Virus record (IMG/VR): IMGVR_UViG_3300044729_001198
Coordinates: 64,001-128,000 of that record
DNA length: 64,000 bases
Origin: a virus
Direction: 5' to 3' (one strand)
This document shows, piece after piece, positions 1 to 64,000 of this stretch. The translations under genes and the position numbers were made by a program. Below the pieces are notes generated by a model. It searched no databases and had not been told where the DNA came from. It worked only from the letters and a program-made list of their open reading frames with translations. Each line of letters opens with the position of its first letter. The first letter of the stretch is position 1.

Positions 1-220
1 CTTTAGTAATAGCAATTTCATGATTACCAACAATCAGCATACCAATTTCAGTAGCGTTACGAATTGGATAGTCTTCCGGTTTTAAATCTGGATTAAATTG
101 AAAGTCAATTGTATTCCATTTAGAACCAAAGGCTTTTTCCAAACGAGCTTCTTCAGATGACGCTACACCAAAAGCATTATTAACGAAGCTTTTGTGATTT
201 GTTTTATTGTATTTTTGCAT
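1..220 (-). CDS. hypothetical protein (3' end runs off window)
   Basis: Open frame MQKYNKTNHKSF... from ATG at 220 to window edge; ATATTTAT motif upstream. Confidence 0.6.
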   Translation of the reverse strand, partial: MQKYNKTNHKSFVNNAFGVASSEEARLEKAFGSKWNTIDFQFNPDLKPEDYPIRNATEIGMLIVGNHEIAITK

Positions 221-270
221 AACGATATAAATTTATTTGATAATAAATATCGTCACCAACATTAATAAAA

Positions 271-567
271 CTAATTCTTTCGATTCCTACGAGATAATCT
301 CATGAATTTTTTCTCGTTTTGTTCGAACTCCATTTTATCAGGATGAGTTCTCATAATATTTTGGCTTGTACGAATTGTTTCGGCAGCCCAATGCCAAGCT
401 GAAGCTACATTGTCTTGTGGTGGTATCATGAATTCTTCACCAATATAAGAACCCATTCCATCCGACACATAGAACTTACCATCGTTGGTTATTTTGGTTG
501 TAGCATTTGGGTACTTATTCAGCACCTTCTTCTTCAGTCGAAGAAACTTCTTCTTGTCCACTTGCAT
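271..567 (-). CDS. hypothetical protein
   Basis: 98-aa ORF co-oriented with neighbours. Confidence 0.6.
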   Translation of the reverse strand: MQVDKKKFLRLKKKVLNKYPNATTKITNDGKFYVSDGMGSYIGEEFMIPPQDNVASAWHWAAETIRTSQNIMRTHPDKMEFEQNEKKFMRLSRRNRKN

Positions 568-769
568 TTTTTAATGTTTTTGTCAATCCTTTAATAATGT
601 GATTTGGGCTAAGTTCTTTGTTTACCGAACAATTCTCAACAAGTTTACCATTCTCAAGAACTACTGAATAAATGATACCTCGTTTTAATCGGCTAATTTG
701 AGTGATGGTGCCCACTCGGTGGACACCATTAACTCGAACTACAACTTGGTCTTTAACCGAGTAACTCAT
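515..769 (-). CDS. hypothetical protein (SH3/KOW-like beta-rich)
   Basis: 84-aa ORF, ATGA overlap with upstream gene. Confidence 0.6.
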   Translation of the reverse strand: MSYSVKDQVVVRVNGVHRVGTITQISRLKRGIIYSVVLENGKLVENCSVNKELSPNHIIKGLTKTLKNASGQEEVSSTEEEGAE

Positions 770-966
770 GCAATTACCTTAACGATTTTTGTTTCAATAA
801 CTGCGGTTACCTCGAATTCAAGATTTGAACCTTGGAATTCTTCAACCACCTTAACTTCAGCGTCCGTAACCGATACCGCATCTACGAGGTATTGTTCAGT
901 TACTTTTTTAACACGTCCTTTGTCATCTTCATGATGAACTTTCACTTTTGCGATGTAATAAGCCAT
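766..966 (-). CDS. DUF4494-family protein
   Basis: KKVTEQYLVDAVSVTDAE motif typical of the Bacteroidota DUF4494 family. Confidence 0.75.
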   Translation of the reverse strand: MAYYIAKVKVHHEDDKGRVKKVTEQYLVDAVSVTDAEVKVVEEFQGSNLEFEVTAVIETKIVKVIA

Positions 967-1007
967 AATTTATTTGTTTTTATTTGGTTTTAATAATTAG
1001 TGTTGGG

Positions 1008-1370
1008 TTAAAAAAATTTATTATCCGAACCATCACCCAACATACTTTTGATGATATCTGATATAGCCTTACCTTCTTCAGTAGCCCTATAACCAAGCTG
1101 ACCATTTTCGTCAATATGCATTTGAATCAATCCATGGTCGGACAAGTAGTCTACGATAGTATTGAATTGCCAGTCTCTATAGTCATTTAAGCAATCCAAT
1201 AATATAATGGTTAATCGTGTATTTTCATTTGCGTCATATAATCGTTGTTCTAAAAACTCAAGGAACTTAAATCGGTCATCGATTTGATTTAGTTTGTAAA
1301 AGTTTTCGTTCTCCAATAAAAGAACTACCTTTGCTACCATTTCTTGAAACTCATCTGGCTCCCAACTCAT
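1008..1370 (-). CDS. hypothetical protein
   Basis: 120-aa acidic ORF. Confidence 0.6.
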   Translation of the reverse strand: MSWEPDEFQEMVAKVVLLLENENFYKLNQIDDRFKFLEFLEQRLYDANENTRLTIILLDCLNDYRDWQFNTIVDYLSDHGLIQMHIDENGQLGYRATEEGKAISDIIKSMLGDGSDNKFF

Positions 1371-1536
1371 GTTCTTCTTTTTTTAGTTGTTCAAGAAACC
1401 TAATAGATTCTACACTACCAATCAAAGCATCAGCCGATGCAAATCGTTTTAAGACATATTCAGACCCATAGTCATAAACCATTTGTTGTAGAATATCAAT
1501 TGTTGGAACTATCTTTTTATTAAATCCCATCTTCAT
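1351..1536 (-). CDS. hypothetical protein
   Basis: 61-aa ORF in tightly packed operon. Confidence 0.5.
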   Translation of the reverse strand: MKMGFNKKIVPTIDILQQMVYDYGSEYVLKRFASADALIGSVESIRFLEQLKKEEHELGAR

Positions 1537-1804
1537 TTGATTTTAAACGTTCAGCCATCATTCGATTTGATTCTTGTCTATATTCTTTAGCCATCTTATT
1601 TAGATTCTTATGATGGTCATCCGTAATTTTAGAACCACGGTTTGCAGCATCAATATAAGCGTATCTTTTTAAATAGTAACCGGGAAGAGGTGCTGAGAAT
1701 TGTTTAAGATATTCAGCCTTTCCATCAAGGTATTCCATCAAAGCGTCATCTGATAACGACTCCAACTGATGGTCACTCAATTCATTTTTAGGGTCATATT
1801 TCAT
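1520..1804 (-). CDS. hypothetical protein
   Basis: Start moved to MKYDPK (1804), just downstream of promoter at 1809-1839. Confidence 0.6.
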   Translation of the reverse strand: MKYDPKNELSDHQLESLSDDALMEYLDGKAEYLKQFSAPLPGYYLKRYAYIDAANRGSKITDDHHKNLNKMAKEYRQESNRMMAERLKSNEDGI

Positions 1805-1808
1805 ATTA

Positions 1809-1839
1809 CAAATATACAAAATTAATTTGATATATCAAA
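1809..1839 (-). promoter_or_regulatory. Bacteroidota sigma-A type promoter
   Basis: Minus strand TTTG-N19-TATATTTG. Confidence 0.75.
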
Positions 1840-2125
1840 ATGGTATTTTTGTTGATGAAGCGTAAGATTCACCTTCTACAATTTCAAATCTGAAATCGTT
1901 TTCATTTTTCCAAATGGTAATACGAAATCCATCACCAGTTCCTACCGCCTGACACCATCCCTTGTAATCAGGTTTTGGTCCGGCTGTTCCTGGAAGATTC
2001 TCATTGTAATGTGCTCTGAACCTACCATGGGCTCGTAGCTTACCAATAACGTTAGATTCTCCATAGTTTTGAACATGAGATTCTCGTAACTTATTTAATT
2101 CTTCTTTATCTTTTAATCTTGACAT
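1835..2125 (-). CDS. hypothetical protein, possibly small OB-fold/SSB-like
   Basis: PKPDYKGW...FRITIWKN resembles small phage ssDNA-binding-like proteins; weak. Confidence 0.5.
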   Translation of the reverse strand: MSRLKDKEELNKLRESHVQNYGESNVIGKLRAHGRFRAHYNENLPGTAGPKPDYKGWCQAVGTGDGFRITIWKNENDFRFEIVEGESYASSTKIPF

Positions 2126-2136
2126 ATACTTAAAAA

Positions 2137-2568
2137 TTAAACACCCATACCACGTCTACGCATCAATTCTTGACAGTAAAAATCATATAGGTCTTCCAAC
2201 TCCATAGGTTCTTCATTCATCATTTCATCCCACAAATCAAAACCAAACGTTTCTATTAGTTTAGTTCGTAATTGGTGCAACATCATCACTTCATTCTTAT
2301 GCGCTTCCTCAAACAACTTTAAAGCCCGAACACGAAGCATTCTACCAGCATCATATGCGCTTTGTAAGCGATTTGATTCATCATTACCACCATATGATTC
2401 ATATGCTAAATTGAAACGGATAGAGGCCTGACGTTGAGCCTCTTCCGCTTCGGTGTAATAATGAGAGTAGTTAAAGTCACCGTTGATGATTTTGTCATAC
2501 AAGTCTGCTGTTTCGGGAAGCATCTTGCGTTTTCCTTTTGTCCACCAACGATATTTGTTATACGCCAT
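2137..2568 (-). CDS. hypothetical protein
   Basis: 143-aa ORF. Confidence 0.65.
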   Translation of the reverse strand: MAYNKYRWWTKGKRKMLPETADLYDKIINGDFNYSHYYTEAEEAQRQASIRFNLAYESYGGNDESNRLQSAYDAGRMLRVRALKLFEEAHKNEVMMLHQLRTKLIETFGFDLWDEMMNEEPMELEDLYDFYCQELMRRRGMGV

Positions 2569-2587
2569 AATTTCTTTTATTTTTTTG

Positions 2588-2660
2588 TGGACCTGGTAGG
2601 ATTTGAACCTACGACCAACTGATTATGAGTCAGCTGCTCTGACCGCTGAGCTACAGGTCC
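2588..2660 (-). tRNA. tRNA-Ile2 (CAT, lysidine type)
   Basis: GGACCTG acceptor, CTGA-CTCATAA-TCAG anticodon arm, TTCAAAT T-loop; resembles ileX-type rather than Met tRNAs; CCA not encoded. Confidence 0.85.
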
Positions 2661-2678
2661 TTGAGTCATAACCCTTAA

Positions 2679-3953
2679 TTAGAATGGGTTAGACAAGTCC
2701 ATGTTAGGGTCGGTATTGAAGAGGTCTTCATTGACGTTCTGATTGATGAACTTTTGAACGAATTGTTTCATGTAAACTCGTTCTGACTGAGCACCACCAG
2801 CATTCTCAAAGAATGGGTAGATGGTAATTTCTGCAGCTTCTTGAAGAGAGAATCCATCGTAAAGAAGAGACCCCATCTCAACAGCAGCCCGTGTAGAAAG
2901 TGAGTTAGACAATTTCGGAGATTCTGACATCACCTCTGAACGAGTCATCGAAGTGATTTCTGCGATAGCCTCGATGTCGCCTTTGTGAACCGATGGGTAC
3001 ATCATCTGAAGAAGTTCAGATTCTTGTTCTTTGGTCAAGGTATCCATTTCAATGACAGTGAATCGGTCAAGGATGGCGCGGTCAAGCATTCGAGTGGCGG
3101 TGTACTCATTACCGATGTTAGCGGAAGCGATAAATGAAACACCCTCGGCGACCTTAACAACTGGTGAATCAGCAGCCTCGTCAAGACGTAAGTATCGTTG
3201 ACCTTGGTCAAGGACAGTCATCAAGATGTTCCAAGCCTCTGGATGAGCACGAGTAATCTCGTCAAGAACCACAACCGTGTTAGGGGTCTGAATGGCCTTA
3301 ACAAACGGAGATGGGTTAAAGACAGTACCTTTGGCCGCCTCAAATTGAGTATTACCAATCAAGGTACTTCGTGGGTCTTGAGTAGCACCCAAGTTGATAA
3401 TGAATGTGTTGTAACCCTCAAGGGAGTTAGCAGCAGCCTTAGCCGCCATGGTCTTACCACAACCAGCAGGACCGGTCATCATGATGTTCTTACCACGGAT
3501 AATGTTACGAAGTAGATACTTCCACTTCAAAGATTCCATAAACAACATTTTAGGTTTCAATTCACTAGCTTCATTGTGAATAAAGTTCATAACATCCGAA
3601 GCAATCGGAGCGGAGACTACATTAGGTTTTCCTTCGACAGGCATAAATTTAAATTGTTCTAAACCACCATTTGGTTTAGAGAAGTTCATAACGGGCTCAG
3701 CCCCATTGATTTTTTCAGCAGGCACTCGACCATAAGCAAGTTCACCACTTGTAAGATTACCTACGACACGGATTTTGAAACCGAATCGGTCAGGGTGTTT
3801 AGCAGCACCACGAGCACGTTTATAAAGGGATGTCCCAACCTCATTCAGAGCGGGCACGTTAAAAAGATTACCGGCGCTGTCTTGAAACAACAACACACCA
3901 TTCAACTCGACAATTTTTCCGAAAACTTGTTTTTGATTTTTCATAACTCTCAT
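2679..3953 (-). CDS. MoxR/CbbQ-NirQ-NorQ family AAA+ ATPase
   Basis: Walker A GPAGCGKT, Walker B VVVLDEITRA, SANIG, RAILDRF. Confidence 0.9.
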   Translation of the reverse strand: MRVMKNQKQVFGKIVELNGVLLFQDSAGNLFNVPALNEVGTSLYKRARGAAKHPDRFGFKIRVVGNLTSGELAYGRVPAEKINGAEPVMNFSKPNGGLEQFKFMPVEGKPNVVSAPIASDVMNFIHNEASELKPKMLFMESLKWKYLLRNIIRGKNIMMTGPAGCGKTMAAKAAANSLEGYNTFIINLGATQDPRSTLIGNTQFEAAKGTVFNPSPFVKAIQTPNTVVVLDEITRAHPEAWNILMTVLDQGQRYLRLDEAADSPVVKVAEGVSFIASANIGNEYTATRMLDRAILDRFTVIEMDTLTKEQESELLQMMYPSVHKGDIEAIAEITSMTRSEVMSESPKLSNSLSTRAAVEMGSLLYDGFSLQEAAEITIYPFFENAGGAQSERVYMKQFVQKFINQNVNEDLFNTDPNMDLSNPF

Positions 3954-3959
3954 TTTTTA

Positions 3960-3998
3960 TTACAGTGTAAAGATAACATATTTATTTGACATTTCCAA
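3960..3998 (-). promoter_or_regulatory. conserved-leader promoter (TTG-N20-TATCTTTA plus TTAC-N3-GTAA dyad)
   Basis: Minus strand TTGGAAATGTCAAATAAATATGTTATCTTTACACTGTAA, followed by ATGAGAGTTATG leader. Confidence 0.7.
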
Positions 3999-4018
3999 GC
4001 AAATCTTGAAAAAAGTTA

Positions 4019-4219
4019 TTAACATTTTTTATTTTTTTCGAAGGCGGACAACATACCAACACCACCACCCATACTCATCATTACGGCCATAGCCATCTCA
4101 TTTAAGGGGTCAGCGAAGTAAACGTATTCTTGAACTTTACCAGCCATCAGACCATACATAAGGCCAAAACACACAAGGCCAAAAACGAAGGGGATTAAAT
4201 TAACTTTCATATCTCTCAT
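4019..4219 (-). CDS. small membrane protein (2 hydrophobic segments)
   Basis: 66 aa, own promoter and ATGAGAGATATG leader. Confidence 0.6.
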   Translation of the reverse strand: MRDMKVNLIPFVFGLVCFGLMYGLMAGKVQEYVYFADPLNEMAMAVMMSMGGGVGMLSAFEKNKKC

Positions 4220-4222
4220 TGA

Positions 4223-4261
4223 TTACAGAGTAAAGGTAATACTAATTGGGGACTTAAACAA
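4223..4261 (-). promoter_or_regulatory. conserved-leader promoter
   Basis: TTG-N20-TACCTTTACTCTGTAA; TGTTAW pair upstream at 4270/4281. Confidence 0.7.
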
Positions 4262-4282
4262 GCCCCCAATGTTATTAAATTG

Positions 4283-6424
4283 TTAAATGTTAACTTGGAA
4301 TTTTTCATTCAATGTTTTAGCAAGTTCTGATACTTGAGTCACGTTGATGAATGCGGCGTCCTTACCATACATCTTGCGGAATTGTTCACCACCACTCTGG
4401 CCGTAGCTATCCGTGATAAAGTAAGAAAGTACATTCACACCATACGAACGAATTTTCTTAACTTGGTCTGCGGTGTGGTTGACCGCTTGGTCACCACAGT
4501 AGTTGATGTCCGAGTTATCGAAACCGGGGTAACCATCGGAGAAGTTAATAAAGTAGGTATCAGTACCTTTCTTTACTTGAGTCAATTGTTTCATGATTGC
4601 CTCAAAACACAAACCCTCTGGTGTAGTACCATCGTACACAATGTGTTTAAAGAGTTGTTGAATCTTTGAAAACTTATCCTTACGACTATCATAAGCAATC
4701 AGAACCAATGGTTGGTATTTACCATTTCGGTTGTTGTGGATGGCGCGGTAAGAAATCACAACATCCATGTTTTGAGTCATTGAAGCAGCCTTAGCGATTG
4801 CGACAGCGGCAACTTGAGTATTGTCCCATTTAGAACCACCCATAGACGAACTTGCGTCAATTGTGATGTGAAGTAAAGCGGGATTGACTTGGGTGGCCAT
4901 GGTACGTTCGAAGATGTCAAAGTTACCAAACCCAATCTCATGAATCATACGACCACTCAAACGACCTGATTTCATTCGTGGAGTAACCAGTGAACGTTCT
5001 TCGTTACGAGTCTTGAGCTTTTTACCAAGTAGAGTACCCAAAGCAATACCTTTCTTAACATTCTCATCACCACGATTGACGTAGTGAGAATAATTGGTCA
5101 ACATACCAACCAAGTTGGACTCAATGAGATTCTTGGTCAAGTTGTTGATAATGTAAGTTTCAGTACCACCTGACTTTTGATTACCATACCAACCTTGTTG
5201 AAGATTCTTACCAGTAACTTCAGTCTGAATGTCAGCCTTATCAAGTGATTCGACTTTTTTAGAATCCGATTTACTTAACTTGGTTTTCTTAACCTCACCC
5301 TCTTGGAACTCTTTTTGTTTCTCGATAGCCTTTTTAAGTTGGTCAAGTTGTTTTTGAGTAAGACCATCCAAGTTACCACCAGCCCCATTTGAGTTAGAAC
5401 CGCCGGTAGGACTACCTTTCTCATTTGAGTCGGAGTTACCATTAGCTTCAGAGTCAGACTCCGAGTTAGATTTCATCGACTCACCACCACCACTAGCAGT
5501 CATACCTTGTGACTGGTTGGTAGCAGACTCTTCCATATCACCACTCATTGGTGAATTACCATTCTCACCCCCACCATTCTCACCAGACTCACCCGAGCCA
5601 GAGGATTGTTGTTGTGACTGACGAGTTGGAATGTTTTTTTCGATAATCATAAAAATCTCACCAGCAACCTCAAGAGCATCCCATGAATTTTTCAATCGAG
5701 AAATGTTACGAAGGTCAAGAACATTCCAAATCTCACGAAGACCATTCAAAGCATCAAGGTCACGATTTGAGTTTGTTAAGTTGATAATTCGGAACATATA
5801 AGAACCCCAATCTTCAGAACGATACTCTGATGATTGAAGACCTTTATCGATGATTGGAGCGTGGAAGTATTTGTCATACATTGACTGATAGTAACCACGA
5901 TAACCAGGAGCGGTGGTGAAGATAAAGTTGTCAATCCGGCGGTCCTCAACATAGTTAAGTAAGGACTTGAGATTCTCAATAGCGTAATGTGACACCCACG
6001 ATTGACTATCGAACCCATACTTTTGTTTAAGGAACTCGATATCAATTGATTGGGGAAGGTAGTTGTCACGAACCATAGCTTTAAGCGTCATAAAGTCCGT
6101 GAGTTTAATGTGAGAACCCTCGTGTAGAGCAAGACCCACAGTAGGGTCAAAGTCATCACCATCCATCTTAGCGGAGATAACAACCGACTTACCATCGGTG
6201 TAGGAATCACCACCCTTGTCATCAAAATGAACTGGAATCGATTGGCCAGTAACAATAGAAACGAAGTTAGAAATCGAACGTTTGTACGATACTAACTTCA
6301 TGATATCAGACGATTTACGTTCGATAGCATTTTTATCGTTGACTGAATAATCATCTTCGAACAACGATTTGTCCATCCAAAAGGATGAATAACTTGAATA
6401 CTTATTTTTCTTCATAACTCTCAT
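4283..6424 (-). CDS. vWA-domain protein with N-terminal HExxH region (MoxR partner)
   Basis: LHEGSH and VED.RI near N-terminus, G/S/E-rich linker, MIDAS-like IDASSSMG, T and D at C-terminus. Confidence 0.85.
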   Translation of the reverse strand: MRVMKKNKYSSYSSFWMDKSLFEDDYSVNDKNAIERKSSDIMKLVSYKRSISNFVSIVTGQSIPVHFDDKGGDSYTDGKSVVISAKMDGDDFDPTVGLALHEGSHIKLTDFMTLKAMVRDNYLPQSIDIEFLKQKYGFDSQSWVSHYAIENLKSLLNYVEDRRIDNFIFTTAPGYRGYYQSMYDKYFHAPIIDKGLQSSEYRSEDWGSYMFRIINLTNSNRDLDALNGLREIWNVLDLRNISRLKNSWDALEVAGEIFMIIEKNIPTRQSQQQSSGSGESGENGGGENGNSPMSGDMEESATNQSQGMTASGGGESMKSNSESDSEANGNSDSNEKGSPTGGSNSNGAGGNLDGLTQKQLDQLKKAIEKQKEFQEGEVKKTKLSKSDSKKVESLDKADIQTEVTGKNLQQGWYGNQKSGGTETYIINNLTKNLIESNLVGMLTNYSHYVNRGDENVKKGIALGTLLGKKLKTRNEERSLVTPRMKSGRLSGRMIHEIGFGNFDIFERTMATQVNPALLHITIDASSSMGGSKWDNTQVAAVAIAKAASMTQNMDVVISYRAIHNNRNGKYQPLVLIAYDSRKDKFSKIQQLFKHIVYDGTTPEGLCFEAIMKQLTQVKKGTDTYFINFSDGYPGFDNSDINYCGDQAVNHTADQVKKIRSYGVNVLSYFITDSYGQSGGEQFRKMYGKDAAFINVTQVSELAKTLNEKFQVNI

Positions 6425-6464
6425 TTACAGTGTAAAGATAATAAAAATAGTTGACAATACCAAA
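6425..6464 (-). promoter_or_regulatory. conserved-leader promoter
   Basis: TTTG-N20-TATCTTTACACTGTAA; TGTTAA pair at 6471/6482. Confidence 0.7.
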
Positions 6465-6472
6465 TCCCAATG

Positions 6473-6640
6473 TTAAGAAATTGTTAAATCTTTTTTGTGT
6501 TTCTCCTTACGAGTATAAGATTTTTTACTGGTTTGGGTTTGTTGTGTGGTCTTTTTTGAGATATGGTGAGCAGCTTCACCACGAGACCAACCACCATTGA
6601 AGTCCAATGGTTCTTGATATGTTTTGTTTTTCTTGCTCAT
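6473..6640 (-). CDS. 55-aa basic peptide, ArfA-like C-terminal motif
   Basis: Not in ORF track; MSKKNKTYQEP...SKKSYTRKEKHKKDLTIS; own promoter and GAGAGGAGAG upstream. Confidence 0.6.
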   Translation of the reverse strand: MSKKNKTYQEPLDFNGGWSRGEAAHHISKKTTQQTQTSKKSYTRKEKHKKDLTIS

Positions 6641-6665
6641 TTTAACTCTCCTCTCAAATACATAA

Positions 6666-6696
6666 CAAAGATAATAAAAAAAGGGGACTTAAACAA
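6666..6696 (-). promoter_or_regulatory. Bacteroidota-type promoter
   Basis: TTG-N20-TATCTTTG; TGTTAA pair at 6705/6716. Confidence 0.7.
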
Positions 6697-6705
6697 GCCC
6701 CCTTT
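6676..6705 (-). terminator. intrinsic terminator overlapping promoter
   Basis: AAAGGGGGCTTGTTTAAGTCCCC hairpin followed by a T run; same hairpin core at 4246-4269. Confidence 0.55.
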
Positions 6706-6736
6706 GTTAAATTTTTGTTAAGTTATCAACATCCTA

Positions 6737-7582
6737 TTAACGATGTGTTAGCATCTTTTTTGTAGAACCATCGCTATAAACATAAATAATGATTTCATTT
6801 TCTCGAGCATAGTTAAGAGGTCTACCCAACATATCATACATAGCAACTAACTTTGGCTCGGGTCTTGATAAATTAAATACGTTTGATGTTGGGTTTGATT
6901 TACAAACATCCAAACGTCTAAACATAAAGGTATCTTGTCGTAAACATTTGTTCCACCATTGAGCATACATCAATACACGACCGGTGTCTTTAAATGTTAA
7001 ATCAGCAATCCGTGTTTGAGTATAACCTAAAAAGTCAGCGTCAGGAAAATCATACTCCATACCGATTTGGTAATCAGTTAGGTTATCCCATTCTTTTTGA
7101 GACATAGTATCCATCCAAGGACCTTTATAAAATACCATATAGTATTCCATACAAGTATCTTTCAATGGTATACCCTTAATATACGTCATCTCAAATTTAT
7201 ACTTTTTACAATCAGCCATGTTTACAGAATACCCAACACCTGCTCCGGGAAACTGAACAATATTAACTTCACGATATAAAGCAGTATCACATTTCTCACA
7301 TTTATTCCTAACTTTCAAATACAATTTGTATTTACCTTTGACGTTGAATTGTACTTCAACTATACCACGAATATCTTGAATTGTATCGGTTTTTTTGGTT
7401 TGGAAATCATACACCATAAATGTGTAATCAACACAACTATCATCGAGTATCTGACCACTCACATACCACTTGTAATAATTGCGCTCATTCCATTGTTGGA
7501 GTTTTAGTGAACTCCAATCACATTTTGCACTCGCTGTTGCTAAGGAGACCAAAAGCATTAACAGCATTACTATACGTTTCAT
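6737..7582 (-). CDS. exported protein with T9SS-like C-terminal sorting tail
   Basis: Signal peptide MKRIVMLLMLLVSLATASA; tail LVAMYDMLGR...IIIYVYSDGSTKKM matches the short Flavobacteriales-type T9SS tail pattern. Confidence 0.65.
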   Translation of the reverse strand: MKRIVMLLMLLVSLATASAKCDWSSLKLQQWNERNYYKWYVSGQILDDSCVDYTFMVYDFQTKKTDTIQDIRGIVEVQFNVKGKYKLYLKVRNKCEKCDTALYREVNIVQFPGAGVGYSVNMADCKKYKFEMTYIKGIPLKDTCMEYYMVFYKGPWMDTMSQKEWDNLTDYQIGMEYDFPDADFLGYTQTRIADLTFKDTGRVLMYAQWWNKCLRQDTFMFRRLDVCKSNPTSNVFNLSRPEPKLVAMYDMLGRPLNYARENEIIIYVYSDGSTKKMLTHR

Positions 7583-7583
7583 A

Positions 7584-7790
7584 TTATTTTTCTAATCCAA
7601 ACTTGATATATTTGTACCAAGCTCTTTCGTGTAGATAGTATAAGACCATCTTGGTAATCACCTCGAACCCACCTATTGCAAGTCCAAGTTTTAAATCACC
7701 AGTTATTATCCACCCAAGAATCATTGTATCAATAGTTCCAACGATTCTCCAAGTTATTGTCTTTGCAATATGTCTTTTATAACTTACCAT
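7584..7790 (-). CDS. DUF2061 membrane protein
   Basis: KTITWRIVGT...KMVLYYLHERAW. Confidence 0.85.
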   Translation of the reverse strand: MVSYKRHIAKTITWRIVGTIDTMILGWIITGDLKLGLAIGGFEVITKMVLYYLHERAWYKYIKFGLEK

Positions 7791-8127
7791 CCTTACGAAG
7801 TTCTTCTCTTATCTTTGTAGCTGATATTTCCGATATATCCGTTGGTGGTATGTGTTCAATTACGTTATATCCAACCCCACGTCCATAGTTAACGGACTCA
7901 ATATCTGGAATAATCATGAGTTTAATTTTACCTTGTTTAATCAGGTCATAATGAACTTTAGATAAGTTCTTATAAACTTGTTCAGCAGTCCATGGATTAC
8001 TATCATCCGGCTGTACGTCTCTAATACACAATAAAACTCGACTACCTTGATTGAGTTTTTGGTCAATCAACCATTGGTGACCATCGTGCCACGGCTGCCA
8101 CCTACCTATAAACATTGCGTATTTCAT
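7777..8127 (-). CDS. HxGH nucleotidyltransferase (cytidyltransferase-like)
   Basis: FIGRWQPWHDGH and ISATKIR (KMSKS-equivalent); start MKYAMF. Confidence 0.8.
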   Translation of the reverse strand: MKYAMFIGRWQPWHDGHQWLIDQKLNQGSRVLLCIRDVQPDDSNPWTAEQVYKNLSKVHYDLIKQGKIKLMIIPDIESVNYGRGVGYNVIEHIPPTDISEISATKIREELRKDGKL

Positions 8128-8555
8128 ATATAATCTTTTACATCCAATAAACACTCTATTGGGGATTTGTTTGTGGTATCAATCGAGACATCATCTTCAT
8201 CAATTTCTATTTCGGTAAAATACATTTCACGCCCACGAATTTCGGTGGTATGAACAAAAAAGTATTGACATCTACACATACTCTTCAATTCATTACGAAC
8301 GTCTTTATATGGTGCTACTAAAGACACAATTACATCATACCCCATGTGGTCGAGGTAACGAGTTATATTTGTAGCAGTTCGTATATTGTCCACTCTGCCA
8401 TTTGGTGTATAATTAGCATTACCCAATATCAATCGTAGGGTATCACCATCCACCTGAAAAACTTGTCGATGTAAATTAAATTGTAAATGTTCTGATAATG
8501 TTTTTGCTAAAGTTGTCTTGCCGCTTCCCGGCTGACCATAAAACCAATATACCAT
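8124..8555 (-). CDS. cysC: adenylylsulfate (APS) kinase
   Basis: GQPGSGKTT, DGDTLR, R.DNI, VSLVAPY; shortened C-terminus. Confidence 0.75.
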   Translation of the reverse strand: MVYWFYGQPGSGKTTLAKTLSEHLQFNLHRQVFQVDGDTLRLILGNANYTPNGRVDNIRTATNITRYLDHMGYDVIVSLVAPYKDVRNELKSMCRCQYFFVHTTEIRGREMYFTEIEIDEDDVSIDTTNKSPIECLLDVKDYI

Positions 8556-8899
8556 TATTTAACCCATTCGTGATACGCCTGTTGATATGCTGTAACTCTA
8601 TCAAGTTTTGGGTCTTGGTCCATTAAGGATTTAGCCCAACTTAATACCTCTTCTCGTAGACCATACGAGTTAGCCTCAATAAGGATTTCCTCTATAATTT
8701 CTTCGTTCGTTATTGACATTTCTCTTTCATATACAATTTCTAATGACTCCAATTGACAATCACCAAATGACTGACCCGTAGTTGTGTAATACACATAATC
8801 ATCAGCCATTGGGAAATATTCTACTTCGTCAATTTGATGAATTTCTTTTTTACCAATGACATTCACAAATTGTAATTCCGTAAATAGTTGTTTCTTCAT
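8555..8899 (-). CDS. hypothetical protein
   Basis: Likely start MKKQLF. Confidence 0.55.
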   Translation of the reverse strand: MKKQLFTELQFVNVIGKKEIHQIDEVEYFPMADDYVYYTTTGQSFGDCQLESLEIVYEREMSITNEEIIEEILIEANSYGLREEVLSWAKSLMDQDPKLDRVTAYQQAYHEWVK

Positions 8900-9104
8900 A
8901 TATTCAGAATAATAGGAGTGTAAGGGAAACCTCAATCAGGGGTTTGTTTTACGGTTCAAAGAGTTTTGATATTTGACAATTGATTTGTGAACACTTAAAT
9001 CTTGAATTTTGAATTCAATATCAATATCGAATATCTGCTTATATGGCGTAGTAGAAAGTAAAAAATAACTTAACTTCGGCCTCCCTTTACATCTCCAAGG
9101 TTAT

Positions 9105-9536
9105 TTAGATGTGGTGTGTATTATTCCAAACATCCAACTCATTCTGAAGAGTTTCAATTTTAGCTTCAAGTTCTGAAACTTTAGTGTCGAGGGTAACTAC
9201 ATCCATTTCAACTACCATCATAGTAGGTGGAGCATCTGACCATCGGTGAGCAACCATTCCCTCATCGGAAGAAATAGCACGGTACTTCTTGATTAGATTT
9301 TTAAGTTCAGAGATTTCAAAAATCTTCGAATACACTGGAGCATTAGCAAGGTGAATTTTAGTTTTCAACTCAACTAACTCATGAGTTAATTTCTCCATAC
9401 CTTCAGCAGCAGCCTTGGCCGAATACCTACGAACTGAATCAGCTGCCATAGAATTATACTTCATGGCGATTACGGCTTGTTTATCAATTTCAGATACAAG
9501 CTTGTTTTTACGTTTTAGAGCTTCATTAATTGTCAT
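9105..9536 (-). CDS. DIP1984-like coiled-coil protein
   Basis: MTINEALKRK...LKTKIHLAN...ELK pattern. Confidence 0.6.
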   Translation of the reverse strand: MTINEALKRKNKLVSEIDKQAVIAMKYNSMAADSVRRYSAKAAAEGMEKLTHELVELKTKIHLANAPVYSKIFEISELKNLIKKYRAISSDEGMVAHRWSDAPPTMMVVEMDVVTLDTKVSELEAKIETLQNELDVWNNTHHI

Positions 9537-9557
9537 AACTTTTTATTTTTGATAATA

Positions 9558-9589
9558 CAAATATACGAAATAATTTTCAAATAAACAAA
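9558..9589 (-). promoter_or_regulatory. Bacteroidota-type promoter
   Basis: TTTG-N20-TATATTTG. Confidence 0.75.
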
Positions 9590-9595
9590 TTTTTA

Positions 9596-9829
9596 TTACT
9601 CATAGTCAAAATAAATCCGACCATCGTTGAATGGGTCGGTTGACCATCCAATAGAATATTCATCCAAGACATCAAATACAATTTGTTTCATGTGGTCCGA
9701 ATTACCTGTGATGATATAATACTTACCCTCTATATCAAAATTCTTTTCTACAAATTCAATAATAACCCCCCTTGCATCGGAATGGGTATATCCATGTAAG
9801 TCCAATGATATAAACTTTTCAGATTTCAT
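9596..9829 (-). CDS. stand-alone Smr-domain protein
   Basis: LDLHGY...IITG.S...N.G. Confidence 0.8.
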   Translation of the reverse strand: MKSEKFISLDLHGYTHSDARGVIIEFVEKNFDIEGKYYIITGNSDHMKQIVFDVLDEYSIGWSTDPFNDGRIYFDYE

Positions 9830-9836
9830 CTTTTTG

Positions 9837-10322
9837 TTATACCTTTTTGTAAACCTTGACATAATCCGCTTTACCTTGGGTGATAATACGCATTTTTTTT
9901 ATAAACAATTTAACGTCATCTATGTTGTTAGTTTTGTAAACTAAATAATCATCGACATATAATTCAATAGAATCTTCAGACCACATCAATCCAAACTTAT
10001 GAGACTTGATTGATTTATTAAAATAGTGATTTAGTTTCGCAGGTTCAAGTTCAAATGGTGATTGTAAATAGAATTTGTTATTTTCATTTAAAACAATCTT
10101 CAAGGTTGAAAGTTCCTTGGATTGTAATTTAACATGATTACTTGTTTTTATTTCAAAGTATCCAAATTTCCAATCCGACATAGATACTAACGTGTCGTCA
10201 CCACTCCAATTCAAATAACCAGCATATCGAGTTTTTTTATAGTCGAACTCGTGAAATACAACTAAATAGTCTGATAATATTTTTGAATCAAATCTCTTTC
10301 GAGAAATGATAAAGTATTTCAT
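9837..10322 (-). CDS. ConA/GH16-like beta-sandwich protein, catalytic motif not evident
   Basis: GYFEIK, HKFGLMWSEDSIELYVDD; no ExDxxE. Confidence 0.5.
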   Translation of the reverse strand: MKYFIISRKRFDSKILSDYLVVFHEFDYKKTRYAGYLNWSGDDTLVSMSDWKFGYFEIKTSNHVKLQSKELSTLKIVLNENNKFYLQSPFELEPAKLNHYFNKSIKSHKFGLMWSEDSIELYVDDYLVYKTNNIDDVKLFIKKMRIITQGKADYVKVYKKV

Positions 10323-10384
10323 ATATCTTAAAAATTCTTTCATAGATAAATCCTTTACAATAAATAGTAAAAATTATTTTGTAG

Positions 10385-10455
10385 TTACCCCTCAAGGACT
10401 CGAACCTCGATTAACTGGACCAAAACCAGTTGTCCTGCCATTAGACGAAAGGGTA
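10385..10455 (-). tRNA. tRNA-Gln (TTG)
   Basis: ACTGG-TTTTGGT-CCAGT anticodon arm, TTCGAGT T-loop. Confidence 0.9.
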
Positions 10456-10481
10456 ATATATCAATGTAGTTCGGTTAGTAA

Positions 10482-10784
10482 TTATCCTTTTAAAATTTCT
10501 TGTTTGTTTGTGATTTTGTTTTCAAACTTATCAAACCGTGAATCAATATAACGATAAATCTCATTGACATGATTTTCACTTGTGTTATGAAGCGTGTCAA
10601 CATAATTCATAGTTTCTTTTTCTTTTTGAATAACAGTTTTAAATATTTCAGCAAGTGTACCATCCGTGTCCATAACATCAGACTCCAACTGCTTTACCGA
10701 TTTTCTCAACTGAAACACGACTACAATCATTCCAACATAGAACATTGTAACCGCACCCCAACCGAACGCAATAATTGTTTCCAT
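10482..10784 (-). CDS. N-terminal TM plus coiled-coil protein
   Basis: Hydrophobic N-terminus, AGGAG upstream. Confidence 0.6.
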   Translation of the reverse strand: METIIAFGWGAVTMFYVGMIVVVFQLRKSVKQLESDVMDTDGTLAEIFKTVIQKEKETMNYVDTLHNTSENHVNEIYRYIDSRFDKFENKITNKQEILKG

Positions 10785-10877
10785 AATTTTCTCCTAATTT
10801 AAAGAACTACATTGATATAGATAGACTCGGGCCTAGCGAGCCGCCAAAGCGGAAAGGCCCTTTTTAAAGTCTATTTG

Positions 10878-10949
10878 TTGCGGGGGGCGGACTCGAACCA
10901 CCGACCTCAAGGTTATGAGCCTTGCAAGCTACCACTGCTCTACCCCACA
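10878..10949 (-). tRNA. tRNA-fMet (CAT), initiator-like
   Basis: TGTGGGG..GAGCAG..GGCTCATAACC..CCCCGCAA; only two of the three G-C pairs in anticodon stem and U1:A72. Confidence 0.8.
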
Positions 10950-10955
10950 ATGTTG

Positions 10956-11028
10956 AGCGAAAGAGGAGATTCGAACTCCCGACCCTCACCTTGGCAAGGT
11001 GATGCTCTACCAACTGAGCTACTTTCGC
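10956..11028 (-). tRNA. tRNA-Gly (GCC)
   Basis: Canonical cloverleaf GCGAAAG...CTTTCGC-T. Confidence 0.95.
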
Positions 11029-11031
11029 AAT

Positions 11032-11215
11032 TGTAATATCTTATCTCCGGTTTTTACTTATGGTTTGTTCCCCATAACCTGTTGACGTGCACATCAGAGC
11101 AGGGACCTGAACATAGTCTACTGAGCCGTTTCCAAACTTCCGATTTGTGGTTGCGACCCACTTGGAAGTCAGTAGTCCTTTCAGAGAAGCGATATCTCCT
11201 TATGTAGATATTACA
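11032..11215 (-). ncRNA. candidate structured RNA between tRNA genes
   Basis: Perfect 10-bp closing inverted repeat (11032-41/11206-15) plus nested helices; no family recognised. Confidence 0.5.
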
Positions 11216-11218
11216 TTG

Positions 11219-11290
11219 AGCGGAGAGGTGGTTCTGCCCCACCATCTCTCATCTGGTTGATGAGTGAGTTTCTCTAAACTCCTCCTCCGC
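11219..11290 (-). ncRNA. non-canonical tRNA-Gly-like RNA, copy 1
   Basis: 72-nt cloverleaf; loop CAACCAG, T-loop GGCAGAA, GCG/CGC-U acceptor. Confidence 0.8.
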
Positions 11291-11295
11291 GTTGT

Positions 11296-11368
11296 AGGTA
11301 TGAATCTCCGGTAACACTCGAATTAGATTCACTGCAGGCGGTTTCATTCCTGTCTTCAATTCATACCT
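11296..11368 (-). ncRNA. candidate stem-closed spacer RNA
   Basis: Perfect 10-bp inverted repeat AGGTATGAAT/ATTCATACCT filling the tRNA spacer. Confidence 0.35.
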
Positions 11369-11444
11369 TGGAGCCACCAGAGGGACTCGAACCCCCGACC
11401 TACTGATTACAAATCAGTAGCTCTACCAACTGAGCTATGGTGGC
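11369..11444 (-). tRNA. tRNA-Thr (TGT)
   Basis: Canonical cloverleaf with encoded CCA. Confidence 0.95.
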
Positions 11445-11516
11445 TTTTGAGAGGGGTGTTTTAGTGAGTGCTAACTTACCCCCCTCGGTGGGCTAGACTC
11501 AGCAGTTACTCGGCGA

Positions 11517-11666
11517 TTACTCGGCGCTAGTTGTGTCTACAACAGCGGTAGTATCTACAACAGCAGTCGTGTCAACGGCAGTAGAATCTACTGAAGTCTC
11601 TTCGGTTGAAGTTGAGCAAGATACCAAAGCCAAGGTAGCTACGAAAGCAAACAATACTTGTTTCAT
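11517..11666 (-). CDS. 49-aa lipoprotein with VDTTA repeats
   Basis: MKQVLFAFVATLALVSC lipobox then STSTEETSVDSTAVDTTAVVDTTAVVDTTSAE; not in ORF track. Confidence 0.8.
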   Translation of the reverse strand: MKQVLFAFVATLALVSCSTSTEETSVDSTAVDTTAVVDTTAVVDTTSAE

Positions 11667-11712
11667 GGTTCGTTTCTCATTATTAAGGTTAAACATATGT
11701 GAACTAAATTTG

Positions 11713-11784
11713 AGCGGAGAGTTGGAACTGCCCCAACACCTCTTATCTGGTTGATAAGCGACTTTCTTTTAAGTCTTTCCCCGC
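11713..11784 (-). ncRNA. non-canonical tRNA-Gly-like RNA, copy 2
   Basis: 72-nt cloverleaf; same CAACCAG loop, T-loop GGCAGTT, compensatory stem changes versus copy 1. Confidence 0.8.
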
Positions 11785-11794
11785 GATTGTTTAA

Positions 11795-11826
11795 CAAATA
11801 TACGAAATAAATTTCATATTGCCAAA
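11795..11826 (-). promoter_or_regulatory. Bacteroidota-type promoter
   Basis: TTTG-N20-TATATTTG directly upstream of Gly-like copy 2. Confidence 0.75.
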
Positions 11827-11834
11827 TCTTTTTT

Positions 11835-11860
11835 AAAAAAACCCCGACCTAGCTCGGGAT
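11835..11860 (-). terminator. intrinsic terminator after tRNA-Ser
   Basis: CCCGA-GCTAGG-TCGGG followed by a T run. Confidence 0.6.
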
Positions 11861-11873
11861 AACACATCGGATG

Positions 11874-11960
11874 CGGAGGCTCAGGGATTCGAACCCCGGT
11901 TACAATTTCTCGTAAAGCAGTTTTCAAGACTGCCGCATTCGACCGCTCTGCCAAACCTCC
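11874..11960 (-). tRNA. tRNA-Ser (TGA)
   Basis: GGAGGTT acceptor, long variable arm, G73. Confidence 0.95.
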
Positions 11961-12066
11961 GTGTTTTATCATTTGTTTTTTTCTTGATAGGTAGCCAATA
12001 AGTACGCTGATACAATCATAAAAGCTACAATACCCAACCCAATTAAAAATGATTCCATGATGTATA

Positions 12067-12288
12067 CTATAAATTGTAGTCTGTAAAATTAGAACGTAAC
12101 ACTTCCAATTTATCACTAGCATTAGCCATTTGTTCAACGAGAGTATCAAGCTCTTCAGTATGTTGTGGATGTTCTCCAATGGCTACGGGTGATTCAAAGT
12201 AAATACTAATTCTTGCGCGAGCGTCCAAAATCTCGGCTGTGTATTTTGCCTCAAGGGCTTGGAACAATTGTTTTGAAATTCTGCTCAT
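12067..12288 (-). CDS. conserved phage hypothetical protein
   Basis: 73 aa, VAIGEHP motif. Confidence 0.65.
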   Translation of the reverse strand: MSRISKQLFQALEAKYTAEILDARARISIYFESPVAIGEHPQHTEELDTLVEQMANASDKLEVLRSNFTDYNL

Positions 12289-12334
12289 AACTTTAGTTTA
12301 ATATAAATAGGTTTACCAACATTAATAAAATTAG

Positions 12335-12406
12335 TAGTCCGTGCGGGAATCGAACCCGCCTTTTATCCGTGAAAGGGATATGTCCTAACCGATAGACGAA
12401 CGGACC
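12335..12406 (-). tRNA. tRNA-Glu (TTC)
   Basis: Cloverleaf with CTTTCAC loop. Confidence 0.9.
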
Positions 12407-12563
12407 AAGTTGACTACGAGAGCACGTTGTTCTTTGCACCTCTTTGATATTCCCCGTGGTTAGTCAAACCAGATATAAATTTGTTATATCAGCAGTTCCA
12501 TATGAGGTATCACCCCACTTCTCATCGTATTGGACATACTATTCGGTGATGAACCGAACCGTG

Positions 12564-12693
12564 TAGTCAGGACAGGAATCGAACCTGTATGTCAACCTCT
12601 ACGACAGAGCTGTTCTTATTAACCGTGGCCAGCGGGTTTATTACAGTTGTAGTTGACTATCTATGTAGCGTCTACCAATTCCGCCACCTGACT
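12564..12693 (-). ncRNA. tRNA-Leu-like scaffold with 78-nt insert, copy 1
   Basis: AGTCAGG/CCTGACT acceptor, Leu-type D-arm, TTCGATT T-loop; no normal anticodon arm. Confidence 0.8.
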
Positions 12694-12793
12694 AAATAAA
12701 TTGGAGTAAGACCCTCTACTACTGGACCAATTGTAGTCGCTGGATTTAAACTTAACCTATTACGTAGTGTTTCCAAAACCTACCACCAATTTG

Positions 12794-12915
12794 AAGTCAG
12801 GACAGGATTGTGAACCTGTATTTAAACGGAGGTGTTTTTACACTGCGTTTAATTTCTAACTGTGTTTTCACATACAGTAGTTGTAGAAGCGTCTATACTT
12901 TTCCGCCACCTGACT
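12794..12915 (-). ncRNA. tRNA-Leu-like scaffold with 68-nt insert, copy 2
   Basis: Same acceptor stem; D-loop lacks GG, 8-nt T-loop TTCACAAT. Confidence 0.7.
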
Positions 12916-12918
12916 ATT

Positions 12919-12986
12919 AAATAATTCTGTGTTGGCCAACTAAGCACGTACCTGCACCAGATACTTTTTATGCATCAGAATTATTT
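12919..12986 (-). ncRNA. candidate stem-closed spacer RNA
   Basis: Perfect 11-bp inverted repeat AAATAATTCTG/CAGAATTATTT. Confidence 0.3.
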
Positions 12987-12987
12987 G

Positions 12988-13112
12988 CAGTCAGGACAGG
13001 ATTCGAACCTGCAATTGTGGATTTCAAAGAAGGACTCGTATGGGTTTTTTCCATTCCACACCCACGATAATACTATCCTTTCTTATTGCGTCTACCATTC
13101 CGCCACCTGACT
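12988..13112 (-). ncRNA. tRNA-Leu-like scaffold with 74-nt insert, copy 3
   Basis: Same acceptor stem, Leu-type D-arm, TTCGAAT T-loop, long hairpin insert. Confidence 0.8.
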
Positions 13113-13193
13113 AAATAGTGGAGCGTCATTTATTTCTAAATTATCCACTTCGGTTACGTTATCTTTCGATAAGAGGCTTTACCGAGCCCAATG

Positions 13194-13267
13194 TATCCCC
13201 GATTGGATTCGAACCAATGACCTACGCATTAGAAGTGCGTTGCTCTATCCAGCTGAGCTACGGAGAC
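13194..13267 (-). tRNA. tRNA-Arg (TCT)
   Basis: Canonical cloverleaf. Confidence 0.95.
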
Positions 13268-13309
13268 GTTTTAATAACAATGTCAAAGAACTATATGTGA
13301 GTTTCCGTG

Positions 13310-13395
13310 TACCGCCTGCCGGAATCGAACCGGCACGGACATCGCTGTCCGAGGGATTTTAAGTCCCTTGTGTCTACCTGTTTCACCAAGGCGGC
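13310..13395 (-). tRNA. tRNA-Leu (TAA)
   Basis: Canonical class II cloverleaf, AGGGA-CTTAAAA-TCCCT. Confidence 0.95.
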
Positions 13396-13405
13396 ATCTT
13401 GTATA

Positions 13406-13437
13406 CAAATATACGAAATAAGTATGAGATTGCCAAA
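13406..13437 (-). promoter_or_regulatory. Bacteroidota-type promoter of tRNA operon
   Basis: TTTG-N20-TATATTTG about 10 nt before tRNA-Leu. Confidence 0.8.
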
Positions 13438-13614
13438 TTTATTTTCTCATGCCATCACGAACTCCACGTTGATACAACGTATACGAATTGATGACCCAAA
13501 GAAGTGTGATAATTTGCCATGTAGGATTTTCACCATTCTTATAATGTAAAATGGCTGATGTTGCGGCTAGGATAGCCATAATAACGAATAATGATTTTTC
13601 GAATAGTTTCATAA

Positions 13615-13932
13615 CTAATATTTTTCGATTTGTGTTTTGATTTTGTGTATAAGTTCCATGTCACCTAATTGTGGGATAATTTCTTCCAACAAAGATTTCA
13701 TGTGTTGTTTTGATTTACGTTTAGATTCAGCTTGATTAGCTCGTTCTACTAAATACAAGTGATATGCAATCTCATCAACCTGTTTTAGTTTGTCGTAATA
13801 CTTTTGAATACGAGCATCTAACTTACGAGACCGATGTAGGTCAATGACTGTTGGAAATGCTTTGTGTAATTCATCTAATCTACCTTTTAGGTATTGGATT
13901 TCCCCGTATCGTTGAATTTCGTGTTCGGTCAT
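13615..13932 (-). CDS. hypothetical protein
   Basis: 105-aa ORF. Confidence 0.6.
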   Translation of the reverse strand: MTEHEIQRYGEIQYLKGRLDELHKAFPTVIDLHRSRKLDARIQKYYDKLKQVDEIAYHLYLVERANQAESKRKSKQHMKSLLEEIIPQLGDMELIHKIKTQIEKY

Positions 13933-14290
13933 CGTGATATTTTAAATACTGACAAAAATGACTTGAGACTCATTTGTTTTACCTGAGCAAAATACTTTGC
14001 AGCTCCCAAACGACCCCAAGCTTTTGTATAGGCAATGGGTTCTGATGTTTTGTCTGTTTTAGAATAAAAATAATACTTTTTCATTTCCTTCATTATTGTA
14101 CTCCCATGGGCTTGCCAAGTGTAGCTGATAATCGAGTAGCAAAATCTTCAGCGAAGTCTTTCTTGATAAATGTCTTTACGACTTCACCATCAAGTTTAAC
14201 ATCAAACGCTTTGTTTGAGATTTTGGATGTAACGATTTCAATACGTTCCATTTTATAAATAAGTGTTAAAAATTAATCAAGGTTAAAATG

Positions 14291-14620
14291 TTAGTGTTTC
14301 TTTTTAATTTGTTCGATAAGGTCCGTTACAAATTCACCGGCATATGTTTTACCACCAACGTTCCATCGTTTGTTTTCAAACTCTGCGAATTCACGACTTC
14401 CACTTTTCCAATCGTATAGTGTAAATACAGCACCATCAGATGTACGTTGGAATACCCACTCGAAATTTACTTTACCATCACCACTCGGAGTGTCAAAGGT
14501 TGGTTTACCAAATGTTTTTACTAATTGGTTAAAGGTCCAACCTACAAGTGAATCTTTATAAGACGTTCCATTTGTTAGATTCAGAGCGTCTTTTTCATTT
14601 TTAATGATATTATACTTCAT
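14291..14620 (-). CDS. conserved phage hypothetical protein
   Basis: LVKTFGKP..SGDGKV.FEW..FTLYDWK motif; promoter at 14640-14671. Confidence 0.7.
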   Translation of the reverse strand: MKYNIIKNEKDALNLTNGTSYKDSLVGWTFNQLVKTFGKPTFDTPSGDGKVNFEWVFQRTSDGAVFTLYDWKSGSREFAEFENKRWNVGGKTYAGEFVTDLIEQIKKKH

Positions 14621-14639
14621 GTGTTTCTTATTTACTTTG

Positions 14640-14671
14640 TAAAGATACGAAATAATTTTGACATTGCCAAA
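14640..14671 (-). promoter_or_regulatory. Bacteroidota-type promoter
   Basis: TTTG-N20-TATCTTTA. Confidence 0.7.
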
Positions 14672-14702
14672 TTTATTTTAAATGTTAGCACCTGCTGACA
14701 TT

Positions 14703-15251
14703 TTAGCTTGGTAATACATCGATGGCAATAATATCCCACGGCCAAACTTCACAATGATACCCATGTGTAGATAGATGTCCTACAATCGCATCGAAGCTGG
14801 AATGTTTGTGTTCTATCTTTATATACTTTGGCCGTAGCGGACCTCGTAGGTCAACCATTTTCAATATCTCATAATCATGACCTTCAGTATCAATCTTCAA
14901 ATAATCAACTTGAGTGATATTACACATCGATATTAAATCCGAATATGTAAGTGTTGGTACTGTGATTGACCTATCATGTGAACCTGCCTTTTCAGATTGT
15001 ACGTTTTTATAAAACGATGACATTCCAGCATAATCTTTGTCGGAATCAACCAACTCTTCAGAGCACAACCACAACTCCCTACTACCACGTTCAGTATCAA
15101 CGGCTGCGTTAACATAGAACACATTTTCTTTTTGTTCAATGTTATCTAAATATTTTTTTACGGGTTCAACAATAACACCTTTCCATCCAAAATCGGATAG
15201 ATAGTTTAATGTTTGAAAGTCACACGACCCAATTTCTATAAATGTTTTCAT
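14703..15251 (-). CDS. FkbM-family methyltransferase
   Basis: FIEIG, VEP, VDYLKIDTEGHDYEIL. Confidence 0.9.
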   Translation of the reverse strand: MKTFIEIGSCDFQTLNYLSDFGWKGVIVEPVKKYLDNIEQKENVFYVNAAVDTERGSRELWLCSEELVDSDKDYAGMSSFYKNVQSEKAGSHDRSITVPTLTYSDLISMCNITQVDYLKIDTEGHDYEILKMVDLRGPLRPKYIKIEHKHSSFDAIVGHLSTHGYHCEVWPWDIIAIDVLPS

Positions 15252-15252
15252 A

Positions 15253-15528
15253 TTATTTTAATGCTACACAAACCATACACTTAATACCATCTTCAGATTC
15301 AAACAACCATTCGTTGGTATAATCAGTTTCAACTTCTTTTACAAATCTAAATCTACGAGCCCCTTGCGTTTTCCAATTCTTGATATAAAATTGCTTTCTT
15401 CCATTTGGGAATGTAAACTGATAATATACACCATTACCCACTTCTTGAAGATTCCAAGCATCGCCATAAAACGTATTAGAATCAGCATCCCATTTAAAAC
15501 TATGAATATCGTATGTTATTTTTTTCAT
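15253..15528 (-). CDS. hypothetical protein
   Basis: 91-aa ORF. Confidence 0.55.
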   Translation of the reverse strand: MKKITYDIHSFKWDADSNTFYGDAWNLQEVGNGVYYQFTFPNGRKQFYIKNWKTQGARRFRFVKEVETDYTNEWLFESEDGIKCMVCVALK

Positions 15529-16220
15529 AAAAATACAATCTCATTGGTATCAGGATTCCAATCAACACTAACAGGTCGTTGAGTATAATTGTATCGTTCG
15601 TCTAATACTGCTGCGTTAAAGAAATGTGTACCATTTTCAAACTTATAACCATACCCGGTATGAATATGACCACAAACATGAATCTTTGGTTTAACTTCCT
15701 TGATACGCTCGGCCAATAATTCACAACCCAATGGGATGGAACGGCTATGATAAACTGTATCTAAATTACCCCAAGATGGTCCGTGAGTAACAAGAATATC
15801 GGTATCATCAGGAATACCTTTCCATTTCACTTCCAGTTCCCAACCATTTCTTGGCAAGTTAAATGCCCAATTATAAAATTCCGGCTGCCAAGGACTACCA
15901 TAAATCTTAACCAGATTATCCATATCTTCGCCAACTTTCAACCAATCATCTTCTAAATAATCGATAGTTTTATAGCCAGTTAAAATTCCTCTCGATACAT
16001 CTGGCGCATTTTCCATCCACCTATCATGATTACCAGCAATGAATATTTTATGGTCGTAGTTATTAATATTATCAAGCCAATCAAAGAACTCAATTGCTTC
16101 AGTTTGATGGTAACCTGAATTCATAAAATCACCCGCATGAATCAGTAAATCACCGCCCGGCAAATCTTCCGTAATATTTCGGTGTTTAGTGTGTGTGTCT
16201 GATATAAACGTAATTTTCAT
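15525..16220 (-). CDS. calcineurin-like metallophosphoesterase
   Basis: SDTH, HAGD, AGNHD, THGP, GHIH. Confidence 0.95.
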   Translation of the reverse strand: MKITFISDTHTKHRNITEDLPGGDLLIHAGDFMNSGYHQTEAIEFFDWLDNINNYDHKIFIAGNHDRWMENAPDVSRGILTGYKTIDYLEDDWLKVGEDMDNLVKIYGSPWQPEFYNWAFNLPRNGWELEVKWKGIPDDTDILVTHGPSWGNLDTVYHSRSIPLGCELLAERIKEVKPKIHVCGHIHTGYGYKFENGTHFFNAAVLDERYNYTQRPVSVDWNPDTNEIVFL

Positions 16221-16408
16221 ATTAATCTCTTTTCTCTATTTCTTTTAGGACATCCTTTATGCCCCATAATGCCGCCAAAACTATGGCTATTATTCCAACT
16301 AAAATTGCTATTAATTTCATATACTTGTAGGTCTACCACAATAAATCATGGTGTTAATTTTTTCTTGTTCTAACCATCCAAGAAAATTCCAAATCTTTTT
16401 TAATGTTC

Positions 16409-16702
16409 TCATGCTGGATATTTTGACTTTGGAGAACATCCCATCAAAATTCCAATACGGAATCCATCGGCTATGTATTTTTTAAATTTAAATTTTTTTG
16501 AAACTTCTTTAATGATTTCTTCCAAACGCTCGTGCTCTATCTCGTATTCGAGATACGGAATCACCTTTTGACCCATTTCATTAAGTTCAGCATTTTCTAC
16601 TAATTGGTCAAAATCAGCGGATGGTGTTGCTTCATTGTAGAGTCTACGATAGCATTCTAAAAACGCATCATCAATCTTCTTTTGTTGTCGTGTTGTATAC
16701 AT
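16409..16702 (-). CDS. hypothetical protein
   Basis: 97-aa ORF. Confidence 0.55.
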   Translation of the reverse strand: MYTTRQQKKIDDAFLECYRRLYNEATPSADFDQLVENAELNEMGQKVIPYLEYEIEHERLEEIIKEVSKKFKFKKYIADGFRIGILMGCSPKSKYPA

Positions 16703-16880
16703 CTGATATCAAATTACTATTATTAAGTTTGTGACTTAAACATTCTTTACACATCAATGGTAGGCAGTCTTGATTACCATCCATACATTCTTTTTCAAAT
16801 TGAGACATTTCACCCCGTGTCTTTATCACACAACCACAATCACTACACACAGCACCAATGTCGTTATGTATCCGTTTCAT
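16671..16880 (-). CDS. small Cys-containing (zinc-ribbon-like) protein
   Basis: CSDCGC...CKEC. Confidence 0.5.
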   Translation of the reverse strand: MKRIHNDIGAVCSDCGCVIKTRGEMSQFEKECMDGNQDCLPLMCKECLSHKLNNSNLISDVYNTTTKED

Positions 16881-17086
16881 GGTTTTCTAAAAACTGATTT
16901 GAATACGTTAAACCAAAATATAAAAGACATTATAGGCCATACTAATATTGTCGATATTCTTTCAGGATGCCCAAAGTATATTTTCTCTTCAGCATCACTT
17001 ATTTTGTTTATTCTAAAAATAACAAGGTCCATCAAAAACATATGAGCCAGCCCAAGGAGTAAATACAATATAATGTAACTTATCAT
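16877..17086 (-). CDS. small membrane protein
   Basis: Two hydrophobic segments. Confidence 0.5.
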   Translation of the reverse strand: MISYIILYLLLGLAHMFLMDLVIFRINKISDAEEKIYFGHPERISTILVWPIMSFIFWFNVFKSVFRKP

Positions 17087-17236
17087 TTCTTAAACCCCCA
17101 ATTGAAAGAAAGACCCTTGTTTAAGAATACAATCTCAAATGTGTAATGACCATATAGTAATCTATCTGGTGTTATTTTCATGGTAGGAAGCAAGTACCAT
17201 TGGTATCCTATTGTGTACGTTTCAATCTTCATATTA

Positions 17237-17268
17237 CAAATATACAAAAAATATTTTAATTTTCCAAA
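17237..17268 (-). promoter_or_regulatory. Bacteroidota-type promoter
   Basis: TTTG-N20-TATATTTG. Confidence 0.7.
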
Positions 17269-17501
17269 TCATTTTTAAACCACTCGTTGATATCGTGGAT
17301 GTTCATGTCGTGAACGAATATTGGAGTAGACTCTCCTACATAAGCGGACCATGTATTAAACTCAAGAAACTCAACAGCCTCCTCTTCAGACATACCATCG
17401 TTGGTCAAAATATCGACCATTTTTTGTTTAGAGTAAACTACACGTTGATATTCAGTATCAACTCCGAGTATAGCTTCATCGTAACCAAATGCAAGAATCA
17501 T
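17256..17501 (-). CDS. conserved phage hypothetical protein
   Basis: GYDEAILG..VVYS..EEAVEFLEFN..AYVGE.TP. Confidence 0.7.
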   Translation of the reverse strand: MILAFGYDEAILGVDTEYQRVVYSKQKMVDILTNDGMSEEEAVEFLEFNTWSAYVGESTPIFVHDMNIHDINEWFKNDLEN

Positions 17502-17586
17502 AATAAGTAGTTTAATAAAAGGTGACCAAATCCAATTCCTGCCAAAAAGTAAATTAGGTTATTTAACCAATTAGGATATTTCATAT

Positions 17587-18183
17587 TTAGTTGTTTAAAA
17601 GTTTTAAAATTTTATCTATTACACCACTCTGTTTAATTCCCTCACTTGAGTAGGGTGTGTGAACAAAGTTGGTCAATCCGGCCTTGTCATCAGAACCATT
17701 ACTGGCTATAAAATGATTGCTTAAAAAATCAATAGACATATCTAAATCATCCACAGCGACCCAATGGGTAATTTCAGAATGATTATTCAACCAATGTTGA
17801 ATCTCCATACTACGTTCCAATTCCAAATCAGCTCTAAATCGTAATACAGACCACTCCCTTGGGTGTATGTCTTTAAACATATCAGTTGTTGCGATTGGTC
17901 GTTTGATAATACCCTGTGATGTGTAGTAATCACCCAACTCTTCCAAATTAGCGTGAAATCGCCAATCGGAACTAACTACTATTTCAGCACCAGTCTCCGT
18001 TAAGATTTTATTAAGAACTTCAATAGCGCCTTTATCAAAATCATCAAACCGGTATTGAACCGGTATTTCACGAGATGTCATAGACAATTTACGACCACCC
18101 CATTTTTCTTGTTTCTTGTAACGACCACCCCAATTGTTGGATAGGCATATAACGCCATCGTTATCTAAAAATATTACTTTCAT
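17587..18183 (-). CDS. HAD-family phosphatase (RNA-repair Swiss-army-knife type)
   Basis: MKVIFLDNDGV, IVVSSDWR, WVAVDD; start moved to 18183. Confidence 0.85.
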   Translation of the reverse strand: MKVIFLDNDGVICLSNNWGGRYKKQEKWGGRKLSMTSREIPVQYRFDDFDKGAIEVLNKILTETGAEIVVSSDWRFHANLEELGDYYTSQGIIKRPIATTDMFKDIHPREWSVLRFRADLELERSMEIQHWLNNHSEITHWVAVDDLDMSIDFLSNHFIASNGSDDKAGLTNFVHTPYSSEGIKQSGVIDKILKLLNN

Positions 18184-18187
18184 TTTT

Positions 18188-18403
18188 TTATCTATATAAA
18201 GTGACAAATGACCCAAAGTGTCGGTCAAAGACCTGTACAAGGTTTTCATAGTCACCACTCTTCATCTCATCCAAAATTGGTTTGGAATCAATACCAAGTT
18301 GTTTAGCAAAATTTGAAGCAGTTCCCAAAAGGAAAAATGCGTTACCTTGTGGACCGGTCAAGTCGATTTCGATACCACGAGTATTTGATTTAGTTTTTAT
18401 CAT
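18188..18403 (-). CDS. conserved phage hypothetical protein
   Basis: IDLTGPQGNAF..SGDYENL. Confidence 0.7.
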   Translation of the reverse strand: MIKTKSNTRGIEIDLTGPQGNAFFLLGTASNFAKQLGIDSKPILDEMKSGDYENLVQVFDRHFGSFVTLYR

Positions 18404-18409
18404 AACTTA

Positions 18410-18745
18410 TTAGATTAAGTAAGCAGGTCCGTAAGCACCATAGTTAGCAGTTCCTTCGATTACGTTACCACGAGCGTGTTTAGCAGCTTGGTTTCGACCA
18501 GCAGGTTTCATCAAGTCACCTTTACGAATTTGAACACCTTTGTGAATCATTGGGATTCTAGCGATAAATCCCCAAACAGAATTACCAGATACGATTTTGT
18601 AAAACTTACTTCCACGTTTGACAACCACATTAGGAACTGGCAAGCAACTGAATTTGGTTTCGTAATACTCTTTAATTTGATTTTTCAACATTGATTCGAA
18701 CTCTTCGATAGTTGAACACGGGGTGGGTTTAAAAATTTCTTCCAT
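18410..18745 (-). CDS. conserved T4-like phage hypothetical protein
   Basis: KFYKI..SVWGFI..GDLMKPA..AKHARGN. Confidence 0.7.
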   Translation of the reverse strand: MEEIFKPTPCSTIEEFESMLKNQIKEYYETKFSCLPVPNVVVKRGSKFYKIVSGNSVWGFIARIPMIHKGVQIRKGDLMKPAGRNQAAKHARGNVIEGTANYGAYGPAYLI

Positions 18746-18760
18746 AACTTATCTCTCTTA

Positions 18761-18799
18761 TTACTCTGTAAAGATACGAATAATTCCCGATATTACAAA
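18761..18799 (-). promoter_or_regulatory. promoter with TTAC-N3-GTAA site in flipped orientation
   Basis: TTTG-N19-TATCTTTACAGAGTAA; TGTTAW pair at 18807/18818. Confidence 0.65.
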
Positions 18800-18911
18800 C
18801 TTTCAATGTTATCAAATTGTTAAATTTAAAAAAGAATTAGAGGAAACGATATCATCACTCCTAACCAAATCAATAAGTAGATGGTGGTTTTCAACTCATG
18901 TTTATCTATCT

Positions 18912-19157
18912 TCATGTGTTGTTCTTTAATAACAATACCAATACTTCCAAGTCACCAGCTCCTTTGATTTTTAAAGTCATCGAGTCAAATATAAAACCAT
19001 GCCACCCTTCGACTTCTGCGCTCTCATTATCATTTGACATAATACAAATATCACCAATGTCAATAGTATAATAATGGAATGGGGTGTCAGCGCCTGATTC
19101 TTCGATTGATACATCAACTCGTTCGAATCCTAAATCTATAAATGTTTGTTCAGTCAT
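18912..19157 (-). CDS. hypothetical protein
   Basis: 81-aa ORF. Confidence 0.55.
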   Translation of the reverse strand: MTEQTFIDLGFERVDVSIEESGADTPFHYYTIDIGDICIMSNDNESAEVEGWHGFIFDSMTLKIKGAGDLEVLVLLLKNNT

Positions 19158-19159
19158 AA

Positions 19160-19633
19160 TTATGAAAAATTGGTTGAGTCTGAAATACGAAGACCATCAA
19201 CATATCGTTCCACATGGCGAAACCAATTGGTTCGTGGGTGTTCGGTATCATATGATTGTAAATCCCAACCATCAGTACACCACGTTAACGCCATTTCAAT
19301 AAATTCATGAGTCGGTATCAATTCACCATACTCATCAACAACTCGACCGGAGTTAATAAACCTAAATAAACTTTCTTGGTCATGGTAATATTTGTTATCA
19401 TGAAAATTCCACAAGAACTTCCAACCACCACTTCGTTTACCTAAATGGATGTTTATTTCATTTGTGAATTCACCCCAAGGATTATCATATTCCCAGTCGC
19501 CGGTTGGAATGGTATTGAACTCACGTTCAATATTAGCGGGTGTCATTTCCATATTGGAAATACGTTCTTGGAGTCGAGCTTTACGTTGTTCAACTTCTTC
19601 AACGGATGGTATTCGATAATAGTTAGTTCCCAT
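19160..19633 (-). CDS. conserved phage hypothetical protein
   Basis: MGTNYY..IHLGKRSGGWKFLW..DEYG; promoter at 19655-19686. Confidence 0.7.
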   Translation of the reverse strand: MGTNYYRIPSVEEVEQRKARLQERISNMEMTPANIEREFNTIPTGDWEYDNPWGEFTNEINIHLGKRSGGWKFLWNFHDNKYYHDQESLFRFINSGRVVDEYGELIPTHEFIEMALTWCTDGWDLQSYDTEHPRTNWFRHVERYVDGLRISDSTNFS

Positions 19634-19687
19634 GTTTTATTTTTTATTAGATTGTAAAGATAGTGAATAATTTTGAGATTTCCAAAT

Positions 19688-19936
19688 TTATTTTACAAAA
19701 ATACTATCAATGTAGATAGTGTCGCCAACACCATGTGGTTTTCGTGATTTTACCACTACATCATATTGGTTCACATATAATTTCCAATATGGGTCAAGTT
19801 GCATTACATTGTCATGACCAACCCCATGGTACTCTACGGAATCAACAACACACTTAACACTTTTACGTTCGGTTGTGGATTGTGTACATGACATAATAGT
19901 CAATGTCAATAATCCTAATAGATTAATCTTCTTCAT
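19688..19936 (-). CDS. small lipoprotein
   Basis: MKKINLLGLLTLTIMSC lipobox. Confidence 0.65.
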   Translation of the reverse strand: MKKINLLGLLTLTIMSCTQSTTERKSVKCVVDSVEYHGVGHDNVMQLDPYWKLYVNQYDVVVKSRKPHGVGDTIYIDSIFVK

Positions 19937-20369
19937 AGTATTTTATTTCAACGTTTGCTTCTTTAAACATTTCAATTGAACGAATCGCATGTTCGTCCCA
20001 TATTCCGCCAGTTGCTCCACCATTACGTTCGAGGTACACTCGTTTGATTCCTGAATTAATAATTCCACGAGTACAATCGGTACAACACATACCACACGTC
20101 AAATACATTGTAGAATCTTTCAGAGACACACCAATCCTAGCCGCATTGTAAATAGCATTTCGTTCAGCGTGTTCAAACCAATAGTATTTTTCAGGTCGGT
20201 CTTGTCGCCAATCCAACTCATCATTAATCCCTCGTGGGAATGAGTTATAGCCGGTAGATATGATTTCATTATCCTTACCAACCACAACCGCACCTATTTG
20301 AGTTCGAATATCTTTCGACTTTAATTTTACTTGATGAGCGATATTTCTAAAGTATGTGTTCCAATTCAT
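19923..20369 (-). CDS. dCMP deaminase
   Basis: HAERNAI, TCGMCCTDC; TGYNSFP. Confidence 0.9.
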   Translation of the reverse strand: MNWNTYFRNIAHQVKLKSKDIRTQIGAVVVGKDNEIISTGYNSFPRGINDELDWRQDRPEKYYWFEHAERNAIYNAARIGVSLKDSTMYLTCGMCCTDCTRGIINSGIKRVYLERNGGATGGIWDEHAIRSIEMFKEANVEIKYYEED

Positions 20370-20390
20370 TTTCAGATTCCTTATCACAAT

Positions 20391-20777
20391 TTAGTATGGT
20401 AATTCAATATCAGCCAGTTTGTTTCGTAGTTTGTGGTCGTCCCAAAGAGCCCGTAATACCAATCGGGGTGTTGCTATATCTCCGAAGAAAACACCAAGAC
20501 CGATTACATATTTGAATCTTGCGTTTCGAGGTCCAAAATTAAAACTTAATAAGAACTTTGAATCCCCAGTCAACGTATCCGAGTAGTCTCGTTCGAGTCG
20601 AACGTCATCAACACGTTGGTTTCCAATAAGTGGGTCGTAAATTTGTATACTCTGCCACATGATACCAATGTCACCCTTACCTATGATTTCTTCGATTGAA
20701 TTTAAATGTACTTCAGTAATTTCCACAACGTGTCTTTTTGTATTTTCAAATATACAACATAATATCGATATTTCCAA
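20391..20777 (-). CDS. hypothetical protein (true start probably GTG near 20726)
   Basis: Promoter-like TTG-N20-TATATTTG lies inside the annotated 5' end (20747-20777). Confidence 0.5.
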   Translation of the reverse strand: MEISILCCIFENTKRHVVEITEVHLNSIEEIIGKGDIGIMWQSIQIYDPLIGNQRVDDVRLERDYSDTLTGDSKFLLSFNFGPRNARFKYVIGLGVFFGDIATPRLVLRALWDDHKLRNKLADIELPY

Positions 20778-20812
20778 GCATGCGCTTTAAAAAAATTTAA
20801 TCATTTTTAGCT

Positions 20813-21106
20813 TTATGGCTCTGGGGCTCTATGGGGCTTGGGTAGGTATTTTTGTTGATAAGAATACATCTTTCGTAAAACCTCTCGTGACGTATCATTC
20901 AATGTAGAGGTTTCTTTTATGATGTATTCACATTCGGGGGTTCTTAACAAGTACCGATGTTCAATATGACCCGACGCATGGGTCATGAGTGGTGAAAGCA
21001 CCAATTCGTACACATACCCATCTTCATCAATACGCAACTCGGCACCTTTCCAAGTCATTTCACTTAACGCAGCCCATTGTTCATCGGTGATAGGTTTTGG
21101 GTTCAT
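20813..21106 (-). CDS. hypothetical protein
   Basis: 97-aa ORF, overlapping stop/start. Confidence 0.55.
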   Translation of the reverse strand: MNPKPITDEQWAALSEMTWKGAELRIDEDGYVYELVLSPLMTHASGHIEHRYLLRTPECEYIIKETSTLNDTSREVLRKMYSYQQKYLPKPHRAPEP

Positions 21107-21336
21107 TTCTCTTTGGCGTTAAATGTTTCATTGTGCAGTTTAACAAAGTATTCCGCTGTTTCTTTTAACATCTCACCGCTCCGTACAACGTAATATTCTG
21201 ACAAGACATCACCATCCTCAAATAGGATTGGTTCTACTGGCTCTATGGTTCTACACCAACATTGTTCACCTTGAGAACAAGTTCCGGTTTTCCACTTGGC
21301 AGTGAATGATTTGTCTATTGCTTCTTGATAGGTCAT
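21103..21336 (-). CDS. hypothetical protein
   Basis: 77 aa, CSQGEQCWC. Confidence 0.55.
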   Translation of the reverse strand: MTYQEAIDKSFTAKWKTGTCSQGEQCWCRTIEPVEPILFEDGDVLSEYYVVRSGEMLKETAEYFVKLHNETFNAKEK

Positions 21337-21515
21337 TTTAGTTTACTATTAAATAAATCTTTTGCAAGTTGTTCATCACCATCTTCTTCAAAGAAAACGC
21401 CGATAATAAAATCAGCTTCTTCAATTGTACATTTGTTTTCAATTACGTCAATGTAGGTTTCTACACTAACACCTAATGACTCGGCTATCAGTTCGTCTAT
21501 AAATTCAAATAACAT
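21333..21515 (-). CDS. hypothetical protein
   Basis: 60-aa acidic ORF. Confidence 0.5.
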   Translation of the reverse strand: MLFEFIDELIAESLGVSVETYIDVIENKCTIEEADFIIGVFFEEDGDEQLAKDLFNSKLK

Positions 21516-21516
21516 A

Positions 21517-21795
21517 TTAATCTATTTCAGGAATTTTTACTGAATGTTGGTATGACTTAATATTGATTTCCATTTTTACATTATTCCAATAAGTAATATA
21601 TTCTTCCGTAACAGGTTGGTCAGCAACACTATCCAATAAATTTACCACGGAAAAATATGCACACATGATGGCTTCTTTGTATCTTGATTCACAGCTATTG
21701 ATACCATAATCAGAATATCCGTTATTGGGTAACGAATAGTAAAATTTATTGATAATCAATATAGCTTGTTCTTTTGAGGTCATGCGCTTATCCAA
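21517..21795 (-). CDS. hypothetical protein
   Basis: 92-aa ORF. Confidence 0.55.
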   Translation of the reverse strand: MDKRMTSKEQAILIINKFYYSLPNNGYSDYGINSCESRYKEAIMCAYFSVVNLLDSVADQPVTEEYITYWNNVKMEINIKSYQHSVKIPEID

Positions 21796-22085
21796 TCAAT
21801 AGTATCTTTAAACATAAGTGATTCTCTACCATCGTATTCTTCGATGAAAAATTGTGTACCTTCTACGACCCAAACAACACTTAATTCGTCAACACCACCG
21901 GTGTATACATCTGGATAGGTTTTTTCAACATATTCCAAAGCATCATCGTATTTTTGATTTTCAATTAAATAAATTAGTTCAGGGTCAAATATTGCCCGTA
22001 GGGGAGCTCCCCATGTGTAGAACCCTGCGCCCCATCCGCCGGAAATAAGAACTCCGACCATTCCATCTCTAATTACTTTTTTCAT
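21780..22085 (-). CDS. conserved phage hypothetical protein
   Basis: VLISGGWGAGF.TW..IEEYDGRES. Confidence 0.7.
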   Translation of the reverse strand: MKKVIRDGMVGVLISGGWGAGFYTWGAPLRAIFDPELIYLIENQKYDDALEYVEKTYPDVYTGGVDELSVVWVVEGTQFFIEEYDGRESLMFKDTIDWISA

Positions 22086-22278
22086 TTACTATACCTTTTT
22101 TTAAGTCTGCTTTAATTTTCCACATAGATTCTCTATAGAACATATAACTGTGTCTTGCTTGTTGACCACCCTTTACATTGTGTAAATCTGAAATCAAATC
22201 ATCCATCAATCTGGATAAGAAATCCAAATCTTCAAATACAGTGTTTAATGCCTCTTCGCTTACTTTAAATGTTTTCAT
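22069..22278 (-). CDS. hypothetical protein
   Basis: 69-aa ORF. Confidence 0.5.
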   Translation of the reverse strand: MKTFKVSEEALNTVFEDLDFLSRLMDDLISDLHNVKGGQQARHSYMFYRESMWKIKADLKKGIVNEKSN

Positions 22279-22414
22279 CTTATTTTTATTTAGTCAATTG
22301 GTTCATAAATTGTGTAGGGTTCGGAAACACCATCTTGATTAAAACGTTGGACTGTAATTTCTTTACAATACCCAACTCCCTCTATGTATACTATGTTATT
22401 CATCTTATTCTGAT

Positions 22415-22600
22415 TTATTTAGTTGTTTTAATAAAACCACTTACCCAAAAGTTTGAACGAGCTTGACCGGTGTCCTTCATCACCTTTGCAATAGCTTCGT
22501 TTTCAACATTTACATTAGGTATGCCTTTAATGTATTTAAACTCATAGTCAACTTTGTTCTTGAGGTCTTGTACAATAAACCCCTTATAAGTATTTTTCAT
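22415..22600 (-). CDS. hypothetical protein
   Basis: 61-aa ORF. Confidence 0.5.
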   Translation of the reverse strand: MKNTYKGFIVQDLKNKVDYEFKYIKGIPNVNVENEAIAKVMKDTGQARSNFWVSGFIKTTK

Positions 22601-22605
22601 ATCTC

Positions 22606-23385
22606 TTATTTTACTGCGTTAAGTTTTGATTGAAGTTTAGTGAGTTCTTTCTGATAACCCTTACGACTTCGAGTCGGCCACTCGATGTTTTGAGTTCTCC
22701 AAAATTCAATACCATGCTTTTTAGATTTCTTAACCGATTCGAGATATTCAGTCTCACTATTGTTAAAATTATCAGCAGCACCATTCTTAATGATTTGTTC
22801 CCAAGATGGATTATTATGAGACCAGTGACCCTCTTTTGTTAAAATCGTCCCAATCCGTTCATCGGTAATACCCTCAATTGAAGAGAGGTTGTAGTCAATC
22901 TCAAGAATTCGATTTTCGTAATTTTGGATTTCTTGTTCCAACTTTTCAATCTTGGTCAACTTCTTGTATTGTTCTTGATACTCACGAGCCAACTCTGATT
23001 TGATTCGTGGCATCTTGGTCTTGGTCAAGTATCGTAGGTGAAGTCGTTGGATGTTGTAACCACCAGCGTAGATGGCTTCGGTGAAGAACTGATAAACTTC
23101 AGACCCACGACCAATCTTAGCACTAATCTCAATTCCCTTACCACCCTCACACCAATTCATACTAATCAACTTGTCTTCCGAAGACACATAGTTTTGGAGA
23201 GCCTTCATAAGGTCAATCACCAAACTCAAACGAAGCATCTCTTTGTACCACTCACTAACCTTCATCACACGGCCAGTACGTTCAAGGAACTCTTTCTTTT
23301 CACTCTCGATAATACGTTCAACGATACCATTCATCGGAACTTTCAACTCATAAAGGATTTCTTCTTTAATACTCATATCTCTCAT
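22606..23385 (-). CDS. hypothetical protein with coiled coils
   Basis: 259 aa; IYAGGYNIQRLH; conserved-leader promoter. Confidence 0.75.
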   Translation of the reverse strand: MRDMSIKEEILYELKVPMNGIVERIIESEKKEFLERTGRVMKVSEWYKEMLRLSLVIDLMKALQNYVSSEDKLISMNWCEGGKGIEISAKIGRGSEVYQFFTEAIYAGGYNIQRLHLRYLTKTKMPRIKSELAREYQEQYKKLTKIEKLEQEIQNYENRILEIDYNLSSIEGITDERIGTILTKEGHWSHNNPSWEQIIKNGAADNFNNSETEYLESVKKSKKHGIEFWRTQNIEWPTRSRKGYQKELTKLQSKLNAVK

Positions 23386-23388
23386 TGA

Positions 23389-23428
23389 TTACAGAGTAAA
23401 GGTACAACAAAGGGTTGATATATCCAAA
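23389..23428 (-). promoter_or_regulatory. conserved-leader promoter
   Basis: TTTG-N20-TACCTTTACTCTGTAA-TCAATGAGAGATATG; TGTTAA pair at 23436/23447. Confidence 0.75.
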
Positions 23429-23480
23429 TATCGTGTGTTAACAAATTGTTAAGGTTTCGGTGAAGTAAAAACAAATCAGC

Positions 23481-23810
23481 TTAAATAGAATTCAAGGGAG
23501 TATCATCACTATATAATTGACCAGATGGAACATGATGATATAACTTATACCACTCACCATACATATAACGTAGTATAGAGGTATCATAAGAAGATATAAC
23601 CCCATCAGAGTATAAGTCAACATCATAGGTAGGATATACCAACTTCCAATGAAACCACCCCCTTCGGATATCCCCATTAACAAGTTTAACATAGACCCTT
23701 CCAGCCTCATCAGATGTATACCCCAACCTAACGGAGTCCCCAGAGGACATCCTATTTAAAGCAATTATTTGTTCTTCAGTCATAGTGTTACCAATATACA
23801 AATCAGTCAT
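23481..23810 (-). CDS. hypothetical protein
   Basis: 109 aa; promoter TTTG-N20-TATATTTA at 23817-23848. Confidence 0.5.
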   Translation of the reverse strand: MTDLYIGNTMTEEQIIALNRMSSGDSVRLGYTSDEAGRVYVKLVNGDIRRGWFHWKLVYPTYDVDLYSDGVISSYDTSILRYMYGEWYKLYHHVPSGQLYSDDTPLNSI

Positions 23811-23919
23811 GTAACCTAAATATACAAAAAAGATTCGACATATCCAAATTAGGTTTAAGACTTATAATCCATCATTATTAGAGTGTACCCTTATATAACC
23901 AATGGAATGAGCTAAATAA

Positions 23920-23955
23920 GAATTAGGGCATAGGAATTAGGGCATAGGAATTAGG
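23920..23955 (+). repeat. 14-bp tandem repeat, about 2.6 copies
   Basis: GAATTAGGGCATAG x2 plus GAATTAGG. Confidence 0.9.
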
Positions 23956-24138
23956 TCTGTGTCCGTGTCTACACGGGTTCGGAGGGGACTTTTCTCCCCA
24001 GCGAAAAAACCGGGCTCGATAGAAAAACGGACTACACGAGCGTCTAACTCATTGACCCTCAGCGGTTTACAAGAAAATGCCCCCCCCCCTGCTCGAGTAT
24101 CTTTCATCACCTTTAAAGGCTTACGGGGGTTTGTGGGC

Positions 24139-24399
24139 TTATTTCACTTTCATCTCTGGCCATACGCCATATACCTCATAATGGCGTTTTTGGAAATACT
24201 GAACCTTGTTTAGTGCGCTAATCTGGTCAAGGGCTGTCTTTGCGTTCATTAGCTTATCGGTCCAATACTGAACCTTGGGGATATACCCTTGGCTATACTT
24301 TACCTCTTCTACTATAAGGGGAACGCCTTTCTTGTTGGCTTCTTGTAGTTTGTTATCCATATTGGACAACCACATTTCGAACTCTTGTATCTTGTTCAT
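24139..24399 (-). CDS. hypothetical protein
   Basis: 86-aa ORF. Confidence 0.5.
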   Translation of the reverse strand: MNKIQEFEMWLSNMDNKLQEANKKGVPLIVEEVKYSQGYIPKVQYWTDKLMNAKTALDQISALNKVQYFQKRHYEVYGVWPEMKVK

Positions 24400-24424
24400 A
24401 TACTGGGTGTTAGCTATTTTTATT

Positions 24425-25003
24425 TTATTTCACTTCATGTCCCATCCCAACCAAGATAGTCTTGGCCTTTGCGGGGTTCATCTTGGTACTACTATCGGTG
24501 TAGTATTTAATCACTTGACTAAAGGCACGACCCTCATTAAGGACCTCGTTAAGGATAGCTTCTACAGTACCGAAGCGTGGTCGGTTGTTAACGTGGACAT
24601 ACTTAACACCGGCTTGGAGTTCCATTCCTTTGTCAGTTTTAGCACCCGAAGCCTCATAGTCTTCATATATGTCGTACATTCCGTTGAACTTTCCGTACTC
24701 CCATAGGTTAGCAAACTGATTAATTTCTTTAAAGATTTTCTCACTCACCTCACCACCGATTTTGTTGTGGACATATACGTCCAAGGAGTTACCACCAGCG
24801 AAGGAGTCTGATTTAACCTTGACTACCACGTCTTGGTTCTTATACATCTTCTTAACAAACTGCTTGACCAACGACCCAGCGTCAGCGTGACTGACATAAA
24901 TGTACTGGCGACCTTGGTAATTACGAAGGGCTTTAGCAGACAATTCGTAGATTTCGTTGTTGATTTGGACTTGGATTTTGTTTTGGTTTTTCATATCTCT
25001 CAT
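24425..25003 (-). CDS. LPD29-like domain protein
   Basis: VKSDSFAGGNSLDV..GKFNGMYDIYE resembles large-polyvalent-protein domain 29. Confidence 0.55.
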   Translation of the reverse strand: MRDMKNQNKIQVQINNEIYELSAKALRNYQGRQYIYVSHADAGSLVKQFVKKMYKNQDVVVKVKSDSFAGGNSLDVYVHNKIGGEVSEKIFKEINQFANLWEYGKFNGMYDIYEDYEASGAKTDKGMELQAGVKYVHVNNRPRFGTVEAILNEVLNEGRAFSQVIKYYTDSSTKMNPAKAKTILVGMGHEVK

Positions 25004-25005
25004 TC

Positions 25006-25044
25006 TTACAGAGTAAAGGTACTGATTATTATTGGATAATACAA
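25006..25044 (-). promoter_or_regulatory. conserved-leader promoter
   Basis: TTG-N20-TACCTTTACTCTGTAA; TGTTAA/CGTTAA pair at 25053/25064. Confidence 0.7.
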
Positions 25045-25209
25045 GCGTCTAATGTTAACAAATCGTTAAATTTTAATCTCAATTAACTTTGTGTTTAATC
25101 CACATAACTGCCGGTTTGATAGCATCTTCGTTCTGATAGTACCAATACATCCACTTAATGACCTTAAAAGCGGCAGGAAAAATAAACTCTAATAGACTCA
25201 TCTCAATCA

Positions 25210-25294
25210 TTACAGAGTAAAGGTAATGATAGTATTTCAATAAAACAAGCTTTTAATGTTAATTTTTTGTTAAGTTTTCAACAAGTTATTAACA
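25210..25294 (-). promoter_or_regulatory. conserved-leader promoter with full four-box TGTTAA array
   Basis: TTG-N20-TACCTTTACTCTGTAA; boxes at 25257, 25268 (direct) and 25278, 25289 (inverted). Confidence 0.7.
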
Positions 25295-25379
25295 CTCTGG
25301 AACCCTTATTCCCGTTGAGTTCCAGAGCCCCGTGTTATTATTTAGCTATTTTTTTTTATATAATAGCACCCGCACAGTA

Positions 25380-25411
25380 CAAATATACGAAATAATATGC
25401 AACTTGCCAAA
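25380..25411 (-). promoter_or_regulatory. Bacteroidota-type promoter upstream of a hairpin, no ORF
   Basis: TTTG-N20-TATATTTG; CTCTGGAAC/GTTCCAGAG stem about 55-85 nt downstream. Confidence 0.6.
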
Positions 25412-25452
25412 TATCTTGCCATTTTTTTCAAAAAAGTTATTAACAATTTCTT

Positions 25453-25566
25453 GCACTTAAACCTTTACTTTAAGTGACATTGTGTCAGGCCGGCACTTAA
25501 AGCTTTACTTTAAATAAAAATTCCAATCGTAGCACTTAAAGCTTTACTTTAACTGACATCGTGTCA
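25453..25566. repeat. three 21-bp iteron-like repeats with two TGACA-N3-TGTCA dyads
   Basis: GCACTTAAA(C/G)CTTTACTTTAA at 25453, 25493, 25532; dyads at 25475 and 25554. Confidence 0.9.
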
Positions 25567-25837
25567 GTCTTTTTATGACAAAAAAGTTATCAACATCGCA
25601 TTGTTAATAACTTTCCCAGCAAAAATTTTGCCTTCCGCCAAAAAAGACGTACTATGCGGTGCTTATTTGTGTTAAATAGAAACTTCGGGGGGTTTACCCA
25701 CTACTTGTTTAACATAATTGTGGTAAAAATGAATCATTTAGGGTTTTTGTGGGATTGGTACGGCTGAAAGAGTGTTTACTAATAATACAATACAAGCTTT
25801 TATAATATGTTTTTAGTGGACGTGTTTACCATAAAGT

Positions 25838-25870
25838 GGGGAATTGTGGGGAAAAATGGGTGATTTTGGG
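25838..25870 (+). other. canonical G-quadruplex-type motif
   Basis: GGGG-AATTGT-GGGG-AAAAAT-GGG-TGATTTT-GGG. Confidence 0.5.
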
Positions 25871-25985
25871 ACACTTTTTCCGATATTTGTCATCTTGTCA
25901 TGGTGCTGATGAGGAGATTATGGGATATAAGGGCATAAAAAAAGGTGGGATTGCCCACCAAGTTTTCGTGATAAATCTTCAGCCC

Positions 25986-26183
25986 CTAATCAATCCATGG
26001 GTTAGAGGTATAGTATTTCTTACGTTTCCTCTCCATGTCCCATATGTGTAACAACTGACCTTGTAAATGGTCAAGTGTACCCTTATCCAGCTCTTTTATA
26101 GGGATTATTCTTGTTTCGGTCAGGGCTTCAATGATTAATGAGTCCCCTCTGAACTGAACGGAAATTATTTCATTATTAATCAT
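25986..26183 (-). CDS. hypothetical protein
   Basis: 65-aa ORF. Confidence 0.45.
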   Translation of the reverse strand: MINNEIISVQFRGDSLIIEALTETRIIPIKELDKGTLDHLQGQLLHIWDMERKRKKYYTSNPWID

Positions 26184-26535
26184 AATATCCCATCTGGCCT
26201 AATACCCATAGGTATATCATCATACTACCTATTACTACTACTCCTAATACTATGAGTTCTTTTACTGGAAACTTTTTCATCTTTGTGTTTCTTCCTTTTA
26301 TTAGCTAATTTATTATTAGATAGTTTTACTATCACCCAAATTACCGGCCATATTGCCACTCCTGCAACCATGACCATTCCAACTGACTATCTCCATGGTT
26401 CTGGCCTTGTTCTTACCACCTCTTCACCATTTACTTCCTTGAGACACTCTTTTCTCCATCGGTTCAACTCTTCACGTTGTTGTTCGGTGAGGTTTGGGTC
26501 GTGGATTGCTTGATAGTATCGGGTGTTCCAATATT

Positions 26536-27054
26536 CTAATTCTTCAATGAGTTCCATAGCTCTATGTCCTTTCTATATATTAATCTGATTAGTTCATCGG
26601 TTTTATCATCAATTTCCACATGAATCTTATCATGGGTTTTGTTTGAGTGTTTGAGTGGTACATTGAAATGTTTATTCCAATCGTTTTGTAGATTCTCAAA
26701 CTTTAATATGTGGTCTACTCGTATCTCTCCATCTATAGAGATAAAATCTACTTGTGGATGGAATACAAACTCATATTGTGATTTGTTGTATATCTTTAAT
26801 AATACTGATTTTAATTTATCGTATAAATCACCACGACCTGGCATCATATTCCAACCACTAACGGCTCTGTCCCATGGGTTTCTGATTACACAATAGGTTG
26901 GATATGGACTACGAACGTCTTGTAACTTCCAATGGTCGTGTGTGTTGTATTTACCATCTTGTGGTAGATTCTCATCATAAAGAGATTCCCATACGGAATA
27001 TGACCCCGCTTTGGGGATTCCTATAAATTGTACTTTATGATTGTGAAATATCAT
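26536..27054 (-). CDS. sulfotransferase (Sulfotransfer_2-like)
   Basis: FIGIPKAGSYS (5'-PSB), VIRNPWDRAVSGW (3'-PB), FHPQ, ILKFENL. Confidence 0.85.
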   Translation of the reverse strand: MIFHNHKVQFIGIPKAGSYSVWESLYDENLPQDGKYNTHDHWKLQDVRSPYPTYCVIRNPWDRAVSGWNMMPGRGDLYDKLKSVLLKIYNKSQYEFVFHPQVDFISIDGEIRVDHILKFENLQNDWNKHFNVPLKHSNKTHDKIHVEIDDKTDELIRLIYRKDIELWNSLKN

Positions 27055-27056
27055 AT

Positions 27057-27359
27057 CTAAAAGTGTGGATGCCAACTATCGTATTCGTCCGGCTCTAATC
27101 CATCTTGACTATCACCCCCACCCCATACTATTGTGGGTTTTGGATTTACTAACGTAACTAACTGGTAAGTAACTAACTCATCGGTAAGTTGGATTTGGAT
27201 GGTTTGGGCCTTGGAGAGGGTTTGGGCGACATTGAAGTTTGAGTCATTTAAGGAGATTTGGGCGACATCGCTAGATGTCCCCAAATTTTCTTTAGGACAC
27301 ACGAAATCGTCTCCGACCATTTCTATGTTGGGGTCGATGTTATTTTTTTGGATTGTCAT
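27057..27359 (-). CDS. hypothetical protein
   Basis: 100-aa ORF. Confidence 0.45.
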   Translation of the reverse strand: MTIQKNNIDPNIEMVGDDFVCPKENLGTSSDVAQISLNDSNFNVAQTLSKAQTIQIQLTDELVTYQLVTLVNPKPTIVWGGGDSQDGLEPDEYDSWHPHF

Positions 27360-27506
27360 ATTCTTGAGAAGATATATAAGGATTTTCTGAATAACTTACC
27401 CACATCTTGTAATCATGTTCTTGGTCTTCTACGATGTTAGGTTTTTTAATGGATTTCTGGCCGGCTTTTTTCTTATCGTGTATCTTACTGATAAGAGTTT
27501 TGATTT

Positions 27507-27920
27507 TCATGTGTTGGTCTCCTTGGATGGTTGAAAGAATGATAAATAACTACCTTTTATAATATGTATGACACTTTTACTTATTGGTGTGAATTTGTAG
27601 TTGTTTATTTCGTAAAAAGTTATAAATTTTACCTCTGAATGGGCATTTAGTCGGGGTTTACCACTCACGAAATTACATATCCAAGGATGTACCATCATAC
27701 CTTCCATTTCTCGTGGTGGTATCAAATAATGTGGATGAATATCAATCTCCATCTCTTCCATCCACTCACGTTTCAATCCATGCCACGAAGACTCATCAGT
27801 TGGGTCTATCTTACCACCGGGCAACTCCCATAGACCTGGATGATTCTTATTATCATCCATACGTCTACCTATAAGAAATTTATCTTCATTTCGAAGAGCA
27901 CCAAGTGTAATTTCTAACAT
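27507..27920 (-). CDS. NUDIX hydrolase (MutT/NudG-like)
   Basis: WELPGGKID..LKREWMEEM Nudix box. Confidence 0.9.
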   Translation of the reverse strand: MLEITLGALRNEDKFLIGRRMDDNKNHPGLWELPGGKIDPTDESSWHGLKREWMEEMEIDIHPHYLIPPREMEGMMVHPWICNFVSGKPRLNAHSEVKFITFYEINNYKFTPISKSVIHIIKGSYLSFFQPSKETNT

Positions 27921-28059
27921 TTGTCGTCTATAATCCCAATTTTTTCTGGTTCAATTCCTACTAACTTACCATCCTTTACGGATTTTATTAACATCTTTAA
28001 TGCGTATATCATATCCTTGGTATCTGAATTCCACAGGTATGATGCTAGTATTGAGTCTT

Positions 28060-28455
28060 TCATTTGTTTACAAATCCGTATTTTTCTCTAACTCTATCTG
28101 AAATAGGAATAGCATCACCATTTTCATCAATTCTTACGAATACGATGTTTGTTGATAACACCGGCACTTGTTTACCGGTGTATACGTTGTGAGCTCTTGC
28201 CTCCATGTATAATGTCAATGATGTATTACCAATACTATCAACCCTTCCATAGATTTTCAATAATTGACCTTCCTTAGCGGGTTTTTTAAATATACACTCG
28301 TCAATCTTGATTGTCACCATTCGTGGTGAATCTGCTACTTGCATGGCCATAGCAGCACCTGCCGCATCTAACCAAGCCAAGAGCTTCCCACCAAATAAGT
28401 TGGCGTGGAAGCCCAAGTCCGTTTTTTTGATAGGATGGGTTGAAATTAACTCCAT
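28060..28455 (-). CDS. hotdog-fold acyl-CoA thioesterase (YciA-like)
   Basis: NLFGGKLLAWLDAAG, GNTSL, FVRID. Confidence 0.9.
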   Translation of the reverse strand: MELISTHPIKKTDLGFHANLFGGKLLAWLDAAGAAMAMQVADSPRMVTIKIDECIFKKPAKEGQLLKIYGRVDSIGNTSLTLYMEARAHNVYTGKQVPVLSTNIVFVRIDENGDAIPISDRVREKYGFVNK

Positions 28456-29048
28456 TATCTACACTTACATTTATATTGATTCAAGTCTGATGTTGTAGGT
28501 GCTACATTCTTGAAATAGTAGCAGTATTTTTGATTACCCACTTTTAGTTCTTTGTAGAACCCACTTGGAATAGCTGCGCCTGCTGGTACTCGTGGTGGAT
28601 TGGGTGCGAATTCAATTCGAATATATACATCAACTTGTGCCGTTCGAGCCCACTCTCGTTCTTGAATCTCTAACTTCTTCCATACACCACGATTCAATGA
28701 TTGTTGTTGTAGAGCTGAATTCATATAACTAAAAGTTTCCCACAACATATCCTTATTACAATTCAATGAAGCGGCTGGAGCCATGTGACCCTTGTCCCAT
28801 TCATTATTTACATAATCTGCGTTATCCGATGTGACAATTCCCTTTTCGGTAAAGAAATCCATCCCAGCTCTTGAAGCCGTACCATTTGGACAAGCGACAT
28901 TGTAATATGCTGCTTTTGGTTGTTGTAACACCTCTGAATAGATAATTCTATAATATGGCGTATTCCAATCAATAGAATCTTGGAGTTGTTGAGCGAATGT
29001 GGTTACTGATAACAGTAACGAGAGTAAAAATAGTGTTGTTTTTTTCAT
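28455..29048 (-). CDS. exported DNA/RNA non-specific endonuclease
   Basis: Signal peptide ending FA-QQ; WDKGHMAPA, FSYMNSALQ..LNRGVWKKLE. Confidence 0.9.
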   Translation of the reverse strand: MKKTTLFLLSLLLSVTTFAQQLQDSIDWNTPYYRIIYSEVLQQPKAAYYNVACPNGTASRAGMDFFTEKGIVTSDNADYVNNEWDKGHMAPAASLNCNKDMLWETFSYMNSALQQQSLNRGVWKKLEIQEREWARTAQVDVYIRIEFAPNPPRVPAGAAIPSGFYKELKVGNQKYCYYFKNVAPTTSDLNQYKCKCR

Positions 29049-29058
29049 TTTATATCAT

Positions 29059-29634
29059 TTATTGTTCGTTGTAGTCATCATCAACCCAAGTCACATCTTC
29101 AAGAGCTTCATCACGACACCCACATCGTGATTCGTCTGCAATCTCATGAAATTCAGCACAAGCATCAAAATACTCATCCTCATTTTCAAATGCGTCTCGG
29201 TCTGGATATTTTAGAGTTTCATCCGAGTATTCGTATAAGTCATCTACATTTTTGATAGCACCACCACCAACGAAGTTATATCCCTCATCCTCAAAGGTAC
29301 ATGACAGTACGACATTTGGGTCAACTTCATGTAGAATCTTATGAAGTCGTACAAAAGCACCACGACACCAATCCCATGCTGATGTGGTTTGTAATTCAAA
29401 ACCATCTTCAGAAATATCACAATCTTCGATGTGACACCACTTCGCACCCATTCGTGTAGTAAACACTTCACGGTCATAGTCTTCTCCGGCGTGTTCCGGA
29501 TACAAGGTATCATGGAATTTTTTAGAATCCCAAGAATCCAAATTTGATGAATCTCCAAACATTAGTTGGAGCTTTTGGTATACTTCGGGTGACCCCTCTT
29601 CTACCGAAATCCAAGTAGTAACGTGATTTGCCAT
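29059..29634 (-). CDS. YubB/DUF1281-like ferredoxin-fold protein
   Basis: MANHV..RMGAKW..TTSAWD..FEDEG; promoter at 29654-29685. Confidence 0.6.
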   Translation of the reverse strand: MANHVTTWISVEEGSPEVYQKLQLMFGDSSNLDSWDSKKFHDTLYPEHAGEDYDREVFTTRMGAKWCHIEDCDISEDGFELQTTSAWDWCRGAFVRLHKILHEVDPNVVLSCTFEDEGYNFVGGGAIKNVDDLYEYSDETLKYPDRDAFENEDEYFDACAEFHEIADESRCGCRDEALEDVTWVDDDYNEQ

Positions 29635-29752
29635 TTTTTTAAATTTATTTATACAAATATACGAAATTATTTTGAATTTTCCAAATCATTTTGAGAACCA
29701 CTTGGTTCTGATGCGGGGACGTAATCATCCCAATATACAAATACCCAACTCA

Positions 29753-30856
29753 TTAGTTTGACAATGGTGCTTTAATTGTTGGATGAGATTGGTAATTAAA
29801 TAACACAAAATCATCAGGTACAAATCCTTTTAAATCTTTATCATATTCACCTTCTCTATAATCTAAACATAAAGTAGGTAAGTCAAATGGTTCTCTTCCA
29901 ATTTGTTCTTTTGCTTGTTCAATGTGATTTGAATATAGGTGAACATCTCCTAAATTACCAATCAATTCATCGGGTATCATATTTACCTCTCTAGCAATTA
30001 TTTGGAGTAATAAACCATAAGAAGCGATATTGAATGGTAATCCTAAAAATGTATCTACTGAGCGTTGATTCCACATCAAGGAAATTGCTCTCTTTGGAAC
30101 TCGTAAACTATCCATATGAGAGTGGTGATAATCCATACTTCTACTCAATGGTTGTTTTGTTGAATTAAAGTATTCGATTCTTTCATCCAAATCTAATTCT
30201 CTGGTATATACTTGAAACCCATAATGACATGGTGGAAGAACCATTTGGTCTAATTCACCTACATTCCAAGCTGAAACCATTAATCGTCTTGAGTCTGGAT
30301 TATTTTTAAGGTCGTTGATTAGATTTTGGATTTGGTCAATATATTGTGTTCCTTTTACATACAAAGGTTCAACATCATCACCATCATCAATTTTTAATGT
30401 CGTTGGGATGGCAACCTCACTTTGCCACTCTCTCCATTGTGCTCCATAGATTGGACCTAATTCACCCCATCTATTAGCCCAATCATCATCAAGCTTAATT
30501 GCTTTAACGAAATCTTCTTCGGAAAGTTTTGGAACTGGTCCAAATGGTGAAGTTCTATTTGCTTCTTCGTTCCATTTTTCATAGTTCTTATAAGCATCAC
30601 CATTCCAAATATTACAATTGTTATTGACCAGGAATTTGATATTAGTATCACCACGAAGAAACCATAGCAGTTCCACCACCATGGTTTTGAATGCCATTTT
30701 CTTGGTAGTAATTAAAGGATATCCTTCAGACATTTTGTGTCTAATTTGACGACCAAATACTGAAATAGTTCCAGTACCGGTTCTGTCTTGTTTTTCTATA
30801 CCATTGTCCAAGATATCTTGAAGTAGGTTTTTATAGTTTTTATCGAGATTGTTCAT
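29753..30856 (-). CDS. thyA: thymidylate synthase
   Basis: DRTGTGT, YPLITTK, ELLWF, DSRR, LPPCH, QRSVD..GLPFNIASY, HLYSNH; no intron. Confidence 0.98.
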   Translation of the reverse strand: MNNLDKNYKNLLQDILDNGIEKQDRTGTGTISVFGRQIRHKMSEGYPLITTKKMAFKTMVVELLWFLRGDTNIKFLVNNNCNIWNGDAYKNYEKWNEEANRTSPFGPVPKLSEEDFVKAIKLDDDWANRWGELGPIYGAQWREWQSEVAIPTTLKIDDGDDVEPLYVKGTQYIDQIQNLINDLKNNPDSRRLMVSAWNVGELDQMVLPPCHYGFQVYTRELDLDERIEYFNSTKQPLSRSMDYHHSHMDSLRVPKRAISLMWNQRSVDTFLGLPFNIASYGLLLQIIAREVNMIPDELIGNLGDVHLYSNHIEQAKEQIGREPFDLPTLCLDYREGEYDKDLKGFVPDDFVLFNYQSHPTIKAPLSN

Positions 30857-30868
30857 ATAGTTAATATT

Positions 30869-33113
<2,245 letters not shown>

Positions 33114-33725
33114 TTATTCTTCCTTTTTGTTTTTGTTGTATTTACTTTGTTCTTTTGCGATTGTTATTTGTTCGGCTCTCCACTCCGGCTGTTTACCTCG
33201 TAGATTACCTCGGAGATTATGAAAGCAATTATAACACAAGAATCTTAAATTTTCTCGTATATGATTGTGCCAGTCATCATCCATGTGGTCTAATACCAAT
33301 GGAATTGTTCCATCTGATATTCGTTTTTCATTATACCCACAACTATGACATTCATGTGGAAAATCTTCCAACTTATCAGCATTGTTAATCAATCTCTTTT
33401 TTAACAAATGGACTGAATAGTCAGGATACTTACCATCTAAAATATCTTGTAGAGCATACCTACCCTTATCAACATTGTAGGGTTTTTTTACACCTTCACC
33501 CTTTTGGTTTTTATGTAAGTCCCAAAGAGTTTTTCCGGTGGTCTCGTCTTTATATACTTTGGAGTATTTTTGATAGGTCGTTAATGATACATTCAAGAAT
33601 CTAGCAGCACCAGAATTTGATTTAGAGTTCTTCATCGCATATCGAATCTGAGCCTCTGTCAAATTCATTGGGGTTCTACCCATCCCAAGAACATAACCAT
33701 TAGGTAATTTATGACCTTTTTTCAT
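33114..33725 (-). CDS. free-standing HNH endonuclease with N-terminal HTH
   Basis: CHSCGY..LDHMDDD..NLRFLCYNCF. Confidence 0.8.
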   Translation of the reverse strand: MKKGHKLPNGYVLGMGRTPMNLTEAQIRYAMKNSKSNSGAARFLNVSLTTYQKYSKVYKDETTGKTLWDLHKNQKGEGVKKPYNVDKGRYALQDILDGKYPDYSVHLLKKRLINNADKLEDFPHECHSCGYNEKRISDGTIPLVLDHMDDDWHNHIRENLRFLCYNCFHNLRGNLRGKQPEWRAEQITIAKEQSKYNKNKKEE

Positions 33726-33758
33726 TTATCGTAACTCCATTTATAATAAATACACGAT

Positions 33759-34007
33759 TTAATATTTTCGGATTATAGTTTGTAAAAATTCGAAATCAAA
33801 ATTGTTCATTAATTCATCCTTTTTCAATAACTTTGACTCAATATCATATAATCCTCTACGGTCATAGTATGCTTCAATACCATGAATGATTCGGTCATTC
33901 ATATAAGCATAAAACTTAACACTTTGAAAGATTCTTTTTTGTCTATTGAGTTCATTACCCAATAAATCGTTGAGTTTTTTGTTAGTTGTATAGATGTCTA
34001 CTTCCAT
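33759..34007 (-). CDS. hypothetical protein
   Basis: 82-aa ORF. Confidence 0.5.
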   Translation of the reverse strand: MEVDIYTTNKKLNDLLGNELNRQKRIFQSVKFYAYMNDRIIHGIEAYYDRRGLYDIESKLLKKDELMNNFDFEFLQTIIRKY

Positions 34008-34342
34008 AATACTTGAATTAATACAATAATTAAAGATAATCCTAAAGAAACAAGGGTTTTCGTGTTCATACCCTCATTCATAAAAAAGTAAGTCATTACA
34101 GTGAATGACACAATGCCCAATCCAAATCCAATGAATCTAACGGGCCACAAAGCGCCGTTGAAATACGGCACCATATACCGAGTTGAGGTTATAAATAGGA
34201 ATGATAATACAGACCCAAAGACCACGGATAAAATGATGGGGTTACGTCTAAACCAATCCCAAACAAATTGTCCGTTTGTCTGAATCCATACCAATGATTG
34301 ACCCATTAGCATCAGTACCATTCCTATAATTAAATTCCTCAA
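33998..34342 (-). CDS. 4-TM membrane protein (DMT-like)
   Basis: Four hydrophobic helices in 114 aa. Confidence 0.7.
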   Translation of the reverse strand: MRNLIIGMVLMLMGQSLVWIQTNGQFVWDWFRRNPIILSVVFGSVLSFLFITSTRYMVPYFNGALWPVRFIGFGLGIVSFTVMTYFFMNEGMNTKTLVSLGLSLIIVLIQVLWK

Positions 34343-34484
34343 TCCTCGTAATTTTCGTATTCAAACTCCGTGGATTGTTTTTCTTTTAACCACGATTCAT
34401 AATGATAAGCGTCATCGATGTAATCTTCAGATTCATCGGTAATTTCAGCTTCTCGGAGTTGTTCAAACCAACGCTTTGTTATAC

Positions 34485-34769
34485 TCATTTTACTTCTACC
34501 ATTAAGATTTCACCTTCACGATACAAATTGTATTTATCACCCTCAAGTTTGAGTTGGATACCTGTGTTTGGTACGATGATGGTATCACCGGCTTTTAAAG
34601 ACATTGGGATGAGATTACCATTTTGAGTATAGATTCCAGGTCCAACTGAAATAACCTCACCTCTCATTTGTTCTTTTACTGATTCGGGTCTATACAACCC
34701 ACCTTTGGTTTTTTCATCCTCTCGGATGATTTTTACTAAAACGTAATCGTTCAATGGTTTATAGTTCAT
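34485..34769 (-). CDS. groES: co-chaperonin GroES
   Basis: KPLNDYVLV, TKGGL, GEVISVGPG, REGEIL; promoter at 34789-34820. Confidence 0.97.
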   Translation of the reverse strand: MNYKPLNDYVLVKIIREDEKTKGGLYRPESVKEQMRGEVISVGPGIYTQNGNLIPMSLKAGDTIIVPNTGIQLKLEGDKYNLYREGEILMVEVK

Positions 34770-34823
34770 AACTTTCCTTTAATTTTAACAAATATACGAA
34801 ATTAATTTGACATATCCAAACAT

Positions 34824-35282
34824 CTACCAAAAATCCCCATTCACAAAGTCTTTTTGGCGTCTTGCTTGTTTTTTTAGAGCAACCTTGTCGTCATTAGATA
34901 ACTCCTTACTTTTTACTTTTTTATTAACAATTGGTACTTCTTTTTTAGGACGTGACCTAGCAACCTCATTTAAAATACGAGTACGTTCGGCATCGGTCAT
35001 ACTACTTGTCAATACTGAAGAAACATAACAATATGGGTCTCGTGGGTCATCTAACTCAATATCATAATAAATACACCCAATTGTACTTACCGACCTAACT
35101 CTATAGGTGGCATATCCATCTTTTGTGAACTCCAACTTTTCAACATAAGCGAGTTCCTTAACACCAAACCATTTTATAGCAATCGGCTCATATGGTTGAT
35201 ATTGATGCTTCTTGCGTCTACGTTTATCTTTGTTTACGTTTCGTACTTTGGGTAATAATGGTTCTTTACTCATGACCACCAA
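34824..35282 (-). CDS. hypothetical protein
   Basis: 152-aa basic ORF. Confidence 0.6.
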   Translation of the reverse strand: MVVMSKEPLLPKVRNVNKDKRRRKKHQYQPYEPIAIKWFGVKELAYVEKLEFTKDGYATYRVRSVSTIGCIYYDIELDDPRDPYCYVSSVLTSSMTDAERTRILNEVARSRPKKEVPIVNKKVKSKELSNDDKVALKKQARRQKDFVNGDFW

Positions 35283-35647
35283 TTGTCTATATGTTTTTCT
35301 AAAAGTTTAAATAAAATACGTTTGGCCTTTTGATGTTGATTATAATGATATTCAACTACCCAGCGGTCATTAACAACATCACCACTCGGTAACCTATCAA
35401 ATAGTTGTTCAATGTAATATTCATTCTGAACCCTATCTAACAGTTTGAGTATGGTTTGTCCTCGTTGGTACTGATAATCAAACACCACAATTTCTTCTTC
35501 TTGAATGTGTTCGAGTTGAAACTCTATTTTCTTTTTCAGAATTTCATAAACATAGTAGTAATCCCAATCCCTATCTTTCCATATGATGGGAGCCCATCGA
35601 ATCATATTTCTAATACGACTCACAAATGTTTTAAATTTGTGTAACAT
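35270..35647 (-). CDS. conserved phage hypothetical protein
   Basis: IIWKDRDWDY..WWS. Confidence 0.7.
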   Translation of the reverse strand: MLHKFKTFVSRIRNMIRWAPIIWKDRDWDYYYVYEILKKKIEFQLEHIQEEEIVVFDYQYQRGQTILKLLDRVQNEYYIEQLFDRLPSGDVVNDRWVVEYHYNQHQKAKRILFKLLEKHIDNWWS

Positions 35648-35649
35648 GA

Positions 35650-36003
35650 TTAGATGTTGATGTTTTCGAGACCACCATTCTTTTCAACTTGGATAGCGAT
35701 AGCTCTTTGTTCTTCGGGACGTTCCTCACTTGAGTTGTTGATAAGGATACGTTCAGCACGACCAATTCCCATCACCAATTGGTGGAATGGAATACCCAAG
35801 TTTTTCATCTCGATTTCAGTAGTGTTTCGTAGGTATTCAGGTCGAGCGGTAGTCAACACAATGTGGTGACCTTCGTTATACCACTTGTTCATTTTCTCAA
35901 CAGCACCGGGCAGAGCACGACTGGTATGTGGGTTAATTTCTTCAAAACGGACTTGATGAACCAAAGTTCCGTCAATGTCACTAAAAATGGTCATGGGTTT
36001 CAT
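35650..36003 (-). CDS. HAD-family phosphatase
   Basis: IFSDIDGTL, LTTARP, RILIN. Confidence 0.85.
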   Translation of the reverse strand: MKPMTIFSDIDGTLVHQVRFEEINPHTSRALPGAVEKMNKWYNEGHHIVLTTARPEYLRNTTEIEMKNLGIPFHQLVMGIGRAERILINNSSEERPEEQRAIAIQVEKNGGLENINI

Positions 36004-36024
36004 ATTTCTCTCAATCATTACTAA

Positions 36025-36081
36025 CAAATATACAAATTATTTTTCATACTGCCAAACATTTCAATGTTAAGTTTATGTTAA
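36025..36081 (-). promoter_or_regulatory. Bacteroidota-type promoter with TGTTAA pair
   Basis: TTTG-N20-TATATTTG; TGTTAA at 36065/36076. Confidence 0.7.
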
Positions 36082-36260
36082 ATACACAATTTTTCACGGA
36101 GGCGTTTGATATGTTTACACTCGGAGTATCTACGGAATTGTCCAGCAGGACACTCACAACTAAATGACTTGTGTTCATATGAAGTCACTATATAATATTT
36201 GAGTTTTCCGGTCTTCTTGTCTCGGGAACCCATTTCTTTGTATTTCTGAATCCAACTCAT
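36078..36260 (-). CDS. SWIM zinc-finger peptide
   Basis: CECPAGQFRRYSECKHI; promoter at 36279-36310. Confidence 0.75.
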   Translation of the reverse strand: MSWIQKYKEMGSRDKKTGKLKYYIVTSYEHKSFSCECPAGQFRRYSECKHIKRLREKLCI

Positions 36261-36314
36261 AGTCTCAATCTTACTTTGTAAAGATACGAAACTATTTTGA
36301 TAATGCCAAATTTT

Positions 36315-36959
36315 TTATGCTTTTTTTGGAAAAATATTTGAAAGTTTGCTTTGCGTTGGTTTAGAATCCCACAAATTGTCAAAGTTATCCCACTTACCAT
36401 ATCCAAAGTTATCATAGTCTTGCTTGAATCTCTCATAGACCAACTCACGAAGTTCTACCTCATCCCAACTAACGTTCGATGGTACTTTCAGTCTTCCCAA
36501 ATTCATCTGGTCTATTACAATATCATTGGGCATAAATGGTAAATTGAATATGTCTTCAGACCAAGTTTCGGCATGAATTATATAATCAATTCGTGATTCA
36601 AATTGTGTAATAACTCTCCACTCCGATAAAGCATCACATCTTTCTAATGGGAATTTTTTAAGAGCATCCAAGGGGTCAGTCGTACCACTTGGTAATTCAG
36701 TACCATCCACTTGGTCATGTTTCCAATACGAAATCCATCTATAATATGGATGTCTAACTGAAACTATATGTAAATATTCATTAGGACATTCTTTGGGCCA
36801 ATTGTTTTCATGAGTAAACACGGGCCATCTCTGATTTGCTAATGGTGTTTGTATGTGTGGATTCAAATCACAATACTTACGAAACACTTCAGCCGTGCTT
36901 CTACTAGCAACCTTTGGTGGGCAATGCCAAACAAACCTATATTTGTGAGAATAATTCAT
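36315..36959 (-). CDS. sulfotransferase-like protein
   Basis: WHCPPKVASRS, VRHPYYRWISYW, D...FGY. Confidence 0.7.
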   Translation of the reverse strand: MNYSHKYRFVWHCPPKVASRSTAEVFRKYCDLNPHIQTPLANQRWPVFTHENNWPKECPNEYLHIVSVRHPYYRWISYWKHDQVDGTELPSGTTDPLDALKKFPLERCDALSEWRVITQFESRIDYIIHAETWSEDIFNLPFMPNDIVIDQMNLGRLKVPSNVSWDEVELRELVYERFKQDYDNFGYGKWDNFDNLWDSKPTQSKLSNIFPKKA

Positions 36960-37543
36960 TAAAGTTCGGTATCGAAGAAGAATGTCTGAAACAATCTACC
37001 ATCGTACAAATCTTGTCCAAAATAATCCAATGACATATGAAAATTATCACCACGATACATCACAAGTCTATTGTATCTATTAGCAAGTCTATCTACCAAT
37101 TCCCATTTAGTCATGTCTTGGGAATCTTTATATATTGACTTTAATACTTCTTGATTGTAAGTACCATCTTCATTTCGAGGCGCGGTGAACAATCCCGTTG
37201 GTTTGTGTTTGAATAATCCCGTACCGGAACTCAACGGAGCATCGGGTGTTAAATAACAAACAGCAGCCCACTTCGTAGTTTGGTCAGCATGAATCCAACT
37301 TCTATCTCTCGAAGTTGTATATTGATAAGCACCTGTGTATTGTTCTTCAGACCAATAAGTCACATTTCCATAAAAAGGTTTGACAACCGACTGAATGGTT
37401 TCTTTCATTGAGTCGTTCAGAAACGTTTGTGTTCTTGGTCCTGGATAATTTCCACGAACTGAAAAATCTTGTTGTAGAGCGAATTCTCTAACAGTGTCTA
37501 CGTCCGAGTAGAAATCATCAATAATGTAAGCTGATATTTGCAT
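36959..37543 (-). CDS. 2OG-Fe(II) oxygenase (DUF6445-like)
   Basis: WIHAD, AVCYLTP, NRLVMY..FH, RLFQTFF. Confidence 0.85.
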   Translation of the reverse strand: MQISAYIIDDFYSDVDTVREFALQQDFSVRGNYPGPRTQTFLNDSMKETIQSVVKPFYGNVTYWSEEQYTGAYQYTTSRDRSWIHADQTTKWAAVCYLTPDAPLSSGTGLFKHKPTGLFTAPRNEDGTYNQEVLKSIYKDSQDMTKWELVDRLANRYNRLVMYRGDNFHMSLDYFGQDLYDGRLFQTFFFDTEL

Positions 37544-37560
37544 AACTAATTTTGGTTTGT

Positions 37561-38481
37561 TTATTTCATGTTTGCTGTGATTGATTCGGGAGCATTACCT
37601 TTAATCCAACCGAATAAAGTATCTTTCCACAATTTTTCTGGCAAGATAGAACCACCTGCCTTTTTAACAGGCAATGATAAGAATCCCTTGGTAGCACCGG
37701 TTAATTTATTACCATCTTTGTCGTAATAAAATACAGTATGTTCAGGATTGTTTAGAATCACATCAACTCTACCATTCATGCCCTTTGGCATGGCTTTAGT
37801 GACAAGCCCCCAAACAGTATTAGCAGCACCCTCATGAGTACCTAAAAGAATATCTTCAGGAACTACCCGTGACCTACCTTTGTTATTTTTAAGTGCAATA
37901 TTGTAATTAGTCAATACCCATGTCAAGTGAATGTTTTCTGGCTTGTAACCAGCTTCTTCCAACTCTACCATGTACTCGGTGATTGAACTAACTTTCTTTG
38001 CAGTAATATCAAATAAGATGTTCGGTAATACTTCAGGATTATCTTTACCAGCCAATAGAGCAGTTAATGTCTTATCCTTCAAGCCCATTGCATCTACAAT
38101 CGTATGTAGTGCGTACACATTCTCCGGCTTTCTCATATCCCACTTGTAGAACGGAACACCTTTATCTTTAACTAATTGAATTTTCTCCATGTCTGATGGA
38201 GTTATATTTTTACCAAATCTTTTTAAGACGTTATTAAGGTTTAGCTTTTTTAATCGATTCAACTTTTGAAGATTGCTTTTCATAGCATCCACATCACGGA
38301 CTTTGAATCCAGCCGAATCAATAAAGTTATCAATAGCCCAACCCTTACCACTACCAGCACCACCGGCAAGGAATACCACTTGACCATATGGTTTTCTATT
38401 ATTGTAAGTAATCAGTTTTTCATCAAGTTGTTCTTCCTTGATTACTTCTAATATAAATTTTGCAAGATTTGGGAATTTCAT
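37561..38481 (-). CDS. zeta-toxin-like P-loop kinase
   Basis: FLAGGAGSGK, DVD, LFDIT, RSRVVP. Confidence 0.75.
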   Translation of the reverse strand: MKFPNLAKFILEVIKEEQLDEKLITYNNRKPYGQVVFLAGGAGSGKGWAIDNFIDSAGFKVRDVDAMKSNLQKLNRLKKLNLNNVLKRFGKNITPSDMEKIQLVKDKGVPFYKWDMRKPENVYALHTIVDAMGLKDKTLTALLAGKDNPEVLPNILFDITAKKVSSITEYMVELEEAGYKPENIHLTWVLTNYNIALKNNKGRSRVVPEDILLGTHEGAANTVWGLVTKAMPKGMNGRVDVILNNPEHTVFYYDKDGNKLTGATKGFLSLPVKKAGGSILPEKLWKDTLFGWIKGNAPESITANMK

Positions 38482-38657
38482 TTATTTTCCTTGGTTTTGT
38501 AGGGAAACACTTTGTTTAGAGTTTGTTGCCTAGCAGCACAACCACAATCTTCTGCCCCAACGGCTTTAGCTATTTGTTCTGCTAATACATCTAATTTTGT
38601 AGCTGATGTAATTTTAGCTATTGTATCACCAAGTCCTTTAGATTGATTCGTTTCCAT
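38478..38657 (-). CDS. 59-aa conserved phage peptide
   Basis: SKGLGDTIAK..EDCGC..R..LN..FPY; not in ORF track. Confidence 0.6.
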   Translation of the reverse strand: METNQSKGLGDTIAKITSATKLDVLAEQIAKAVGAEDCGCAARQQTLNKVFPYKTKENK

Positions 38658-38880
38658 ATTCTTTTATTTCTACTTTAAATCCGTTTTTCGTAAATACTTC
38701 ATAGATTTGTTCAATCTCCGAAGCATCACCACTTTTAATTTCACATCTACCCACTGTATGTGTAATCTCAGCAATTGAACACCCATGTATCAAGGTATAA
38801 CCAAGATATCGTTTCAATATGGATACTACATCATCGAATGAGTGTACGTCATCATTTAATAAATATAGTTTAGATTTCAT
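38638..38880 (-). CDS. clpS: ClpS-like N-degron adaptor
   Basis: LLNDDVHSFDDV..HTVGRC. Confidence 0.8.
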   Translation of the reverse strand: MKSKLYLLNDDVHSFDDVVSILKRYLGYTLIHGCSIAEITHTVGRCEIKSGDASEIEQIYEVFTKNGFKVEIKEYGNESI

Positions 38881-39068
38881 TAAATGTCGTAGATTATTGT
38901 TTCGGTGGTATTATATTCCGATTTGAATTTACTAATATAAATTGGTAGTTCAACTTCATTTGCTATTTCAGCAACTACAGGCCTACCATCGTCATTCATA
39001 ACATAGATGATGAATGGTTTATTAATTGTTTCTACTTCACCACCAACTCGTTTGATTATTATTTTCAT
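38880..39068 (-). CDS. hypothetical protein
   Basis: 62-aa ORF. Confidence 0.45.
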   Translation of the reverse strand: MKIIIKRVGGEVETINKPFIIYVMNDDGRPVVAEIANEVELPIYISKFKSEYNTTETIIYDI

Positions 39069-39255
39069 TGTCCTTCTCCATAACCTTTAGCAGTTCTTGA
39101 AGATGAATACATTTTTCATACTCTTCTACAACAGTATAGTATTCGGTCAAGTTACTAATTAGGTTTTTCTTAACGATATCATCCACATTGTTTGGATTGT
39201 ACAATAATATGCTGTACACTTCATCCATAGCTTTATGTTTGAAATCTATACCCAT
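39037..39255 (-). CDS. hypothetical protein with UVR-like motif
   Basis: EEYEKCIHLQELL. Confidence 0.5.
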   Translation of the reverse strand: MGIDFKHKAMDEVYSILLYNPNNVDDIVKKNLISNLTEYYTVVEEYEKCIHLQELLKVMEKDNENNNQTSWW

Positions 39256-39275
39256 AAGTATGAAAAATTAATTAA

Positions 39276-39659
39276 TTAAAACAAAAAACTCTGAGCAGAG
39301 AAAAAGATTAAACCAATGACTGATGTGAAAAGTATCCAAAGAGCTCTGTTTACACCCTCTTTCCAATCCAACATCTTTTCTAATTCTTTTATTTTATTTT
39401 CGTAATAATCTTCTTTACGTTCTTTTTCAAGTCTGAACTCGGTATTACGATTTACTCTAACAATAACCCCATTTTCAGGATTAAGTAGAGTATATTTTAT
39501 TTCAGAAACATCTTCTTTGATGTCTATGTAGTTTTCTTTCATTTCTTGAATGGACAGTTCCATTCGTTTTAACTCCCCATTTGGGAGTTTTGTTTTCATT
39601 TCAGAGATTTCGTGTAATATACTCTCTAATATTTGAGCCTGCGTTTTCGTAGTAGCCAT
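39276..39659 (-). CDS. coiled-coil protein with C-terminal TM
   Basis: 127 aa, hydrophobic C-terminus. Confidence 0.6.
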   Translation of the reverse strand: MATTKTQAQILESILHEISEMKTKLPNGELKRMELSIQEMKENYIDIKEDVSEIKYTLLNPENGVIVRVNRNTEFRLEKERKEDYYENKIKELEKMLDWKEGVNRALWILFTSVIGLIFFSAQSFLF

Positions 39660-39705
39660 AGGTTTCCTATATCGGGGTTTTGTAAACTAAACTGATTATA
39701 AATAG

Positions 39706-40275
39706 TTACAAAAGTCTTTTAAATTGGTCAGAGTAGTATTGTTCTAACAATTCTTTTCTTTCCATGGTGGTTAAATGTTCGACAGCCAGAACGGATTTAA
39801 CTCTAATATTAGGATACTTGTCTTGTAATTGAGCTACGGCTTTTACGTTTTTAATCGAGTCATCCATAAATGCAATGTCGGTGTATCCACTTTTAATGTG
39901 TTTTTCAATCCAATCAGCTTTTGCCTGTGGATTAGCATCACCAAGTGCAACAACATAGACATCTACACCCAAATTCTTCTTGAACCAATACTTGACAGGA
40001 AATCCTAACTTACGAGCAGTAAGAATGGTAACTTTCTTTTCAGGACTTGAAATCATTCTTCGTAACAAATCCACATTCTTTTTGATAACCTTTGGATTAT
40101 TCAACATTCTATTAAAATCACGATAGTCGAATGTATCACCTACTTTTGGTTCATAGACAGCATATTCGGCTGGGTCAAGGGTACTTTCAGTACCATCCGA
40201 ATGCTTTACATAAATATATGACACACTTTTCGCAAGCGTGTCATCGAAATCAAAAACTCTTAACGTTTTACCCAT
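39706..40275 (-). CDS. HAD-family phosphatase-like protein
   Basis: VFDFDDTL, ILTAR, K, FMDD. Confidence 0.8.
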   Translation of the reverse strand: MGKTLRVFDFDDTLAKSVSYIYVKHSDGTESTLDPAEYAVYEPKVGDTFDYRDFNRMLNNPKVIKKNVDLLRRMISSPEKKVTILTARKLGFPVKYWFKKNLGVDVYVVALGDANPQAKADWIEKHIKSGYTDIAFMDDSIKNVKAVAQLQDKYPNIRVKSVLAVEHLTTMERKELLEQYYSDQFKRLL

Positions 40276-40312
40276 GTATATAAATATTACTATTTCATGA
40301 TTGACATACTAA

Positions 40313-40567
40313 TTAGACGTACATTTCTGAATTTGAGAATGACAAGTGAAGTTCAGCCAAGTCTTTGGCGACCTTTTTAGGATTTAGAAGTTTTTCAGCG
40401 AACACCTCAACTCGGTGAGCATTCACAAACTTCTCTGCGTTTTCATATCCAAGAAACGACTTCAACAATTTTTTACGAAGAATAACATTGTAAACTTCTT
40501 GACCATTTAACTGGCGACCAGCCAACTCAATTTTGTAAGGACGAACACTTTTCATAATATCTCTCAT
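40313..40567 (-). CDS. hypothetical protein
   Basis: 84 aa behind conserved-leader promoter. Confidence 0.6.
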   Translation of the reverse strand: MRDIMKSVRPYKIELAGRQLNGQEVYNVILRKKLLKSFLGYENAEKFVNAHRVEVFAEKLLNPKKVAKDLAELHLSFSNSEMYV

Positions 40568-40570
40568 TGA

Positions 40571-40656
40571 TTACAGAGTAAAGATACTATTTGTTTTTGA
40601 ATAAACCAAGCGTTTAATGTTAAATTTATGTTAAACTTATCAACAAGTTATTAACA
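40571..40656 (-). promoter_or_regulatory. conserved-leader promoter with full four-box TGTTAA array
   Basis: TTG-N20-TATCTTTACTCTGTAA; boxes at 40618, 40629, 40640, 40651. Confidence 0.7.
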
Positions 40657-40667
40657 TTATTTTAGTG

Positions 40668-41426
40668 TTATTTCAAATTAGGAATACCACCAATTTTTGG
40701 AATTCTAACTTTCCAAGCGGTGTATATCTTTTTACGAGTGATTGGATTGATAATACCATCATCAACCAATGAATCTAAATAATCATCAACCACATCTTGA
40801 TATGGTTTCTTCAACGTCTTGGCTTTAGAATACAATCCGTGAATGTTAGCATCAACCTCTTTTGGTAATAAGAAGTATTTGTAGAACAATTCTGGGTTTT
40901 GTCTGATTTTGACTCTCATGGCCTCATCACCACGGAGTAGTTTTGATAACTTCAAAGCAGCTGAATCTTTACCATGTGTCAAGTGTTCAATCTCATGTCT
41001 TACCAAATCACGAAGAACTGGCTGAATTTTTGAGAATATTTTTTCGTTATCATCGGGGTGTACTGCAACATTCACTTCGATTGATGGGAAATCGGAATCA
41101 GCTTCAGCGTGACCATCCATGAAAAACTTACCCGGCGTAACGCCATCTTCAGTCACAGCAAACTTTAAATGAACTTCAACATCTACGCCCGATACTGAAT
41201 CTGAAAACTCACCAACGTACAAAGTTCGGTCTTCAGTTTGAAACAAAGTTTGCATATCACTAAATGGCATTGGGTCTTTACGAACAACGTAACCCTTGTA
41301 CTTCTTTGGTGATTCTTGAGTACCTGACCCTTTTAGAGCGTTCTTCATCGTAACGAACACAGCCTTGTTGATTTCACCCGTAAGTTTATCGTACATTCCT
41401 TCTAATATGAGATTCTTTAACTTCAT
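40668..41426 (-). CDS. HExxH-containing protein
   Basis: RHEIEH..EVDA; N-terminus MKLKNLILE; promoter-like element at 41429-41460. Confidence 0.65.
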   Translation of the reverse strand: MKLKNLILEGMYDKLTGEINKAVFVTMKNALKGSGTQESPKKYKGYVVRKDPMPFSDMQTLFQTEDRTLYVGEFSDSVSGVDVEVHLKFAVTEDGVTPGKFFMDGHAEADSDFPSIEVNVAVHPDDNEKIFSKIQPVLRDLVRHEIEHLTHGKDSAALKLSKLLRGDEAMRVKIRQNPELFYKYFLLPKEVDANIHGLYSKAKTLKKPYQDVVDDYLDSLVDDGIINPITRKKIYTAWKVRIPKIGGIPNLK

Positions 41427-41447
41427 TACAAATATACGAATTAAATT

Positions 41448-42767
41448 TTATATTTCCAACTTTGGAGTAGACGATTTGAAATCTTTTTTTCTCATGATAG
41501 TTTTGGCAATTGCCTTGTTGGCTTGTTTCATAAACGGAATGTTGATGTTGGTTCTATCATCGGTAGCTACCATTTGTTCGTATTTCTCAAGAAACTCGAC
41601 AAATTGTTTTTTATGTTTTGATAATCTCTTAAAGAACCCAATCAATTCAGCTTGTGAGATTTCTTTACCATTTCTTGGGTCATTAAGTCTATCAAAGAAA
41701 TGTTTGTCAGTAAGAACTACATCCAATGGATTTAAAAACTTATCAGCAACTCTATCGATGTCTTTCAAATCATCCATAGGGATTTCGTTGATTACACTCT
41801 CACTTGCGCCTGTTTTTGAGAACGTGGGTTTTTGACCTTTCTTTTGTTCGCCACCCTTTTTAGCATCACCCGATTTCTTTTGGTCTGCTCTTTTTCTTCT
41901 TACAAATGCGGCTCTACCATCAGGTCCAAGTTTTGCAGCTTTTTCTTTTGATAAACAAGCAGCATATGCATCTCCATCATCACCATCACCACACTTACCT
42001 AACCTTTGACCATCAGTTCCATATCTATCCCAACCACCACCATCGTTTGAGCCGGTTTTACCTTTACCAAACCAATTTCTTAAATCTTCTTTTAGTTCTT
42101 GGGATTCATTCTTTTTTTTACCTTGACAATGTGCTTTTTGAGAAAACCCTTTTGGATTATTACAATCTATGGAGCGTTTGTATTTCTCACTCCAATCCTC
42201 ATTACGAGCTTTACTTGCTTCAATGGCTTGTAATTGATTCAAAGCATCTTCATATGTGTCATGAGTACCAAGTCTATCACCACCTGATTTTGGGTATACA
42301 ACATACTTACCATCTACTTTTTCAATACGTTCAAACATACCCTTTGTATTGATTTTTCTCCAACCACCACCGGGCATATTAAACAATCTTGCTGGGATTG
42401 GTAGGATTGCTCCTACTTTTAACATCGGATGTTTAACTGGCGTGTGAATTAAACGAGTAAGATACATTCGAGTTTTATTATCAACACCATACAATTCAAC
42501 CTCAACCTCAATCTTTTGATTTGATATTTTGATTGGACCTTTGTACAAACCTTTTGTAGGACCTTCGTTTAAAGTAGACTCGGTAATTTCAGCATCCATG
42601 TATTTTTTATACAACATCATTAAAAATGGTATAAGGTCGTGAACCATCTTTTGTTTTTCAGCTTGATTATTTTTTGATACTATAACCTTGTCAGTAGCGC
42701 TGGGTGGATTATGTACTGCGTTTACAGCTTGTCTTTGTATTTGCCGCTTAGTAACTCGTAATGCCAT
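41448..42767 (-). CDS. modular, probably head-associated phage protein
   Basis: Short modules separated by LNE/RNE/LKE/INE; KYKRSIDCNNPKGFSQKAHC; HFFDRLND. Confidence 0.65.
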   Translation of the reverse strand: MALRVTKRQIQRQAVNAVHNPPSATDKVIVSKNNQAEKQKMVHDLIPFLMMLYKKYMDAEITESTLNEGPTKGLYKGPIKISNQKIEVEVELYGVDNKTRMYLTRLIHTPVKHPMLKVGAILPIPARLFNMPGGGWRKINTKGMFERIEKVDGKYVVYPKSGGDRLGTHDTYEDALNQLQAIEASKARNEDWSEKYKRSIDCNNPKGFSQKAHCQGKKKNESQELKEDLRNWFGKGKTGSNDGGGWDRYGTDGQRLGKCGDGDDGDAYAACLSKEKAAKLGPDGRAAFVRRKRADQKKSGDAKKGGEQKKGQKPTFSKTGASESVINEIPMDDLKDIDRVADKFLNPLDVVLTDKHFFDRLNDPRNGKEISQAELIGFFKRLSKHKKQFVEFLEKYEQMVATDDRTNINIPFMKQANKAIAKTIMRKKDFKSSTPKLEI

Positions 42768-42838
42768 ATTATATTCTTCCCATTTTTAATAAGTATTTAA
42801 AAATTCATTATCAAGGTATAAAATGGGATTGTAGTTAA

Positions 42839-42985
42839 CTACCTACCTTGACCACGATATAATTTTTTGTAATTCTTCGAATTCTTATTTTTAGACGTTT
42901 TGGTTTTGGCGTGAACGCCTGGTCTGTTAATTTCTTTTTTTTCCACAACATTGATTGTAGAACTTTTAGCTTTTGGTTTTGCCAT
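42839..42985 (-). CDS. 48-aa basic peptide ending YRGQGR
   Basis: MAKPKAKS..RPGVHAK..KKLYRGQGR; AGGAG upstream; not in ORF track. Confidence 0.65.
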   Translation of the reverse strand: MAKPKAKSSTINVVEKKEINRPGVHAKTKTSKNKNSKNYKKLYRGQGR

Positions 42986-43000
42986 TTTCGAATCTCCTAA

Positions 43001-43828
43001 TTAGAGGTCTACTTCTTCGACCTCAATTTTAATTTTCGGAACGTAGCCCTCTGGTAATCTAACAATGATACCATTGAACTTTTCCACTTTTGATTTAAAG
43101 TAATGTAATGTCAAAACTCTATCAGTCAAGTTTAACATAAGTTGTGATGATGTACTCATTTTGGGAGTATCACGTCTCATGTTCAACGGACTGTCTTGCT
43201 TATATAACTGTTTTCTTAAATTTTGTAATATTCCAATTGGGTCATCGCTGACCTTGTTTGTCATTTTTTCAGCTGACATTTTTCTAATCTTCGAAGACAA
43301 GTAATCAGGTCCTTTTGTGTAACCAGCATCAGCATAATGATATCCATGGTTAGTTCTTACAAAGTTATCTGAATCTATATCTCTAATGTCAATTTTGGGA
43401 TTGTGTTTTGATGTCATCTCAACGGATACTGCTGTTTGTGGATTTGATACCAAAGTATGTCCTTTAACACCACCATCTACTTTAACAACACTTGTTAGGG
43501 CTTTACCCAATGTTTTATGACTCAATGCTTTACGGATTCTAGCACCATCCTTTGAGGGTTTACCACCCTTTTTCACAATCTTCTTTTCATTTTCATCATA
43601 TCCAACCATGAGTGCTGTATTCAAAATACCAATGCCATACTCATTCATACCCTCTGACCAATCGGTTATCATATCACGAAGATAAGCTACTTCAACACCA
43701 TCCACAATTTCATGTACTATTTCTAATTGAGGCATGTAAGCTCGGTCACGGTTCTTAGCCATTACAAGTGTATCACCAACTCTTTTGGCTACAACAATAC
43801 ACTCGTTGATTAGGATGTCTTTCTTCAT
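43001..43828 (-). CDS. Ntn-hydrolase-fold protein (Cys nucleophile) with short leader
   Basis: C10 IVVAK..AKNRD, GMNEYGIGILN, VRTNH. Confidence 0.65.
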   Translation of the reverse strand: MKKDILINECIVVAKRVGDTLVMAKNRDRAYMPQLEIVHEIVDGVEVAYLRDMITDWSEGMNEYGIGILNTALMVGYDENEKKIVKKGGKPSKDGARIRKALSHKTLGKALTSVVKVDGGVKGHTLVSNPQTAVSVEMTSKHNPKIDIRDIDSDNFVRTNHGYHYADAGYTKGPDYLSSKIRKMSAEKMTNKVSDDPIGILQNLRKQLYKQDSPLNMRRDTPKMSTSSQLMLNLTDRVLTLHYFKSKVEKFNGIIVRLPEGYVPKIKIEVEEVDL

Positions 43829-43839
43829 AATAATAAATA

Positions 43840-44238
43840 TCAGTCTAAAGCATCTTCCAATGATTTTTTCACTGCAATGCTAAATTCAGTTCTTTCAAAT
43901 GGTAAATTCTCATCTTGGAGTTGTAACAAAGTAGCAGCAACGTTTGTTTTTGCTATTCCCGTACCAAGGTATTCCTTACCATCAATAACTACTTTACTCT
44001 TAACTATTGTTTTTTTTGATTTAAATTCAAATGGCCCGATTCTTAATCCTTGAGTTGGAGCTTCGATTGATAAAATTACAACTTCAACGGGCTTTCCATC
44101 GGGGCATAATTGGTACTTTTCTTGTATCATGTCTTCAGTAATTTGTCTGATACCATATGTTAGTTTTTTCTCGTCTACTCCATTCATACTGGCTAATGAG
44201 GTGACTGCTGCTACGAAATAACAAATGAGTGTGTTCAT
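43840..44238 (-). CDS. small exported protein, CsgG-like fragment
   Basis: Hydrophobic N-terminus; TYGIRQITEDM..GTGIAK..SIAVKKSLEDA echoes CsgG/TolB-N fold. Confidence 0.45.
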   Translation of the reverse strand: MNTLICYFVAAVTSLASMNGVDEKKLTYGIRQITEDMIQEKYQLCPDGKPVEVVILSIEAPTQGLRIGPFEFKSKKTIVKSKVVIDGKEYLGTGIAKTNVAATLLQLQDENLPFERTEFSIAVKKSLEDALD

Positions 44239-44247
44239 GGTGTTTCC

Positions 44248-45912
44248 TTAATATGTTAGTTTTGATTGATAGGTATAACCGGGCGATAATAAATAGAAGT
44301 TAGTAGTTCCTCCCGATGTTGGTGTAAATGTATAATTTGTTGTGATTCCTGGAATTGTAGATTTTAAATTCGTAGTTCCATTAGATAGTGTAGTCCATTG
44401 ACTTGATGTAAACAATAGCGTTTTTTTGGTAAATGACAACCCATTCAGTATTCGTGCTACATGGTATACATCACCCACAGTCACATAACCATCATTGTTT
44501 AAATCACACTTATGATATTGATATGATTTTAGTGGGATTTCACCAATAGATACTTTTGATGGTCCTATAAAATCTGAAGAACTTATATTGGATGAAACCT
44601 TTGGAGTAACGACTTCAATATAATATTGCTTTGATGGGTTATATGTTTTACTAAATGAGTATCTACCATTCACATCAGTAACTATACTATCTTCCATAAC
44701 CCAATCGGTTGTATCAACTATGTAATCAAATTCAATTACATATGGAAGTGAGCTATTTGGTAAATCATTCCATCTACCACCAGATACAAATTGAATATAG
44801 TCCTCACCACCAGCGTTATTTGGTTCTCCACTATTCCAATTTAAATATTTCATCCTACCATACCGATATGAAATACTCATCCAAGCCCTATCAATCTCAT
44901 CGTCTGATAATTTTCTATTAAATATTCTGAAATATCCCAATCTATATTTACCATAAGCACCACTACCCATATTTGTGGATTCGGATTTGGCCAAAGCATA
45001 ATACATACCATTTGAAGAATTACTATGTGGTACTTCCCTATTGAATGTGGACGTTCCAAAGTAAGTGCCATCCAAATAACCCCTTAAAGTAGAACCATCA
45101 TATGTCATTGTTATCAAATGCCATGTGTTCATCGAGATTGTCGTTGATATACTTGATATAGTACCACCCGTATTCCAAAACCCAACTTTCAATGTACCAC
45201 TTGTGGTTATTTCCATAACAGCAGCATGCCAACCACTCGAAGCGCTACCCGTACCAAGCTCGGTAACTAATATACCGGCTGATTCCGGATAACATAATAA
45301 TTGTAAAGTTTGAACCTCTGACACATTAGGAAAACTGCCAGAAACGTCACCTGTTATTGAGTAATCATTTGTACCATCAAATTGTACATAATTACCACTT
45401 GAAGTTGTTAGGGTTGGCCCATTGTACATTGTTGCGTTTTTACTACCAACGTTATCTACTAAAGTTGTAGTGTAATTTTTAGAATCATAATTGTGTTTAT
45501 AATCATCAATATCATTTTCAGTCCATCTCCAACCCCCATTAGGTTCGGAATAAAAAGCACCACCTTTATCTTGATACAGCCCAATCCAACCCGATGGCCA
45601 TGTTCCAAACAAAAAAGAATTTTCACCTGAAGTTGATATTGTTGCTAAATGACCACCCATGTTCTCACATGCGGATTTTGCACTTGTCCAAGTGGAATTA
45701 CTCGTAGACCTATAGTATGAGTGACCATTGTAGTTTGTTTGTGAAGTAAATCCGGTAATATTTGGTATTACTCTACTATAAAGTTTTACAGGTACATTTT
45801 TTACACCAGTATCTCCCTCGGTTCTAATGTATCCGGAATGACTCCAGGTTTGAGAATATCCTTGGATTTGTACTAATAGTATAAAAATAAGAGTTAAAAT
45901 AAACTGTTTCAT
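44248..45912 (-). CDS. exported lectin: C-type lectin + LamG/ConA + dockerin-like
   Basis: Signal ending YS-Q; YNGHSYY..W..A...C...GGHLATI..EN; WHLITMTYDG..YLDG; NWNSGEPNN..WND; CDLNNDGYVTVGD. Confidence 0.8.
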   Translation of the reverse strand: MKQFILTLIFILLVQIQGYSQTWSHSGYIRTEGDTGVKNVPVKLYSRVIPNITGFTSQTNYNGHSYYRSTSNSTWTSAKSACENMGGHLATISTSGENSFLFGTWPSGWIGLYQDKGGAFYSEPNGGWRWTENDIDDYKHNYDSKNYTTTLVDNVGSKNATMYNGPTLTTSSGNYVQFDGTNDYSITGDVSGSFPNVSEVQTLQLLCYPESAGILVTELGTGSASSGWHAAVMEITTSGTLKVGFWNTGGTISSISTTISMNTWHLITMTYDGSTLRGYLDGTYFGTSTFNREVPHSNSSNGMYYALAKSESTNMGSGAYGKYRLGYFRIFNRKLSDDEIDRAWMSISYRYGRMKYLNWNSGEPNNAGGEDYIQFVSGGRWNDLPNSSLPYVIEFDYIVDTTDWVMEDSIVTDVNGRYSFSKTYNPSKQYYIEVVTPKVSSNISSSDFIGPSKVSIGEIPLKSYQYHKCDLNNDGYVTVGDVYHVARILNGLSFTKKTLLFTSSQWTTLSNGTTNLKSTIPGITTNYTFTPTSGGTTNFYLLSPGYTYQSKLTY

Positions 45913-47360
45913 AATAATATTTTTGTACCTGTCATTAACTGCCAGTTTAAAACTGACTGATTTAACTGATATACTCCTGCAAAACTTATACTCCATTTGA
46001 ACTTATCCGTAACTTTAAAATCGGTATTAATCATAGGCACCATCAAGAACCCACTTTTATACCACTGTCCCTCATAATAAAATATGTATGGAGAATATAC
46101 TGACAACAATAATACGTTAGCTCCTATAGATTTTCCACCTTTAAAGTTTGTAAATCCACCACCAACTAATGAAAAGTTTTGGAAATTACCTTTACCCAAG
46201 TAACCATATGTGTAGTTTCCACCTATCATCCAAGTTACAGGACCCGTCTTTTGAGCATTTAATAATGATGTTGTATTAAACCAATCCGTTTTAAAGTTTG
46301 TCATAAATGAGTTTGAAAATATACCCATGTATCCATTTTTTTTTAATGAGCCATATAGAGTAACATTTGTTACGTTTTCTCCGGTTTGATAGTTGACGTT
46401 AACACCTTTAATGAATGTTTGTTTAGTATTCAAGTGAGTCATAGATACATTTATCTTGTAGTTATCAAGGCCTGATTCTGAAATATCACCGGAATTTCTG
46501 ATTATTACGATATCACCTGCGCCAATCAAAGCACCCCTACCCACTTTTTCTTGTTTAGATTTAGATTTATTTCCACCGGAAGAACCACCACCACCCTCAC
46601 TCGATTCGGATTCACCACCGGTAGCGGATGCGTTTGTTTGACTTGTACCACCACCTTCAGATGTGGTACTTCCCTCGGAGTTAGGAGTTGTTTCGGATGA
46701 TGGTTGTCCCTGTGAGCCCCCATTAGAACCACCACTCGAAGAACCGCCAGTATTTCCACCACCACTACCACCACCACTATTACCATTTCCACCAGTTGAA
46801 CCACCACCAGAGCCGCCACTTGGAGGTTTACTACCACCGGAATTGTTAGAGCCAGAATTGTTAGAGCCACCCTCTCCACCTTCACCACCTTCGCCATTAT
46901 CATTTGAGTTAGAACTTCCGCCAGATGAGGATGAACTGCCTGACATAGAACCCCCCACACCCCCAGCAGTTGAGGCTGCGCCTGACATTGTACTACCCAT
47001 GGAAGCAGCCATACTTACAATGCCAGTTATTGATGCTACGTTATTAGCTGATTGTGAACCGAGTTGAGTGTTAAAATCGTTTGTTACGGTTTCACCTTGA
47101 CCAGCACATGGGTCGACTCCGGGTGGAAATTGTGCATTAATAGAAGCAACCCAAGCTTCATAAGCACCACCTTGAAGTTCAGCCCAAGTAAATATACGAG
47201 TTTGACCAGCATAATTCATTATTGTGCCAGTACCACTTGGTGGTAGATTTATCGTTTTTTGTTGACCAGTACACGGGTCTATATAACGATAAGTGGACTG
47301 CCCATATAGGGACAATCCACTTAAAAGTAAGATAAATAATATAAATTGTTTACCAGCCAT
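45909..47360 (-). CDS. exported Gly/Ser-rich protein with C-terminal beta-barrel-like domain
   Basis: Signal ending YG-Q; about 130-aa G/S/N/E linker; amphipathic beta strands at C-terminus. Confidence 0.7.
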   Translation of the reverse strand: MAGKQFILFILLLSGLSLYGQSTYRYIDPCTGQQKTINLPPSGTGTIMNYAGQTRIFTWAELQGGAYEAWVASINAQFPPGVDPCAGQGETVTNDFNTQLGSQSANNVASITGIVSMAASMGSTMSGAASTAGGVGGSMSGSSSSSGGSSNSNDNGEGGEGGEGGSNNSGSNNSGGSKPPSGGSGGGSTGGNGNSGGGSGGGNTGGSSSGGSNGGSQGQPSSETTPNSEGSTTSEGGGTSQTNASATGGESESSEGGGGSSGGNKSKSKQEKVGRGALIGAGDIVIIRNSGDISESGLDNYKINVSMTHLNTKQTFIKGVNVNYQTGENVTNVTLYGSLKKNGYMGIFSNSFMTNFKTDWFNTTSLLNAQKTGPVTWMIGGNYTYGYLGKGNFQNFSLVGGGFTNFKGGKSIGANVLLLSVYSPYIFYYEGQWYKSGFLMVPMINTDFKVTDKFKWSISFAGVYQLNQSVLNWQLMTGTKILL

Positions 47361-48090
47361 TTGTACTCATTCGCTTCATAAGGTTCATTGTAGCAACCTC
47401 CAAAGCTCTTTGAGTAGCAATTCCGACTGTAGATTGGTCAAAAGACATACTTGGGTTTTTAAAGTAACCTTCACCAATTTGAGTGGATGTACCCTGACCA
47501 GAGGCTACAATGTATTGTGAATTGTCAACATTAACCATTCGGATTTGAATACCGATAATTGTAGTGTTTGTCTTTTGTAATTTACCCTTATCATATTTCT
47601 CAGCATATGAAACTGAAAAGTCATAGATTTCAGCATACACTATGAATTTTGGTAAAGCGATACCTTCCATCTTGATTTTGGTTCGACCATCACCAAGACC
47701 TTGTGCATCCTTTTCCCAAGCATCAAGCATTTGGTTGACTATGGCTTCTTTTTCTTCTGCGTAAATAAATCTATTTGTAGTCTCGAAGTTTTCGATGATT
47801 CTATTCGATACACCCATTCCGAGTCTCTTCTCACGAAGTTCAGGAAAGGATTCCCACAATTCTTTATTTACATTTAAAGTAGCCAACTGAACCACTTGTT
47901 TCTCACCAGTGTATGGTGGTAATGTTTCCAATGGAGCAGCTTTTTCAAATTCAGCTTGATATTGTTGAGTAGATATGGTAGATTTACAACCAGTAACAGC
48001 GGATGAAATGAGAGCGAAGCCGGCAATCATTACGATGATACCAATAACACTAAATAATGTTGAGATAAATTTATCTTTACGAGTTTCCAT
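47350..48090 (-). CDS. CsgG/HfaB-family lipoprotein
   Basis: Lipobox AVTGC; GVSNRII..TNRF..EE; YAEIYDF; IGIQIRMVNV..VASGQG. Confidence 0.75.
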   Translation of the reverse strand: METRKDKFISTLFSVIGIIVMIAGFALISSAVTGCKSTISTQQYQAEFEKAAPLETLPPYTGEKQVVQLATLNVNKELWESFPELREKRLGMGVSNRIIENFETTNRFIYAEEKEAIVNQMLDAWEKDAQGLGDGRTKIKMEGIALPKFIVYAEIYDFSVSYAEKYDKGKLQKTNTTIIGIQIRMVNVDNSQYIVASGQGTSTQIGEGYFKNPSMSFDQSTVGIATQRALEVATMNLMKRMSTNGW

Positions 48091-48497
48091 TATTTACCTT
48101 CACCATTGGCTTCAGCTTTTTCCCTTTTCAATCGAGCAACTCTCTCTGCTACAGTTTCCTTTTTTGGTTCTGGCGCTGGAGTTGCGGCTGGAGCTGCTTG
48201 TTGAACAGGCACTTCACGAACAGTCTCTTTGATAATGGTTTTACCACCACCATTTGAGTTGTTTTGTTGTTGTGTGTTATTGTTTGTCATGTTGATAACA
48301 ACTGGCGCTGGAGCAGCTGATTGACCTTGAACTCCACCTTGTTCAGATACTTGTTCGGTCTTTTCTTTTTCTTCAGTACCAAAGATTTTCTCAACATTTG
48401 TAACTACATAACCGGAAACTACAGTTACAATTGTAGTAACAGCACCAATTACTGTTTTGGTGATGCTTGACATTCCTTCTTTTACTTCTTCACTCAT
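48090..48497 (-). CDS. membrane-anchored low-complexity (N/Q/P/A-rich) protein
   Basis: N-terminal hydrophobic helix; TNNNTQQQNNSNGGG. Confidence 0.65.
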   Translation of the reverse strand: MSEEVKEGMSSITKTVIGAVTTIVTVVSGYVVTNVEKIFGTEEKEKTEQVSEQGGVQGQSAAPAPVVINMTNNNTQQQNNSNGGGKTIIKETVREVPVQQAAPAATPAPEPKKETVAERVARLKREKAEANGEGK

Positions 48498-48510
48498 TTC
48501 GAATCCTTTT

Positions 48511-50412
48511 TTAATATTTCATGATTTTATAGAATTTTGTTTTAGTATCAGTTGACATCATTAACACATACACACCGGTAGGTAATTTTGTCAAATCATA
48601 CTTGGTGCTTGTAACACCACCTTGGTTGATAACTTCATTATGTTGTAACAACCGACCATCAAGTGTAAACAATCCACTTGATAATTTGTGTTGTTCAGCC
48701 ATGTAGTAATCAACCAAGATATAATCGGTGGCTGGGTTAGGGAATGTTCTGAAACCATCTACTAACTCATCCAACAATTCACTCTTACCTCTTCTATAAA
48801 CAACAGTAGCGTCTACAGGAGTTTTGATGATATTTAAGTCATCTGCGTTTTCATCACCAGCTGCTTTTGAGAATACACGAATGGGACTCTCTTCCCAATT
48901 GGTTGATTTAATTTTAAATTTGAAACTAAATACGTTGGTTACGCCGGTAACAAGAGCGGGGTCCATTTGTGATTCATGACCACCCCATAAGATTTTACCA
49001 TCTTGATTAGACAAGAATGATGTCCAACGACTCATAGTCTCACCCATATCCAATGATTCGAATTCAAAAATGTTAGTATCAAACTCAAGACCAATTTGTG
49101 CAGCACCAATTGAATTACCATGAGTAACTAAAGTTACAGGAATTGTAGCGGTGTTATCAGCAGATACGTTTAATTTAGGAATTACAAACTGAACTGAATC
49201 ATCAATGTGTTCAATCATTCGCTGTTGGTCGAGAACGTATTGAGTTCCAGTTCCACCTTGAGCAATTCTGGCAACCAAGTAAGATGTTGTGTTGTAACCA
49301 GTAGATGTAACATCACCTAATACATAAGAATGGTATTGTAATGAATCTAATCCATTAATTACTTTATCAATTGTGTATACACCAACCTTTGATGTTAAGA
49401 ATGTACTTGAATTTGATACGATTGAATCATATTCAGTCTTTCTCAATAATTTAACGTTATATTCACCTGATACAAGATTGTTCCAAGTCGTATCCATTTT
49501 GGCTAATCTATTGAAAACCAAGAATGCGTCAGATGTAGTCAAAGTTCCATTTCGGTTTACGTCACCTTCTTGATACTCATAAGAAGCTGCAGTATCAGAT
49601 TGTACTGAAATGTCAGCCAATCTATATGCATCTACAATAGATATAGCTGAACCATCTTTTAGAGAGTCGGTAGCGATTGTCAATTTAACATTGTAATATG
49701 AAGTGTCATATGGAATCACCACGTTTACTTTACCAGTAGAATCGGTTCTGAACGATGTTCCGGCTAACCAAGTAGAAGATGCTTTTTTCTTGTAGTGGTA
49801 TTTGGCGGTAATCCCTTTAGTTCCATTGTTTTGAACGTTTTTAACAATGAATGGGAATTTCAATTCCGGTTGTAAGAAAGCACCACCATAAGAATACATA
49901 CCCAAAGTTACGTCAATACCGGCACTTGTGGTAGCCAAGTTATTATATGTTGTAGTACCAATCAACTCAAGTGAATCTACAGTAGCAGGGTCAAAGGTTG
50001 ATTTATGAGGTAACTTAACCATGAAAATAGCACCATTGGACCATCCGAACGTAGTCGAGTTTCCGGTGTAAATCAAGTTAACGTTAACCCAGTTTGATGA
50101 TGAGTAGTATGCACCATACTTTGAACTAACAGCAGTTGCTACAGGCCCCCACTTTACGATAGGAGTTTTGAAGTTAGCATTATCATAGAAGAATCTAACC
50201 TGAATACCTGTAATTTTATTTGAGGTTGGGTTATTGAAGTGTAAATAGATAACAGTTGTATCTTCAAGTTTAGAACCTTGAACGAACGTGGTATCAACCA
50301 AGAAATATGGAGAGCTCGAAGCGGGGGCAGGGAGAACTTCGTTCTTACCATTCTGCCCAAACGCTGACACACTCACCCATATTGTAGTTAACAATACGAG
50401 TAATTTTTTCAT
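48511..50412 (-). CDS. T9SS cargo: cohesin-like x2, dockerin-like, type A sorting domain
   Basis: Signal ending FG-Q; ITGIQVRFFYD; GDVNRNGTLTTSDA; IPVTL..IGAAQIGLEFD; TFPNPATDY..DGRL..LPTGVYVL..KIMK. Confidence 0.85.
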   Translation of the reverse strand: MKKLLVLLTTIWVSVSAFGQNGKNEVLPAPASSSPYFLVDTTFVQGSKLEDTTVIYLHFNNPTSNKITGIQVRFFYDNANFKTPIVKWGPVATAVSSKYGAYYSSSNWVNVNLIYTGNSTTFGWSNGAIFMVKLPHKSTFDPATVDSLELIGTTTYNNLATTSAGIDVTLGMYSYGGAFLQPELKFPFIVKNVQNNGTKGITAKYHYKKKASSTWLAGTSFRTDSTGKVNVVIPYDTSYYNVKLTIATDSLKDGSAISIVDAYRLADISVQSDTAASYEYQEGDVNRNGTLTTSDAFLVFNRLAKMDTTWNNLVSGEYNVKLLRKTEYDSIVSNSSTFLTSKVGVYTIDKVINGLDSLQYHSYVLGDVTSTGYNTTSYLVARIAQGGTGTQYVLDQQRMIEHIDDSVQFVIPKLNVSADNTATIPVTLVTHGNSIGAAQIGLEFDTNIFEFESLDMGETMSRWTSFLSNQDGKILWGGHESQMDPALVTGVTNVFSFKFKIKSTNWEESPIRVFSKAAGDENADDLNIIKTPVDATVVYRRGKSELLDELVDGFRTFPNPATDYILVDYYMAEQHKLSSGLFTLDGRLLQHNEVINQGGVTSTKYDLTKLPTGVYVLMMSTDTKTKFYKIMKY

Positions 50413-50416
50413 GAAA

Positions 50417-50665
50417 TTATCCCTCTGATTCTTCGTTGTTCTTTTTACCACCGAAAATCTTACCAGCTTCAGCGATACCAAAAGCACCCAAGGTAATCAT
50501 TACGAACGAATTAAAAATCGTGTCGCTAATGATGAGTTGATTACCCATAATACCTGTTACGATGTCAGCTCCGGCGAAAATAGCCATTACTGTGAATGAT
50601 AGAAAACCTACGATAGTCTTCTCGTTAAAATCATTTTTGTCTTTGAAAATGTCCCAAAATGCCAT
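50417..50665 (-). CDS. 2-TM membrane protein (holin-like size)
   Basis: NEKTIVGFLSF..LGAFGI. Confidence 0.6.
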   Translation of the reverse strand: MAFWDIFKDKNDFNEKTIVGFLSFTVMAIFAGADIVTGIMGNQLIISDTIFNSFVMITLGAFGIAEAGKIFGGKKNNEESEG

Positions 50666-50734
50666 AGTTGTTTCTCCTTTATTAACGGCTACATAACAAT
50701 TCCAAAACTAATTCCAATATAAATATATCAATAT

Positions 50735-50768
50735 AAAAAGAAACCCTCCTTGTTAGGGGAGGGTTCTT
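50735..50768 (-). terminator. intrinsic terminator
   Basis: AACCCTCC/GGAGGGTT 8-bp stem followed by TCTTTTT on minus strand. Confidence 0.7.
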
Positions 50769-50789
50769 ACTATGTTTAATTTTCGATGA

Positions 50790-51389
50790 TTAAACGATAT
50801 CTTTAGATTCAATCAATGTATAAGTGAATGACTTACCATGAATTGCTCCAGCTTTTCTACAAATAGCCATAAACTCTTCAAAGTCAGCCGCTCTTTTGAA
50901 TACTTGACATCCTTCGGACCAGTTTTCTACATAAGTAGAATCAGCACCTGCCTTGTGGATGTTGATACCAAATACACCTTCTTGAATTTTAGTCTCATCA
51001 TAGTTCATGTCACGGTTTGCGTCACGATAAACTTTTACGGGCTTTTGTTGTTTCAATGCTTCGTACTTACCTTGGTGTAATCCCAAAGTATGTGAACCAC
51101 GATATTGACCAGGAACCAAACGAGCTACACCAGCAGCGTTATGATATTCCTTAACACCTTTAGTTCCAGGATCGGTAGTGTTTACCCATTCTTTGTAAAC
51201 CCAAACACCATTTTCTTTGTAAGATACTGAAATAGCATCATCAAATGCGTTAGTAACTTTAGTTCCGGTAGCAGAGTTTCTGATACCAATGATGTTCAAA
51301 TCGAACCCTTTGTTAGAGGCGTCTTCGAACCACACATAACCTTTAGCTTTTACAGCTTTTTCAATTTGTTCTTTTGTGTACTTTGCCAT
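50790..51389 (-). CDS. putative peptidoglycan peptidase (YkuD/L,D-transpeptidase-like catalytic motif)
   Basis: TTDPG, GINIHKAG..WSEGCQV (H..G..S.GC). Confidence 0.55.
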   Translation of the reverse strand: MAKYTKEQIEKAVKAKGYVWFEDASNKGFDLNIIGIRNSATGTKVTNAFDDAISVSYKENGVWVYKEWVNTTDPGTKGVKEYHNAAGVARLVPGQYRGSHTLGLHQGKYEALKQQKPVKVYRDANRDMNYDETKIQEGVFGINIHKAGADSTYVENWSEGCQVFKRAADFEEFMAICRKAGAIHGKSFTYTLIESKDIV

Positions 51390-51402
51390 TTTATTAGTCT
51401 CC

Positions 51403-52014
51403 TTATTTTAGCCACCCATAATACTTGAGTGTTTTTTCCTCACGGTCGGCTAACCCATGAGTTCCACCATTAATTCTTTTTGTCAATGCAAGAATGGTAT
51501 CTTTATTAACACCCTTATCACAAATATCCCATAATTTATTTCTCTCAAAGAAAAACAAAGCAGATTCAAAAGCAAGTTCATTTGCTACTAAATCAGGTGT
51601 TGTAATGATTTCGGGTTTGTTTAAATATTTTGAGAACGCTTCGTAGTTAGCTTTACCAGTTAATTGTAGAGCTCCTCTACCACGATATTTCCAACCATCA
51701 CCTGATGCTTCATTACCATTACCCATTCGGTCAGCATATACTCGATTAGCAATCTTTTCAGGTTGTCTAGCATATGATTCTTCTAAATTTCCAGGAAAAT
51801 ACTTACCAAAGATTCCTTGTAATCCTTGAGCTGAATAATTTAGATTTTCAGAGAATGCTTTAAATCCACCAGTCTCATGTGATGTTTGAGCAAAGAAATG
51901 TGCCGCTCTTTCGGGTGTAAACTTGTAGTATGTCATAGCTGCTTTTAAAGTTCCGGGCCCAAAAGCACCATCAGCATTTACACCAATTTTAGTTTGTAAC
52001 GATTTTAAACTCAT
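51403..52014 (-). CDS. GH19 endolysin with short PG-binding N-terminus
   Basis: LQTKIG..DG.FGPGT; FAQTSHETGGF; YRGRGALQLTGKANY; RINGGTHGL. Confidence 0.92.
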   Translation of the reverse strand: MSLKSLQTKIGVNADGAFGPGTLKAAMTYYKFTPERAAHFFAQTSHETGGFKAFSENLNYSAQGLQGIFGKYFPGNLEESYARQPEKIANRVYADRMGNGNEASGDGWKYRGRGALQLTGKANYEAFSKYLNKPEIITTPDLVANELAFESALFFFERNKLWDICDKGVNKDTILALTKRINGGTHGLADREEKTLKYYGWLK

Positions 52015-52049
52015 AGAACTCCTATTTTAGAAATAAATATGTTAATATC

Positions 52050-52619
52050 TTATCTTTCGATTTGTTTTAATTTTAATATATTCAATTTTGGACGAGATGG
52101 TAATGCTATATCAGTTTGCCAGTTTAATGGTGGTTCTTTATCATTTTTATCATCTCTATTACAATCCGGTGTCATTTTATAAAATAATAAATCACCATTG
52201 GAATCATTTTTTCTAACAACATAATCTGATAAATCTACAGCAACTACCGATTGTTGTTGATATGAGTAATATAACCAAGAACCTTCAACTGCTCTTTTAT
52301 ACAACCACTCTGAAATAGTATCAAGTCTATCAACTCTTTCTATTTCCTTATCTATGATTGTATTGTATTCAATTACTCTATTTGTATAATATATCAACAA
52401 GGTATCTCGGATTGATATTATAGAATCTTTAACTCTCGTGTCAGCTTTATACTTTGCTATTTTAGCTTTTTGACTTTCAAATATAGAATTAATTGTATCA
52501 GCTTGACCCTTTGTCAAAATAACAAAAGTATCACCATCAATTACCTTCTGAATCGGGTAACTTGATTGGCTGAAACTCAAATTCCCTACCATTATTAATG
52601 CTATTAACAGTCCTCTCAT
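52050..52619 (-). CDS. exported coiled-coil protein (spanin-position)
   Basis: Signal ending FS-Q, overlaps 3' end of upstream TM/coiled-coil gene. Confidence 0.55.
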   Translation of the reverse strand: MRGLLIALIMVGNLSFSQSSYPIQKVIDGDTFVILTKGQADTINSIFESQKAKIAKYKADTRVKDSIISIRDTLLIYYTNRVIEYNTIIDKEIERVDRLDTISEWLYKRAVEGSWLYYSYQQQSVVAVDLSDYVVRKNDSNGDLLFYKMTPDCNRDDKNDKEPPLNWQTDIALPSRPKLNILKLKQIER

Positions 52620-52914
52620 CTTTCAATTCTTTCTTAATGTTTTTAACAACAGACTTGGTACTATCTAAATCCCCAATAACCTCGGATACCATGGTTTCGA
52701 GGTTTTGTTTTTCTTCTACAAGTTCTTCATTTTGAGTTTCTAATTTAGAAACAGTACTACGCAATGATTTATTTGCTGTGGTTAATTGTTTATTCTCATC
52801 GGTGAGTTGTACGTTTTCTTCAACAACGACAACGTGACCATGACCACTTGAAAATATTTGTAAACAAACCAATGCTACAAATGCTGTGATTACTATGAGT
52901 ATCTTTCTTTTCAT
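52537..52914 (-). CDS. putative i-spanin (TM + coiled coil)
   Basis: Single N-terminal TM, long heptad region, in lysis cassette. Confidence 0.55.
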   Translation of the reverse strand: MKRKILIVITAFVALVCLQIFSSGHGHVVVVEENVQLTDENKQLTTANKSLRSTVSKLETQNEELVEEKQNLETMVSEVIGDLDSTKSVVKNIKKELKDERTVNSINNGREFEFQPIKLPDSEGN

Positions 52915-53156
52915 TTTTTACCACTTAAAAACATGATAACGATTTCTTTTAAACTTTTAGAGTTTTCGGTACTTTCGGTCAATTTCTCTTCCAATGAATC
53001 ACGATATTCCTCTTCCAAGTATTCTACTCGTTTTCTATACTCTTCTTCACTCTGCATTAGTTTGTTTAAAAACACCCAACACAAATAACCCAATCCTAAA
53101 ACGGCAAAACCCAATACTCCATATTGAGTTAATACTTCAAACGGACCAAAAGACAT
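52911..53156 (-). CDS. holin-like single-TM protein A
   Basis: FEVLTQYGVLGFAVLGLGY..W then charged tail. Confidence 0.55.
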   Translation of the reverse strand: MSFGPFEVLTQYGVLGFAVLGLGYLCWVFLNKLMQSEEEYRKRVEYLEEEYRDSLEEKLTESTENSKSLKEIVIMFLSGKK

Positions 53157-53344
53157 TATTTCTTACGTTTCTTTGTATTATTTAATTCTTCTTTTAGTCT
53201 GTCTTTTTCAGCCCACTGGCGTTTTAAAAACATCCAAGCTACATACCCAAGCGCAAGTACAGCTAATCCTAACGGACCGTAATCACCCAATTGATTAAAT
53301 ACACCAAAATCAGGTACGGCCGGTTGTACTGAAGTTGTATCCAT
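53156..53344 (-). CDS. holin-like single-TM protein B (paralogue of A)
   Basis: FNQLGDYGPLGLAVLALGY..W, basic C-terminus. Confidence 0.55.
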   Translation of the reverse strand: MDTTSVQPAVPDFGVFNQLGDYGPLGLAVLALGYVAWMFLKRQWAEKDRLKEELNNTKKRKK

Positions 53345-53411
53345 CGTACTCCTTTATAAAATATATGCAGCCACAATATGTGGCCGCTTCTGACTATTCT
53401 AATATAATAAT

Positions 53412-53990
53412 TTACTCTTTCGAGTTACCATTGTCGGTAGCATATTTAACACCCATAATAGTACCAACTATTGAAAATGCATTTGTCAAAAGAATACCAA
53501 ACATATTGCTCCATGTAGAACCTATGATTTGCGTATCTTGACCAGCCATCATTGCTATAGCGTACATTACCGATGTAATTACACCCACCCCAATTATCAC
53601 AAATAAAGCAACCCTAACAATCGTACCTATTAATTCAAATTGAGTTCGTTTTTGCATTATATCAAGGTCATCGAGTGCTTTGTCTTTAGCTTGTTCAGCT
53701 TGACTTCTTAACATTTCAGACTCATCTAATGCAACTCTCAACTCTTCCATCAATTTAGACGTGTTAGCCGCTGCTACTTCTAATTCTTTATTTTGTTGTT
53801 GTACTTGTTTTGTTACTTCTAGTCTCTTTTTACGAGAAGAAACATCTCTAACAATACAATCTTTTAGATAGGTTTCAAACTCAACATCACCGGCTTCGGC
53901 TTGTAGAATCTTTAATATATTACCCTCAAGATATATTTTCTTTTTGGATAATTCTAATAACCCATCTCTCGTAACTTTTCCAACAACCAT
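53412..53990 (-). CDS. coiled-coil protein with two C-terminal TMs
   Basis: Heptads at about residues 55-115, then two hydrophobic helices. Confidence 0.65.
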   Translation of the reverse strand: MVVGKVTRDGLLELSKKKIYLEGNILKILQAEAGDVEFETYLKDCIVRDVSSRKKRLEVTKQVQQQNKELEVAAANTSKLMEELRVALDESEMLRSQAEQAKDKALDDLDIMQKRTQFELIGTIVRVALFVIIGVGVITSVMYAIAMMAGQDTQIIGSTWSNMFGILLTNAFSIVGTIMGVKYATDNGNSKE

Positions 53991-53992
53991 TT

Positions 53993-54430
53993 TTATTTAT
54001 ATATTTTAAACGGGGCTGTTTTATTTCGATACCCCTCATAGTCTTTTTTAAACTCAATTAAACGTGGTTCAATGTCATCTGATTTTATAATCCAAAACTG
54101 AGCACCAACTTTTTTTGCCTTTTCGATTTCTTCAATATCCTCTGATGATGATATGATACCAATCACACACCCATTACCATATTCATAGTTTATTTTACGA
54201 ATCATCTCAATACCATCAAAAGATGACCCGATGATGTTCAAATCAACAAACACACATTCAGGTCTTTCATGATTCACGTCATCAGGAAACCACTCCTTGA
54301 ATTTTTTATCAGCTTCATCAGATGAATCTAACGCTTCCATTGAAAGCGCTATATCAAGCAATGAACAAGCATCCTCGAATACGAGATGAAATAAATTTTC
54401 GTCATCAATTAACATTAAAGATTGAATCAT
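53993..54430 (-). CDS. single-domain response regulator (receiver)
   Basis: LIDDE, FVDLN (phospho-Asp), IISSS, IIKS. Confidence 0.9.
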   Translation of the reverse strand: MIQSLMLIDDENLFHLVFEDACSLLDIALSMEALDSSDEADKKFKEWFPDDVNHERPECVFVDLNIIGSSFDGIEMIRKINYEYGNGCVIGIISSSEDIEEIEKAKKVGAQFWIIKSDDIEPRLIEFKKDYEGYRNKTAPFKIYK

Positions 54431-55323
54431 ACCCTTACCATTAGTTTTGTTCCACAATCAGTCTTATAAGCTCTTATTTTAAAGCCGTGTTCTTTTAATA
54501 TTTCAGTACATATATTCAACCCCAATCCAGTTCCACTTTCTACCTGACCTTCTTTTCTCTGATAAGGTTGTGATAATATGTCAAACTCGTCTTGGGTCAT
54601 ACCTCTACCATTGTCCTCTATAACTATGTAGGACTTACCATCTTCGGTTGATTCTTTGTATATTTTTACCCACTTTGTTGGTGAATCATTATACTTTAAT
54701 CCATTTCTAATTAGATTATCAATAGCAGTACAAAATAAAGCTTCATTTACATCTATGGTTGGTAAATTACTATCAAGTATAACTTGGTTTTTATAAGCGG
54801 TAAGTCTTAAATAATCTTCTAATATATGTTTAATATCACAAGTGGTTTTTGTTAGTTGTGAATTTTGTTTTACAAGATTTGTAAACTCATATACCCCAGC
54901 ATATACCTTTTGAGCATGATGTAACCCATCTTCCACTAATTGTAGTGGAGCCCCAATTCCAAGTTCTTTGATTTTGTCGTCATCAAGTCTACGTCTTAAA
55001 GACTTAACACCACGAGGTAAGTAAGTGTTAATACCGCTATGCATATCATGTCTGATTATCTTTGCGGCGTGTTCAAGATATATATTTTTCTTTTTAAGGT
55101 CATTTGATGTAGTTTGTTTATTTCGTAAGAATTCCATAACCACCATGAAAAAGGGTGGCATAAACGCAATTACACATGAGTATCCAAATACGGCTAGTTC
55201 ATATGAATTTTTACAAATTCCAAAAACAATACATGATTGTACAGCGAAGAACGTAAACATAATCACAGCAGCTACTAAAAGTGCTACTCGTGACCTAACT
55301 GATATTCCATCGAGAGCCGACAC
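54427..55323 (-). CDS. sensor histidine kinase
   Basis: 2 N-terminal TMs, H-box IRHDM, N-box NLIRNGLKY, G1 EDNGRG, G2 GTGLGL. Confidence 0.95.
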   Translation of the reverse strand: MSALDGISVRSRVALLVAAVIMFTFFAVQSCIVFGICKNSYELAVFGYSCVIAFMPPFFMVVMEFLRNKQTTSNDLKKKNIYLEHAAKIIRHDMHSGINTYLPRGVKSLRRRLDDDKIKELGIGAPLQLVEDGLHHAQKVYAGVYEFTNLVKQNSQLTKTTCDIKHILEDYLRLTAYKNQVILDSNLPTIDVNEALFCTAIDNLIRNGLKYNDSPTKWVKIYKESTEDGKSYIVIEDNGRGMTQDEFDILSQPYQRKEGQVESGTGLGLNICTEILKEHGFKIRAYKTDCGTKLMVRV

Positions 55324-55324
55324 G

Positions 55325-55513
55325 TCATAGCTCCGACTTTTTGAATCCTATTTTTTCAAAAATCCACTTTGATGGACATACCTTGGTCCAAACTCCAGCT
55401 TGTAGCATTATCACTACAAATAAAACAACATACCAATTGCTCAACAAAATTGATGTCAACAATACAAGTGACATTAACAAGTATACGGCTCTAACCGATG
55501 TCCAATGTTTCAT
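55325..55513 (-). CDS. DUF2892/YgaP-like membrane protein
   Basis: Two TMs then GVWTKVCP. Confidence 0.65.
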   Translation of the reverse strand: MKHWTSVRAVYLLMSLVLLTSILLSNWYVVLFVVIMLQAGVWTKVCPSKWIFEKIGFKKSEL

Positions 55514-55628
55514 AGGGCTCCAATTGTAGCAAAAAATGCTACCTTTAATCGAATCCAAAACCGTGTCTTCCAAGGTAGTGCTTTGAATTCGGGTGTATTA
55601 AATGATTCTTCTATCATAAGAATAAATA

Positions 55629-55814
55629 TTAAGCTATCTCTAAAAAGTCAAGTGGTATATCCCATTCGATTCCAAATGGGTCTTCTATCCTACCTTCTTG
55701 CTTTTGTTCGTTTACTGATATGAGAGTCACCTTTTCTCCCACTATCAGACTTCCCCGATGATTCGAGTATGTCTTCTTTAACTTTATTTTTCTTTTTGGG
55801 TTTAAATTTTTCAT
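55629..55814 (-). CDS. hypothetical protein (SH3-like)
   Basis: Start MKNLNPK. Confidence 0.5.
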   Translation of the reverse strand: MKNLNPKRKIKLKKTYSNHRGSLIVGEKVTLISVNEQKQEGRIEDPFGIEWDIPLDFLEIA

Positions 55815-55861
55815 AACCAGCGTGTTGAATTTCACTAAAATCGAATTGATTAACATTAAGT

Positions 55862-56107
55862 TTAGCCATGTCGGATTACTTTCAGCTTTTTAATAACGTC
55901 CAAGAATTCTTCTACGGAATAAGATTTGTTTTTTTCATCTTTTATAACCACCGCTTCAAGGGTGTCTGGATATTTCTCTACCAATCGGATTAATATTTCA
56001 AAACCATGTTCGGCCCAAAAATTCTTAAACGATACTTCTCCTAATATGTTGGTTGAGTAATCAACATCTTTCTCGGTATCATCTGGTAGTAATATAAAAT
56101 ATCTCAT
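55862..56107 (-). CDS. hypothetical protein
   Basis: 81-aa ORF. Confidence 0.55.
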   Translation of the reverse strand: MRYFILLPDDTEKDVDYSTNILGEVSFKNFWAEHGFEILIRLVEKYPDTLEAVVIKDEKNKSYSVEEFLDVIKKLKVIRHG

Positions 56108-57276
56108 AGTTTTATAAGGCCATCTTCATAGTGTTTTACACGATTAACCTTTACATTAAATATGTCAAATTCGTACTCACCGATTTCAAAGTTGTTAAAA
56201 TCGAAGATTTCTGACATATTTTGGATGAATTGAAATGACTGATTTGTCATTCGTTTAACATCAAATTGTACAATAACGTCCGAATTCTCATTCACATTTA
56301 TACGTTTTGATAAGTCGAATTTAGTATTTGACTGTTCATTTTTAATATACTCAGCAATCACTTCTTGTGGTAAATCGGTATTGATTACATCACACCACGG
56401 TTCTAACATCTCTAAAAATTTCATGTCACAATTTGTGATGTCAAACTGAATATTGTATTTATGTGGAATTAACGGTTTCATGTACACATCATGTTTTACA
56501 AAATGTCCCCACTTACGAATGAAATTTCTACCATTCTTGGTCGTGGTGTGAATCCATTCTTCGGAGTTTACACCAGCAGACCCACCAGCGTGTTTGTTAA
56601 ATCTACTACCACGAGATGTAAAGTGATACACGAGAGCATCCCAACTCTGAATCAGCTGATATCCATTAAGTAGAAACCTATTGAATAAGTCGGAGTCTTC
56701 CTTTGATTGTGGAGCAAATAGTTCATCATGACCACCGATTGATAGAAAATCCTCACGATACATACACCATGGTGCAAATATACCTTCAGTAGTTTTATCT
56801 TTGTTTTGATTCTCAAGTTGTAACAAGTTTATTACGTTCATGTCATAATCATACTCATCAACCTCATTACCCCAAGCTAATGTAATCTTTTCAACACCCG
56901 GTGGATGTAATGGTGGCTCAACCCGTGTAGCTGATACAACTGTTAATGGTTTTAGGTGTTTGATAATATTCTTATCTAAATTTGGAGATGCTACCATATC
57001 AGCATGAAATGCCATAATAATTGGAGTTCTTGCCATTTGAATACCTTTATCAAACATACCAACAATTCCAATACGTTCAGGTCCATTATTTCTATATGTA
57101 ATCAGTTTGTCATCATTTAAAGAACTAATCCACTCCGATGTACCATCGGTTGAAGCGTCATCTAATACCAAAACCTCGTGATTACCACCCAGGTCTTTGA
57201 TTGATTTATATGATAATTTTAAAAACTCAAGATTATTTCTTGATGGAATTACAAATGTTATTCTTTGGTCTAGCAT
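56104..57276 (-). CDS. GT2-family glycosyltransferase
   Basis: FVIPSRNN, VLDDASTDGT, FHADM, GGHDE..EDSD. Confidence 0.9.
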   Translation of the reverse strand: MLDQRITFVIPSRNNLEFLKLSYKSIKDLGGNHEVLVLDDASTDGTSEWISSLNDDKLITYRNNGPERIGIVGMFDKGIQMARTPIIMAFHADMVASPNLDKNIIKHLKPLTVVSATRVEPPLHPPGVEKITLAWGNEVDEYDYDMNVINLLQLENQNKDKTTEGIFAPWCMYREDFLSIGGHDELFAPQSKEDSDLFNRFLLNGYQLIQSWDALVYHFTSRGSRFNKHAGGSAGVNSEEWIHTTTKNGRNFIRKWGHFVKHDVYMKPLIPHKYNIQFDITNCDMKFLEMLEPWCDVINTDLPQEVIAEYIKNEQSNTKFDLSKRINVNENSDVIVQFDVKRMTNQSFQFIQNMSEIFDFNNFEIGEYEFDIFNVKVNRVKHYEDGLIKL

Positions 57277-58109
57277 GCGTATAATTTTTTAATATAGTCT
57301 TCAAGCTCACGAGTCGGAGTCCAACCCAAGATTTCCATGGTCGTAGAATCCGTGTTTAATGTATGTAGTGCTTCTCCCGGCTTACCATCTTTGTAAATAG
57401 GATTAATACCGAACATCTTTGCAACTTCATTTACTGAAATGTTTTTACCTCTACCCAATTCAAATTCATAACCATATGATTTCTTTTCCATAATCAATAC
57501 CAACGCATCTACAATGTCATCTACATGAGTAAAATCTCTACGTTGCTCACCATTACCATAGATTTCACAAGCAATACCTTTACTCAAGTTATTAATCCAC
57601 CTACCAATTAAAGTGGTGTAACCCCCTTCAAGTAACTGATGTGGTCCGTAAACATTGTAGAACCTAGCAATAGAGGCTGATAATCCAAAATGGGTCTGAT
57701 ATAGAGTAATAATATCCTCACCCAAATCTTTTGAGAATGTGTATGGGTTTTTAAATCTACCGCTGTGTTTAGAAGAAGACCCAGCATATATTAATTTAAT
57801 ATCATTGTTTATACAAAACTTAACAACCTCGTATGTTCCGTTAAAGTTTGTATTAATATAATCTTCAGGCATTTCGAATGATGGTTGAATTCTAGCAATA
57901 GCTGCCATATGAAATACTACATCAAAATCCGTATCCATTGTGGATATGTGTTGAATATCACCAACCCAATACCGACAACCACTTATTTCATTAGATTTAA
58001 GACCGGTCGAATAGTTGTCTAACGAAGAAACATCATGACCATCTTTTAATAATCTTTTGATGAGGTTTGTTCCAACAAAACCAGCACCACCTGTAACTAA
58101 TATTTTCAT
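57270..58109 (-). CDS. NAD-dependent epimerase/dehydratase
   Basis: TGGAGFVG, YTFSK, RYFN-like RFYNVYGP, RDFTHV. Confidence 0.95.
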   Translation of the reverse strand: MKILVTGGAGFVGTNLIKRLLKDGHDVSSLDNYSTGLKSNEISGCRYWVGDIQHISTMDTDFDVVFHMAAIARIQPSFEMPEDYINTNFNGTYEVVKFCINNDIKLIYAGSSSKHSGRFKNPYTFSKDLGEDIITLYQTHFGLSASIARFYNVYGPHQLLEGGYTTLIGRWINNLSKGIACEIYGNGEQRRDFTHVDDIVDALVLIMEKKSYGYEFELGRGKNISVNEVAKMFGINPIYKDGKPGEALHTLNTDSTTMEILGWTPTRELEDYIKKLYAC

Positions 58110-59038
58110 AATATAGATTTTACCTTTTCTATAAATACAGACTCGGAGTATAATTGATTGTATAATTCTTTAGTTGACTCACTACACTCTTTGTAAAAGT
58201 CCCTATCAGATTTTAATTTGTTTGCTAATTCTTTTGCTGTGACTATATCACCACGTTCTACACTTAAATTTGGGTGTAGATATTTTTGCGTATTTACATC
58301 ATTGTATCCAATGCAAGGGATGCCTAAATACGAACAATTTAAAGGGAATTGTCCAGCAGACGCGGGATAACATTGTACAGCATATTTGTATTTTGATAAT
58401 TCAAACATAAAGTCAGACCACACCATCCATGGTAAATACTCAACTCCATTTTGTTCTTCTCCACTTTTAAACTTACCAGTTTTGTAGCCAACCATCGGTA
58501 AGTCAAACTCACAAGCTATAGACCAAGCGTCAAAACCACGATATGTACTTGTCCAATTCCCAGCAACAAATACTTTTTCTTCTTTTGTTTCAGATTGTCG
58601 TATTCCGTTATCAATCATTAACGTTGGTAAAACAAATGCAGGTTTATTAGTTACTCCTCCAAAAAAAGGAACATCAACATCGTTATGACACAAGACACCA
58701 TCGCTATCTATTAGTTGTTTATAAAACCAAGCCATAGATGTAAATGACTCATCTTGCCAGTCCCATTGAATACTTTCTTGCATCACATAAACTTTTCCAC
58801 AGAAAGGCTTTATTTTTTGAATTAAATCAACTTGATTTATAGCAAGATGCTCTCTATTCTTTTCTTTTGGTATAATCACAATACCAACATCTATGAAATA
58901 TGGAATTTCCGGCGTATTAAAGATTGGGATGTGAATTGCATCTAAAGCACATACCCAAGCTTGGTCAGTTCTCATATTTGGATTATTTCGTGGAACTTTT
59001 CCAAAGTAACCACCTTCAGTAAAAAATGCTATTTTCAT
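58106..59038 (-). CDS. putative GT-B glycosyltransferase
   Basis: C-terminal AGQFPLNCSYLGIPCIG resembling GT4 core; cluster context. Confidence 0.55.
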   Translation of the reverse strand: MKIAFFTEGGYFGKVPRNNPNMRTDQAWVCALDAIHIPIFNTPEIPYFIDVGIVIIPKEKNREHLAINQVDLIQKIKPFCGKVYVMQESIQWDWQDESFTSMAWFYKQLIDSDGVLCHNDVDVPFFGGVTNKPAFVLPTLMIDNGIRQSETKEEKVFVAGNWTSTYRGFDAWSIACEFDLPMVGYKTGKFKSGEEQNGVEYLPWMVWSDFMFELSKYKYAVQCYPASAGQFPLNCSYLGIPCIGYNDVNTQKYLHPNLSVERGDIVTAKELANKLKSDRDFYKECSESTKELYNQLYSESVFIEKVKSIL

Positions 59039-59604
59039 ATGTGTTGTAATGTAGTGTAATAATTTGTAACATTCGGATGAAAGTAACTAACTTTACAATC
59101 AAATAAGGATTCATCGAGATATACAACTCCACCACAACCACTTATATATTCGGTTGCTGAAAAATGTTTACATATGTCTGCAAGCCGTTGTGAGCTTGAC
59201 GATGTGATTCCTAACTCTGATGACCTGACCATGGGTGTTGTTATACCCAATGCAGTTCTACAATATTCAATACTAGCAATGTTTACGTCAACGAGAGAAG
59301 TGTGTGAGTATATATCTGAAAAGTCTATTCCAAAATTGGTTTGTAACTTATTTAGGATTACACGTTTCCATTTTGGATTTTGACTAACGAAAATATCCTT
59401 GATTAGTTTTGAATTTGCGTGTTGTTCCAACTCAATAGTAAACCATTCATCTACACCATTTTTATTAAGAAACTTATTTCGATTCTGAAAGTTATTTTTT
59501 GTGTATTGAACATCGTCTAAAATTACAAATAAGTCAGCCGATTCCATTTTTTGAAAGAATCCCATGTAGGGGAAATGTTCAGGTTGATGTATTGTTATTT
59601 TCAT
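59035..59604 (-). CDS. WbqC-like protein
   Basis: IHQPEHFPYMGFF..DDVQY..FQNRN..YISGCGG..YL. Confidence 0.9.
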   Translation of the reverse strand: MKITIHQPEHFPYMGFFQKMESADLFVILDDVQYTKNNFQNRNKFLNKNGVDEWFTIELEQHANSKLIKDIFVSQNPKWKRVILNKLQTNFGIDFSDIYSHTSLVDVNIASIEYCRTALGITTPMVRSSELGITSSSSQRLADICKHFSATEYISGCGGVVYLDESLFDCKVSYFHPNVTNYYTTLQHI

Positions 59605-60194
59605 CGAGATAATACCATTAAAAAGTCAAATTTTGATTTGTGTATTAAGGTAACATTTTCAGTTACCGATAAGGCAATCTCTAATGTAGATGATGGTGAG
59701 AAATACTCAATATTAGTGCTTCTTATAGAAGCCCATGTGCTTGGAAAATTTACCATAACAACATCAGAACAATCATACATACATTGTAGATATTCTTTTA
59801 ATTTAGTTGGATGGTCAGCAGGTCCCCCTTGATTTCCAGCAACTCCAGATGAGATTGCTAAATCATACTTTTTGTTAATCTTTGATTCTAAAATATCCGA
59901 TACCTCAAACGAATGTTCTTTGTAATTTTCAGATGCAATTTTAACAAACTCATCATTTATATCAATACCATGATATGACTTACAATTATAACCAAAATCA
60001 AAGAAAGAACCCCAGCCACAACCAAATTCAATAATTGACTTATCCGAAAACGGAATAATTGAATTCATAGCATCATATCTAAACTTCGCAGAAGTGCCAT
60101 CAGCTGACCCCCATGTCAGAGACCTATAGTCTCCAACTCCATATGTTTTTAAAGACTCAGCGTACCAAGTCATCATTCTTTCACGTTGATTCAT
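59601..60194 (-). CDS. class I SAM-dependent methyltransferase
   Basis: IIEFGCGWG, YHGIDI. Confidence 0.85.
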   Translation of the reverse strand: MNQRERMMTWYAESLKTYGVGDYRSLTWGSADGTSAKFRYDAMNSIIPFSDKSIIEFGCGWGSFFDFGYNCKSYHGIDINDEFVKIASENYKEHSFEVSDILESKINKKYDLAISSGVAGNQGGPADHPTKLKEYLQCMYDCSDVVMVNFPSTWASIRSTNIEYFSPSSTLEIALSVTENVTLIHKSKFDFLMVLSR

Positions 60195-60196
60195 AT

Positions 60197-60883
60197 TTAA
60201 ACAATTATAGAAACCCAATCTACCTTACCAATATACGAATTAATTTTATAACATCCAAGCCCACCAACAATTTTATGTAAGGGAATGTATGGTTCTCGTT
60301 TAGAATGGTCGGTGAAATACATACCACGAAGCCACGAACTTTCATTACCAATTAAATTAACACCAGCGTTCTTTATTTCGTTTGCCAAATCCACTCTCTT
60401 TATAAGATTAGATTGAATTGTTGGTTTTAACTCATCAAACGTATATAGTGGTAAATCCATCATTTTATTTGAAAATACAAACCCACCTCTACCAAAGTTT
60501 AACCATTTGGATTTATTTGTAGATGAGACCACAATGTCAGCATATTTACCCAACCCAACCAGACCATGACATTGACTTAAATCTTCGATTATTTTTAAAG
60601 ACGTGTGTTCTCTTATGGTTTTAACATCAGCTCTGATACCAAACATATGTGGTATGATGATAGTATCATAGTCGTCAGCAACACTTAACACATCTTTGAC
60701 ATCAATTTGTAGGTCAAAATCACAATCAGACAAGTAGTAATCACAATTGGTTTGTGTAACTGCTGTCAATATGTCAGTGCAAGTGTAGGATGGTATAATT
60801 ACTTTTTTAGAATCTAACTCTTTCAAAGCAATTATTAAAGCATCCGTACCGGATTTAGTTTGATATGTATATTTTTTATACAT
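60197..60883 (-). CDS. truncated DegT/DnrJ/EryC1/StrS aminotransferase-like
   Basis: SGTDAL, PSYTC, HMFG, IIEDLSQCHG, K..GRGG; much shorter than typical. Confidence 0.75.
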   Translation of the reverse strand: MYKKYTYQTKSGTDALIIALKELDSKKVIIPSYTCTDILTAVTQTNCDYYLSDCDFDLQIDVKDVLSVADDYDTIIIPHMFGIRADVKTIREHTSLKIIEDLSQCHGLVGLGKYADIVVSSTNKSKWLNFGRGGFVFSNKMMDLPLYTFDELKPTIQSNLIKRVDLANEIKNAGVNLIGNESSWLRGMYFTDHSKREPYIPLHKIVGGLGCYKINSYIGKVDWVSIIV

Positions 60884-61533
60884 TAGCGAACAATTTTTAA
60901 AACATTAAACGCTTCAGCATATTTAACACCCGACTGACTACCTCTGAATTTTGCTAATGTTTCAAGATTGGATATCATATCAAATCCATGACATTTGAAT
61001 TTTTCTATCTGACTCCGGTGTTTTAGACACCCTTGAAGTTTGTAGTCAAATGACTCTGTGATATCAACATAATAGTTAGCTACAGGATATGTCGTAGTAA
61101 TTCTTGGAAGTGGGACTTGTTCATAACAAAGTACATTTTTAACCAAACGGCCAGCAGCCATTGTAGCAGAAAGAGTATTAATGTGGTCTTGATGAGTATC
61201 ACCACCCCAATGGGTATAGATAATATCTATATTACGTTCTTTAATGATTTTTTCAAGGAACGCTACTGATTGATTATCAAATGGAACTTTAGTATCTTGA
61301 AATGGTCCAAGAATTAATTCAGCACCAATTACATCAGCAGCCAATTTTGCTTCAATAATACTTTGAGAACTATCTCGTGTTACTTCTTGAGTATGAGCAT
61401 CTTTAACATCACTTTGGGTCATTACAACCATAGTCACATTATCACCATCATTGGTGTGTTTTTTTAGTGTGCCAAAACACCCAAATTCAATATCATCGGG
61501 ATGAGCACCGATTGCTAAAATATTATAAGACAT
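60883..61533 (-). CDS. PIG-L family deacetylase
   Basis: AHPDDIEFG, DTHQDH, KHRSQ, YAEAF. Confidence 0.93.
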   Translation of the reverse strand: MSYNILAIGAHPDDIEFGCFGTLKKHTNDGDNVTMVVMTQSDVKDAHTQEVTRDSSQSIIEAKLAADVIGAELILGPFQDTKVPFDNQSVAFLEKIIKERNIDIIYTHWGGDTHQDHINTLSATMAAGRLVKNVLCYEQVPLPRITTTYPVANYYVDITESFDYKLQGCLKHRSQIEKFKCHGFDMISNLETLAKFRGSQSGVKYAEAFNVLKIVR

Positions 61534-62488
61534 CTTTCCAACCTTTAAATTTATAATATGGGTGAAATAAATTAGCAAGATTTTGACTACTTGCTTCATA
61601 AGCCTTCTTATACCAAGAATGTTGTTCTCTTAACAAGCCCGTGTTTGTTGGGTCTATACCAACCTCACCTAAAACATTTTTACGCTTCGAATGGTGTTTT
61701 CTATTATGAACTAACAAAATATTTCTGATAACATATTGTGGTATATTACCCAACAATTTTTGGGTCATCATCATAAACGCGGTATCTTCATGTACAAAGA
61801 ACATACCTTTAGGAATATTAGCACCTGATTTGATAACTTCCGATGATATTACTAACCCACACCCGTTAAATTTATGTTGTGGTAAAACTACAACATCTAA
61901 ATTTTCAGTTTCTTCATTTATAGAATCCATTTCGGATTCAGACATGGTGTAGCGTAATGACCACCAATTTTCAGTATCACCTTCTATAAAAGGTTTGGTT
62001 GTGAATTTCGGATGTTCCAATAATTTCCAAGAATCATCCCACATTTTACACCCACCAAAGAACGAAAGGTATTTTGGAGTTTGGTCTTTAACTTGCTGAT
62101 GTAATTGGTCAAGTATAACGAACATTTGTTTTGGAGCCAGCATATCAGACTCACCCCAAATCAGAACATCAGCCGACTCACAATATCTTTCATTAAAATC
62201 CCTACGATAGTCTGCGATTGAATATAAGGTTGAGTGAGTTGTTATGTTTACAGAATAACCATCACGTTTCATATATTCAAATTCCGTGATTATTTTATTT
62301 AAAACCCATTCAAATTCATAATCTTTACCATCAAATTTTTCAAGAAGTTGATTTGTAATCAATGCAAAGTCTACTTGTACTTTTGATTTATCATACAATT
62401 TTATAGAAGAGCGAATTGATGAGATATACTCATCAATAATTTTCACCTCATACCATTGTACTAAACATCCTATAGCAAACTTTGTCAT
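61523..62488 (-). CDS. putative GT-A glycosyltransferase
   Basis: WGESD, NGCGLV, HEDT; cluster context. Confidence 0.5.
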   Translation of the reverse strand: MTKFAIGCLVQWYEVKIIDEYISSIRSSIKLYDKSKVQVDFALITNQLLEKFDGKDYEFEWVLNKIITEFEYMKRDGYSVNITTHSTLYSIADYRRDFNERYCESADVLIWGESDMLAPKQMFVILDQLHQQVKDQTPKYLSFFGGCKMWDDSWKLLEHPKFTTKPFIEGDTENWWSLRYTMSESEMDSINEETENLDVVVLPQHKFNGCGLVISSEVIKSGANIPKGMFFVHEDTAFMMMTQKLLGNIPQYVIRNILLVHNRKHHSKRKNVLGEVGIDPTNTGLLREQHSWYKKAYEASSQNLANLFHPYYKFKGWKDVL

Positions 62489-62997
62489 AGTATGTATCCC
62501 GTGTTTTCATCAAGAGCGAACCATGGTCTACCAACGTGTTCTGAAACTTTAATCATCAAAGCACGTTCTGTATGTCTATTTATATCATCAAATACCATTG
62601 GTACTGATGTATTAAACATATCAATGTGTTTTAAAAAACCACCTCGACCAAACATACCATTTGGACCATCTATTAGAATTAAATCATAATGTTCTGGCAA
62701 TTTACCAACTAACATTGAGGGGTCGTACCAACCAATTTGGCGTTCCGAATGTTCTCCTGGAAGTTCGGGAGAAGTCCACTCCGAATTGTAGTTTTTAATT
62801 GGAGCGTAAATGTACGTTGAGTCATATTTATCAATCCACTCTTTATAATTTTCAATTGAGTACATCGTATAGTGTCTACTCAAATAATCAGTACCAATAC
62901 CACTACCGAATTCTAATATAGTTTTACCCTCTGGTAAAATCTCTTTAATAAAATTGTAACAGGACTCTTGGATAGCCCATCCACCTAATTTACTCAT
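62485..62997 (-). CDS. class I SAM methyltransferase-like
   Basis: ILEFGSGIGT, LILIDGP, FDD. Confidence 0.75.
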   Translation of the reverse strand: MSKLGGWAIQESCYNFIKEILPEGKTILEFGSGIGTDYLSRHYTMYSIENYKEWIDKYDSTYIYAPIKNYNSEWTSPELPGEHSERQIGWYDPSMLVGKLPEHYDLILIDGPNGMFGRGGFLKHIDMFNTSVPMVFDDINRHTERALMIKVSEHVGRPWFALDENTGYIL

Positions 62998-63598
62998 GCC
63001 AAATAACTTTTGTAATTACACCTTCAAAATCTTCTAATATTCTAAATTGTTCATTGTAACGTCTACGTCCAAAATTGTGACCGACCCCATGCCCAATTCC
63101 TTTAACAAGTTCTATGTGGTTTTTGCTTAATGCCAAATCAACAGCACGTTTTACGTTTTCCCTATGAACATTACAACCATAATCATCAAACACAATATAA
63201 CATTCTGAAGAACAATTCATACCAACAGCACGATTCAAGTCTGATATTACTTGGTCATATTGATGACCAGCATCTATTAAGAAAACTGAAATCTCATCCT
63301 GTATGTTTAACAACTGATTTGAATATAAATCGAAATTATGATAAACTATATTCGTTCGGTCATTATTCAATTCCTTAGCAGATTCATTTTCATTATGGTT
63401 TATTGTATGAACTTTGTCAAATAAAAATGATAATATACGGGTAGTTTGTCCTTTATGAGTTCCAAACTCAACACATACTTTATCTTCAAATCCTTTAAAA
63501 AAGTCCCACAAATCAGTTTTGAATTTGAATGATGTGGTTGAGAGGTTCTGGTGTTTATCTTCACCAACCTCTATTAATAGTTCTTCAATTGTTTTCAT
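62990..63598 (-). CDS. Methyltransf_24-like methyltransferase
   Basis: VEFGTHKGQT, FLIDAGH.Y..V..D, IVFDDY. Confidence 0.85.
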   Translation of the reverse strand: MKTIEELLIEVGEDKHQNLSTTSFKFKTDLWDFFKGFEDKVCVEFGTHKGQTTRILSFLFDKVHTINHNENESAKELNNDRTNIVYHNFDLYSNQLLNIQDEISVFLIDAGHQYDQVISDLNRAVGMNCSSECYIVFDDYGCNVHRENVKRAVDLALSKNHIELVKGIGHGVGHNFGRRRYNEQFRILEDFEGVITKVIWHE

Positions 63599-64000
63599 AT
63601 AAATGTTTATAAGTTTTTTCAATCCAATATTGCGATGATGGTGGCGTACCAGCGTTGTAATGACTCACATACCCATAACGAGTATGTAACATATCATCAC
63701 CCAACACTTCAAATCGCATCATGTCTTGCATATTCCACTCGTAACCTAAAACTTTGTAGTCGTGTGGAATGTCACGATTTACAAAGAAGTTAAATACAGG
63801 TTGGTCGTTCCCAACACAATATGTATTTTGAACCCAAATCAATTTATCACGATTTTCTTGATAAAAATTATGGATTGATTTAAATAACTCTTTGTGTTTT
63901 TTGTTGAACACCATAACCCCTGAATTAAAATAATTGTAATAAGGGAATGTAAACCCATCAAACACAAACTTTGAATAGTTTTCAATACTACGACATACCC
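63585..64000 (-). CDS. GT8-like glycosyltransferase (5' end off window)
   Basis: YFNSGVMVFN, NDQPVFN, WN, HY; frame open to window edge. Confidence 0.8.
   Translation of the reverse strand, partial: VCRSIENYSKFVFDGFTFPYYNYFNSGVMVFNKKHKELFKSIHNFYQENRDKLIWVQNTYCVGNDQPVFNFFVNRDIPHDYKVLGYEWNMQDMMRFEVLGDDMLHTRYGYVSHYNAGTPPSSQYWIEKTYKHLYENN

Follow-up and report, generated by a model that had tools for sequence, protein, structure and literature searches.

The stretch of DNA analysed here (64,000 nucleotides, hereafter the window) belongs to a T4-like lake phage whose 186.6-kb genome is 98% complete. The window encodes nine true tRNAs, which score between 54 and 78 bits against RF00005, and within the tRNA cluster lie two further tRNA-Gly-like RNAs, referred to as type A and type B (Table 1). 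An initial annotation had described them as two 72-nt cloverleaves (type B being its first and type A its second), and both are indeed present, on the minus strand, with the cloverleaf as the minimum free energy (MFE) structure of each. In type A, the acceptor stem is formed by GCGGGGA and its 3' strand and is followed by U73, the D stem has 5 bp and a loop AAAAGA, the "anticodon" stem has 6 bp and a loop AACCA, and the T stem GUUGG/CCAAC carries the T loop GGCAGUU. In type B, the acceptor stem consists of GCGGAGG and its 3' strand, again followed by U73, the loop AACCA is closed by the pair C32-G38, and the T stem GGUGG/CCACC carries the T loop GGCAGAA. The CCA end is not encoded in either RNA, U73 being followed by CAA. 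The loop CAACCAG, the T loop starting with GGCAG, A8 and the AG of the D loop were all found in both copies as initially reported.

Table 1. Features of the two RNAs, their surroundings and the Mom genes of the same phage.
Feature	Position	Strand	Remarks
Type A tRNA-Gly-like RNA	11713..11784	minus (11784->11713)	72 nt
Type B tRNA-Gly-like RNA	11219..11290	minus (11290->11219)	72 nt
Canonical tRNA-Gly(GCC), internal comparator	10955..11028	minus	ARAGORN and Rfam, 71.8 bits
Match to phage promoter consensus TTTGGCAAT..TTATTTCGTATATTTGT	11794..11826	minus	ends 9 nt before the type A 5' end
Terminator-like hairpin and U run	11841..11860	minus	directly after tRNA-Ser; consensus scan only
Mom gene	G000:C1:143926-144780	minus	Pfam PF25680
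Mom gene	G000:C1:145327-146082	minus	Pfam PF25680
Mom gene	G000:C1:138967-139578	minus	Pfam PF25680

The two RNAs share 83% identity and, in agreement with the covariation first noticed between them, differ by compensatory changes in all four stems. Their folding energies are -31.5 kcal/mol for type B (z = -4.4) and -26.1 kcal/mol for type A (z = -3.5); none of 200 shuffled sequences folded as well as either RNA, and the plus strand of both elements folds more poorly than the minus strand. Type A scores 97.9 bits with R1 and 92.8 bits with R2, and type B 99.4 and 88.8 bits, respectively. ARAGORN with default settings made no call at either element and neither was matched by Rfam, RF00005 being absent even at E <= 10. 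A few relatives are called by ARAGORN, at 80% thresholds only.

The promoter motif which precedes type A occurs eight times in the window, always on the gene strand, versus zero matches expected. The 33-nt motif recurs 9 nt upstream of tRNA-Leu, with which the cluster begins, and the copy upstream of type A is also sigma-70-like (10/12). This promoter probably starts a unit composed, as judged from the sequence, of the type A RNA, a small ORF, tRNA-Thr, the type B RNA, a freshwater-1 RNA and tRNA-Gly, while the terminator-like hairpin divides the upstream tRNA unit from the one led by type A. In four metatranscriptome runs, consulted as contigs only, the neighboring tRNAs and positions 11046-11216 (the freshwater-1 region) are covered, and the two elements lie outside this coverage.

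Conservation of the elements, on which the initial annotation had made its reading depend, proved to be extensive. The RNAs belong to a family of more than 180 copies on about 125 viral or metagenome contigs, which has no Rfam entry and is missed by current tRNA finders. Among 53 distinct viral sequences, 99.6% of the cells are paired and changes on both sides are observed in 14 of 22 pairs, a result equalled by none of 500 shuffles. Similarly, 79 distinct metagenome sequences are 98.7% paired, with compensatory changes in 19 of 23 pairs, versus only 39-49% pairing in slid controls. At the level of the family, pairing is far beyond chance. Nearly all genomes have type A upstream of type B, the type A/type B pairing is kept over wide divergence, and tandem copies in relatives are separated by 4-5 nt, a tRNA-like spacing. 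Near-identical type B copies are found 7 nt upstream of tRNA-Gly(GCC) at three loci (L006, L011 and L013). The family coexists with canonical tRNA-Gly(GCC) and, at L089, with tRNA-Gly(UCC) as well.

Searches among isolated phages and cells returned little. The tandem pair had no blastn match in 50,697 phage records. R1 and R2 found nothing on Microcystis phage Mel-JY01, Mu, Polaribacter phage P12002L and Synechococcus phage S-SCSM2R, a weak negative given that the comparison had no RNA positive control; Mel-JY01 is the closest isolate by polB, at 48.6% identity. A strict RNA pattern had no match in 185,579 cellular species genomes, and a looser one gave 97 stretches of which, among the 80 read, one alone (L150) is real.

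The family alignment redefines the architecture of these RNAs. Positions 32 and 38 covary as Watson-Crick pairs (CG 59, UA 13, AU 5, GC 1), and the anticodon arm is therefore a 6-bp stem with a 5-nt loop (NNCCA). Likewise, positions 14 and 21 covary (UA 40, CG 37), which extends the D stem to 5 bp; the initial proposal that the U8-A14 tertiary pair had been rewired to A8/U14 is consequently unsupported, since position 14 is engaged with position 21. Nor is the CAACCAG loop invariant, as had been supposed from the two copies: CAUCCAG, CUUCCAG, UUACCAA, CUACCAG and CGCCCAG all occur, position 34 is U, A or C, and position 33 may be any base (A 30, U 17, G 1 and C 1 in 49 distinct viral sequences, the window copies having A33). 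The D loop follows xA(G/A)AGA, which corresponds to A18 G19, and the T loop GGC(A/G)G, so that G19 and C56 are all that remains of the elbow (G18-G19, T54-Psi55-C56). A shifted CCA (Trp) anticodon was also considered for the loop and was ruled out, as covariation fixes the register of the stem.

Compared to canonical tRNA-Gly, the RNAs retain the 7-bp acceptor stem with its GCG/CGC top, U73, NCC-A in the loop, G53-C61, a 4-nt variable region and, as in the tRNA-Gly(GCC) of the same phage, the CAA trailer and a location in the tRNA cluster. They differ by the failure to match RF00005 and ARAGORN, by the absence of U33, G18, T54-Psi55 and U8-A14, by the 5-nt loop and by a T stem predicted to be weak for EF-Tu, whereas in the tRNA-Gly(GCC) the D, T and anticodon loops are normal and the T stem is tight for EF-Tu. 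Variation within the family also includes some type B copies with a normal-looking U33-UCC loop, and some relatives adjacent to genes of the Mom family of DNA-modifying enzymes in which the T loop is canonical (TTCGATT) and CCA is encoded, and which are called tRNA-Gly by ARAGORN. The latter relatives and the U33-UCC copies may still decode.

Glycine identity is preserved in these RNAs. The glycylation determinants G1-C72, C2-G71, G3-C70, U73, C35 and C36 (PMC7826273) are all carried by both window copies, as initially described. In the family, G1-C72 and C2-G71 are found in 78 of 78 sequences each, G3-C70 in 77 of 79 (the other two having C3-G70) and U73 in all. C35, C36 and A37 show no variation when a scan constrains the D and T loops alone and leaves the anticodon arm free, nor do they vary in copies located via Mom genes and not via the RNA. 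Retention of the GlyRS identity set is thus family-wide and extends to scans in which these positions were free. A phage-encoded GlyRS alpha subunit was found in none of seven records, and no CCA-adding enzyme in the genome of the lake phage.

Binding to EF-Tu was estimated from the T-stem pairs 49-65, 50-64 and 51-63 according to Table 2 of PMC3239215. With GC/UA/UA and GC/GC/UA, both window RNAs obtain a calculated dG of -9.5 kcal/mol, compared to -11.0 kcal/mol for the tRNA-Gly(GCC) of the window, by a rule which derives from tRNAs with normal T loops and may not transfer to a GGCAG T loop. The same calculation gives -9.5 kcal/mol for 51 of 58 distinct family sequences (-8.1 or -9.7 for the rest) and -10.1 to -11.2 kcal/mol for the tRNA-Gly(GCC) of the same phages, most of which are 1.2-1.7 kcal/mol tighter than the family. 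Glycine is known to require a tight tRNA body for EF-Tu, and the bacterial tRNAGly mean is -10.8 kcal/mol (PMC7826273).

These features bear on the simplest explanation, namely that the RNAs are oddly built but working tRNA-Gly genes which supply more Gly-tRNA for GGN codons, with any Mom enzyme sharing the pool. Such a role would account for their place among the tRNAs of the cluster and their tRNA-like spacing, for the NCC glycine anticodon present in every loop of the family, for the U33-UCC loop of many type B copies and for the Mom-adjacent relatives recognized by ARAGORN as tRNA-Gly with an encoded CCA; furthermore, GGU represents 66% of the phage glycine codons and could be paired by an ACC anticodon. 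However, a decoder is difficult to reconcile with a loop reduced to 5 nt by the 32-38 pair, with a position 33 which is mostly A and free to vary, with the missing G18 and T54-Psi55 and lack of any RF00005 match, or with a calculated T stem weaker for EF-Tu despite the requirement of glycine. In addition, the phages already possess canonical tRNA-Gly(GCC), and a plain decoder would not predict the adjacency to Mom genes described below, which recurs across unrelated lineages. We consider this explanation unlikely.

Mom is a candidate for the partner which the initial annotation had sought among Fem-like transferases. Neither FemAB (PF02388) nor Acetyltransf_6 (PF13480), the two families searched for, was found in the 98%-complete genome; instead, the phage encodes three GNATs of the Mom family. 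They score 158.8, 154.6 and 118.3 bits (E = 1.8e-46, 3.5e-45 and 4.7e-34) against a cut-off of 27.1, and lie 63-70 kb from the RNAs. The suggestion of a glycyl donor for a transferase is therefore favored by the identity set, the degenerate decoding features, the weak predicted EF-Tu binding and the Mom linkage, with Mom and not Fem as the candidate enzyme. A DruA-domain protein showed no similarity to Mom by profile comparison (probability 4%).

The association of the RNAs with Mom was observed in several ways. Each of the ten RNA-bearing records with a completeness of 90% or more contains Mom, with two or three genes, alongside one or two carrier-like RNAs per genome. Conversely, Mom, the element and tRNA-Gly are all absent from a record of the same clade (G051; 93% complete, with a polB 75% identical). 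Part of this co-occurrence in the T4-like clade could reflect shared ancestry, G051 being the sole negative within the clade. Of 71 metagenome loci retrieved by the RNA pattern alone, 22 have a Mom gene immediately next to the RNA and on its strand, some of them in GC-rich lineages; Mom was also seen beside the RNA at L041, L065, L336 and L150. In the opposite direction, 10 of 80 loci located via Mom have a directly adjoining tRNA-Gly or Gly-like gene. The occurrence of this adjacency in unrelated lineages, at loci found through the RNA, ties the family to Mom beyond shared ancestry. No relative of the L150 Mom was found in viral or metagenome contigs, so that the A73/archaeal idea rests on one contig. 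In the same kind of isolate records, protein searches detected Mom in Mu and P12002L and not in Mel-JY01.

Such proximity could also indicate a cis- or trans-acting regulatory or processing element of the Mom module, for instance an RNase P/Z site, an mRNA 3' stabiliser or a glycyl-tRNA sensor. In many lineages the element is indeed located at or within the 3' end of the Mom reading frame (L150 and L388), it lies inside the mom gene in Dehalococcoides islands (PMC3146451), and according to its record annotation Mu mom is under special translational control by Com. Nevertheless, tens of kb separate the RNAs from Mom in the T4-like clade, where they sit in a tRNA cluster behind a promoter of their own. 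Conservation of C35, C36, U73 and the acceptor pairs 1-72, 2-71 and 3-70 would be superfluous in a processing signal, which would also not explain why type A and type B remain paired across wide divergence, and we regard this possibility as improbable.

Phage tRNA variants that neutralize tRNA-targeting defences are known. The tRNA-like shape and glycine identity of the RNAs would suit baits of this kind, directed at anticodon nucleases or at toxins (GNATs or nucleotidyl-transferases) that target Gly-tRNA; they would equally suit a role as GlyRS sponges. Nuclease decoys and GlyRS sinks had both been envisaged by the initial annotation. The analysis brought no support to these options: a nuclease bait should retain the target loop, while here positions 32-34 and 38 vary and the loop is shortened to 5 nt, no defence or toxin partner was found, and the physical coupling to Mom genes would be unexplained. 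Decoys or sinks thus appear very improbable.

In Mu, it has been shown that Mom transfers glycine from Gly-tRNAGly to adenine in DNA (PMC13219725; preprint 10.1101/2023.03.24.534169; Silva et al., 2026). Every E. coli tRNAGly isoacceptor is a substrate, while mischarged Gly-tRNAAla fails (PMC13219725), which fits the conserved tRNA-Gly acceptor end of the lake-phage RNAs. R111 and S124, both essential in Mu Mom, are catalytic residues kept in all three lake-phage proteins. As the RNA family travels with an enzyme that uses glycyl-tRNA, its members are probably private glycine carriers for Mom. Our preferred reading, to which we assign a probability of about 0.62, is that these RNAs are dedicated, non-translating glycyl carriers for Mom-family DNA-modifying enzymes of the phage.

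According to this proposal, the RNAs would be transcribed together with the tRNA cluster from a phage promoter, as the promoter motif suggests, and their ends would be cut in a tRNA-like manner. The CCA would be added by the host enzyme, because it is not encoded, and the host GlyRS would load glycine, the full bacterial identity set being kept. The charged RNAs would then be held out of translation by the 6-bp stem and 5-nt loop with its free position 33, by the missing G18 and T54-Psi55 and by the weak predicted EF-Tu T stem. Finally, by analogy with Mu, the three Mom paralogs would move the glycyl group to N6 of adenine in phage DNA, and the product would rearrange into the carbamoylmethyl form which blocks restriction enzymes, as reported for Mu Mom (PMC13219725) and presumed for its homologues. 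Such a carrier would leave the Gly-tRNA of translation untouched and keep Mom out of competition with EF-Tu, as the non-proteogenic tRNAGly do for the Fem transferases of staphylococci. It is not required by the chemistry, since Mu Mom works with all E. coli tRNAGly and no element was found in Mu or P12002L. Mu itself lacks tRNA genes and draws on any of the host isoacceptors, in contrast to the lake-phage clade with its two or three Mom paralogs and one or two special RNAs; phage-encoded or Mom-linked tRNAs are not mentioned in the Mu Mom study (PMC13219725). The type A/type B pair and the two or three Mom paralogs might represent matched carrier-enzyme pairs with different DNA targets. Whether Mom enzymes in many phage lineages are generally two-part systems, made of the enzyme and its own charged tRNA-Gly-derived cofactor invisible to EF-Tu and the ribosome, we regard as evenly balanced.

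A parallel exists in Staphylococcus aureus and S. epidermidis, in which the NP1-NP3 tRNAGly serve as glycyl donors for FmhB, FemA and FemB (PMC7826273). Both groups retain the GlyRS identity set and a weak EF-Tu T stem (calculated as -9.5 kcal/mol here, -9.6/-9.7 quoted for the NP tRNAs in PMC7826273), and both would provide glycine to a GNAT-fold transferase off the ribosome. The staphylococcal tRNAs are encoded by the cell and act with Fem enzymes in peptidoglycan synthesis, whereas the lake-phage RNAs are encoded by a phage, with a proposed role in DNA modification by Mom, and are further changed, by the 5-nt loop, the 32-38 pair, the free position 33, GGCAG and the 5-bp D stem. Since the NP lineage reportedly occurs in staphylococci only, the phage RNAs are best viewed as its analogues and not as its members. 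A second precedent is the conserved tRNA-Gly-like "pseudo-tRNA" within a mom homologue of Dehalococcoides ssrA islands (McMurdie et al., 2011, PMC3146451), for which the study proposed no function, noting it as a conserved locus and a primer site, at a time when Mom was regarded as a methylase-like protein (PMC3146451). Likened by description only, it shares with the Mom-adjacent members a cloverleaf joined to mom and differs by its length of 76 bp, its location in the 5' part of the gene and its bacterial island.

Collectively, these data define an RNA family overlooked by Rfam and present tRNA finders, whose presence in metagenomes may help to predict adenine-hypermodified phage DNA. If the proposed role is correct, these RNAs would be the first virus-encoded, translation-orthogonal aminoacyl carriers dedicated to DNA modification. 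Non-proteogenic tRNAs, for which the staphylococcal Fem system is the one well-studied precedent, would then have a part in the conflict between phages and their hosts besides cell-wall synthesis, and would occur in abundant phages of marine and fresh waters as well as in a single bacterial genus. Such carriers would answer a question left open by the Mom study, namely how Gly-tRNA can be used heavily, late in infection, without starving translation. The family would also provide a natural substrate set for mapping tRNA recognition by Mom and a natural design for charged but untranslated tRNAs, of interest to genetic-code engineering. For the virus itself, it would constitute an orthogonal glycine channel devoted to the chemical disguise of its DNA.

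The positions given by the initial annotation for the two tRNA-Gly-like elements are correct, both being on the minus strand. In each, the 72-nt cloverleaf is the minimum-energy structure (z = -4.4 and -3.5), and the copies, which differ at 17% of positions, show compensatory changes in all four stems. Neither is called as a tRNA by ARAGORN, and no Rfam family, tRNA included, matches either of them even at E <= 10. In both, U73 is followed by CAA, as in the tRNA-Gly(GCC) of the phage. The virus record which holds them (G000; 186,631 bp, estimated 98% complete, the window covering its bases 64,001-128,000) is that of a T4-like myovirus, judging from its gp43-type DNA polymerase, tail sheath, baseplate wedge and portal genes. 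GroEL and thymidylate synthase genes are also present within the window, whose G+C content is ~36% and whose minus strand carries nearly all genes. The closest isolate by DNA polymerase, Microcystis phage Mel-JY01, shares only 48.6% identity, and many metagenomes from lakes, other freshwater and estuaries contain nearly the same DNA.

A promoter-like 33-nt consensus, TTTGGCAAT-N7-TTATTTCGTATATTTGT, has eight matches in the window at <=3 mismatches, all on the gene strand, versus 0 expected by chance. One ends 9 nt ahead of the 5' end of the upstream (type A) element, just 3' of a terminator-like hairpin closing the preceding tRNA unit, and the first tRNA of the cluster is preceded by the same motif. 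The position of the motif and the preceding hairpin suggest that type A heads the transcription of a tRNA-type unit. Between type A and tRNA-Thr lies a 49-codon ORF whose product starts with what resembles a signal peptide and lipobox (..LVSC) and continues with Thr/Val/Asp repeats; the tRNA unit would accordingly include a small lipoprotein-like gene. The spacer from type B to tRNA-Gly(GCC) is mostly filled by a freshwater-1 RNA, and two estuary metatranscriptomes have contigs spanning 11046-11216 (word depths 47 and 127); in two related loci (L011, L013) this spacer is absent and the element is 7 nt from the tRNA. Three paralogous units, missed by default ARAGORN and Rfam, resemble tRNAs in their acceptor stem and have a D arm of class-II type (GGCGGAAUUGGUAGACGC) and a normal T arm (GGUUCGAUUCC), with a central ~75-nt insert in place of the anticodon and variable arms. 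They are covered by RNA contigs, some of which skip 76-78 nt; these may be spliced forms or tRNAs of other organisms.

Coordinates of the elements and associated features (window positions unless a record or locus is named)
Feature	Position	Strand	Remark
Type A element	11713-11784	minus	upstream member
Type B element	11219-11290	minus	downstream member
tRNA cluster	10384-13395	minus	8 of the window's 9 tRNA genes; ARAGORN, Rfam
tRNA-Met	2587-2660		ninth tRNA gene, outside cluster; ARAGORN, Rfam
tRNA-Gly(GCC)	10955-11028		canonical copy
Freshwater-1 RNA	11052-11113	minus	in tRNA cluster; RF02979, 74.3 bits
Spacer, type B to tRNA-Gly(GCC)	11032-11215	minus	
49-codon ORF	11517-11666	minus	
Paralogous ~140-nt units	12556-12702, 12786-12924, 12980-13121	minus	
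33-nt promoter-like matches	9557-9589, 11794-11826, 13405-13437, 14639-14671, 25379-25411, 29653-29685, 34788-34820, 41428-41460	minus	
Mom genes 1, 2, 3	G000:C1:138967-139578, 143926-144780, 145327-146082		outside window, around DNA polymerase gene
DruA-domain, MazG-like, flavin amine-oxidase-like genes	G000:C1:137038-138228, 146271-146705, 146730-147962		outside window
tRNA-Ala(UGC) before Mom	~2913-2988; 207-282 in L333		viral contigs

A covariance model seeded with the two window copies and two relatives, followed by three pattern scans of viral contigs, recovered ~95 copies in ~55 contigs, and an RNA-only pattern gave at least 91 further copies in metagenome contigs, in 71 of 80 loci among the matches listed. 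In the viral set, 99.6% of alignment cells are paired and 14 of 22 pairs have changed on both sides; among the metagenome matches listed, 98.7% are paired and 19 of 23 pairs are compensatory, with slid controls 39-49% paired. In the T4-like clade, the two types nearly always occur as a pair, separated by 4-5 nt or by 68-490 nt. Upstream, type A has the T stem GUUGG and mostly the loop CAUCCAG; downstream, type B has GGUGG and mostly CUUCCAG, also UUACCAA or CAACCAG.

The GlyRS identity set recognized by the initial annotation is kept family-wide and agrees with the set listed for glycylation (PMC7826273). Among the matches listed, G1-C72 and C2-G71 occur in 78/78 family sequences, G3-C70 in 77/79 and U73 in all, at positions left free in the search patterns. 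C35, C36 and A37 are present in every copy from the scan fixing the D and T loops only, and also in every copy reached via Mom rather than via the RNA. The loop CAACCAG, previously described as invariant, does not hold across the family, since positions 33 (A 30, U 17, G 1, C 1) and 34 (U or A, with C in GC-rich lineages) are unconserved. Covariation indicates a Watson-Crick pair between positions 32 and 38 (CG 59, UA 13, AU 5, GC 1 among the matches listed), so that the anticodon-type arm has 6 bp and its loop, NNCCA, has 5 nt. Covariation of positions 14 and 21 (UA 40, CG 37 among the matches listed) extends the D stem to 5 bp and leaves the formerly proposed A8/U14 swap unsupported. The D loop ends with AGA (A18, G19) and the T loop is GGC(A/G)G; from the sequence, the G19-C56 pair could survive, and G18-Psi55 and T54-A58 cannot form.

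A Fem/MprF-like transferase had been suggested as partner of these RNAs; FemAB and Acetyltransf_6 are both absent from the genome. The lead to Mom, a GNAT-family DNA-modifying enzyme (PF25680), came from the one real match among 80 of the 97 stretches matched in 185,579 cellular genomes. In this match, on contig L150 (tentatively assigned to a Methanosarcinales MAG by binning), a family member lies where a reading frame of the Mom family has its 3' end. This single case (L150:975-1046, plus strand), located within a 3' extension of the Mom reading frame and adjoining a primase-like gene, has a UUUCCAA loop and A73 for U73, A73 being the tRNA-Gly discriminator of archaea and eukaryotes. The three Mom proteins of G000 exceed the Pfam cut-off by a wide margin, and R111 and S124 are conserved in each. 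Every RNA-bearing virus record at least 90% complete carries two or three Mom genes (8/8, plus G000 and G007), as do the less complete records G030 (87%), G049 (84%) and G002 (70%). G051, a record of the same clade (polB 75% identical, 93% complete), has no Mom and no element, and none of its four tRNAs is a tRNA-Gly. A protein search that recovered Mom from its positive controls, Mu and P12002L, found none in Mel-JY01.

Of the 71 metagenome loci located with the RNA pattern alone, among the matches listed, 22 have a Mom gene immediately next to the RNA and on its strand, the RNA mostly following the Mom domain at a distance of 20-120 nt. GC-rich lineages with CCC in the loop are included, and one of these 22 loci has the order helicase, primase, Mom, RNA, DNA methylase, terminase. 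When the search was started from Mom, a tRNA-Gly or Gly-like gene was found directly beside it in 10/80 viral loci; where a same-strand tRNA or tRNA-like gene directly follows Mom, it is of glycine type in 9 of 10 loci (nine obtained by a relaxed ARAGORN scan, L336 by the RNA model). In one viral-contig lineage (L333, L334, L341, L343, L344, L346, L360), a normal tRNA-Ala(UGC) ends 12 nt ahead of the Mom gene, L334 having also a tRNA-Gly-like gene downstream; this tRNA-Ala may be there by chance in a tRNA array, or these Mom relatives may use another aminoacyl-tRNA. Neighbors of the G000 Mom genes encode a DruA-domain protein (PF14236, E = 1.3e-24), without sequence similarity to Mom in a profile comparison, a MazG-like pyrophosphohydrolase and a flavin amine-oxidase-like protein.

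Mu Mom has been shown to use Gly-tRNAGly as donor of the glycine which it attaches to adenine N6 in double-stranded DNA; the glycyl-adenine product then rearranges to the carbamoylmethyl base. Mischarged Gly-tRNAAla is inactive as donor, and the enzyme depends on both R111 and S124 (Silva et al., 2026, PMC13219725). This study makes no mention of phage-encoded or Mom-linked tRNAs, and no such link was found in the other literature searched. In Dehalococcoides islands, a tRNA-Gly-like "pseudo-tRNA" had already been described inside mom homologues, with no function given (McMurdie et al., 2011, PMC3146451).

The most economical explanation is that the RNAs are private glycyl carriers for Mom; its structural, conservation and genomic linkage arguments come from this analysis, and the Mu Mom chemistry and EF-Tu rule from the literature. 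According to the main rival, they are odd yet working tRNA-Gly genes which Mom merely shares, a view that agrees with their placement in a tRNA cluster, the GGU-rich codon usage of the phage and some more tRNA-like relatives; the short 5-nt loop, the freedom of position 33, the coexistence of canonical tRNA-Gly genes and a weak T stem speak against this rival. EF-Tu affinity is set by the first three T-stem pairs of a tRNA, a tight body being needed for glycine (PMC3239215, PMC7826273). By this rule, measured on tRNAs with normal T loops (Table 2 of PMC3239215), the predicted dG is -9.5 kcal/mol for both window elements and 51/58 distinct family sequences, -8.1 or -9.7 kcal/mol for the remaining ones, -11.0 kcal/mol for the window's tRNA-Gly(GCC) and -10.1 to -11.2 kcal/mol for the clade's other tRNA-Gly(GCC) genes. 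Staphylococcal non-proteogenic tRNAGly have -9.6 / -9.7 kcal/mol and the bacterial Gly mean is -10.8 kcal/mol (quoted in PMC7826273). Clade members with only one non-canonical element (L296/L298 of record G050, L089, L090) also hold a normal-looking tRNA-Gly(UCC) with T stem GC, GU, UA and very weak predicted EF-Tu binding (-8.1 kcal/mol); this tRNA could represent a transitional form or an additional donor.

As private glycyl carriers for Mom, the RNAs would be expressed, processed and provided with CCA, charged with glycine by the host GlyRS and held out of translation. Neither a CCA-adding enzyme nor the GlyRS alpha subunit was found in G000, so that the host would have to supply both. The glycine would then be used by the phage's Mom paralogs to modify phage DNA.
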